Assembly (NCBI GenBank): GCA_021814825.1
Contig: JAKAHS010000003.1
Location: 1 to 33,957, forward strand
Length of the DNA stretch: 33,957 bases
Reading direction: 5' to 3'
Source of the DNA: a bacterium
GTDB lineage: Bacteria; Patescibacteriota; Minisyncoccia; Phycocordibacterales; SBAW01
A model generated the notes under the pieces. That model saw only the letters and a list, made by a program, of their open reading frames with translations. It ran no database searches and was not told where the DNA came from. Position numbers and translations under genes: made by a program. Within the stretch, counting starts at the first letter, position 1, and the number at the start of each line of letters is the position of its first letter. Positions 1 through 33,957 of this stretch are shown one piece after another.

Positions 1-357
1 AAGCGGCTGCCATTCATTCTCGCCAAACTCATTCCGATATTCGGCGCACTGCCGTTCTACACCGCCCTGACGGTCATGTGTATTCTTAAAAAGAGCGCTC
101 CGGCGCTTGTGGGGGCTGCCAACACCACGAACAAAGAAGGCGGAGCGTCGCAAGAAGAAGGTGTGGAACAAGAGCCCCAACAGTCGGAGGAGGCTGCGAC
201 CTATGCGCCTGCGGCAAATGAAGACCTCTTTGCACAACCTCAAACGCAGCCTCGCGCGCGGAACGTCCTGCCGCTTACTCCTCGCCCGCTCCCGCGCACT
301 CCAACCGAAGGTATCCGTCCTCCGAATGTCTCGGCTGGCGAGCAGCGCGCTGCGTAA
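1..357 (+). CDS. 3' part of a membrane protein with an acidic/Pro-rich tail (truncated by the window edge)
   Basis: Frame is open from base 1 (KRLPFILAKLIPIFGALPFYTALTVMCIL...) to TAA at 355-357; hydrophobic segment followed by a low-complexity tail. Confidence 0.6.
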   Translation, partial: KRLPFILAKLIPIFGALPFYTALTVMCILKKSAPALVGAANTTNKEGGASQEEGVEQEPQQSEEAATYAPAANEDLFAQPQTQPRARNVLPLTPRPLPRTPTEGIRPPNVSAGEQRAA

Positions 358-375
358 ATGGTGTAGAATAATGGC

Positions 376-1398
376 ATGGTATCCCGCACGCTCAGCGCCA
401 TCGGTCTGCTCTTCTTTTTCTTTGCCGCATCGCCCGCGTTCGCGCTCGACATTGCCGGCCCGGCCCCCATTCAATACACGGTCTCGCCTGAAAACCCTGC
501 GCCGAACTCAACGGTCTATATTCAGCTCGACGGCATCGGCAACATCCTCGGTAATTCGATGATCATCTGGTCGCAGGATGGCACCGTGGTGGCGCAAGGA
601 TACGGACTTTCGTCCCACTCATTCACGATGGGAGGGCTCGGATCGCAGACGACGGTCACCATTGAGGTCGACTCCGCCACGCAAGGTGCTATCATCAAAA
701 CCTTTACGTTCAATCCGTCGCTCGTGAGTCTGGTGTGGGAAGGCCACACCTCTATTCCCCCATTCTTTGCGGGGAAGCCCCTCGCAAGCCCGGGGAGTAT
801 GATCACGGTCTTTGCATTCCCGACCGTGCACGTGGGAGGGGCGGCACAACCCGCAAGCAGCCTTTCATTCCAGTGGAGGCTCAATGACCAGGCGATGCCC
901 GCGCAATCCGGCATCGGACGCAGCTCATTCACCTTCATCAGCAACCAGCTCCACCAGAGCGAGGACGTGTCGGTATCGGTCTATACACAAAATGGCACGG
1001 CGGCTGGCAGCGGCAGCGTCACCATACCCCTCACGCAGCCTCGCCTGGTGTTTTACGTTCACGATCCGCTGCGCGGCATCCTCTATCAGAGCGCGCTCCC
1101 GAATTCCTTCACGATGCCCGGCACGGAAGTGACGGTCCGCGCCGAGCCGTTCTACTTTTCGACCAGTGGCGCCGGTGGGGTACAATATAGCTGGCAGATA
1201 AACGGAGAGGATACGAGCGGCCCCAACACGGCGCAGGGCGAACTTACGCTGCGCCAGACCGGAAGCGGAGCGGGCAGCGCCACGCTTTCCGTGGCGCTGC
1301 AAAACACTGACCCGGCGAAGCTGCTTCAAGCCGCGCAGTCAACGCTCACGGTCCTATTCGGACAAACAAATGCTTCTACCGGACTATTTGGATTGTAA
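376..1398 (+). CDS. Secreted protein with Ig-like beta-rich domains
   Basis: Signal peptide (AFA|LD); repeated 'W..DG/W.LN/W.ING' beta-sandwich patterns; TAGAAT 6 nt before the ATG. Confidence 0.7.
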   Translation: MVSRTLSAIGLLFFFFAASPAFALDIAGPAPIQYTVSPENPAPNSTVYIQLDGIGNILGNSMIIWSQDGTVVAQGYGLSSHSFTMGGLGSQTTVTIEVDSATQGAIIKTFTFNPSLVSLVWEGHTSIPPFFAGKPLASPGSMITVFAFPTVHVGGAAQPASSLSFQWRLNDQAMPAQSGIGRSSFTFISNQLHQSEDVSVSVYTQNGTAAGSGSVTIPLTQPRLVFYVHDPLRGILYQSALPNSFTMPGTEVTVRAEPFYFSTSGAGGVQYSWQINGEDTSGPNTAQGELTLRQTGSGAGSATLSVALQNTDPAKLLQAAQSTLTVLFGQTNASTGLFGL

Positions 1399-1401
1399 AA
1401 A

Positions 1402-2160
1402 ATGAGAAAAAATAAAAAAACTGAAGCTCGGAAGCTCGCGGCATCTTTGATCGCATGCATTATTTCGGTCATCCCAACAGCCGCACTCGCAGCAACGTAT
1501 CAAGTTGTTGATGTAAGCAATTGTAACAATCAGTATCTGGTGACGTGTGCGGCCGATGAATCATGCGTTGTGAACCAAACAGGGTCGGGGCAGGCATATA
1601 TGTGCGTAAAAACGGCAACCATTCAAAGCGGCGCGCCGACAAACAACTCATTCTCCACCTCAAACTGCGACAACCAGTGCCCTTCGTCTTCTCAATGTGT
1701 GGCAAATAATCTACAGATCCCGACGACTTATTTTTGCCAAACGATCTCTCAAACCACCCAAACCAACGGCACCACCGACTGCTCGGGCACGAACTGCAAT
1801 CTTAATTACGTCCCTCTTGAGCCGCTGCCAGGCAGCGTTCCCTCGGGAGCCTACGGCGACCTCGGCTCTTATCTCAACTATCTGTTCCCAATCCTTATCA
1901 CGATCGGCGCGATCCTCGGCGTCGGAACCTTCACCCTTTATGGCGTCGTGTACATGACCTCGTCGGTCGCCGGTAGCAAAGAAAAAGCAAAGACACGCAT
2001 GGAGAAGTCGATCTGGGGCCTCATCCTTCTCCTTGGTTCGGTCACCATCCTCACCACCATCAATCCGAATCTTACGAATTTTGCTAATCTCTCCAATCTT
2101 GGCAGCCGATTCAATCTCCAGCAGACCGGAACCAATTCGGTTGTGTCAGGCTCTCAATAG
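1402..2160 (+). CDS. Patescibacteria-type pilin (TrbC/VirB2-like C-terminus) with a Cys-rich N-terminal domain
   Basis: Signal peptide; 10 Cys after the signal region; YVPLEPLPG...YMTS...KAK.RM...IWGL.LLL.S..IL.TINPNL with two TM helices. Confidence 0.7.
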   Translation: MRKNKKTEARKLAASLIACIISVIPTAALAATYQVVDVSNCNNQYLVTCAADESCVVNQTGSGQAYMCVKTATIQSGAPTNNSFSTSNCDNQCPSSSQCVANNLQIPTTYFCQTISQTTQTNGTTDCSGTNCNLNYVPLEPLPGSVPSGAYGDLGSYLNYLFPILITIGAILGVGTFTLYGVVYMTSSVAGSKEKAKTRMEKSIWGLILLLGSVTILTTINPNLTNFANLSNLGSRFNLQQTGTNSVVSGSQ

Positions 2161-2191
2161 ATACATAGCGCTCTGAAACAGGCCCTTTCTC

Positions 2192-3454
2192 ATGAAGATC
2201 AATTGGAAAAATATCGTGCTGGCGCTCAGCGGCCTTGTGGTGATCGTGGCTATCGTGCTGCTGGTCGGTTCGTTCTTCGGCAAACCAGCCGGCGTGCCGC
2301 AGGGTGGCGGCGCATTCGGCACATCGTCCGCAGTCGGAGTGGCCGCTCCCCTCGGGGGGGCAGGTGGCGGCGTTTCCTTACCGTCGTTCGCGACGGGGAC
2401 CAGCACCTATGCCGGGCCGCCGATCTTCAAGATCGCCGACGGCCCCATCGTCGCCGCAACCCTCATCGAAGGCGGCGCACCGACCACGACCAGCGCACGC
2501 TACATCACTAGCCTCGATGGGCACGTGATCGATCTTCCGCTTGATGTCCCGGGCGCCGCACCACGGACCGTGTCGAACACGACCATACCGGGCGTGCTCC
2601 ATGCGAGCTTCACCGAAGCAGGGAGCGGCGTCATCGTTCAATATCTCCAGAGTGGCACTATCAAGAGCGCGCACCTTTCGCTACCCATTGCAGGAACAAC
2701 AACGCCAGCAACCGGTGTAACGGTGCGCTTCCTCCCGGACAACATCATAGCGCTCGCCGTGTCGCCAAGCGGCACCTCGATCGCATACGCGCTCTCGGCA
2801 GGAAGTGTCGGCCTCACGCTATACACTGCCGCCGCGGATGGAAGCAGCGCCAAAGCGCTGGCGACCACACCTCTTTCGCATATCCAGCTCGCCTGGCCGT
2901 CAAAAACAACGCTTGTGTTCTACACCAACAGCGCCTCTGGTGTCGGCGGCGTTGTCTTCTCGCTAAATGCAACCACCGGAGCGATCACGCCGCTTCTCTC
3001 CGGCGCGGGCATTACCGCGAGCGTCGATCCGTCATTCTCGTCGCTTATTCACCGCATCGACTCGGGCACGCGCTCCACTCTTTTTACAGAAGATCTTAAG
3101 ACAGGGAGTGTCGCTTACTCGGCGCCGGCTGCTTCTTCTCTCGGAGCGCTCATACCGGAGACCTGCGTGTGGAGTACCGCCTCTACAACCCACGCCTACT
3201 GCACAGCTCCATCTTCGGCAGCGCCGGCAAATTATCTTGACCTCTGGCACAGCGGCGAAGCAAGCTTCCCGAGCGCACTCGTGTCGCTCGACGGTAGCAC
3301 CGGGCTCTCCCTTCCTCTTGCAACGCCTGGTTCTCGCGATGGCGGCGAACCGTCCGACATGATCGATCTTGCGCTCTCGCAGAGCGGGCAGTATCTCTCC
3401 TTCATTGCCAAGGACGACGGGTCGCTGTGGGGTGTGAGGCTAAATAAAAAATAA
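2192..3454 (+). CDS. Membrane-anchored beta-propeller-like surface protein
   Basis: N-terminal TM helix; propeller-like repeats (AVSPSGTSIAY, LSQSGQYLSF...LW). Confidence 0.65.
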   Translation: MKINWKNIVLALSGLVVIVAIVLLVGSFFGKPAGVPQGGGAFGTSSAVGVAAPLGGAGGGVSLPSFATGTSTYAGPPIFKIADGPIVAATLIEGGAPTTTSARYITSLDGHVIDLPLDVPGAAPRTVSNTTIPGVLHASFTEAGSGVIVQYLQSGTIKSAHLSLPIAGTTTPATGVTVRFLPDNIIALAVSPSGTSIAYALSAGSVGLTLYTAAADGSSAKALATTPLSHIQLAWPSKTTLVFYTNSASGVGGVVFSLNATTGAITPLLSGAGITASVDPSFSSLIHRIDSGTRSTLFTEDLKTGSVAYSAPAASSLGALIPETCVWSTASTTHAYCTAPSSAAPANYLDLWHSGEASFPSALVSLDGSTGLSLPLATPGSRDGGEPSDMIDLALSQSGQYLSFIAKDDGSLWGVRLNKK

Positions 3455-3466
3455 CGATGTTCCGGC

Positions 3467-3500
3467 TAAAAAACAGAGCGCCTCGGCGCTCTGTTTTTTA
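3467..3500. terminator. Bidirectional intrinsic terminator
   Basis: TAAAAAACAGAGCGC-CTCG-GCGCTCTGTTTTTTA perfect inverted repeat between convergent genes. Confidence 0.85.
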
Positions 3501-3504
3501 ATTA

Positions 3505-3966
3505 TTACTCGTATCTTGAATTTTGTTTTTTTAACACGATGTGTCGTGTTTTGCCTTCGCCGCGAGATTCGGTCTCGATATCGGGGTCTTCTGCGAACAT
3601 TTCGTGGACAACAAGTCGTTCATAGGAACTCATGGGCTCGAGTTCGACCTCATGGTTGAAGGTGCGAGCACGCTCAGCAAGCAGTTTGACCTTATCGCGC
3701 AACTCCTGCAGCCGACCTTCATGGTATCCGTTCACGTCAATGAGAAAACCTGCAGTGTCTTTGCCGAAGCGCTTCTCAGCCATACGACGGGCGATCGCAT
3801 TGAGCGCTTGCAGCGTTTCGCCTCTCTCGCCGATCACGAGGTTAGAATCAGGCGTCGAAACCACCACGACCGTTCGCTGCCCGCTTGAAACTTCTATCGT
3901 GTCAATCGACACGCAAAGCGCGCTGAGCATATCCCCAACCAGTTGCTTGAGTGCATCGGCATCCAT
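3505..3966 (-). CDS. jag: Jag/EloR (KhpB) RNA-binding protein with KH and R3H domains
   Basis: IGERGETLQAL KH motif and PMSSYERLVVH R3H motif; downstream of yidC; start placed at MDADALK. Confidence 0.88.
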   Translation of the reverse strand: MDADALKQLVGDMLSALCVSIDTIEVSSGQRTVVVVSTPDSNLVIGERGETLQALNAIARRMAEKRFGKDTAGFLIDVNGYHEGRLQELRDKVKLLAERARTFNHEVELEPMSSYERLVVHEMFAEDPDIETESRGEGKTRHIVLKKQNSRYE

Positions 3967-4039
3967 ATCAGACACCTTACCGCAAGGAAGGGTGATAAGC
4001 AACCCGAACGACACATTGGAACATGTTTTAGAAAGTTTT

Positions 4040-4753
4040 TTAGAGCGGTCGATGCTTGAAGTACAACTCCTGCGCGATGGAAACGACGCTCGTGGTGATC
4101 ACATACACGCCGACAGCTGCCGGAAAAGTGTAGCCGACAAATGCCATCATGGCGGGGAAGAAGTACAGCATCATTGTGCGTTGCATTTCCTGCATCTGCT
4201 TCTGTGCCGGTTTCATCGCGGCAGAAGCGGCAGCCGCGGTACGCGCGAGAGTAAGCCGCATCGCATAATACTGCGCGGCCACGACCAGCACGGTGATCAC
4301 GATACTGCGCGTTCCGGTGAGATCGACTACGCCGAAGAGGCGCTCACTTATCACGCTCGGCGCATGCACGAACGAATACAAAAGCTCGGTATGGATCTTG
4401 GCAAGACCGAGACGGAAGAAAACGTACGAGAGGGCGATGAACACCGCCACCTGGACGACGGTCGAGAAGAGCATGGTGAACGGCCGTATCTTGTGCCGGC
4501 TGAACAGCTCTGCTGTTCTGCGGGAGCGCTCCATAGGAGCTTCTTTGTATCGTTCATTGATGTCGGCGAGCTCAGGCTGCACCACCTGAAGCGCCATCTG
4601 CGTGCGGATAGCAGAGGCGAACATGGGGAAGAAGATGAAGCGGATGAGCAGCGTGATCACGATGATCGCCATACCAACATCGCCGCCCGGCATGACCCCG
4701 AGGACGAAAATGAAAGCGTTATAGATCGGCTGCACTAAATAGGTCGTAAACAT
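4040..4753 (-). CDS. yidC: Membrane protein insertase YidC
   Basis: AIIVITLLIRFIFFP...QPEL..I..RYK and FPAAVGVY motifs; rpmH-rnpA-yidC-jag synteny. Confidence 0.92.
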   Translation of the reverse strand: MFTTYLVQPIYNAFIFVLGVMPGGDVGMAIIVITLLIRFIFFPMFASAIRTQMALQVVQPELADINERYKEAPMERSRRTAELFSRHKIRPFTMLFSTVVQVAVFIALSYVFFRLGLAKIHTELLYSFVHAPSVISERLFGVVDLTGTRSIVITVLVVAAQYYAMRLTLARTAAAASAAMKPAQKQMQEMQRTMMLYFFPAMMAFVGYTFPAAVGVYVITTSVVSIAQELYFKHRPL

Positions 4754-4763
4754 GCCAGGGGGA

Positions 4764-5108
4764 TTATATTAATGCTGAGATAATGGAAGCTGCGTCGGCG
4801 GCGAATGCGCGTCCGTACGGCTCGTCGGGGAGCGTGTTCACGATGAACACGATACGCAGCGGCACCGGTGTTCCGATCGTTCCGATCGCACCGTACAAGG
4901 CACGGCGCACACGATTGCGTACAACCGCGGTCTTCGCGACTTTCTTAGAAATGACCGCTGCCGCTCGTATTGTACCATCTCCACCCCCAGACTTCTCCGC
5001 CTCCGTGCGAAGCACCCGCGCCGTCATAAAGCGACCGCGCGCAAAAGATCCGCGGCGCATGACCTCGGCAACTTCGGCGGTTCGCAATCGTTGTGAACGA
5101 GGAAGCAT
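4764..5108 (-). CDS. rnpA: Ribonuclease P protein component
   Basis: MLPRSQRL start; SKKVAKTAVVRNRVRR RNR motif. Confidence 0.9.
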   Translation of the reverse strand: MLPRSQRLRTAEVAEVMRRGSFARGRFMTARVLRTEAEKSGGGDGTIRAAAVISKKVAKTAVVRNRVRRALYGAIGTIGTPVPLRIVFIVNTLPDEPYGRAFAADAASIISALI

Positions 5109-5135
5109 TGTAGACTCACTATAACCCCTAACCAA

Positions 5136-5157
5136 AACAGCCCCGGGTGGGGCTGTT
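5136..5157 (-). terminator. Terminator hairpin after rpmH
   Basis: AACAGCCCC-GGGT-GGGGCTGTT, followed by T's on the minus strand. Confidence 0.6.
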
Positions 5158-5305
5158 ATTTTACCGTAGTGTTGATCGCTATGCGTGCGCGTCCTTTTTG
5201 TCGGCGGCGGGCGAGCACTTTACGGCCGGCAGCCGTGGCGGTCTTCGCCAAAAAGCCGTGCGTGCGGGCGCGTTTGCGCTTTTTCGGCTGATACGTTCGT
5301 TTCAT
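5156..5305 (-). CDS. rpmH: 50S ribosomal protein L34
   Basis: [19 protein letters not shown]...[13 protein letters not shown]. Confidence 0.96.
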
Positions 5306-5312
5306 AAAAGGC

Positions 5313-5341
5313 ACTATACCGCAAGTATCATATTTAATCAA
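5313..5341 (-). promoter_or_regulatory. Sigma70 promoter of rpmH (probably leaderless mRNA)
   Basis: TTGATT-N17-TATAGT, 7 nt before the ATG. Confidence 0.7.
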
Positions 5342-5463
5342 CAAATACTCGCGAGCCCCGAGATTGTCGCATAGCAGCTCAAGATCATTGAGTTTAACGG
5401 ATTCGGACAAAACAAGACATGACGTCAGTTTTTTCTTTCCAGCCGGTCACGGTTTTCCCCAGG

Positions 5464-5472
5464 TTATCCACA
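5464..5472 (+). promoter_or_regulatory. DnaA box upstream of dnaA
   Basis: Perfect TTATCCACA. Confidence 0.85.
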
Positions 5473-5536
5473 TGTTCGATTTTAGCGCGATAGGGAGGGT
5501 ATTCCGCGAAAGAGGCTGTGCCGCTATAATGCCCCC

Positions 5537-6871
5537 ATGACCACCACGCGCGAACTCTGGGAGAACGCCCTTACCGACCTCGAACTCACCATCCCGAAAG
5601 CCGCCTTCAACACCTGGTTCCGCGATACTCACATTGTCCGCGTCGATGATGGCGTCGTGTTCGTCGGTGTTCCAAGCCAATTCATCCGCGACTGGTTCGC
5701 GACCAAATATCACAAGCTCATCCTCGCTTCTCTCCGACGCCTTTCGGAGAACGTGCGCTCGGTCGAATACATCATCTCAAAACATCCGAAAAAGAGCGCG
5801 GAGGAGGTCCGCCCCGCGACGTCGCTTGGCGAACTGCCGCTTGAGAATGTTCACTCTCAGACCAATCTCAACCCGCGCTACACCTTCAACTCGTTCATCG
5901 TCGGTCCGTTCAATGAGCTCGCACATGCCGCTGCTCAAGCGGTCTCCAAGAAGCCGGGTATCGCTTACAATCCGCTCTTCGTGTACGGCGAGCCGGGCCT
6001 CGGCAAGACGCACCTCATCCAAGCGATAGGAAATAGTTTCCGCGCACAAGCGCCGGAGCGGAAGACCTACTACATAACGTCCGAGAAATTCTATCTTGAG
6101 TATGTTGCCGCAATGCAGTCGAGCCGCATTCCTGCGTTCAAAGAAAAGTACCGCGAGTACGACTTGCTTGTCATGGATGACATCCAGTTCCTATCCGGGA
6201 AAAGCGGCACACAGGAAGAGCTCTTCCACCTCTTCAACGCGCTCTTTGATAAGAACCGCCAGCTCGTATTCTCGTCAGACCAGCACCCTAATCTGATCCA
6301 AAAACTTGTTGATCGTCTTAAGTCGCGCTTCAGCCAAGGGATGGTGGTGTCTATCACGCCGCCTGATCATGAGAGCCGTGTGGCGATCGTGCGCGCAAAG
6401 GCCGCATCGCGCGGCAGTGTGCTGCCAGACGAGATCTCCGACTACGTCGCGTCAACCGTGAACGGCAACGTGCGCGAGCTTGAGGGCGCGATCAATACGC
6501 TTCTTCTCTCGCTGGAAATGCGCGATGGTCCGCTCTCGCTGGCTGACGCAAAAGAGCTTCTTCGCGCCGCCGCCGCGCCCAAGAAGTCGGTCTCTATTCC
6601 TGAGATCGTTAAGACGATCGCTGAATTCTATAACATCGAAGAGAACGATATTTACGAAAAGACACGCCGAAAAGAAGTGGTTCATCCGCGCCAGGTCGTC
6701 ATGTATATCTTGCGCGAGGATTTCAAGATCTCATTCCCGACAATCGGCGAGAAACTTGGCGGCCGTGATCATACGACTGTTATCCACTCATGCGAGAAGG
6801 TCAAGAAGGATACTCAAACCAACAGTGAGTTGCTGCAGGAGCTTCAGCAGATACGGAACATGTTGAGATGA
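5537..6871 (+). CDS. dnaA: Chromosomal replication initiator DnaA
   Basis: NPLFVYGEPGLGKTHL Walker A; DDIQFL; GGRDHTTVIH. Confidence 0.98.
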   Translation: MTTTRELWENALTDLELTIPKAAFNTWFRDTHIVRVDDGVVFVGVPSQFIRDWFATKYHKLILASLRRLSENVRSVEYIISKHPKKSAEEVRPATSLGELPLENVHSQTNLNPRYTFNSFIVGPFNELAHAAAQAVSKKPGIAYNPLFVYGEPGLGKTHLIQAIGNSFRAQAPERKTYYITSEKFYLEYVAAMQSSRIPAFKEKYREYDLLVMDDIQFLSGKSGTQEELFHLFNALFDKNRQLVFSSDQHPNLIQKLVDRLKSRFSQGMVVSITPPDHESRVAIVRAKAASRGSVLPDEISDYVASTVNGNVRELEGAINTLLLSLEMRDGPLSLADAKELLRAAAAPKKSVSIPEIVKTIAEFYNIEENDIYEKTRRKEVVHPRQVVMYILREDFKISFPTIGEKLGGRDHTTVIHSCEKVKKDTQTNSELLQELQQIRNMLR

Positions 6872-7079
6872 TGTGGATAAGATACGGACAGTACGTTCGT
6901 AAAAACTGAACAGTGACAGGAACTGCAACAACCACCCACAACCCAACTGAACAATCCACAACTAGCAAGACCTCCAACTAAACAAAAACACTTACCTCAC
7001 ACCATATTTTCCACTATCCACTATCCACACCTCCTTCTTAGCTTCGTTTTGATATTTATTTAATTTAAAAACAAATACT
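6872..7079. other. Probable oriC (dnaA-dnaN intergenic region)
   Basis: TGTGGATAA at 6872-6880; degenerate boxes at 6952-6960 and 7007-7029 (TTTTCCACT, CTATCCACT, CTATCCACA); AT-rich unwinding-like tract at 7047-7079. Confidence 0.75.
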
Positions 7080-8177
7080 ATGAGATTCGAATGTACAGTG
7101 GAAAACTTAGTTGAGGCAGCATCGATCGCGGCACGATTTGTACAGCGTGGCGGGACTATGCCGACTCTGAATTCGATCTATCTCGAGACGAATGGTGATT
7201 CAGTGGTACTTCGAGCAACTAATCTTGAATATGGTGTTGAAGTGGTGGTGCCGGCGCGAGTCCTTTCCTCTGGTGCGGCAGCTATATCAAGTGCGACGTT
7301 GATAGGTTTTATTTCAAATAGTCATGGGCATTCGATCGAATGTACGGTTGATGGTGGGGTTATGAAGTTAAAAACAGAGAGAACCTCAGCAACGATCAAA
7401 ACCACTCCTCATGATGATTTTCCTATTCTTCCGCGCATACCCGCAGAGCATTCTTTTGTGGTAAAAGCACAAGATCTCGCTAAAGGTATCAGATCGGTAC
7501 TCAACTGCGCATCTGTGTCGAATGTAAAACCAGAACTGCAAAGTGTGTTGGTGTATGGTGATGTGGGTAAGTTGTACTTTGTTGCGACTGATTCGTTCCG
7601 TCTCGCGGAAAAACAAGTAGCGCTTAAAAGCCCGGGTTCGGTACCGAACCTTCTCATGCCGGCGCGCAACGTGAGCGAGCTGGTGCGTATCCTTGAAGGA
7701 GTGAAGGGTGATATAGAAGTGTACTACAACGACAATCAATTCTCGATACAAATAGAAGGAGTGTACTATACTAGCCGCCTCCTCGATGGTACGTACCCAA
7801 ACTATACGCAGATCGTGCCAAAATCATTCACCACCGAGGTGGTGTTGCTGCGCGACGATCTCTCTCAGGCACTCAAAGGACTCTCAGTGTTCAATGATAA
7901 GTTTTTGCAGGTAGTGTTCATGGTTCAGCCGAAGGAAAAGACCGTACATCTTTCATCACGCAACGCTGATGTCGGAGAAGAAGAGTGCGTACTGAAGGCG
8001 GCGGTTTCCGGCGAACAGATCACGATGACATTCAACAGTAAGTATCTGGCCGACGGTCTGACGCCGCTTGCGGGGGAGAGTGTGCGTATTCGACTCAATG
8101 GTGCCGGAAGGCCAGCGCTCATTCAAGATGTAGCTGATGATTCGTTCTTCTATCTCGCGATGCCGATGAATAGATAA
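7080..8177 (+). CDS. dnaN: DNA polymerase III beta sliding clamp
   Basis: ATNLE, VATDSFRLAE, SRLLDGTYPNY and C-terminal AMPM motifs; follows dnaA. Confidence 0.96.
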   Translation: MRFECTVENLVEAASIAARFVQRGGTMPTLNSIYLETNGDSVVLRATNLEYGVEVVVPARVLSSGAAAISSATLIGFISNSHGHSIECTVDGGVMKLKTERTSATIKTTPHDDFPILPRIPAEHSFVVKAQDLAKGIRSVLNCASVSNVKPELQSVLVYGDVGKLYFVATDSFRLAEKQVALKSPGSVPNLLMPARNVSELVRILEGVKGDIEVYYNDNQFSIQIEGVYYTSRLLDGTYPNYTQIVPKSFTTEVVLLRDDLSQALKGLSVFNDKFLQVVFMVQPKEKTVHLSSRNADVGEEECVLKAAVSGEQITMTFNSKYLADGLTPLAGESVRIRLNGAGRPALIQDVADDSFFYLAMPMNR

Positions 8178-8181
8178 TGGG

Positions 8182-8250
8182 GCTGTTGGCTGGCAGCTTT
8201 TAGGTGTTAGGGTCGGCTAAAAGCTAAAAGCTAAAAGCCAAAAGCTTTTA
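8182..8250. repeat. Heptamer tandem repeats with an inverted partner
   Basis: GCTAAAA x3, GCCAAAA, GCTTTTA at 8216-8250; preceded by GCTGTTG GCTGGCA GCTTTTA GGTGTTA. Confidence 0.7.
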
Positions 8251-8251
8251 G

Positions 8252-8506
8252 ATGAAAACCATCTCGTCACTTCTCTCTCGTTTTAAGGATTTCACGCCGC
8301 CGTCTTTGGCGGTGGTGCGAGCGGTGAGGGGCATCCTCAAAGAAAAATTCAGCATCGACGTGCCAGAGCGCAGCATCCGCTATTCGCACGGCACTGCACA
8401 TATCGCACAGGGCGGCGTGCAGAAAACAGAAATACTTCTTCACAAACAGGAGATCATCTCCGCAGTCCGCGCCGTGGTCGGCGACGGGTTTCGGGATATA
8501 CAGTGA
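8252..8506 (+). CDS. Small protein, possibly DciA/DUF721-like
   Basis: Directly after dnaN; pattern G.AHI....VQKTEILLHKQEII resembles the DciA KH-like fold (inference). Confidence 0.5.
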   Translation: MKTISSLLSRFKDFTPPSLAVVRAVRGILKEKFSIDVPERSIRYSHGTAHIAQGGVQKTEILLHKQEIISAVRAVVGDGFRDIQ

Positions 8507-8513
8507 CGGCATC

Positions 8514-10733
8514 CTACAGCGCGGCAGGAGTGCTCGTTGAGAGCGGCGTGATGAGCGGCGCGGGGCCGACGGTGATCGTCGAGCCGGGCGCGCACGACTG
8601 CCCTGAGGTGGAGATCCAGCGCTGCACCGCCGCTTCCCAATACGGATACTGCGGATCCTGGCTTTGATCGCGCGGCGCGGCGCCAGTCGGGTCATCTTTG
8701 TTTATCCAGTACAGGATGTTGTGCACGTTGCACGGCACCTGCTCAATGCCACCCACGATCGTGGCGTCGCCCCCCTGCCACACACCCTGCAACACCGGCT
8801 TGCCAGAGATGAGCGGCACCTCGCTGCGCTGGAATGTCGAGTTCGGTTCTTTGGAAATGACATAATCCATCACCTCATGCCACATGGGTGCCAAAATGAA
8901 ACCGGCGATGTTCTTCGTCATAGGCGTATTGTCATTATTGCCAGCCCACGAACCCACGACGACATTCGGCGTGTAGCCGATGACCCACGCGTCGCGGTAG
9001 TCGTTGGTCGTACCGGTCTTCACCGCTACGTCATGACCAGGGAAATAGAGCGCCGAATCTGCGCCGAACTCCGGTGTGCGCGCCACATTATCCGAAAGAA
9101 CGTCATTGATCTCACCGGTCACTTGCGGCGTGAGTATCTGCGTCCCGACCGGCTGCGTGTTGTCCTCAACGATGTCCCCACTCGAGTCTTTGATCTGTAA
9201 TACGCTGACCGGAGCGAAGTGCGTACCGTTCGTCGCGAACGTGCCGTAGGCGCTCGTCATCTCAAGGAGCGACACTTCACCGCCGCCGAGCACGAGTGTC
9301 AGACCATACTGGTTAGGATCACCGAGCGATGAAATACCCATCGCGCGCGCTAGTTCGAACGTATCATTGATGCCAGCAAGATAGAGTACTTCGACCGAGG
9401 GCACGTTGATCGATTGCGCAAGCGCATCACGCAGCGACATCGGTCCGCGCCACTTCCCATCGAAGTCGCCGGGCGAGTAGCATTTGTTCACCCCGCCCAT
9501 GGTGAGGTCGTCCGGTTTGCAATTGGTCGAGAATTGGGTCGGCACGTCGAAGAGTACCGTATCTGGCGTGTAGCCTTTTTGGAATGCGATCGAATACGCG
9601 AATGGCTTGAAGGTCGAACCAGGCTGGCGGTTCTTCGAGACGGCGACATTGAAGTTGCCATCGATCTGCGTGTCGAAGTAATTGCGTGACCCTACCATCA
9701 CCAAGATCTGACCATTGTTCGGGTCGAGCGCAATGAAGCCGGTGTTGGACGCATTGTAATTCTTCTCGATGGCCGGCATGTCTTTTTGCACGATCGCTTC
9801 GGCATGCGCTTGCAGGTCGGCGTCGAGCGTTGAGATGACCGTCCAGCCATTCTGATCAAGCGCATCTGCGCCATATTTCTGTTCGAGGTATTGTTCGACA
9901 TAAAATACGAAGTGCGGCGCTTGGATGGCTGTTGCTTTTTGCGGCTGGAAATGGACGACCGCCGCCTTGGCATCGTCGCGCTGTGCCGATGTTATGTATC
10001 CTTGCTCGAACATCTTATCGAGCACGATATTCTTGAGCGCGTCGAGCGTATCTTTATGATTGCCGTACGGCGAGTAGTAAGTGGGGGCGGAGAGAACCGC
10101 GGCAAGATAGGCGGCTTCCGGCAACGTCACGTCGCTTGCGGGGACGCCGAAGAATTGCTCGCTCGCTTCCTGCACGCCATAGATGGCGCCGCCGTAGGGC
10201 GCTTGGTTGAGGTAGATCTCAAGGATCTGATCCTTCGGCAACACGCGCGTGAGTTTAAGCGACAGCACGAGTTCTTTGAGTTTGCGTGTGAAGGTCTTGT
10301 CGGTAGAGAGGATGGTCTGGCGCACCACCTGTTGCGTGAGCGTCGAGCCGCCTTGAGATTTGTTGAGGGTCAGGATGTCGACGATACCGGCACGAAGGAT
10401 AGCCAGAGGATCGATACCGATGTTGGAGTAGAAGGTCGGGTCTTCCATGGCGATCGTCGCATGCTGGATGTCCGGCGAAACGCTCGAAAGCGGCACGATC
10501 GTGCGATCGATATTCTTGTTGACGTCGTAGAGGAGCACGGTACCGGTGCGATCGTAGATCTTCAGCGACTGTTCGATCTTCCGGTTCTCGATCGATGAGA
10601 GATCGGGGATCTTGAGCGTGGCGGTCCAGATGAGTAAGGCGCCGCTTATCGCGAAGAAGAGACCGACGGTCCACATAAGCAGAGCGCGCCAGTGTCGGCG
10701 GATGAACGAAAACCCGCGATGAGGAGCCATCAT
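8514..10733 (-). CDS. Class A penicillin-binding protein (PBP1A family)
   Basis: TM anchor; EDPTFY and GGSTLTQQ transglycosylase motifs; STFK, SIN and KTGT transpeptidase motifs. Confidence 0.95.
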   Translation of the reverse strand: MMAPHRGFSFIRRHWRALLMWTVGLFFAISGALLIWTATLKIPDLSSIENRKIEQSLKIYDRTGTVLLYDVNKNIDRTIVPLSSVSPDIQHATIAMEDPTFYSNIGIDPLAILRAGIVDILTLNKSQGGSTLTQQVVRQTILSTDKTFTRKLKELVLSLKLTRVLPKDQILEIYLNQAPYGGAIYGVQEASEQFFGVPASDVTLPEAAYLAAVLSAPTYYSPYGNHKDTLDALKNIVLDKMFEQGYITSAQRDDAKAAVVHFQPQKATAIQAPHFVFYVEQYLEQKYGADALDQNGWTVISTLDADLQAHAEAIVQKDMPAIEKNYNASNTGFIALDPNNGQILVMVGSRNYFDTQIDGNFNVAVSKNRQPGSTFKPFAYSIAFQKGYTPDTVLFDVPTQFSTNCKPDDLTMGGVNKCYSPGDFDGKWRGPMSLRDALAQSINVPSVEVLYLAGINDTFELARAMGISSLGDPNQYGLTLVLGGGEVSLLEMTSAYGTFATNGTHFAPVSVLQIKDSSGDIVEDNTQPVGTQILTPQVTGEINDVLSDNVARTPEFGADSALYFPGHDVAVKTGTTNDYRDAWVIGYTPNVVVGSWAGNNDNTPMTKNIAGFILAPMWHEVMDYVISKEPNSTFQRSEVPLISGKPVLQGVWQGGDATIVGGIEQVPCNVHNILYWINKDDPTGAAPRDQSQDPQYPYWEAAVQRWISTSGQSCAPGSTITVGPAPLITPLSTSTPAAL

Positions 10734-10790
10734 TGCATGGATTATACCATGCGTCCTGCGCCCCGCGCCCTTGCGTGGTATAGTGTTTCC

Positions 10791-11987
10791 ATGAATAAGC
10801 CCGTTTCGACCGACGAAAAGAAGATCGACGAAGTTCTTTCGCGCGGCGTGACCGAGGTCATCGCGAAAGAAGATCTGCGCAAGAAGCTGCTCTCCGGCGA
10901 GCGTCTGCGCATCAAGCTTGGCATCGACCCGACATCGCCTGACCTACATCTTGGCCGTGCGGTAGCGCTTCTTAAAATGCGCGACTTCCAAGAGTTGGGG
11001 CATCAAGCGGTGTTCATTGTCGGCGATTTCACTGCGGTCATCGGCGATACGTCGGACAAGGAGGCTGAGCGCCCGATGCTGACGCGCGAGGCGGTCGCGC
11101 AGAATGAAGCGACATACAAAGAACAGGCAGGCAAACTCATCGACCTCTCCGCAGCGGAATTTCATCACAACAGCGAGTGGCTCGGCGCGCTCACTTACGC
11201 TGAGATCGGCGAGCAGGCAGATGCGTTTTCTGTCGCCGACTTCATCGCACGCGATAATATCGCGCGCCGACTTGAAGCGGGGAAGCGCGTTTCGCTGCGC
11301 GAAGTACTCTACCCGCTCATGCAAGGTTACGATAGCGTGGCAGTGCGCGCCGATGTCGAGCTCGGCGGCACTGACCAGAAATTCAATCTGCTTGCCGGGC
11401 GTAAGCTCCAGGAGAAATATGGCCAGGCCCCGCAGAACATCGTGATGGGGCCGCTGCTTGAAGGCACTGACGGCCGCAAGATGAGCTCGAGCTGGGGCAA
11501 CACGATCACCTTCGCTATGACGCCTTCGGACATGTACGGCAAGATCATGAGCATGCGCGACGAATTCATCGTGCGCTACTTTGAACTTTGCACACGCATC
11601 CCCATGGCCGACGTCCATGAGATCAAGCAGACGCTTGCAAGCGGCGCGCTTCATCCCAAAGATGCCAAGATGCGTCTCGCGCGCGAGATCGTTACCATCT
11701 ACCATGGCGCAGCTGAGGCGCAGAGCGCCGAGGCGTCGTGGGCGACGACCTTCAGTGAAGGCGGCGTGCCGGAGGATGCGCCGACCGTCGAGGTTGCAAA
11801 TGGCACGGCTCTGCGCGAGGTCCTGAAAGATATTGCCGGCTCCACAAGCGAGCTGCGTCGCCTCGTCGACGCACGCGCTGTTTCTGAGGTTGGGGGCCGC
11901 ACCTTCGAAACGATCGACGACACGATTACCGCGTCCGCAACCATCCGCATCGGCAAACACCGCTTCCTCAAGGTGGTGGTGAAGTAA
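10791..11987 (+). CDS. tyrS: Tyrosine--tRNA ligase
   Basis: GIDPTSPDLHLGR, YPLMQGYD, GGTDQKFN and KMSSS motifs; start at MNKPV, 6 nt behind TATAGT. Confidence 0.96.
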   Translation: MNKPVSTDEKKIDEVLSRGVTEVIAKEDLRKKLLSGERLRIKLGIDPTSPDLHLGRAVALLKMRDFQELGHQAVFIVGDFTAVIGDTSDKEAERPMLTREAVAQNEATYKEQAGKLIDLSAAEFHHNSEWLGALTYAEIGEQADAFSVADFIARDNIARRLEAGKRVSLREVLYPLMQGYDSVAVRADVELGGTDQKFNLLAGRKLQEKYGQAPQNIVMGPLLEGTDGRKMSSSWGNTITFAMTPSDMYGKIMSMRDEFIVRYFELCTRIPMADVHEIKQTLASGALHPKDAKMRLAREIVTIYHGAAEAQSAEASWATTFSEGGVPEDAPTVEVANGTALREVLKDIAGSTSELRRLVDARAVSEVGGRTFETIDDTITASATIRIGKHRFLKVVVK

Positions 11988-12009
11988 AAAATATGTCGGT
12001 CGAAAAACA

Positions 12010-12036
12010 AAACCGCCGGCGATATGCCGGCGGTTT
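12010..12036. terminator. Bidirectional terminator
   Basis: AAACCGCCGGC-GATAT-GCCGGCGGTTT. Confidence 0.8.
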
Positions 12037-12037
12037 C

Positions 12038-12205
12038 TTATATGAATTCGTCCGCGTCTTCCTCTTCCGCCTCGCCTCCAGGGACGGGGTCTTCGCTTTC
12101 ATCATCAAGCTCGCCATCATCCCAGTCGGCATCGTCGCCGTCATCGGCAAGTCCGTGCTTGGGGAATTCGCCCTCTTCAAGTTCCTCTTCCAACTCGTCA
12201 CGCAT
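12038..12205 (-). CDS. 55-aa highly acidic protein (absent from the ORF track)
   Basis: MRDELEEELEEGEFPKHGLADDGDDADWDDGELDDESEDPVPGGEAEEEDADEFI*; ends at the terminator; candidate promoter TTGCAA-N16-TACAAC at 12248-12275. Confidence 0.7.
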   Translation of the reverse strand: MRDELEEELEEGEFPKHGLADDGDDADWDDGELDDESEDPVPGGEAEEEDADEFI

Positions 12206-12317
12206 AAACTCTACAACAATTAACTTTTTAATTTACGTACATCAACTGTTGTACCAAACCAAAAAAAGTTTGCAACTCTCAGAAAAGTGCTCTCTGTGGA
12301 TACTCTAAAAACTCACG

Positions 12318-12788
12318 TTATCGGATCGATGCGAGACAGGTAAGACCCACCGCAATCGCGTCGATCTCATCATCGAGCCGCTTGCGCGCGGGAAGCGTCA
12401 CAAGCCGCGGCACCATTGCAGCGACTGCTGCCTTGTCGCTCTTGCCGTAGCCGGTGACCGCCACTTTTACCTGCAGCGGCGTATATTCATAGAGCGGCAG
12501 ATCGTGTGTCGCTGCGATGTAGGCGAGCACGCCGCGCACTGCCGCAACATTGATCGCAGTCTTTGCATTCTTTTCGAAATAGACATTCTCAAGCGCGACC
12601 GCGTCCGGCGAGAACCGCGCGATGGCCGCCTCGACTTCCGCGCCGAGCATGTGCAGACGCTCATGAAAGGGAATTTCTTTCGGTGTCTGCGCGCACGCTG
12701 AATGGATGAGCGTATCCTTTCCGCCCACGCGCTCCACCACGGCGATACCGAGTCGCTCAAAGCCAGGATCGAAAGCGAGGATTTTCAT
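12318..12788 (-). CDS. ruvC: Holliday junction resolvase RuvC
   Basis: ILAFDPG, ALE, EYTPLQVK.AVTGYG and DDEIDAIAV motifs. Confidence 0.95.
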   Translation of the reverse strand: MKILAFDPGFERLGIAVVERVGGKDTLIHSACAQTPKEIPFHERLHMLGAEVEAAIARFSPDAVALENVYFEKNAKTAINVAAVRGVLAYIAATHDLPLYEYTPLQVKVAVTGYGKSDKAAVAAMVPRLVTLPARKRLDDEIDAIAVGLTCLASIR

Positions 12789-12821
12789 AAGTCACCACAA
12801 AACATGTGTATCTCGGCAAGA

Positions 12822-12944
12822 ACATGCCGCAGATTCTCGATGCGGCTTCGGATGCTGGAGCGAAAAATATGAGGAGACGTACTCCGGTACGATGACGAAT
12901 ATTTTCCGCGAAGCGCCGAAGCGGCGCGAAAAGATGCGGTATGT
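12822..12944. repeat. About 123-nt imperfect palindromic element (REP/MITE-like or structured RNA)
   Basis: Nested pairings ACATGCCGCA/TGCGGTATGT, GCTTCGG/CCGAAGC, AAAATAT/ATATTTT and CGTAC/GTACG. Confidence 0.6.
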
Positions 12945-12960
12945 GCGCGGCTCAACATCA

Positions 12961-13491
12961 TTACGCGGCGTTAGTATACACCTCACTCACATCATCATGA
13001 TCATCAAGCGCGTCGACCAAGTTGGAGAGCTTCTCGCCGTCCTCATCGGAGAGCTCGACGGTCGTGGTCGCCTCATAACCTTCGTCGGTCTTGGTGAATG
13101 CCCAGATGGCAGCGCCCGGATTGGCTAGTGCGCCGTTATTCTTTGAGAGAAGATGTTTGAGTTCTTGCACGGTGCGATTGCGATTGTCGGTGTAGCCTTC
13201 GATGATGATCGCGACGCCGGCAGGACCGTATGCTTCGTAGAGCACCGGCTCGAGCTCCGCGCCGCCCGCCGCGGACGCCTTGTCGACCGCGCGGTCGATG
13301 TTGTCAGAAGGGACGTTGGCGGCGCGCGCTTTGTCGATGGCAGCGCGCAGAGACGGCGCGGTGCGGTCACCTTTCGCTTTCTTAGCCTCGACTGAGATGA
13401 CGCGCAAGAGTTTGGAAAAAATCTTCGCCTTGCGAACATCAGTGATCGCTTTTTGATGTTTGAGCTTTGCCCACTTGGAATGACCGGCCAT
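12961..13491 (-). CDS. yebC: YebC/PmpR family protein (short form)
   Basis: MAGHSKWAK, YEAYGPAG, TDNRNRT and DDVSEVYTN motifs. Confidence 0.95.
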   Translation of the reverse strand: MAGHSKWAKLKHQKAITDVRKAKIFSKLLRVISVEAKKAKGDRTAPSLRAAIDKARAANVPSDNIDRAVDKASAAGGAELEPVLYEAYGPAGVAIIIEGYTDNRNRTVQELKHLLSKNNGALANPGAAIWAFTKTDEGYEATTTVELSDEDGEKLSNLVDALDDHDDVSEVYTNAA

Positions 13492-13495
13492 AAAT

Positions 13496-13530
13496 TAGGT
13501 GGTAGGTGTTAGCTTGTAGGTGTTAGGTAG
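13496..13530. repeat. Heptamer tandem repeat
   Basis: TAGGTGG TAGGTGT TAGCTTG TAGGTGT TAGGTAG. Confidence 0.65.
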
Positions 13531-13577
13531 AAATCAAAACATACCCAACACATTCATTGTAGCGTGGCGGCGAGAGC

Positions 13578-13605
13578 TTGACAAATTGCATAATAAATGT
13601 ACACT
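13578..13605 (+). promoter_or_regulatory. Sigma70 promoter of the DGR target gene
   Basis: TTGACA-N16-TACACT. Confidence 0.7.
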
Positions 13606-13634
13606 AATTCCAGTTCTTTGATAGCGGATCAGTA

Positions 13635-13687
13635 TTCGCCACAGCAGAAAGCGGCTTAACCTATAGGCCATTCTCTGCTGTGGCGAA
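13635..13687 (+). promoter_or_regulatory. 5' UTR hairpin of the DGR target
   Basis: TTCGCCACAGCAGA / TCTGCTGTGGCGAA perfect 14-bp stem, imperfectly extendable inward. Confidence 0.65.
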
Positions 13688-13745
13688 ACCCGTCGGGCTA
13701 GCTTGAACAGTGCTGTAAAAACGCTCTCACCTAAAGGAGTCCATC

Positions 13746-14381
13746 ATGAGCGAACAACAGAACCAGATCAGCGTTCTCGCTGGCGCATTGGTGACGCACC
13801 AACGCCGCTTTAGCAAAATGCCCACGGAAGATCGCCAGTGGGCGATTCAGAACACGGAAGAGGCGATCGGCTTGTTTGCCGAAGCGGTGAAGAACCGTAA
13901 CGGCAAGGCGACCGAGACGAAGAAAGCAGATACCAGCCTCATCGCGCCCAACGGCATTGAGTTGCCGGAGGGGACGGTCATCCGTCGCACCCGTGTCGAC
14001 CCTATGCGTACCCCGCAGGAAGTCATCGCAGCTACCGGTCGCAAACCGTACGTCAACGATTGTGTCCTCGCGACGATGCCTCAAAGCGAAGGTGGCGAGA
14101 TCGATGTGTACTTCCTCCCGACCAAGCGCTTCATGCCGATGAAAGAAGTCACGGCATTTCTCGCGCAATACGGTCTCGTGTCGAATCCGCGCGCGCAAGC
14201 GTCAGCGAACGAAGACAATCCGGCCTTCGCTGACAAGTATCCGAACGGTTCGCAGTGGGGCAATAATTGCTACCTGACGTTCGGTCGGTGGAGCGGCGAC
14301 CGGGGCGTGCGCTGCCGCCGCGACGACGGCGGCTGGAGCGGCGGCTGGTTCCTGTCTGGCGTCCCGGCTTCCCGCAATTAG
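13746..14381 (+). CDS. DGR target (variable) protein; C-terminal variable region probably of C-type lectin fold
   Basis: AAGGAG RBS; C-terminus CYLTFGRWSGDRGVRCRRDDGGWSGGWFLSGVPASRN is encoded by VR; no signal peptide or TM helix seen. Confidence 0.92.
   Translation: MSEQQNQISVLAGALVTHQRRFSKMPTEDRQWAIQNTEEAIGLFAEAVKNRNGKATETKKADTSLIAPNGIELPEGTVIRRTRVDPMRTPQEVIAATGRKPYVNDCVLATMPQSEGGEIDVYFLPTKRFMPMKEVTAFLAQYGLVSNPRAQASANEDNPAFADKYPNGSQWGNNCYLTFGRWSGDRGVRCRRDDGGWSGGWFLSGVPASRN
14266..14377 (+). repeat. DGR variable repeat (VR), with an invariant 3' IMH-like segment
   Basis: Aligns ungapped to 14762-14873 with 18 mismatches, all at TR adenines; last 32 nt (TGGTTCCTG...CCCGCAA) identical. Confidence 0.97.
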
Positions 14382-14432
14382 TACTCGGGACTCGGTCACT
14401 CGGTTCTCCTCAGAACCTTGGGACTTTGTCCT

Positions 14433-14462
14433 CGGGCTCGCATTCTCCTGAATGCGAGCCCG
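14433..14462. promoter_or_regulatory. Hairpin/cruciform downstream of VR (retrohoming signal and/or terminator)
   Basis: CGGGCTCGCATTC-TCCT-GAATGCGAGCCCG perfect 13-bp stem, followed by TTTTGTATTT. Confidence 0.8.
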
Positions 14463-14761
14463 TTTTGTATTTGGTATCATGTATGCGGTAGTAGGCGAAT
14501 ACGCAAGCGATTACGGTCTCTTGCTGCCGAGGCTAGTATCCATACATCGAGAATTTCTGCGATCACGGTTTCAGATAGGGCGGTGTATGCGACCAATTTT
14601 TCTTGGAGGTAATCCTCTTTAGAAAAATGGAAGTGCCTTTTTGAGGCTAGACACTTCAAAAAATGAAGATACTTGGTGTGGAGCACTCTGGCATTATGAT
14701 GCCGAATCAGATACAGTCCGGAGAACATTCGATGGGCAGTGGTACGGATGGCGCTTTACAC

Positions 14762-14873
14762 ATTGCTACCTGACGTTCAATCGGTGGAACGACGACCGGA
14801 ACGTGAACTGCAACCGCAACGACAACGACTGGAACGACAACTGGTTCCTGTCTGGCGTCCCGGCTTCCCGCAA
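14762..14873 (+). ncRNA. DGR template repeat (TR)
   Basis: AAC/GAC-rich copy of VR (8 AAC, 1 AAT and 5 GAC codons in the variable part). Confidence 0.95.
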
Positions 14874-14879
14874 CTCTCT

Positions 14880-15291
14880 TCATTTCTCGCCCGTGCCTCG
14901 CGGCATGGGCGAGTTTTGTTTCGTGAGTTGCCCGTTCCAGCCGCCGAGCATTTTACCCACTTCGTCGAGCTTTGAAGAAAGCAATACGTACTGTCTATTC
15001 TGTAACGACTTAGCTTCCCACAGGACCATCAGTAATAGTTTTGCGGTATCGAGTTTGCGGATGGCGAGTCGAACCCACGGCGCTTTTTCTCCGCGTGGAA
15101 GAAAAGCAGCATACGCAGTCGACTCTATTATCTCAACGAGCAGCGAGTCGATTTTTCCTCCGATGGTGTAGCGATGCAGTTTTGGGAGCGTAGAATAATA
15201 CTCATGCCACAGCAGGTAAGTTTGTTTGATGCGCTCCAACACCGGCAGCAGGTTTCTGGGGGGGGGCTTTAGCAGGACGGTCTTCACTCAT
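14880..15291 (-). CDS. avd: DGR accessory variability determinant Avd (four-helix bundle); proposed ATG 15291 is out of frame at the C9 tract (the ORF track uses GTG 15287)
   Basis: LPKLHRYTIGGKID...L.EVGKMLGGW signature; located between TR and RT. Confidence 0.88.
14886..14920 (+). terminator. Hairpin 3' of TR (terminator-like or DGR spacer RNA structure)
   Basis: CTCGCCCGTGCC-TCGC-GGCATGGGCGAG (12 bp, one G-U) followed by TTTTGTT. Confidence 0.65.
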
Positions 15292-16386
15292 ACCTATGAG
15301 GATATCATCTCCATCCCAAACCTGCTTGCGGCGTGGCGTGAATTTGTGAGAGGCAAAAGCGGCAAGCCCGACGTGCAGGAATTTCAGTATCGGTTATTTG
15401 GCAACATTTTCGCACTGCACACTGAACTGAAGTACAAGACGTACGCTCACGGCAGCTACCGTCACTTCAAGGTCAACGACCCCAAGCCGCGCGATATTCA
15501 TAAAGCGAGCGTGCGCGACAGACTGGTGCACCATGCCATCTACCGCGTCCTCTACCCGTTCTTCGACCGCACATTCATCGCTGACTCATATTCATGTAGG
15601 AATTGGAAGGGGACGCATAAAGCGATGAACCGTTTCCGTACCTTTGCTCGCAAGGTGTCGGAGAACGATACGCGCACCTGCTGGGTCCTCAAGTGCGACA
15701 TACGGAAGTTCTTCGCATCGGTAGACCAGCATGTGCTCCGTACGATCCTTGAGCGATACATTACTGATTCCGACATTCTGCTCTTGCTCGATCGTGTCAT
15801 TGGCAGTTTCTATAGCACGGAAATAGGCAAAGGGTTGCCGCTTGGCAATCTCACCTCGCAACTGCTCGTGAATATCTACATGAATGAGTTCGATCAGTTC
15901 ATGAAGCACACGATCAAAGCGAGATACTACACCCGCTATGCTGACGACTTCGTGATAGTGAGTAGAGACAGAAGAGAGCTCGAAGCAATGCTGCCGAAGA
16001 TAGACGCGTTTCTTCATGAGTCGCTCAAACTCACCCTTCATCCACAGAAGGTATCGATCGCCACACTAGTCTCCGGCGTCGACTTCCTCGGTTGGGTGCA
16101 CTTTCCCGGCCACCGCGCGCTGCAGACCGCTACGAAGCGCCGAGCACTGCGCCGTACTCAAGGTCTTGAGGTAGATAGTCCGACGGTGCGATCGTATCTT
16201 GGAATGATGAGCCATGGGAATACAAGGAAGGCGAGAAGCGCAATTGAATCTCAGTACAGCATGTCAGGTCGTATAGATGGCCAGCATCTTGGGTTGACAG
16301 AATGGCCGCGCTCCGATTTCATACAGGCAGGAGGTAACCAACCAGAGAGAGGCGAAGATGCAAACACTCGTGACGTTCCAGGATGA
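15204..16386 (+). CDS. DGR reverse transcriptase; proposed ATG 15204 is out of frame at the G9 tract (the ORF track uses TTG 15226)
   Basis: DPKPRDI, RDRLVHHA, SYSCR..KGTH, KCDIRKFF.S, GLPLGNLTSQ, RYADDF and DFLG motifs. Confidence 0.95.
15258..15266. repeat. G9/C9 homopolymer within the avd/RT overlap
   Basis: ...TTTCT GGGGGGGGG CTTTAG... Confidence 0.9.
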
Positions 16387-16600
16387 GATGGGGACACCGT
16401 TCCACTGTGTCCTGGCTGGCGATGATTGGCTGGAAAGCGGCTTGATCGACAGCGTCGGGCAAGAGATCGAGGTGGTCGACTCAGAAGACCAGCCGGGAGA
16501 GCCCTACATCGTCGTTGAAATCACCCCCGAGGCGCAAGACTGTCTTGCGGGTGCGGTCAATGAAGTGACGCTTCGCAAAAAGAGGCGCCTTCTCAACTGA
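16358..16600 (+). CDS. Small hypothetical protein
   Basis: 80 aa, GAGG upstream, followed by a terminator; overlaps the RT 3' end. Confidence 0.6.
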   Translation: MQTLVTFQDEMGTPFHCVLAGDDWLESGLIDSVGQEIEVVDSEDQPGEPYIVVEITPEAQDCLAGAVNEVTLRKKRRLLN

Positions 16601-16615
16601 CCCCGGGAAGACGGT

Positions 16616-16648
16616 AAAGCGCGGACGAAGTCCGCGCTTTTTCTTTTT
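16616..16648. terminator. Intrinsic terminator between convergent genes
   Basis: AAAGCGCGGAC-GAA-GTCCGCGCTTT then TTCTTTTT. Confidence 0.85.
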
Positions 16649-16653
16649 GTCTT

Positions 16654-17712
16654 CTATCCGATCAGTTTGTCCTGGAGATCGTCTGGCGTATCGAAACCGA
16701 GATGTGCGTACGCTTTTGGCGTGGCGACGCGCCCGCGCGGCGTGCGCTCAATGAGACCGAGCTGCAGCAGGTACGGTTCGTGCACATCGGAAAGCGTGTT
16801 CGGCTCCTCGGCAAGCGCCGCTGCGACCGCGCCGACGCCCGCAGGGCCGCCGCCAAAGCGCTCGATAAGTACTTCCAGAAGCCGGCGATCGGTGGGAGTG
16901 AGACCGAGTTCGTCCACCTCAAGCATGCCGAGCGCCTCGGCGGCGACCCGCTTCGTGATCGGCGAGCGCTTAAGCTGGGCGAAATCGCGTGCGCGCTTGA
17001 GCAGATAGTTTGCGGTGCGCGGAGTGAAGCGCGCGCGGCGCGCGATCTCGCGAACGGCCTCTTCTTCAATTTCAACACCAAGGATCGCCGCTGATCGTCG
17101 CACGATCGCCGCGATGTCGTCCTCGCTGTAGAACTCTAAGCGGAAACTGCCGCCGGAGAATCGTGAGCGAAGCGGCGCGGAGAGGTCGGCGACGCGCGTA
17201 GTCGCAGCGATGAGCGTGAACGGCGGCAGCGGCAACTCGATCGTGCGTGCACTCGGCCCCTTGCCGATGATGATATTGAGCACGCCCGACTCCATCGCGG
17301 GGTAGAGCACTTCTTCGATCGTCCGCGGCAGTCGGTGGATCTCGTCGATGAAAAGAATATCGCGCGGCGAGAGGTTGGTGAGAAGCGCAGCCAAGTCGCC
17401 GACGCGTTCGATCGCCGGGCCGGAGGTGGTGCGAAGGTTGCCGTCGAGTTCGTGTGCGATGAGATGAGCGAGCGTGGTCTTGCCGAGGCCGGGCGGACCG
17501 TAAAAAAGGACGTGTTCGGGCGGAGTGTTGCGCTCGCGCGCTGCGGTGATGAGCACGTGCAGATTATTTTTGATACTTTCTTGCCCTATGTATTCATCCC
17601 ATGCGGCAGGGCGCAGCGTGGCATCGAGCGATGGAGAGGGAGCAGCCGCTTCCCCTTGTGGCACAACGATATTTTCCGCATCATCGAACCCGTCTTGTGA
17701 AGAGCTTGACAT
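16654..17712 (-). CDS. ruvB: Holliday junction helicase RuvB
   Basis: [20 protein letters not shown] and RTPRGR motifs. Confidence 0.97.
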
Positions 17713-18050
17713 AGATTGTTTAGTATGCTAACCTTTTGACAGTTCTCACGATTTCTTCTCACCGAGAATGCGCTCATGTTCGAGGGAGCATATCTCTAAG
17801 CAATACGACCAACCCTGGTTTTGGGACCGATTTAAGGACGCTTCGGCAGCAGTTTTTATACTGTTCCCGCGGGGGCTATCCTCAGAACCGTCTTCCACTT
17901 TCGATTTATCGAAATGAGTATTGCTTAGAGGTATGCGGTCTCGAATCAACGAGTCGCAAAGAACAACATGCAAGAAAACATAACTTCCATAACTGTACTC
18001 TTTTGGCTTAGCGATTCAATATTGACCCAACTTAGAGCCATGTTCTAAAG

Positions 18051-18088
18051 AAAAGCCCTCGGCTGCGTAAATGCAACCGAGGGTTTTT
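18051..18088 (-). terminator. Terminator after pyrC
   Basis: AAAAACCCTCGGTTGCA-TTTA-CGCAGCCGAGGGCTTTT on the minus strand. Confidence 0.75.
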
Positions 18089-18104
18089 GTATTTCAACTT
18101 CAGA

Positions 18105-19172
18105 TCACTCGACCGACGGCTCGAGCTGCCAGAGGATCTGTTCGCCGGCGCGGAGCGGGACGACCGTGTTGCCTTCTCCGTACTCATAGGACTGCGGCAC
18201 GAGCCACGGCTTCTCGACGAGCGTGATGGTTTCCATATTGCGCGGAAGGCCATAGAAGTCTGCGCCGGTGAAAGAGGCGAAGGCTTCAAGCTTGTCGAGT
18301 GCGTTCATTTCCGCGAACACTTCGGCGTAGAGCTCGATGCCGGCGTGCGCCGTAAAACATCCGGCGCAGCCACATGCGGCTTCCTTCGTGTGTTTGGCAT
18401 GCGGCGCCGAGTCGGTGCCGAGGAAGAAGCCAGGGCTGCCGGATGCCACTGCCGCGACTAGTGCTTGGCGATGAGTCTCGCGCTTGAGGACCGGCAGACA
18501 GTAGTGATGCGGTCGGACCCCGCCCTGGAAGATCGCGTTGCGATTGAGGAGCAGATGATGCGCGGTGATGGTCGCTGCCGTTTGACTGCCCATACTCCTG
18601 TCGTAGTTGACGTAATCGACGCCGTCCTTGGTGGTAACGTGCTCGAGCACTATCTTGAGCGCCGGGTGTCCCCTGCGGATCGGCACCAAGACGCGTTCGA
18701 TGAAGACTCGCTCGCGGTCGAAGATGTCGACCGCAAGGTCGGTCACTTCGCCGTGCACGCACAGCGGCACTTCGGAGCGCTCCATTGCCTCGAACCGGTC
18801 GTGCAGCTTGTCGATGTCGGTCACGCCCGCGTCCGAGTTGGTAGTTGCGCCTGCCGGATAGAGTTTGAACCCGAGCACGAGATCTTCTTGTGCCGCGCGC
18901 GCCACCTCCTCGACCGACGTGTTGTCGGTGAGGTAGATGAACATGCGCGGGTCGAAGTCGGTGCCCGCGGGCAAGACGCGCAGGATGCACTCCCGATAGG
19001 CAAGCGCCTGCGCCACGGTCGTGACCGGCGGCTTGAGGTTGGGCATGATGCCCGCCCGCCCAAACCGCCGCGCACTGAAAGGCAGCACAGCCGCCATGCC
19101 CTCCCCGTCGCGCACATGCAGATGCCAGTCATCCGGGCGGATGATGGAAAGACGCCTAGGTTTCATTTCCAT
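18105..19172 (-). CDS. pyrC: Dihydroorotase, homodimeric (E. coli-like) type
   Basis: [30 protein letters not shown] and LGTDSAPH motifs; AGGAG RBS before MEMKP. Confidence 0.95.
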
Positions 19173-20143
19173 TTGAGACTCCTTATGTGAACGTGGTTGG
19201 CGTGATCGATGATGCGGCTCATGTGATGCGGACGCACTACCGCAAGTGAGCCGATGAATACCGCGTCTGCAAGCGACAGCACATCGATGTCTGTTTCGGT
19301 GCGGATGCCGTTGCCGGCAACGATCGGAATGGAAACGCCGCTTTCGCGCAGCTCCCACACCTTTTGGATCGTGAGCGGAAGACAGGCCGGACTCGAAAGG
19401 CCGCCATCTGCCGCGACACCGCGTCGTCTGATCGGCGATACCTTCCCGTACGGCGACCAGTCGATCTGGTCAGTGCCGAAGAACGGAATGGTGTTACCGA
19501 CCCAGAGACCGTCCGCAACACGCGACACCTCGACGAGAACCGATGTCGGCATCAGCGCGTTGCAGTTGATGACGACCGGTATGCCGAGCATCGACTTGGC
19601 GGTTTCCGTCTGCGTGCAGATCTCGTCTTTGAATTCCGCGAGATCATGACCGCTGTTGGGACAACCGAAGTTGATCTGAAGCGCGACCGATGCACGGAAA
19701 GGCAGATACGGCCGGAGCAGTGCACAGAAATCGCGCAGCTCCGCTTCGCGTCCGCTCGCATCGCCGGCGACCGCCATGAACGATATGAAGAACGGCTGAG
19801 TGATGCTGTAGTACGCGCCGCTGCGAAGATAGAACGCTGCTCCGAAGTTGGACAGGCCGACCGCATTCGCCATCTCGCCGCGCATGAAGTCGACCCAGAT
19901 ACACTTGGGTGCGAATTCCTTAGGCGTGGTGCCGTCCTCCCGGAGAGGCATGTTGCCATCCTCCCCGAAGGCTTTGCCGCGCCGCGGCAGGAGCGTGAGG
20001 GTTTTGCCGGAAAAGCCGGTGCCGCGCCAGTCCATGCCGAGATATTTCCAATAGCGATGGAATGGGTACCCCTCGCCATAGAAGCCTCGCGCGCCGGTGG
20101 CGCAGAACACCGAACCGTACTTCTCACCGTCAAGTATGAGCAT
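19163..20143 (-). CDS. pyrD: Divergent dihydroorotate dehydrogenase-like flavoprotein
   Basis: KTLT..PR.G, NAVGLSN.G, INFGCPN, GNT, GGLS, GNGI and ADAVFIGS motifs; overlaps the pyrC start. Confidence 0.75.
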
Positions 20144-20211
20144 GATCTTTCCTTCTGGTTTGTGAAGAACACGGCTTCTTGAGAAAGAAGCCACCGAACT
20201 ATCTGCGGGGT

Positions 20212-20240
20212 ACTGTAGGTGAAAAAGGAGGGGCGGTCAA
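20212..20240 (-). promoter_or_regulatory. Sigma70 promoter of pyrD-pyrC
   Basis: TTGACC-N17-TACAGT; leader hairpin GGCTTCTT/AAGAAGCC at 20173-20192. Confidence 0.7.
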
Positions 20241-20247
20241 TGCGACA

Positions 20248-20745
20248 TCAGTGCGCCGCGAGAATGTTTGCGGCGACCACGAACATAGCGATGATAAGCA
20301 CCTGCGAAGCGATGCCGAGAACGCTGCGGCCTTCTTGGCGGAGTCGATGCGGTGAATGAGTTCGGTTGTGAAGATCCTGCATCGCCTTGATCGGACGGGT
20401 CGGCAGACGTGTATAGATGAATTGAAGGAAGTCAGGCGCGATACCGCCTGCTATGCCGGCGATTATCGCGAGAAGCGCGCCGGATCCTCCGAAGAAAAAG
20501 AATGAGAGAGCGATGCCGAGCAGCAGGTCGCAGCCGATATCGAACAGGTCGATGAACAAAGCGCGGTCGAGCACCAGTGCGCCTCCCCGATCTGGGTCGA
20601 TCGAGGAATAGAGCGGGTAGTCCCAGTGAGGGATCGCGTCGAGCGCGTAATGACTCGCGAAGCCAAGACAAAAACCGAGCACGGGTTGTGCGGGGGTGAG
20701 TGAAGCAAGCGCAGCGCCCGCGATCGCGTGAGTGGTAAGGGTCAT
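20248..20745 (-). CDS. Membrane protein, putative metal-dependent hydrolase
   Basis: THAIAG, SHYALDAIPHWD, PD and H...H motifs among TM helices. Confidence 0.6.
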   Translation of the reverse strand: MTLTTHAIAGAALASLTPAQPVLGFCLGFASHYALDAIPHWDYPLYSSIDPDRGGALVLDRALFIDLFDIGCDLLLGIALSFFFFGGSGALLAIIAGIAGGIAPDFLQFIYTRLPTRPIKAMQDLHNRTHSPHRLRQEGRSVLGIASQVLIIAMFVVAANILAAH

Positions 20746-20777
20746 GTGCGTAGTACAACTCGTGGCATGGTGCGGCG

Positions 20778-22460
20778 TTACTGCGCCTGCAGATCGACCA
20801 CGCGGCCGAGTTCGGCGATCGAGGTGATGCCGCGCAGGACTTTGAGGATGCCATCTTCGGTCATGGACGGCATGCCCTGCGGACGCGCTGCGTCGAAGAT
20901 CTCGCGCGCTGATGGTTTGGTGATGAGCACGTCTTCGATCGCGCGGTCCATGAAGATCGCCTCAAAGATGCCGACGCGCCCTTTGTAGCCGCGGCCGTTG
21001 CATGTTTCGCAGCCGCCTTCGCGCGCGTCGGAGACGAGCGTCTTGTTCTGCGGGATGAGCGCGCGGTCGACGACCCCGCCAAGCGTGCGATCGATCAGCC
21101 GCTGCTCGTCCGCGGTGGCGGGGCGCTGCACGCGGCACTCGGGGCAGAGCTTGCGCACGAGGCGTTGTGCCATCGCAACGTTGATCGATGACGACAGCAC
21201 CTTTTCACTGACACCAAGATCGATGAGGCGGGGGAACGCGCCGGCGGCGTCGTTGGTGTGCAGCGTCGAGAAGACGAGGTGGCCGGTGAGGGCGGCGTTG
21301 ATCGCGGTCGTTGCCACCTCATCGTCGCGGATCTCGCCGACCATGATGATGTCGGGATCTTGGCGCAGCGCCGAGCGCAGGCCGGCCGCGAAGGTGTAGC
21401 CCTTTTCGGCCTCGACCTGCGTCTGTACGATGCCTTCAAGGTGGTATTCGATCGGGTCTTCGATCGTGATGATCTTCGATTCGGGGTTGTTGACCTTGCG
21501 CAGGAACGCGTAGAGCGTCGTCGTCTTACCGCTCCCCGTCGGACCGGTCGTGAGGATCATGCCGTTTGGTTTTGCGATCTCGCGCTCAATGCGCAAGCGA
21601 TACTTTTCTTCCATGCCGAGGCTCTCCAGCGGCACTTTGATTGATTTCGGATTGAGCAAGCGCATCACCATGGTCTCGCCATAGGAACCAGGCAGCACGG
21701 ATGAGCGGATCTCGATCTCTTCGTCGCTCACCTTGATGCTGAAGCGGCCGTCTTGCGCGGCGTTCGTGACGTTGAGCTTGAGACCGGAGAGAAGCTTGAG
21801 GCGCGAGAGCATGAGATGGAATGTTTCAGGATCGATCTGCAGGATGTCGACGAGGACGCCATCGAGGCGGTAGCGCAGGCGCACTGCTTTCTCCTCCGGC
21901 TCAAGATGGATGTCGGAAGCGTCGATCGTGAGCGCGCCGGCGAGCATGATTTGCAGAAGGCGCGTCACGCGGTAGGCGCGGTTGAGCGAGATCGCTTCCG
22001 ACATGAGGCTCGCGATGCGTGCGGTGCTGGTGGCTTGCGTGAGCAGCAGTTCGAAGTCGCCACCGGTGATATCGAAGATGCCGGCATGACTCTCGACCGC
22101 ATAGGAGAGATCGGCGTAATGATCCCACGCGCGCCTGAGGCTGGCTTCAGAACATATATAGAGAGTGATGGTGTAGCCGGCGTCTTGCAGTTTCTGCACC
22201 GCGAGTTTCGTCTTGGTGCTCTCCGGCTCATGCGCGGCGACCGAGATGCGTTTGCCGACGCGACCGTAGGCGGCGATCTTCGCATCACGCGCCTCTTCCT
22301 CGGGTATGAGGCGCAGCGCATCGGTGTTGGTGGGTACCAGCGAGAGATCGATGTACTCGACACCGTATTTTTTTGAAAGGATGAGCGCGAGCTCTTCGGC
22401 TTCGCGGTCGCGCAGCACTTGCAAGCGCTTGAGTTCTTCGCTGTCGGCGAATTGGGGCAT
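20778..22460 (-). CDS. pilB: Type IV pilus/T2SS assembly ATPase (PilB/GspE)
   Basis: ASDIHLEP, GPTGSGKTTT, TIEDPIEY, LRQDPD and CxxC...CxxC motifs. Confidence 0.92.
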   Translation of the reverse strand: MPQFADSEELKRLQVLRDREAEELALILSKKYGVEYIDLSLVPTNTDALRLIPEEEARDAKIAAYGRVGKRISVAAHEPESTKTKLAVQKLQDAGYTITLYICSEASLRRAWDHYADLSYAVESHAGIFDITGGDFELLLTQATSTARIASLMSEAISLNRAYRVTRLLQIMLAGALTIDASDIHLEPEEKAVRLRYRLDGVLVDILQIDPETFHLMLSRLKLLSGLKLNVTNAAQDGRFSIKVSDEEIEIRSSVLPGSYGETMVMRLLNPKSIKVPLESLGMEEKYRLRIEREIAKPNGMILTTGPTGSGKTTTLYAFLRKVNNPESKIITIEDPIEYHLEGIVQTQVEAEKGYTFAAGLRSALRQDPDIIMVGEIRDDEVATTAINAALTGHLVFSTLHTNDAAGAFPRLIDLGVSEKVLSSSINVAMAQRLVRKLCPECRVQRPATADEQRLIDRTLGGVVDRALIPQNKTLVSDAREGGCETCNGRGYKGRVGIFEAIFMDRAIEDVLITKPSAREIFDAARPQGMPSMTEDGILKVLRGITSIAELGRVVDLQAQ

Positions 22461-22532
22461 ACCACCAGCTTACCGCTTTTAGCCTCTAGCTTCTAGCTTT
22501 GATTCAGAATAACTCGCTGTTATAGTGAGCGC

Positions 22533-22964
22533 ATGAAGATCACCCTCGATGAGTTGCAGAATGTTGCGCGCGATATAGCGATGCGCATTGCCGTGAAAAA
22601 AGATGGCATGGCGTTTCTCATCACGCTTCACGGCGAGCTCGGCGCGGGGAAGACGACCTTCGTGCAGGCGCTGGCGCGCGAGCTTGGCGCAGGGGTGCCG
22701 ATCAAAAGCCCGACCTTCACGCTGATGAAAAAATATCCGATCGAATTCGGTGAGTTCATGAGCTTTGTGCACATCGACGCGTACCGACTCGACGGCGCGG
22801 CACAGTTTGCGGCGCTTCGGCCGGAGGAATTTTTGCAGGACCCTGGAGCGATCGTGTGTGTGGAGTGGCCGGAGCGGGTGGAAGGGGCGCTGCCAAAACC
22901 CGACATCGCGCTCAGCTTCGCGCACGGTGAGAAGGAGAATGAGCGCGAAGTTATTTTTGAATAA
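22533..22964 (+). CDS. tsaE: tRNA threonylcarbamoyladenosine biosynthesis ATPase TsaE
   Basis: GELGAGKTT, SPTF, HIDAYRL and VEWP motifs. Confidence 0.95.
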   Translation: MKITLDELQNVARDIAMRIAVKKDGMAFLITLHGELGAGKTTFVQALARELGAGVPIKSPTFTLMKKYPIEFGEFMSFVHIDAYRLDGAAQFAALRPEEFLQDPGAIVCVEWPERVEGALPKPDIALSFAHGEKENEREVIFE

Positions 22965-23017
22965 GAAAAACTGCAAGCATTGCTGCTTGCAGTTGTGCAC
23001 GGGGTTCGTGCGAGATG

Positions 23018-23461
23018 TTACCGACTCGCCGTGAGGCCGATCGGCAACGAGAGAGCAAGAGGCACCACCTGGTTCTTGTTGTCGAGCATGAAGAACGGCG
23101 GGGGTTCTTTGCTCAAGGACGTAGTCATGACGATCGGAAGGCCGACCCTGCCGGGGTCAGCGACCGTGTAGACGATGCCGTTCCACGTTGCAGAGCAGAC
23201 CGTTTCGTAGGGGACACCTTGCTCTAGCGTGGAAGCCGAAACCAGTGTCTGGATGGTGTTGGTTGCGGCGCTCACTGTTTTTGTTGCGGTGATGAAGGTC
23301 GGCAGGAATAGTAAGCAACTGCCGACGATCGCCACCGCACTCTTCAGAAGTCTCTGCCAAAGCGCCATTTTGGATGAGAACATCATGACGCCGATCGAGA
23401 GTATGACTCCGCCGGCGATCATGATGGAAGCATCACCGGGATTGGTTGTGGTAGGAAACAT
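23018..23461 (-). CDS. Hypothetical membrane protein (2 TM)
   Basis: Two hydrophobic helices; GAGGTG RBS; promoter TTGACG-N17-TAGTCT at 23519-23547. Confidence 0.6.
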   Translation of the reverse strand: MFPTTTNPGDASIMIAGGVILSIGVMMFSSKMALWQRLLKSAVAIVGSCLLFLPTFITATKTVSAATNTIQTLVSASTLEQGVPYETVCSATWNGIVYTVADPGRVGLPIVMTTSLSKEPPPFFMLDNKNQVVPLALSLPIGLTASR

Positions 23462-23599
23462 GGTCTGCACCTCACTATCAAGTTATGGGCTTGCGCCCGA
23501 AGGACTTTCGCTGAGTGCAGACTAGCACATCAAAGCTGCTGCGTCAAGCTGTTCAGCGTGAACGCGGTGCTTATAGGTTAGGTGCGCTGGCAAAGAATT

Positions 23600-23624
23600 A
23601 GCCCACCGCAATACGCAGTGGGCT
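23600..23624 (-). terminator. Terminator after the repeat protein
   Basis: AGCCCACTGCG-TAT-TGCGGTGGGCT then AATTCTTT. Confidence 0.6.
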
Positions 23625-23646
23625 GTGGTCTGGAGTCGAACAGCGA

Positions 23647-24057
23647 TCATGCCGAATAGATGAGTTCGGCCCACCGCAATTCCCAGATCGACTTCGCTTC
23701 GCTGTCCCTCGGTGACTCGCGGCATTTCTGGCGAGCGACCGCGACGTCAACGCAAGAAGCGGCGTCCGCTTTCGCGCCAGCGTCCGCCAGTTCGACCCAG
23801 CGCGCGTACCAGATCCGCTCCGCTTCGGATCCACTCAGCGGCTCCTTGTACTTCTGGCGAGCGACCGCGATGTCGGTGCAAGAACTGGCATTCGTCCTTG
23901 CGTCGATGTCCATCAACTCGATCCAGCGGACGTACCAGAGCCGCTCCTCCTCTCCGCGGCCACTCGGGACTTCGTTGAACTTTCGATACGCGACAGCCGG
24001 ATCGGTGCAAGCAGCAATCGCCTTTTTGACGCGTGCGGAGACTTTGTGATCAGCCAT
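23647..24057 (-). CDS. Protein with three tandem repeats of about 42 aa
   Basis: A.SC.D.AVA.QK......SE.ER.WY.RW.EL repeated three times; GGAGGGAG RBS. Confidence 0.75.
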   Translation of the reverse strand: MADHKVSARVKKAIAACTDPAVAYRKFNEVPSGRGEEERLWYVRWIELMDIDARTNASSCTDIAVARQKYKEPLSGSEAERIWYARWVELADAGAKADAASCVDVAVARQKCRESPRDSEAKSIWELRWAELIYSA

Positions 24058-24163
24058 GAGGCTCCCTCCTTTGTGGGTGTTAGGGACGATTCTAAGTTGA
24101 GATATACCACACAGCGAGCTGTCCCGTCAAGCTTCAATGAACGAACATGATATGATGAGACGA

Positions 24164-26560
24164 ATGGCCGCAAAGGAGAAAAAGCGTCTAGTGATCCTCG
24201 ATACGCATGCGATCCTGCATCGCGCGTATCATGCGCTGCCGGATTTTGCCTCAAGCAAGGGCGAACCGACCGGCGCGCTCTACGGACTCACCTCCATGCT
24301 CGTGCGCATTCTCGGCGACCTCAAGCCCGACTATGTCGTGGCGACATTCGATCTTCCGAAGCCGACCTATCGTCATGCGGCGTTCGAAGGATACAAAGCG
24401 GGACGCAAAAAAGCAGAGGATGATCTCGTGGCGCAGATCATCCGTAGCCGCGACGTTATCGCAGCATTCGGCATCCCGGCGTATCAGCATGAAGGCTTCG
24501 AAGCCGATGATGTCATCGGCACGATCGTCGAAAGGCTCAAGAAGGAGAAGAGTCTGGAGATCATCATCGCCTCCGGCGACATGGACACGATGCAACTCAT
24601 CGACGATGCGCGCGTGAAGGTCTATACGCTCAAGAAGGGGATCAACGATACGATCCTTTACGATGAGAAGGCGGTCAAAGAGCGCTACGGCTTTGCGCCA
24701 GAGCTCATCGCCGACTACAAGGGCTTGCGCGGCGATCCGTCCGACAATATACCGGGCGTTGCTGGTGTGGGCGAGAAGACGGCGACCACGCTCATCGCAG
24801 AGTTCGGCACGATCGATAATTTGTATAAGGTTCTCAAGAAAGATCCGCAAAAACTGCTCGACGCCGGTATCAAAGCGGGCATGATCGAAAAATTGAAGGA
24901 ACAGGAAGAAGAAGCGCGCTTCTCGAAGATGCTTGCCGACATCCGCCTCGATGTGCCGATCGATTTCGCGCTGCCCACGGAGGGCTGGAAGACCGCCGCG
25001 AACATGGATCGCATGGTGGCGCTTGCCGGCGAGCTGGATTTTCGCTCGCTCATACCGCGCATCAAAGCGGTGTTCGAGACACGGAGCGACGCAGACGGGA
25101 CGCGGACCGACGCGGAACACGCGCCAGCTGAAGAGCAAGAGGTCGTGCCGAAGAATGAATTCGAGGAAGCGGCACTTGCGGTGTGGGTGCTTGATTCGAG
25201 TGTCACGCAGCCGACGCTCGATGACATCTATCGCGCTGGCGGTTCGAAGAATTTTGCCGCCGCGAAAAAGAACCTTCTCACGAAGATTGCGCAGAATGAC
25301 CTGTCATTCGTGTACGAACATATCGAGCTGCCGGTCGCGCCCGTGCTGCGGCGTATGGAAGAGCGCGGCATGCTGGTCGATCGCGCGTTCTTGGCGAAGC
25401 TCAGCATCGACTATCACAAAAGACTCGATGACATTGCGAAGCGTATTTACGGGTACGCCGGCTCGGAGTTCAATATCAATTCTCCGCGCCAGCTCGGTGA
25501 AGTGCTCTTTGATACGCTCGCACTCACGGCAAAAAATCTCAAAAAGACGAGCGGCGGCGCACGCTCCACCCGCGAGTCGGAATTGGAAAAGATGCGCGAC
25601 CTCCATCCGATCATCGGCGAGGTGCTTGCACATCGCGAGCTTCAAAAATTGCTCTCGACCTACATCGACAACATCCCGACGCTGCTAGATAGAGCAGATC
25701 GTTTGCATACGACCTTCGTGCAGGCTGGTACGACAACCGGACGTCTCGCGTCGCAGGAACCGAATCTCCAGAACATTCCGATCAAAAGCGATCTCGGGCG
25801 CGTGATACGCGGCGCGTTCACTGCCACGGAGGGCTTCACGCTCGTGTCGTTCGACTACTCGCAGATCGAGCTGCGCCTCGCGGCGATCCTCTCCGGCGAC
25901 GAAACGCTCAGCGGCATTTTCAAAGAGGGAGGCGACGTGCATGCAGCTGTGGCGTCGCGCATCTTCGGCATCGATCCGTCGGAGGTGACGCATGAGCAGC
26001 GCCGCCGCGCGAAGGTGATCAACTTCGGCATTCTCTACGGCATGGGCATCAACGCGCTGCGTGAAGGACTCGGCACGTCGCGCAAAGAAGCGCAAGAATT
26101 CTACGATCATTACTTCAATGCATTCCCGCGGCTGGCACAGTATATAGAAGAGACGAAGGCGGATGCGGCGCGCGTCGGCTATACGACGACCATGTTCGGG
26201 CGCCGCCGCTACTTCGAAGGCATCCGCTCGCCGATCCAGTACGTGCGCGCTGCGGCGGAGCGCATGGCAGTCAATGCGCCGCTTCAGGGAACGCAGGCGG
26301 ACATCATCAAGCTCGCGATGATCCGCATCGATGAACTCTTCGAGATCGAAGGCGTGCGCGAGAGTGCGTACATGCTCTTGCAAGTGCACGACGAGCTTCT
26401 CTTCGAGATCCATGAAGGCATGGTGCATACGCTCGCACCGAAGATCCTCGCGATCATGGAGGGTGTGGTGTCCCCGGAAAAGCGGCGCGGCGTTCCGATC
26501 GTGGCGAATGGGAAGGTGGGCAAGAACTGGGGCGAGATGAGCGAGTTGGAAAGTTTATAA
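24164..26560 (+). CDS. polA: DNA polymerase I
   Basis: 5'-3' exonuclease motifs (EADD, GDPSDNIPG); polymerase motifs DYSQIELR, AKVINFGILYG and QVHDEL. Confidence 0.97.
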   Translation: MAAKEKKRLVILDTHAILHRAYHALPDFASSKGEPTGALYGLTSMLVRILGDLKPDYVVATFDLPKPTYRHAAFEGYKAGRKKAEDDLVAQIIRSRDVIAAFGIPAYQHEGFEADDVIGTIVERLKKEKSLEIIIASGDMDTMQLIDDARVKVYTLKKGINDTILYDEKAVKERYGFAPELIADYKGLRGDPSDNIPGVAGVGEKTATTLIAEFGTIDNLYKVLKKDPQKLLDAGIKAGMIEKLKEQEEEARFSKMLADIRLDVPIDFALPTEGWKTAANMDRMVALAGELDFRSLIPRIKAVFETRSDADGTRTDAEHAPAEEQEVVPKNEFEEAALAVWVLDSSVTQPTLDDIYRAGGSKNFAAAKKNLLTKIAQNDLSFVYEHIELPVAPVLRRMEERGMLVDRAFLAKLSIDYHKRLDDIAKRIYGYAGSEFNINSPRQLGEVLFDTLALTAKNLKKTSGGARSTRESELEKMRDLHPIIGEVLAHRELQKLLSTYIDNIPTLLDRADRLHTTFVQAGTTTGRLASQEPNLQNIPIKSDLGRVIRGAFTATEGFTLVSFDYSQIELRLAAILSGDETLSGIFKEGGDVHAAVASRIFGIDPSEVTHEQRRRAKVINFGILYGMGINALREGLGTSRKEAQEFYDHYFNAFPRLAQYIEETKADAARVGYTTTMFGRRRYFEGIRSPIQYVRAAAERMAVNAPLQGTQADIIKLAMIRIDELFEIEGVRESAYMLLQVHDELLFEIHEGMVHTLAPKILAIMEGVVSPEKRRGVPIVANGKVGKNWGEMSELESL

Positions 26561-26581
26561 AGTTTGTAAAGTTCATAAAGT
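26551..26581. repeat. Nonamer tandem repeat
   Basis: AAGTTTATA AAGTTTGTA AAGTTCATA AAGT. Confidence 0.6.
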
Positions 26582-26589
26582 AGGAACCA

Positions 26590-27264
26590 ATGCTTACGGT
26601 AATAATCGGCGGAACATCAGACGAACGACTCACGGCGCGCCACAAGGCGATGGGCAAAGTCGCGCTCGAAGAACTTGAGGCCGATCGCGCCAGTGTGGGC
26701 GAGCTTGCCTCGCTTGCGGGTACGCCGGCTCTCTGGGGCGGCGCGCAGGCGTACCTATTGCGCGGCGTGTTCGGCTCATCGAAAACCTCTTCGGGTGATG
26801 AAGAGGATGAAGGTGCCCGCGAGATCGATGAGGCAAGGGTTGACCTTCTTGATGTTGCGCAAGGGCTGGTCGAGTCGCCACACATATTTATCATTGAAGA
26901 AGAGAAGATGCTCGCGAGCAAAATAGCGAAACTGACGAATGCTGGAGCGAACGTCGTCTCATTTGAAAAAGCAGAGAAGAAAGAAGCGTTCAATGTGTTC
27001 GCGCTTGCCGATGCCATGGCGCAAGCCGATAAGAAAAAGATGTGGCTGCTTCTTATGCAGGCACTCTGGCAAGGGATTGCGCCGGAGAACATCGCCGGCA
27101 TCTTGGCGTGGAAAGCGCGCACGATGCTCGCGGGCGCACGCACGCCCGCCGAGCGCGCGCGCTGCCACGCGCTCTCGCTTTCGCTCGTGACCATGTACCA
27201 CGACTCCCACCGCGGCGCCGGCGACCTCGCGCTTCTTCTTGAGAAGTTTGCACTGGGGGTGTGA
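26590..27264 (+). CDS. holA: DNA polymerase III delta subunit-like protein (short form)
   Basis: TPALWG, FNVFALADA and LLLEKFAL patterns typical of HolA. Confidence 0.6.
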   Translation: MLTVIIGGTSDERLTARHKAMGKVALEELEADRASVGELASLAGTPALWGGAQAYLLRGVFGSSKTSSGDEEDEGAREIDEARVDLLDVAQGLVESPHIFIIEEEKMLASKIAKLTNAGANVVSFEKAEKKEAFNVFALADAMAQADKKKMWLLLMQALWQGIAPENIAGILAWKARTMLAGARTPAERARCHALSLSLVTMYHDSHRGAGDLALLLEKFALGV

Positions 27265-27323
27265 GCATTGTCTCGACACTCAAACTTTCATCTGATATTG
27301 TCTGAAAGTGTAAGTTTTAGTTT

Positions 27324-27396
27324 CCGCCCATAGCTCAGTCGGTAGAGCAGCTCCCTTTTAAGGAGACGGTCGTAGGTTCGAATCCTACTGGGCGGA
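27324..27396 (+). tRNA. tRNA-Lys(TTT)
   Basis: Acceptor stem CCGCCCA/TGGGCGG; anticodon loop CTTTTAA; T arm GTAGG-TTCGAAT-CCTAC; CCA not encoded. Confidence 0.93.
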
Positions 27397-27408
27397 CAAC
27401 ATAAAGAA

Positions 27409-27432
27409 GCCCGAAGCGTTCAAGCTTCGGGC
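27409..27432. terminator. Hairpin after tRNA-Lys
   Basis: GCCCGAAGC-GTTCAA-GCTTCGGGC. Confidence 0.55.
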
Positions 27433-27447
27433 GACTATTATGTTGTA

Positions 27448-27575
27448 CCGCTCAGTAGGATTCGAAAGCGAGCACGGGCACCCAGCCAGCAGGCTGGGTC
27501 GCGCGAGCATGGCGAAGCGGAGCGAGGAGCGACGGCGACGAGCGAGCGCTTGGCCGCATCCTACTGGGCGGACCA
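27448..27575. repeat. Element bounded by inverted copies of the tRNA-Lys 3' end
   Basis: 27448-27466 is the reverse complement of tRNA 27377-27395 (1 mismatch); 27558-27573 is a direct 16-nt copy of 27382-27397. Confidence 0.8.
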
Positions 27576-27595
27576 TTCAAGACCAAGATTTGTTG

Positions 27596-27876
27596 TCATC
27601 TTGCATACTCTACGCATACAAGCGCGACGGTCGCCAATGCGAGCACGCCAGTCGCCACAGCTAAAATGCAAGTTGCACGCGTGAGAGCTTTTGCTTGCAT
27701 GTCCGCCAACCTGGCAGCTTCAGAAACTGAATCAGACACTTTTGCCGCAGCTTGATTGATAGCCGTGGTCGACTTATCGAGAGAGCGAATAAACACACCT
27801 GCGTGTGCAAACACGTTTGAATTGAGTGCCGAAACCGCGCTTTGTAAATTTTTATGCCATCACTAATATTTTCCAT
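27596..27876 (-). pseudogene. Frameshifted small coiled-coil + TM protein
   Basis: One extra A in the A5 run (27849-27853) joins MENISDGIK to NLQSAVSALNSNVFAHAG...TM. Confidence 0.45.
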
Positions 27877-27889
27877 CCTTAAGAAAGTT

Positions 27890-28291
27890 TTATAAGTGAA
27901 TATCGAGCGCGAGAGCGCCTCCGCCAAGCGCAATGAGCGAGAGGCAGATCACAAGCATGAGCCATTTGGCGGTCGAGCTAAGCGGCGAGAGGGAGCGCGG
28001 TCGCACGAAAAGATATTTCAGCACGAGCACGGTGCCGACGATCGCGGCGATCTGCGTGTGCCAGCCGACCAGCAGAGCGATCGCAACCGCGTATTCAACG
28101 GCAACAAGGAGCGTCAGTGCTGAGCGCGAGAGCGTGCCGAGAAGCGGCGCGAGCAGTGATTGGTTTTCCGCGCGAGCACGCCACTGGGTTTTTGCGATAC
28201 CGCCGAATACGAATGCGGCCGCCACGCGCAGAAGCGTCGGCACGAAGAATGTATACGAGAACAATTGAGGAATATCAGCCAGTGGATGCAT
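27890..28291 (-). CDS. DoxX-like membrane protein
   Basis: LLRV...E...LLVGWHTQIAA...GGGALALD pattern. Confidence 0.7.
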   Translation of the reverse strand: MHPLADIPQLFSYTFFVPTLLRVAAAFVFGGIAKTQWRARAENQSLLAPLLGTLSRSALTLLVAVEYAVAIALLVGWHTQIAAIVGTVLVLKYLFVRPRSLSPLSSTAKWLMLVICLSLIALGGGALALDIHL

Positions 28292-28309
28292 GGTGTCTTG
28301 TTGAGCTAT

Positions 28310-29230
28310 CTAATAATTCAATCCCGTAATCACTTTGCCTGAAGAGTCGGTGAGGATGATCGAGTCTCCGGTGTTATTCCAAAGCTCTTGTGAAAGTCCG
28401 AGATACACGCGCCACTGCGAGCTGAGGAAGTTGGAGTCGGTCTGATGAGCGGAAACGCAGCCGTTGTAGGTGAAGCGCTCTGTGATGAATTGTGAACAAC
28501 TGGCCGGAGCGTTCGGTGCTGATATAACGCTTTGGCACGGCGCGATCTGAGAGACGGCATACGAACACTGAGAGTTCCCAGCAAGCGACGGCTGCGATGC
28601 GAGCTCTTGCTGCGGCAGCGGACAATTCTGCGAGAGCGACGGAGTGAATGTTTGGAACTGTGCAAGATATGCCGAGCATTTATTCTCACGGAACGAAACG
28701 CCGATCGGTGAGCGCCCGGTCGTGATGATCGCGCTTTGTCCGGGGGCAAGAGAGATCGGACCCTGGCTCGCTGCTTGGCCGGTCTGTGCATAGGTCGCAC
28801 CCTCGCCGATCGTTACCGAATTGCCAGTCCGTGCACTGTGGAGCTGCATGCCGCTGATCATGATCGGACTGCTGTTGGTTCCGCTGGCATAGAGCGTGAT
28901 GTATTCTTGCGACGGATCGCTTGCGTGCACGCCGTCGGCAGAGATGCTTATGAGTCCTCCGCTCGTGTTACCTGTGGTTTGTGATGAACCGGCGCCCGCA
29001 GACCCGATCCCACTTCCTCCTTGCGAGGTCGGGGCAAGGAACGGAAGCCAATTGTGCGGCGTGGTGCTTGAGAGTGGCGACTGCACCGTGAAATGCTGGC
29101 CCGACATGTTCTTGATCGAGACCTTTCCGCCGTTGACGAACCAGAAAAGAACCAGAAGACCGAGAAGGCCGAGAAAGACGATCATGTCTCCCCACGTGTT
29201 GCCACCGCCATCTTTTTTTGCGTCTGCCAT
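28310..29230 (-). CDS. Membrane-anchored protein with a lamin-tail-like domain and a Cys-rich insert
   Basis: N-terminal TM helix; EYITL, LAPGQ and LWNNTGDSIILTDSSGK motifs. Confidence 0.65.
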   Translation of the reverse strand: MADAKKDGGGNTWGDMIVFLGLLGLLVLFWFVNGGKVSIKNMSGQHFTVQSPLSSTTPHNWLPFLAPTSQGGSGIGSAGAGSSQTTGNTSGGLISISADGVHASDPSQEYITLYASGTNSSPIMISGMQLHSARTGNSVTIGEGATYAQTGQAASQGPISLAPGQSAIITTGRSPIGVSFRENKCSAYLAQFQTFTPSLSQNCPLPQQELASQPSLAGNSQCSYAVSQIAPCQSVISAPNAPASCSQFITERFTYNGCVSAHQTDSNFLSSQWRVYLGLSQELWNNTGDSIILTDSSGKVITGLNY

Positions 29231-29297
29231 GAAGCTAGTATAACAGTTTTAAGAAATGATCTTTAGCGGCCCGCTTTCGTGGGCGCGATCCGCTCCG

Positions 29298-30572
29298 CTA
29301 CTTGCCGATGATCTTGTGCAGCTCTTCTTCGGCGACTTTCTTATCGCTCCACGGTTCGCGCGCGCCGCGCTCTCGCATGATGTAGGGGTCGGTGCCTTTG
29401 CCGGAGATGAGCACGGCGTCGCCGCGGTGCGCTTGCGAGAGTGCGGCGCGGATTGCGCCGCGGCGGTCGAGGATGATCTGCGGCTTTAGGTGCGTGAATC
29501 CTTGTGCGATCGCGTCGACGATCTGCTGCGGGTCCTCGTCGTACGGATCTTCGTCGGTGAGGATCGCAATGTCGCAGTGCGAATCGGCGACCCCGCCCAT
29601 CGCCGGACGTTTCCAGGTGTCGCGCCCGCCGCCGGTTGAACCGAGCACGCAGATGCGCCTACCCTCGACACTCTTGAAAGCATCGTAAAGCGCTTTCAGA
29701 GAATCAGGCGTGTGCGCATAGTCGACGATGACCGAAAAATCCTGTCCGCACTCGAGGCGTTCTCCTCGGCCGGCGATCGACGAGAGCTTCGCGACCGCGC
29801 GCACGAGCGCGTCGCGGGGAGTGCCGAGCGCGTCGCAGAGCGTGAGTGCCGCGAGAATGTTCTTGAGATTGAATTCGCCGGGAAGCAGGGAGTGGAAGTG
29901 CGTGCCCTGCCATACGAAGTCGATGCCGCGATCGTCCGCCGTGTATGGCTCTGCGTCGTGCAAGGAGAACGGCGCGCGGATGTCGACAGGAGCGGCGAGG
30001 AATCGCTCGCCGTATTCGTCATCGGCATTGGCGACCATGATGCGTGGGCGCTTCGGCGAGCCCGAGAGATGCGCCGCGAGCGAGAGCTTTGCAGCGACAT
30101 ACTGCTCCATACCGCCATGGCGCTCAAGATGCTCCGGCGCGATGTTCGTGAAGACGAGCGCGTCAAGGTCAACGCCTTTGTGCCGATACTGTAGTGCGCC
30201 TTCGGATGTCATTTCGATGACGGCGTGCGTGCACCCAGTGCTCACTGCTTTGCGCAAAAAACGCTGCAAGAAGAAGCGTCCGACCATCGTCATTTTGTAG
30301 AGGTTCGGCTGACATTCATCTCCGACGCAAAAACGGATCGTTCCAGCGATCGCGGTTTTGTGCCCGGCCTCCATGAGCATTGCGTAGATGAGCTCCGCAG
30401 TCGATGATTTTCCTTTGGTGCCGGTCACCGCGATCACAGTGAGCTTGCGGGAGGGGAAGCGATAGATAAGCGCGCCGAGATAGGCGAGCGCGAGATGATA
30501 TGCGCCGAAAAGTTTTTTATACAATGAACGAGGAAGGAGCGTGCGCAGGATCTTTTTTATGTGTTCCTTCAT
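29298..30572 (-). CDS. murE: UDP-MurNAc-tripeptide synthetase MurE
   Basis: VTGTKGKSS, EMTSEG, VDYAHTPDSL, GGGRD, DEDPY and GKG motifs. Confidence 0.9.
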   Translation of the reverse strand: MKEHIKKILRTLLPRSLYKKLFGAYHLALAYLGALIYRFPSRKLTVIAVTGTKGKSSTAELIYAMLMEAGHKTAIAGTIRFCVGDECQPNLYKMTMVGRFFLQRFLRKAVSTGCTHAVIEMTSEGALQYRHKGVDLDALVFTNIAPEHLERHGGMEQYVAAKLSLAAHLSGSPKRPRIMVANADDEYGERFLAAPVDIRAPFSLHDAEPYTADDRGIDFVWQGTHFHSLLPGEFNLKNILAALTLCDALGTPRDALVRAVAKLSSIAGRGERLECGQDFSVIVDYAHTPDSLKALYDAFKSVEGRRICVLGSTGGGRDTWKRPAMGGVADSHCDIAILTDEDPYDEDPQQIVDAIAQGFTHLKPQIILDRRGAIRAALSQAHRGDAVLISGKGTDPYIMRERGAREPWSDKKVAEEELHKIIGK

Positions 30573-30575
30573 ATA

Positions 30576-31166
30576 TTACCGAGGAGTGCCGAGTTGTTTG
30601 AGTATCGCCGCAAGCCGTTGCCGCATGTCGCCGCCCTCATCCGGCGCGCTCTGGAGCGCGCGCCGCGACTCCGCCGTGCTGTACCCGAGCGCCTCAAGCG
30701 CTTCAAGCAAGTCGGTGTCGCTCGAATGGTCGCGCGGAGTCGCGACGCGCCCTTCGGAGAGGTCCTGCTTGGTGATCTTATCTTTGAGCTCCACCACCAG
30801 CCGCTCGGCGCTCTTCTTTCCGATGCCATACATCTTGGTCAGCATAGCGAGATCGCCGCGCGCGATCGCGCTTCGCAGCGACGGGATGTCAGCGCCCGAC
30901 ATGATAGAGAGCGCGGTCTTGGGGCCGATGCCGGAGACGCTCATGAGCAGTTTGAAGAATGAAAGGGCGCTCCTGGTGGGGAAGCCGTAGAGGTCGATCG
31001 CGTCTTCGCGCACGACCGTATGAATATAGAGTTCGAGCGATTCACCCTCAGGCGGCAGCAACTCCTGCGATGGCATATGCACGACGTACCCGACACCGCG
31101 CACATCGATAAGGACAGAACCGTCGTCTGCACTGCCGCAAAATGTTCCCGTAAGTTTTCCGATCAT
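30576..31166 (-). CDS. ruvA: Holliday junction DNA-binding protein RuvA
   Basis: GVGY, VREDAIDLYGF, SGIGPKTAL and GIGKKSAERL motifs. Confidence 0.96.
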   Translation of the reverse strand: MIGKLTGTFCGSADDGSVLIDVRGVGYVVHMPSQELLPPEGESLELYIHTVVREDAIDLYGFPTRSALSFFKLLMSVSGIGPKTALSIMSGADIPSLRSAIARGDLAMLTKMYGIGKKSAERLVVELKDKITKQDLSEGRVATPRDHSSDTDLLEALEALGYSTAESRRALQSAPDEGGDMRQRLAAILKQLGTPR

Positions 31167-31278
31167 TCTTACAGCTTATATCTTCTGGCGTCTTTTGTCC
31201 GCTCTCTTGCTTTTTATATTTTATATGGTATCATTGCTTCAGGTAGTTTTTCGAAATTCTTTGGCGAAAGGAACCGTC

Positions 31279-31908
31279 ATGAACACGAACAAGGTTGGAA
31301 ATGTTTATTTCACGGCCGGATTTCGCAGCGTCTTGTGGAACACACTGGAATACGAGAACGCTTCGCTCGTTGGCATCGGGAAATTGCTGGCGACGCAACC
31401 GGTCGTCATTGCCTATCTGTTCGATCGTCTGATCGATGTATGTGGCGGCGCGGCGTCTTCTGATGATATGTCAGTCAATGTAATCGTCGAGACGCTTGGC
31501 GTGAATGGCGTCGGCCGGTTGCTTGGACCGATCGTCGAGATACCGTTGCAGCAAAAACAAGCATGGCGTGATAAGACCGTCGACGCATGTGCGCGTGCGC
31601 GCATGATGGCATGGATCGCCGACCCGAGGCGTGACTACGGCGAGATATGGGGGGTGTCTCGGAAGGCGCAGGTCTACTTCCTTTACGGGCTTGTCGCCGA
31701 CATCGTCGGCGACGATGACGCATACCTGCAGCGCGGTCATGAGGTAGGACGATTCTTCCCATCGCTCGATGGGGAGAAACTCGAAGCGTTTCGTCGGACG
31801 ACCGAGCTGGTCAAGGTGTTCAAGAGCGGCGAGACCCCATTTAACGAGCGCGCTCTGCGCCGGGTGTGGCTGGATGCGGTCACGAAGTTTGACAACATCA
31901 TCAGTTGA
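31279..31908 (+). CDS. Hypothetical protein
   Basis: AAAGGA before ATG 31279; followed by a terminator. Confidence 0.6.
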   Translation: MNTNKVGNVYFTAGFRSVLWNTLEYENASLVGIGKLLATQPVVIAYLFDRLIDVCGGAASSDDMSVNVIVETLGVNGVGRLLGPIVEIPLQQKQAWRDKTVDACARARMMAWIADPRRDYGEIWGVSRKAQVYFLYGLVADIVGDDDAYLQRGHEVGRFFPSLDGEKLEAFRRTTELVKVFKSGETPFNERALRRVWLDAVTKFDNIIS

Positions 31909-31925
31909 AGCGGTTCTTTCTGGAC

Positions 31926-31957
31926 GGGCGCCGTGATGCGGCGCCCCTTTTCTTTTG
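31926..31957 (+). terminator. Intrinsic terminator
   Basis: GGGCGCCG-TGATG-CGGCGCCC then CTTTTCTTTTT. Confidence 0.8.
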
Positions 31958-31992
31958 TTGCACAATATGCACTTATGTAGTACGATGCTCGC

Positions 31993-32250
31993 ATGGCAAT
32001 TACGAAATCAGCGAAAAAAGCTTTGCGCCAGACCAAGCGCCGCCGCGTCATGAACGTGTCGCGCCTGCGCACAATGCGCGACACGGTAAAAGATGTCCGC
32101 ACTGGGGCAAAGGAGGGCAAGGCAGGAGTCGATGCGATCGCGGCAGCGTACAAGGCGATCGACAAGGCGGCAAAGCGCGGCATCATCAAGAAGAATACCG
32201 CCGCTCGCAAGAAGTCTCAGGTCGCTCGCATGGCAGCGAAGACAAAATAA
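31993..32250 (+). CDS. rpsT: 30S ribosomal protein S20
   Basis: MAITKSAKKALRQ...IDKAAKRGIIKKNTAARKKS. Confidence 0.96.
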   Translation: MAITKSAKKALRQTKRRRVMNVSRLRTMRDTVKDVRTGAKEGKAGVDAIAAAYKAIDKAAKRGIIKKNTAARKKSQVARMAAKTK

Positions 32251-32420
32251 AGGTTCCGCGGCAGTTTGCCGTCGCGGCGGTACCGAGTCTTGCTCTCGCC
32301 CGCACTTCTAGGGGCAAACTACAGATATATTGAACCTGTATTTGCGTCGCTTGCTCGGGGAAGAAAGCGCAGGGCCGCCTTCTTCCTTCTCGCTTCGCTA
32401 GCAAATAATTTTTACACAGA

Positions 32421-32463
32421 ACACACAGAAAGGGCGCCGCGAAGCGGCGCCCTTTCTGTGTGT
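32421..32463. terminator. 20-bp perfect hairpin between rpsT and tRNA-Arg
   Basis: ACACACAGAAAGGGCGCCGC-GAA-GCGGCGCCCTTTCTGTGTGT. Confidence 0.75.
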
Positions 32464-32478
32464 GATGCAGCACTCGTG

Positions 32479-32550
32479 TGTCCTCGGCGAGAATCGAACT
32501 CACATCACCTCCTTCGGAGGGAGATATTCTATCCATTAAACTACGAGGAC
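32479..32550 (-). tRNA. tRNA-Arg(CCG)
   Basis: Acceptor stem GTCCTCG/CGAGGAC; anticodon loop CTCCGAA; T loop TTCGATT. Confidence 0.92.
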
Positions 32551-32708
32551 GTCTGTTCACTGTACGGTTTCTTTGCGCTGGTGCAAGTTTACGTCCGCTC
32601 TCGTTCCATGTTCATATATATATGAAGCCCGGTGAGGTAAAAAATAACCCCTGAGGCGTGCCAATAATGCTGGCGCACCTCGGGGGTGTCTGCGCTGTTG
32701 CATGACTC

Positions 32709-33875
32709 CTAACTGCTTAAGAACGAACCGGCGCGGCTTTTTGACGATCGACGCTCGAGTGCCTCGAAGCCGTGGTGTTCGATGACTCGCGCGAGCGCCC
32801 GCACTACCTTCGGATCGAGTTTGCCGCTCCGTGCTTCATCCCTACAGAGCTTCAAAGCGTAGTGTGGTCCGTGAGCTTCTTTGTACGGGCGCTTTTGCGC
32901 GACTGCAGCAAAGATGTCCGAGACGGTGATGATGTGCGCCGACAGGGAGATCTCGTCCTTCGTGAGGCCTGCGGGATAGCCGCTGCCGTCACATAGCTCG
33001 TGATGCGAACCGACCAGGTAGGGCACCGCTTCGAGTCCTTTCGGCCAGTCGATCTTGCGCAGGATCCGTCGACCCTTGTGTGCGTGGGTCTTCATGGCGC
33101 GGTAGTCCTTCTGCGTGAACTTCACCGGTTTGAGCAAGATGTGATCCCGCACGCCGATCTTGCCGATGTCGTGCAGCGCGGCCGCGATCTTGATCTCTTG
33201 CACCGCATCTTCTGACAACCCCATCTCTCGCGCCACTTCAACGGCGATCACGGTGACCAGTTTGATATGCTTTCCGGTCGTGGTGTCGCGCACGCTGATG
33301 GCGTCCGCCAAAGTGAAGCTCAGCTCGTCGATGAGAAGACGATGTGCTTGCAAGTGCCGAGCATTTTCGAACGCGGCACAGGCAAGATTGGCGACTTCTC
33401 GCAGACGAACAACATCATCTTCGGCGAATTCGCCGATCACGATCACGCCTTTTCTGAGCGGAATGCGGACACTCACTCCATCCGATCGCAAGCGGTTGCT
33501 CGCTTGCACGACGCCAATGAGCTCGTCATCGTGCAGTATCGGCAGACATAATTCTGATACGGTACGATAGCTGCGCCGCTTGTCGTCTCGTTGGTCAAAG
33601 AGCGGATCACGGTAGGCATCGGCGGTGACAATGATCTGCTGCTTCTGTGCGCAGGCGCCCACCAACCCTCTTCCGAACGGAAGCCGGAAGACACGCCCTC
33701 CCTCGCTGCTTGGAAGCGAGGCCAGTGTTCTCTGGTCCTTTCCCAACATCCAGAAGGTGACCCGATCAGCGCCGACTATCGTGCGACTTGAAGCGGATAC
33801 GTGCTCGATCAGCTTTCCAAACTCGCGCCCGCCAGAGATGCGGAGGCAGACTGCTTGCTGGCTCTTAACGCTCAT
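32709..33875 (-). CDS. GAF + HD-GYP domain phosphodiesterase
   Basis: GAF domain (GLVG...DAYRDP.F...LCLPI); HDIGKIG and HHE.CDGSGYP motifs; GGAGG RBS. Confidence 0.88.
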   Translation of the reverse strand: MSVKSQQAVCLRISGGREFGKLIEHVSASSRTIVGADRVTFWMLGKDQRTLASLPSSEGGRVFRLPFGRGLVGACAQKQQIIVTADAYRDPLFDQRDDKRRSYRTVSELCLPILHDDELIGVVQASNRLRSDGVSVRIPLRKGVIVIGEFAEDDVVRLREVANLACAAFENARHLQAHRLLIDELSFTLADAISVRDTTTGKHIKLVTVIAVEVAREMGLSEDAVQEIKIAAALHDIGKIGVRDHILLKPVKFTQKDYRAMKTHAHKGRRILRKIDWPKGLEAVPYLVGSHHELCDGSGYPAGLTKDEISLSAHIITVSDIFAAVAQKRPYKEAHGPHYALKLCRDEARSGKLDPKVVRALARVIEHHGFEALERRSSKSRAGSFLSS

Positions 33876-33957
33876 GGTGCCTCCCTATAGTGAGTCGATC
33901 GTGAAGGTCAGCTCGTTACGAGCAGACCGAGAACTTTCTGGAAAAAGTATAGCACTA

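Follow-up and report, generated by a model that had tools for sequence, protein, structure and literature searches.

Short repeats that alter gene expression by changing their length are known from SSR contingency loci, such as the poly-G tracts of Campylobacter jejuni and the phase-variable genes of Neisseria and Haemophilus. Phasevarions and reversible mutator switches include repeat-gated mod methyltransferases, repeats in mutL and the H. pylori phasevarion. Reading across such runs is also achieved by programmed slippage or ribosomal frameshifting, as in dnaX, IS elements and prfB. Retrohoming left unchecked would erase variants that are useful, which raises the question of how DGR activity is held back. 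In composition, the locus described here resembles the DGRs of CPR bacteria as presented by Wu et al. (2018, PMC5758913), sharing with them an RT, a probable Avd, an adenine-specific TR/VR pair and a small target gene whose 3' end holds the VR; the passages of that paper that were searched mention no junction repeat, overlapping divergent starts or out-of-frame avd. No description of a length-variable repeat at the avd/RT junction was found in the literature searched.

The window (the whole 33,957-nt stretch of DNA that was analysed, to which all coordinates refer) carries the following DGR components:

13746..14381, plus strand: ORF of the DGR target gene (211 aa), with the VR at its 3' end
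14266-14377, plus strand: VR, at the 3' end of the target gene
14433..14462, plus strand: GC-rich hairpin (13 pairs, loop of 4) with a T-run, terminator-like, directly 3' of the target gene and VR
14762..14873, plus strand: TR, 84% identical to the VR over 112 nt
14880..15257, minus strand: avd body (predicted bAvd four-helix bundle, Pfam PF22296), from the tract to the stop codon
14886..14913, plus strand: GC-rich hairpin (12 pairs, loop of 4) with a T-run, directly 3' of the TR
15258..15266, no strand assigned: G9/C9 tract, the proposed hypermutable switch
15267..16386, plus strand: RT body after the tract (RVT_1 domain), running to the stop codon

The locus is a genuine DGR: the RT matched RVT_1 (E 1.3e-24) and stands beside the TR, located ~350 nt upstream of it; every mismatch column of the TR/VR alignment has an A in the TR; and the VR occupies the 3' end of the target gene, which itself gave no Pfam match. 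Avd was aligned to bAvd (PF22296) with E 7e-8 and 33.3 bits, a score under the 40-bit Pfam cut-off, while its homologues numbered 1350 at E ≤ 0.001 and PF22296 was recovered in 120 of 120 close homologues. Should the hairpin at 14886..14913 act as a terminator, the TR RNA would be separate from the RT mRNA. The DGR was patchily distributed among genomes of the same genus (7 of 26, the best at 70% identity). A role for the poly-G as part of the IMH, TR or VR was rejected, as the repeats end ~385 nt away and share no G-run.

The 5' ends of avd (minus strand) and of the DGR RT (plus strand) overlap head-to-head, and the longest homopolymer in the window, G9 at 15258-15266, lies inside the overlap. 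The initial annotation had described this arrangement, with an ATG for each gene thrown out of frame by the tract, and the sequence bears it out. The elements concerned are:

15191..15196, plus strand: TAGAAT, -10-like box, 7 nt before ATG15204
15204..15257, plus strand: RT leader ORF, MPQQVSLFDALQHRQQVS..., starting at an ATG antisense to avd Trp-His codons; out of frame with the RT in the G9 allele
15267..15291, minus strand: avd leader ORF, MSEDRPAKA..., starting at ATG15291, antisense to an RT His codon; out of frame in the G9 allele
15299..15304, minus strand: TATCCT, -10-like box, 7 nt before ATG15291, within the RT codons E-D-I

On the plus strand, the reading from ATG15204 is MPQQVSLFDALQHRQQVSGGGL*, contained in the listed ORF 15174-15272; on the minus strand, ATG15291 opens a 29-aa ORF (15202-15291). 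Each ATG is one base out of frame with its gene body in the G9 allele. In both avd and RT, a repeat of non-triplet unit size stands between start codon and body. The codon registers of the two genes are offset by one base (phi = 1), and therefore a tract of G8 or G11 would bring both ATGs into frame with the bodies of their genes; the earlier claim that a single-nucleotide change (G9 to G8) would restore both genes was correct in this respect. The predicted long-form N-termini are MSEDRPAK... for Avd and MPQQVSLFDALQHR... for the RT.

Conservation of the tract was assessed in a comparison set of 161 loci, consisting of the window and 160 retrieved loci. Twenty loci were left out of the counts: twelve with no adjacent avd due to a contig end or N gap (L007, L021, L036, L048, L051, L057, L090, L110, L126, L127, L139 and L143) and eight without G6 or longer (L055, L066, L067, L068, L088, L100, L122 and L159). 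The remaining 141 of 161 loci carried an uninterrupted G6-G13 tract where the divergent avd and RT genes meet, with G9 (47 loci) and G10 (44) the most frequent lengths, followed by G8 (17), G7 and G11 (13 each), G6 (3), and G12 and G13 (2 each). The initial annotation had called for a search for a conserved poly-G of variable length in homologues, and the outcome favoured its proposal, the tract being neither absent from them nor invariant in length. Other repeats, with units of 2 and 7 nt, none of them a multiple of three, occupied the tract site in seven loci: (GT)n in L055, L067, L088, L100 and L159, (CT)n in L066 and (GGCGGCT)6 in L068.

The tract is more than a chance occurrence, as judged by the run-length spectrum of the genome and the near-absence of such runs in the flanks. 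G/C runs of 5, 6, 7, 8 and 9 nt numbered 228, 26, 3, 1 and 2, respectively, in the 597-kb genome; around 133 related loci, 130 G/C runs of at least 7 nt were at the junction and only 4 others occurred in 639 kb of flanks. Once seven duplicates, recognised by a flank identity of 99% or more (L084, L095, L124, L129, L138, L142 and L160), had been removed, 134 non-redundant loci remained, of which only 32 had avd and RT in phase (phi0), with 62 in phi1 and 40 in phi2. The excess of phi1, for which a preference for +1 recoding could account, was significant (chi-square p 0.0045), a value which, like all p-values in this study, is overstated because the loci are phylogenetically related.

Several lines of evidence bear on which starts are used. 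An ATG for avd antisense to the RT was present in 119 of the 134 loci and open to the tract in 116 of these 119. Antisense-stop codons made up 7 of 163 Leu/Ser codons over the avd leader versus 1232 of 5921 in the remaining RT (p 4.6e-9), and by register the avd leader gave 31/1443 stops versus 183/1421 and 174/1331. The RT leader was depleted of stops in loci lacking a later RT start (n = 52; 14/244 vs 156/930, p 3e-6), while loci with a later RT start, serving as an internal control, had no such depletion (n = 82; 87/411 vs 337/1480, p 0.50). In-phase relatives read MPQQ...GGG...HTYEDIIS for the RT and MSE...PPPR.LLPVLE for Avd. In 96 of 119 loci, a TANNNT box stood at a 7-nt gap ahead of the avd ATG, and the Asp/Asn codon lying under this box had a third base T:C ratio of 95:2, compared to 2176:1826 elsewhere in the RT (p 2e-22). 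For the RT, TANNNT at a 7-nt gap was seen in 19 of the 25 group-A loci that have ATGCCA, versus 3 of 15 in group B.

The TANNNT-N6/7-ATG pattern that had been ascribed to host genes is real: with N6, the modal gap, it was found at 15.3% of 459 ORF starts and at 0.4% of 3046 internal ATGs of the host genome. No SD enrichment was detected at the starts of the same genome (7.2% vs 8.4%), and the poly-G was rejected as a Shine-Dalgarno sequence on this basis and given its spacing of ~14 nt to the RT ATG. Taken together, antisense-stop avoidance, the -10-like box and the forced codon third base indicate that ATG15204 and ATG15291, the two starts proposed at the outset and conserved across relatives, are real. 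Judged from these codon patterns, selection can be seen to act on both leader ORFs and on the -10 box.

Repeat length differed between otherwise near-identical sequences in three pairs. L135 and L160 (2438 nt aligned) differed only at 17 VR positions, some VR sites being Ns in L160, and by a single G (G9 vs G10); L055 with (GT)10 and L159 with (GT)7 were 98.66% identical; and L092 (G10) and L096 (G9) were 92% identical. Among sets whose 300-nt tract flanks were at least 99.7% identical, only L135/L160 differed in tract length; the sets L042/L124 and L012/L095 were 100% identical and probably represent the same data. Four sequencing runs (X1-X4) were also examined as Logan contigs. G9 was the tract length in X1, in X2 and in the divergent strain of X3. 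In run X4, a G8 contig whose flanks match the window exactly occurred together with a G9 contig of depth 2.5. The predicted G8 allele therefore exists, in one run of four and at a depth of 2.9, but this depth below 5 and the 2 SNPs of the G9 partner mean that the two contigs possibly represent two strains rather than phase variants. A search of JGI metagenomes for same-strain alleles by flank pattern returned no matches. As to repair genes, MutS_V was found in none of 41 genomes of the order, and no MutL domain in the window's own genome, the one genome searched for it.

Assemblies L056, L138 and L142 all carry G10, which is out of phase, and differ from each other only in the VR, by 5-22 substitutions; in L056, neither avd nor RT has an in-frame start ahead of the tract. 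Differences confined to the VR imply that diversification continued in a lineage with an OFF-looking consensus, which fits rare ON cells and leaky expression equally well.

The assembled G9 allele, proposed to be OFF, may not be truly silent: both canonical ATGs are indeed out of frame, but each ORF can also be read across the tract from another start, and further in-frame starts follow it. Two of these starts had been named by the initial annotation among its grounds for refutation:

15217..15231, plus strand: TAAGTT, 6 nt, ATG15229; alternative RT start (also TTG15226), in frame in the G9 allele
15285..15287, minus strand: GTG15287; alternative Avd start, in frame in the G9 allele, with no TANNNT at a 6-7 nt gap
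15237..15242, minus strand: GTG (15242-15240) and TTG (15239-15237) in 'LPVLE', just after the tract; possible tract-independent Avd starts

With these starts available, 'OFF' may amount to weak expression or to production of a shorter isoform. The database RT protein P0001 (385 aa) is called from the TTG15226/ATG15229 start, and a counterpart of TAAGTT-N6-ATG15229 was not seen in five group-A relatives read by eye (L003, L017, L020 and L074 among them).

If such starts served both genes generally, the tract would gate neither, and would be a tolerated spacer, promoter or Pro/Gly-coding element: the RT would begin at ATG15229 or, in most relatives, at an ATG ~14 nt after the tract, Avd would begin at a post-tract TTG or GTG, and where the RT -10 box abuts the tract, length may only tune promoter spacing. 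Besides the TAAGTT-N6 box of ATG15229, this is favoured by an RT start after the tract in 82 of 134 loci; by a TANNNT directly abutting the tract in 29 of 66 relatives with a post-tract RT ATG (a geometry inapplicable to the window, any -35 element being putative); by an in-frame TTG, GTG or ATG for avd among the first 9 post-tract codons in 94 of 134 loci, where TTG is over-represented among Leu codons (55% vs 18% in group A; 26% vs 16% in group B); and by the 21 of 120 database Avds called from post-tract GTG/TTG-type starts. However, the other 99 of 120 run through PP(P), and in 26 of 134 loci neither side of the tract offers an in-frame start (first 9 codons post-tract counted). Selection on the upstream leaders, visible as stop avoidance, the 119/134 ATG and the -10 box at a synonymous site, is hard to explain otherwise, and a Pro/Gly motif needs neither pure G third positions nor a swap to (GT)n. 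We regard a tract without any gating role as decidedly unlikely.

Constitutive recoding, in which RNA polymerase slips on the G/C run or ribosomes shift on CCC/GGG, so that every tract length gives some in-frame Avd and RT while DNA length drifts neutrally, is in our opinion rather unlikely. Its precedents are dnaX, IS elements and +1 shifts at CCC-C; the tract, at a modal length of 9-10, is long enough to be slippery, all three registers are common, with phi1, which needs a +1 shift, the commonest, and the VR was diversified in the lineage whose three assemblies (L056, L138 and L142) each have an out-of-phase tract. Programmed shifts, though, generally settle on a single offset, and none was fixed among the homologues (24%, 46% and 30% for phi0, phi1 and phi2). 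Bacterial RNA polymerase, moreover, slips less on G/C than on A/T runs, and DNA length itself differs between near-identical contigs. The (GT)n, (CT)n and 7-nt repeats that replace the run in seven loci are classic substrates of DNA slippage, whereas they are not known to support RNA slippage or ribosomal shifts. Very improbable, finally, is an assembly or sequencing artefact in which a homopolymer error turned a true G8 into G9. The genome's second G9 (C37:1325-1333) likewise breaks a frame, and L007, L021 and L090 have junk poly-C/poly-G contig ends at the tract; against this, the Logan contigs giving G9 are independent, tract lengths were reproduced between independent assemblies (L056, L138 and L142; L082 and L084; L117 and L129), and the same register scrambling extends over 134 loci from many projects.

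The reading towards which we lean, by a modest degree, is that the G9 tract is a conserved hypermutable repeat gating the avd and RT starts by replication slippage. Each gene starts at an ATG antisense to a His codon (CAT) that is conserved in its partner, with the TANNNT -10-like box 7 nt upstream suggesting leaderless or near-leaderless mRNAs, and reading from either start has to cross the tract before it enters the gene body. In a lineage without MutS, replication slippage would change tract length, thereby coupling or uncoupling start and body, always for Avd and, in the window's clade, for the RT too; in the window, G9 leaves the two canonical starts uncoupled, whereas with G8 or G11 they would both be coupled. 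From sequence comparison, the tract is probably a random on/off switch for self-directed mutation, with DNA-level length changes presumed to arise at a high rate within populations and out-of-phase alleles expected to undergo little or no retrohoming. A subpopulation could then switch on and subsequently lock in a variant. The broader proposition, that a large Patescibacteria DGR clade is phase-variable, an antisense-overlap repeat toggling hypermutation in a minority of cells as a second-order contingency switch, with the start codon and -10 box of either gene lying antisense inside conserved codons of its partner, we consider finely balanced.

If true, such a switch would provide a simple form of restraint for a very large group of uncultured bacteria, with most cells keeping their variant and few re-diversifying, and would explain why avd often appears disrupted or absent when these genomes are annotated. 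The true avd and RT starts are herewith supplied for annotators. As the VR end and the tract are ~900 nt apart (14377 to 15258), ~1 kb covers both, and single accurate long reads can thus link tract length to VR diversity.

Compared with known systems, the junction shares with dnaX, IS element and prfB recoding a homopolymer between start codon and gene body, but differs in having no fixed offset among homologues and in that non-homopolymer repeats can replace the run. Like phasevarions and mutator switches, it would place a stochastic repeat upstream of a system altering many phenotypes or mutation, making it a second-order switch; the output here, however, would be site-directed hypermutation of one target protein instead of methylation or genome-wide mutation. 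With SSR contingency loci it has in common an uninterrupted G/C run (~8-13 nt), or else a repeat of non-triplet unit size, in the 5' coding region, length variation between close strains, scrambled frames and a host without MutS-type repair. Unlike at those loci, the genes it would gate encode two targeted-mutagenesis enzymes and are not surface or restriction genes, its hosts are uncultured groundwater and mine-drainage Patescibacteria, and one tract is common to two divergent overlapping genes.

The DGR of the window was made up of the following elements:

13746-14381, DGR target gene, 211 aa, with the VR as its 3' end
14266-14377, VR, at the end of the target gene
14433-14462, terminator-like GC-rich hairpin and T-run, directly after the VR
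14762-14873, TR, from the TR/VR alignment
14886-14913, terminator-like GC-rich hairpin and T-run, directly after the TR, inside the 3' end of avd (opposite strand)
avd, minus strand, bAvd PF22296 (E 7e-8, below the Pfam cut-off)
RT, plus strand, RVT_1 (E 1.3e-24)

Every TR/VR mismatch in this alignment fell at a TR adenine, and the two hairpins resembled each other. Directly 3' of RT, an 80-aa acidic ORF (16358-16600, plus strand; no match in Pfam) was followed by a terminator-like hairpin (16616-16640). The window's RT was present in a 5.8-billion-protein collection, while its Avd (14880-15287, minus strand) was absent among called proteins of 74-237 aa; the full-length avd was apparently missed by gene callers.

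The genes avd and RT are divergently oriented with overlapping 5' ends, and a G9 tract (15258-15266), the longest homopolymer in the window, lies inside the overlap. It is one of two G/C runs of 9 in the 597-kb genome, where runs of 5, 6, 7, 8 and 9 nt numbered 228, 26, 3, 1 and 2, a drop of about ninefold with each extra base before the two at length 9. The only other 9-nt run, outside the window at 1325-1333 of contig C37, likewise coincides with a break in frame. There the minus strand has an ORF (1319-1789), ending ...NAPSSGGGSS before its stop, that abuts a 489-aa open frame (3-1469) matching DUF7483 (E 8e-43). It may represent another gene gated by a repeat, with a surface or structural protein as a possible product. 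A G8 run on contig C21 (11390-11397) lies close to where a small open frame of 90 codons ends.

The initial annotation had proposed that the tract switches RT and Avd on and off together. ORF reading agreed that the frame from TAGAAT, 7 nt and ATG15204 enters the tract and stops shortly beyond it, as does the minus-strand frame from TATCCT, 7 nt and ATG15291. Because the avd and RT codon registers are offset by one base in the window, G8 or G11 would connect both ATGs to their gene bodies, so that one length change would mend both genes. In the assembled G9 allele, which the annotation had taken to be OFF, both ATGs are out of frame, but both ORFs are also open from other starts, RT from TTG15226/ATG15229 (the 385-aa database protein P0001) and Avd from GTG15287. 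ATG15229, in frame at G9, follows TAAGTT by 6 nt, the modal promoter geometry of the genome. Past the tract, GTG15242 and TTG15239 are further in-frame start candidates for Avd.

The window was compared with 80 genome and 80 metagenome loci from Patescibacteria-type records (RT identity 58-69%), giving 161 loci. In this comparison, which the annotation had called for, a pure G tract of 6-13 nt (mode 9-10) with an adjacent divergent avd occupied the same spot in 141/161. Eight loci had no G6 or longer: (GT)n stood there in five, (CT)n in one and (GGCGGCT)6 in another, and the last had a decayed GGGGAGG. Where the run was replaced, it was by another slippery repeat, with a unit size never a multiple of 3. 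The remaining 12 ended at or near the tract or carried an N gap, some with junk poly-C or poly-G. Away from the junction, only 4 G/C runs of at least 7 occurred in 639 kb of related-locus sequence. Conservation of the tract therefore acts on its nucleotides and not on Pro or Gly codons. Contigs often broke at the tract or entered junk poly-C/poly-G of up to about 49 nt (loci L007, L021 and L090, the last with G16, and sequencing run X4 at 15236-15324); the tract is a place where assembly runs into trouble, and length heterogeneity may be hidden there.

The offset phi between avd codons left and RT codons right of the tract was 0, 1 and 2 in 32, 62 and 40 of 134 loci (7 duplicates removed); phi1 was over-represented, which calls for caution. 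By eye, phi0 loci gave intact products, e.g. MSENTSLTTPPRRSLLPVLERVKQ... and MPQQVSLFDPLQNRQQTPAGGGRQRSIFAHTYEDIIS, and the others met stops. In public-database RT proteins, the part upstream of GGG likewise occurred in two frames, MPQQ... and M(I)RS.TG..., which join there.

Four lines of evidence indicate that ATG15204 and ATG15291 are real starts, as annotated, among them stop avoidance, -10-like boxes and the host start pattern. A minus-strand ATG opposite the His codon of the RT sequence F-T-H-T-Y was present in 119/134 loci, and its frame was open as far as the tract in 116 of these 119. RT codons that would be antisense stops (TTA, CTA, TCA) made up 7/163 Leu/Ser codons opposite the avd leader vs 1232/5921 over the remainder of RT (p = 4.6e-9; the loci are phylogenetically related, which overstates significance in this and all other tests). 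In the avd-leader register 31/1443 codons were stops, and the two alternative registers had 183/1421 and 174/1331. Across the first 20 avd codons, avoidance was seen in loci of the window's kind, without a later in-frame RT start (n = 52; 14/244 vs 156/930, p = 3e-6), and not in the internal control of loci with one (n = 82; 87/411 vs 337/1480, p = 0.50). The plus-strand RT ATG was found in 41/52 loci of the window's kind and was open in 41/41.

TANNNT stood 7 nt 5' of the avd ATG in 96/119 loci, and the Asp/Asn codon giving its TA used T rather than C in 95/97, compared with a T share of 54% across the remainder of RT (p = 2e-22). A TAGAAT-like box 7 nt 5' of ATGCCA occurred in 19/25 loci of the window's kind vs 3/15 of the other. 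In the window's own genome, TANNNT-N6-ATG marked 15.3% of 459 long-ORF starts vs 0.4% of 3046 internal ATGs, and no Shine-Dalgarno enrichment was found at ORF starts; leaderless-type starts therefore appear to be the norm, and the expression system looks like a leaderless one. The DGR boxes use a 7-nt gap (3.5% vs 0.8% genome-wide), not the modal 6.

Slipped-strand switching at the DNA level is rated the most likely explanation, at somewhat better than even odds, since 2- and 7-nt repeats substitute for the G run, no single offset is conserved and tract length differs between near-identical contigs. Invariant length, which the annotation had set against its own idea, is contradicted by three pairs of loci. 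Over 2438 aligned nt, the sole differences between L135 and L160, from separate metagenome records, were one tract G and 17 VR positions, where L160 has N; L055 has (GT)10 and L159 (GT)7 (98.66% identity); L092 has G10 and L096 G9 (92%). The remaining sets with near-identical flanks shared one length within each set. Among assembled contigs of sequencing runs, G9 was present in those of the window's species in X1 and X2 (possible sources) and in a divergent strain in X3. In X4, a bubble at the tract paired an 88-nt contig one G shorter and otherwise identical (depth 2.9), precisely the G8 that brings both starts into frame, with a G9 contig carrying 2 SNPs (depth 2.5); this is weak evidence for length change, given the low depth and the chance that the contigs come from two strains. 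A search for MutS_V gave 0/41 genomes of the order, 38 of which are at least 90% complete, and one for MutL in the window's own genome gave 0/1. Absence of MutS/MutL raises repeat instability.

Recoding at the RNA level or by the ribosome, the main rival, is considered unlikely and may coexist with DNA-level switching; an artefact is very improbable. A tract without a gating role is rated slightly less probable than recoding. With ATG15229 in frame, G9 need not be a silent allele. In 94/134 loci, TTG, GTG or ATG stood in frame within 9 avd codons past the tract, and 21/120 database Avds were called from such post-tract starts. The TTG share of Leu codons past the tract was 55% vs 18% in the window's kind and 26% vs 16% in the other. 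Over the first 9 avd codons past the tract (15231-15257 in the window), TTG:CTG was 73:9 in the window's kind vs 135:124 in the rest of avd; the antisense amino acid does not account for this, as both codons give Gln. The preferred codon could serve as a back-up start or form part of a promoter. Where relatives have an RT ATG about 14 nt past the tract, the -10 box abuts the tract in 29/66; speculatively, tract length would there affect RT via promoter spacing and Avd via frame.

L056, L138 and L142, three assemblies of one Giovannonibacteria-type locus, share an out-of-phase G10 and differ only by 5-22 VR substitutions. The VR thus goes on diversifying in a lineage with an OFF-looking consensus, as it would with rare ON cells or, equally, with leaky expression. 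The 17 Ns of L160 coincide with TR adenine sites and, with these VR differences, point to diversification still under way in nature.

Full-text searches of DGR, Avd and CPR literature found no description of this tract feature, and none appeared in passages from Wu et al. 2018, from a 2022 review or from two preprints, one on a Bacteroides DGR (2024) and one on RT (2026). The arrangement would extend a known principle, phase variation driven by a repeat, to a DGR.
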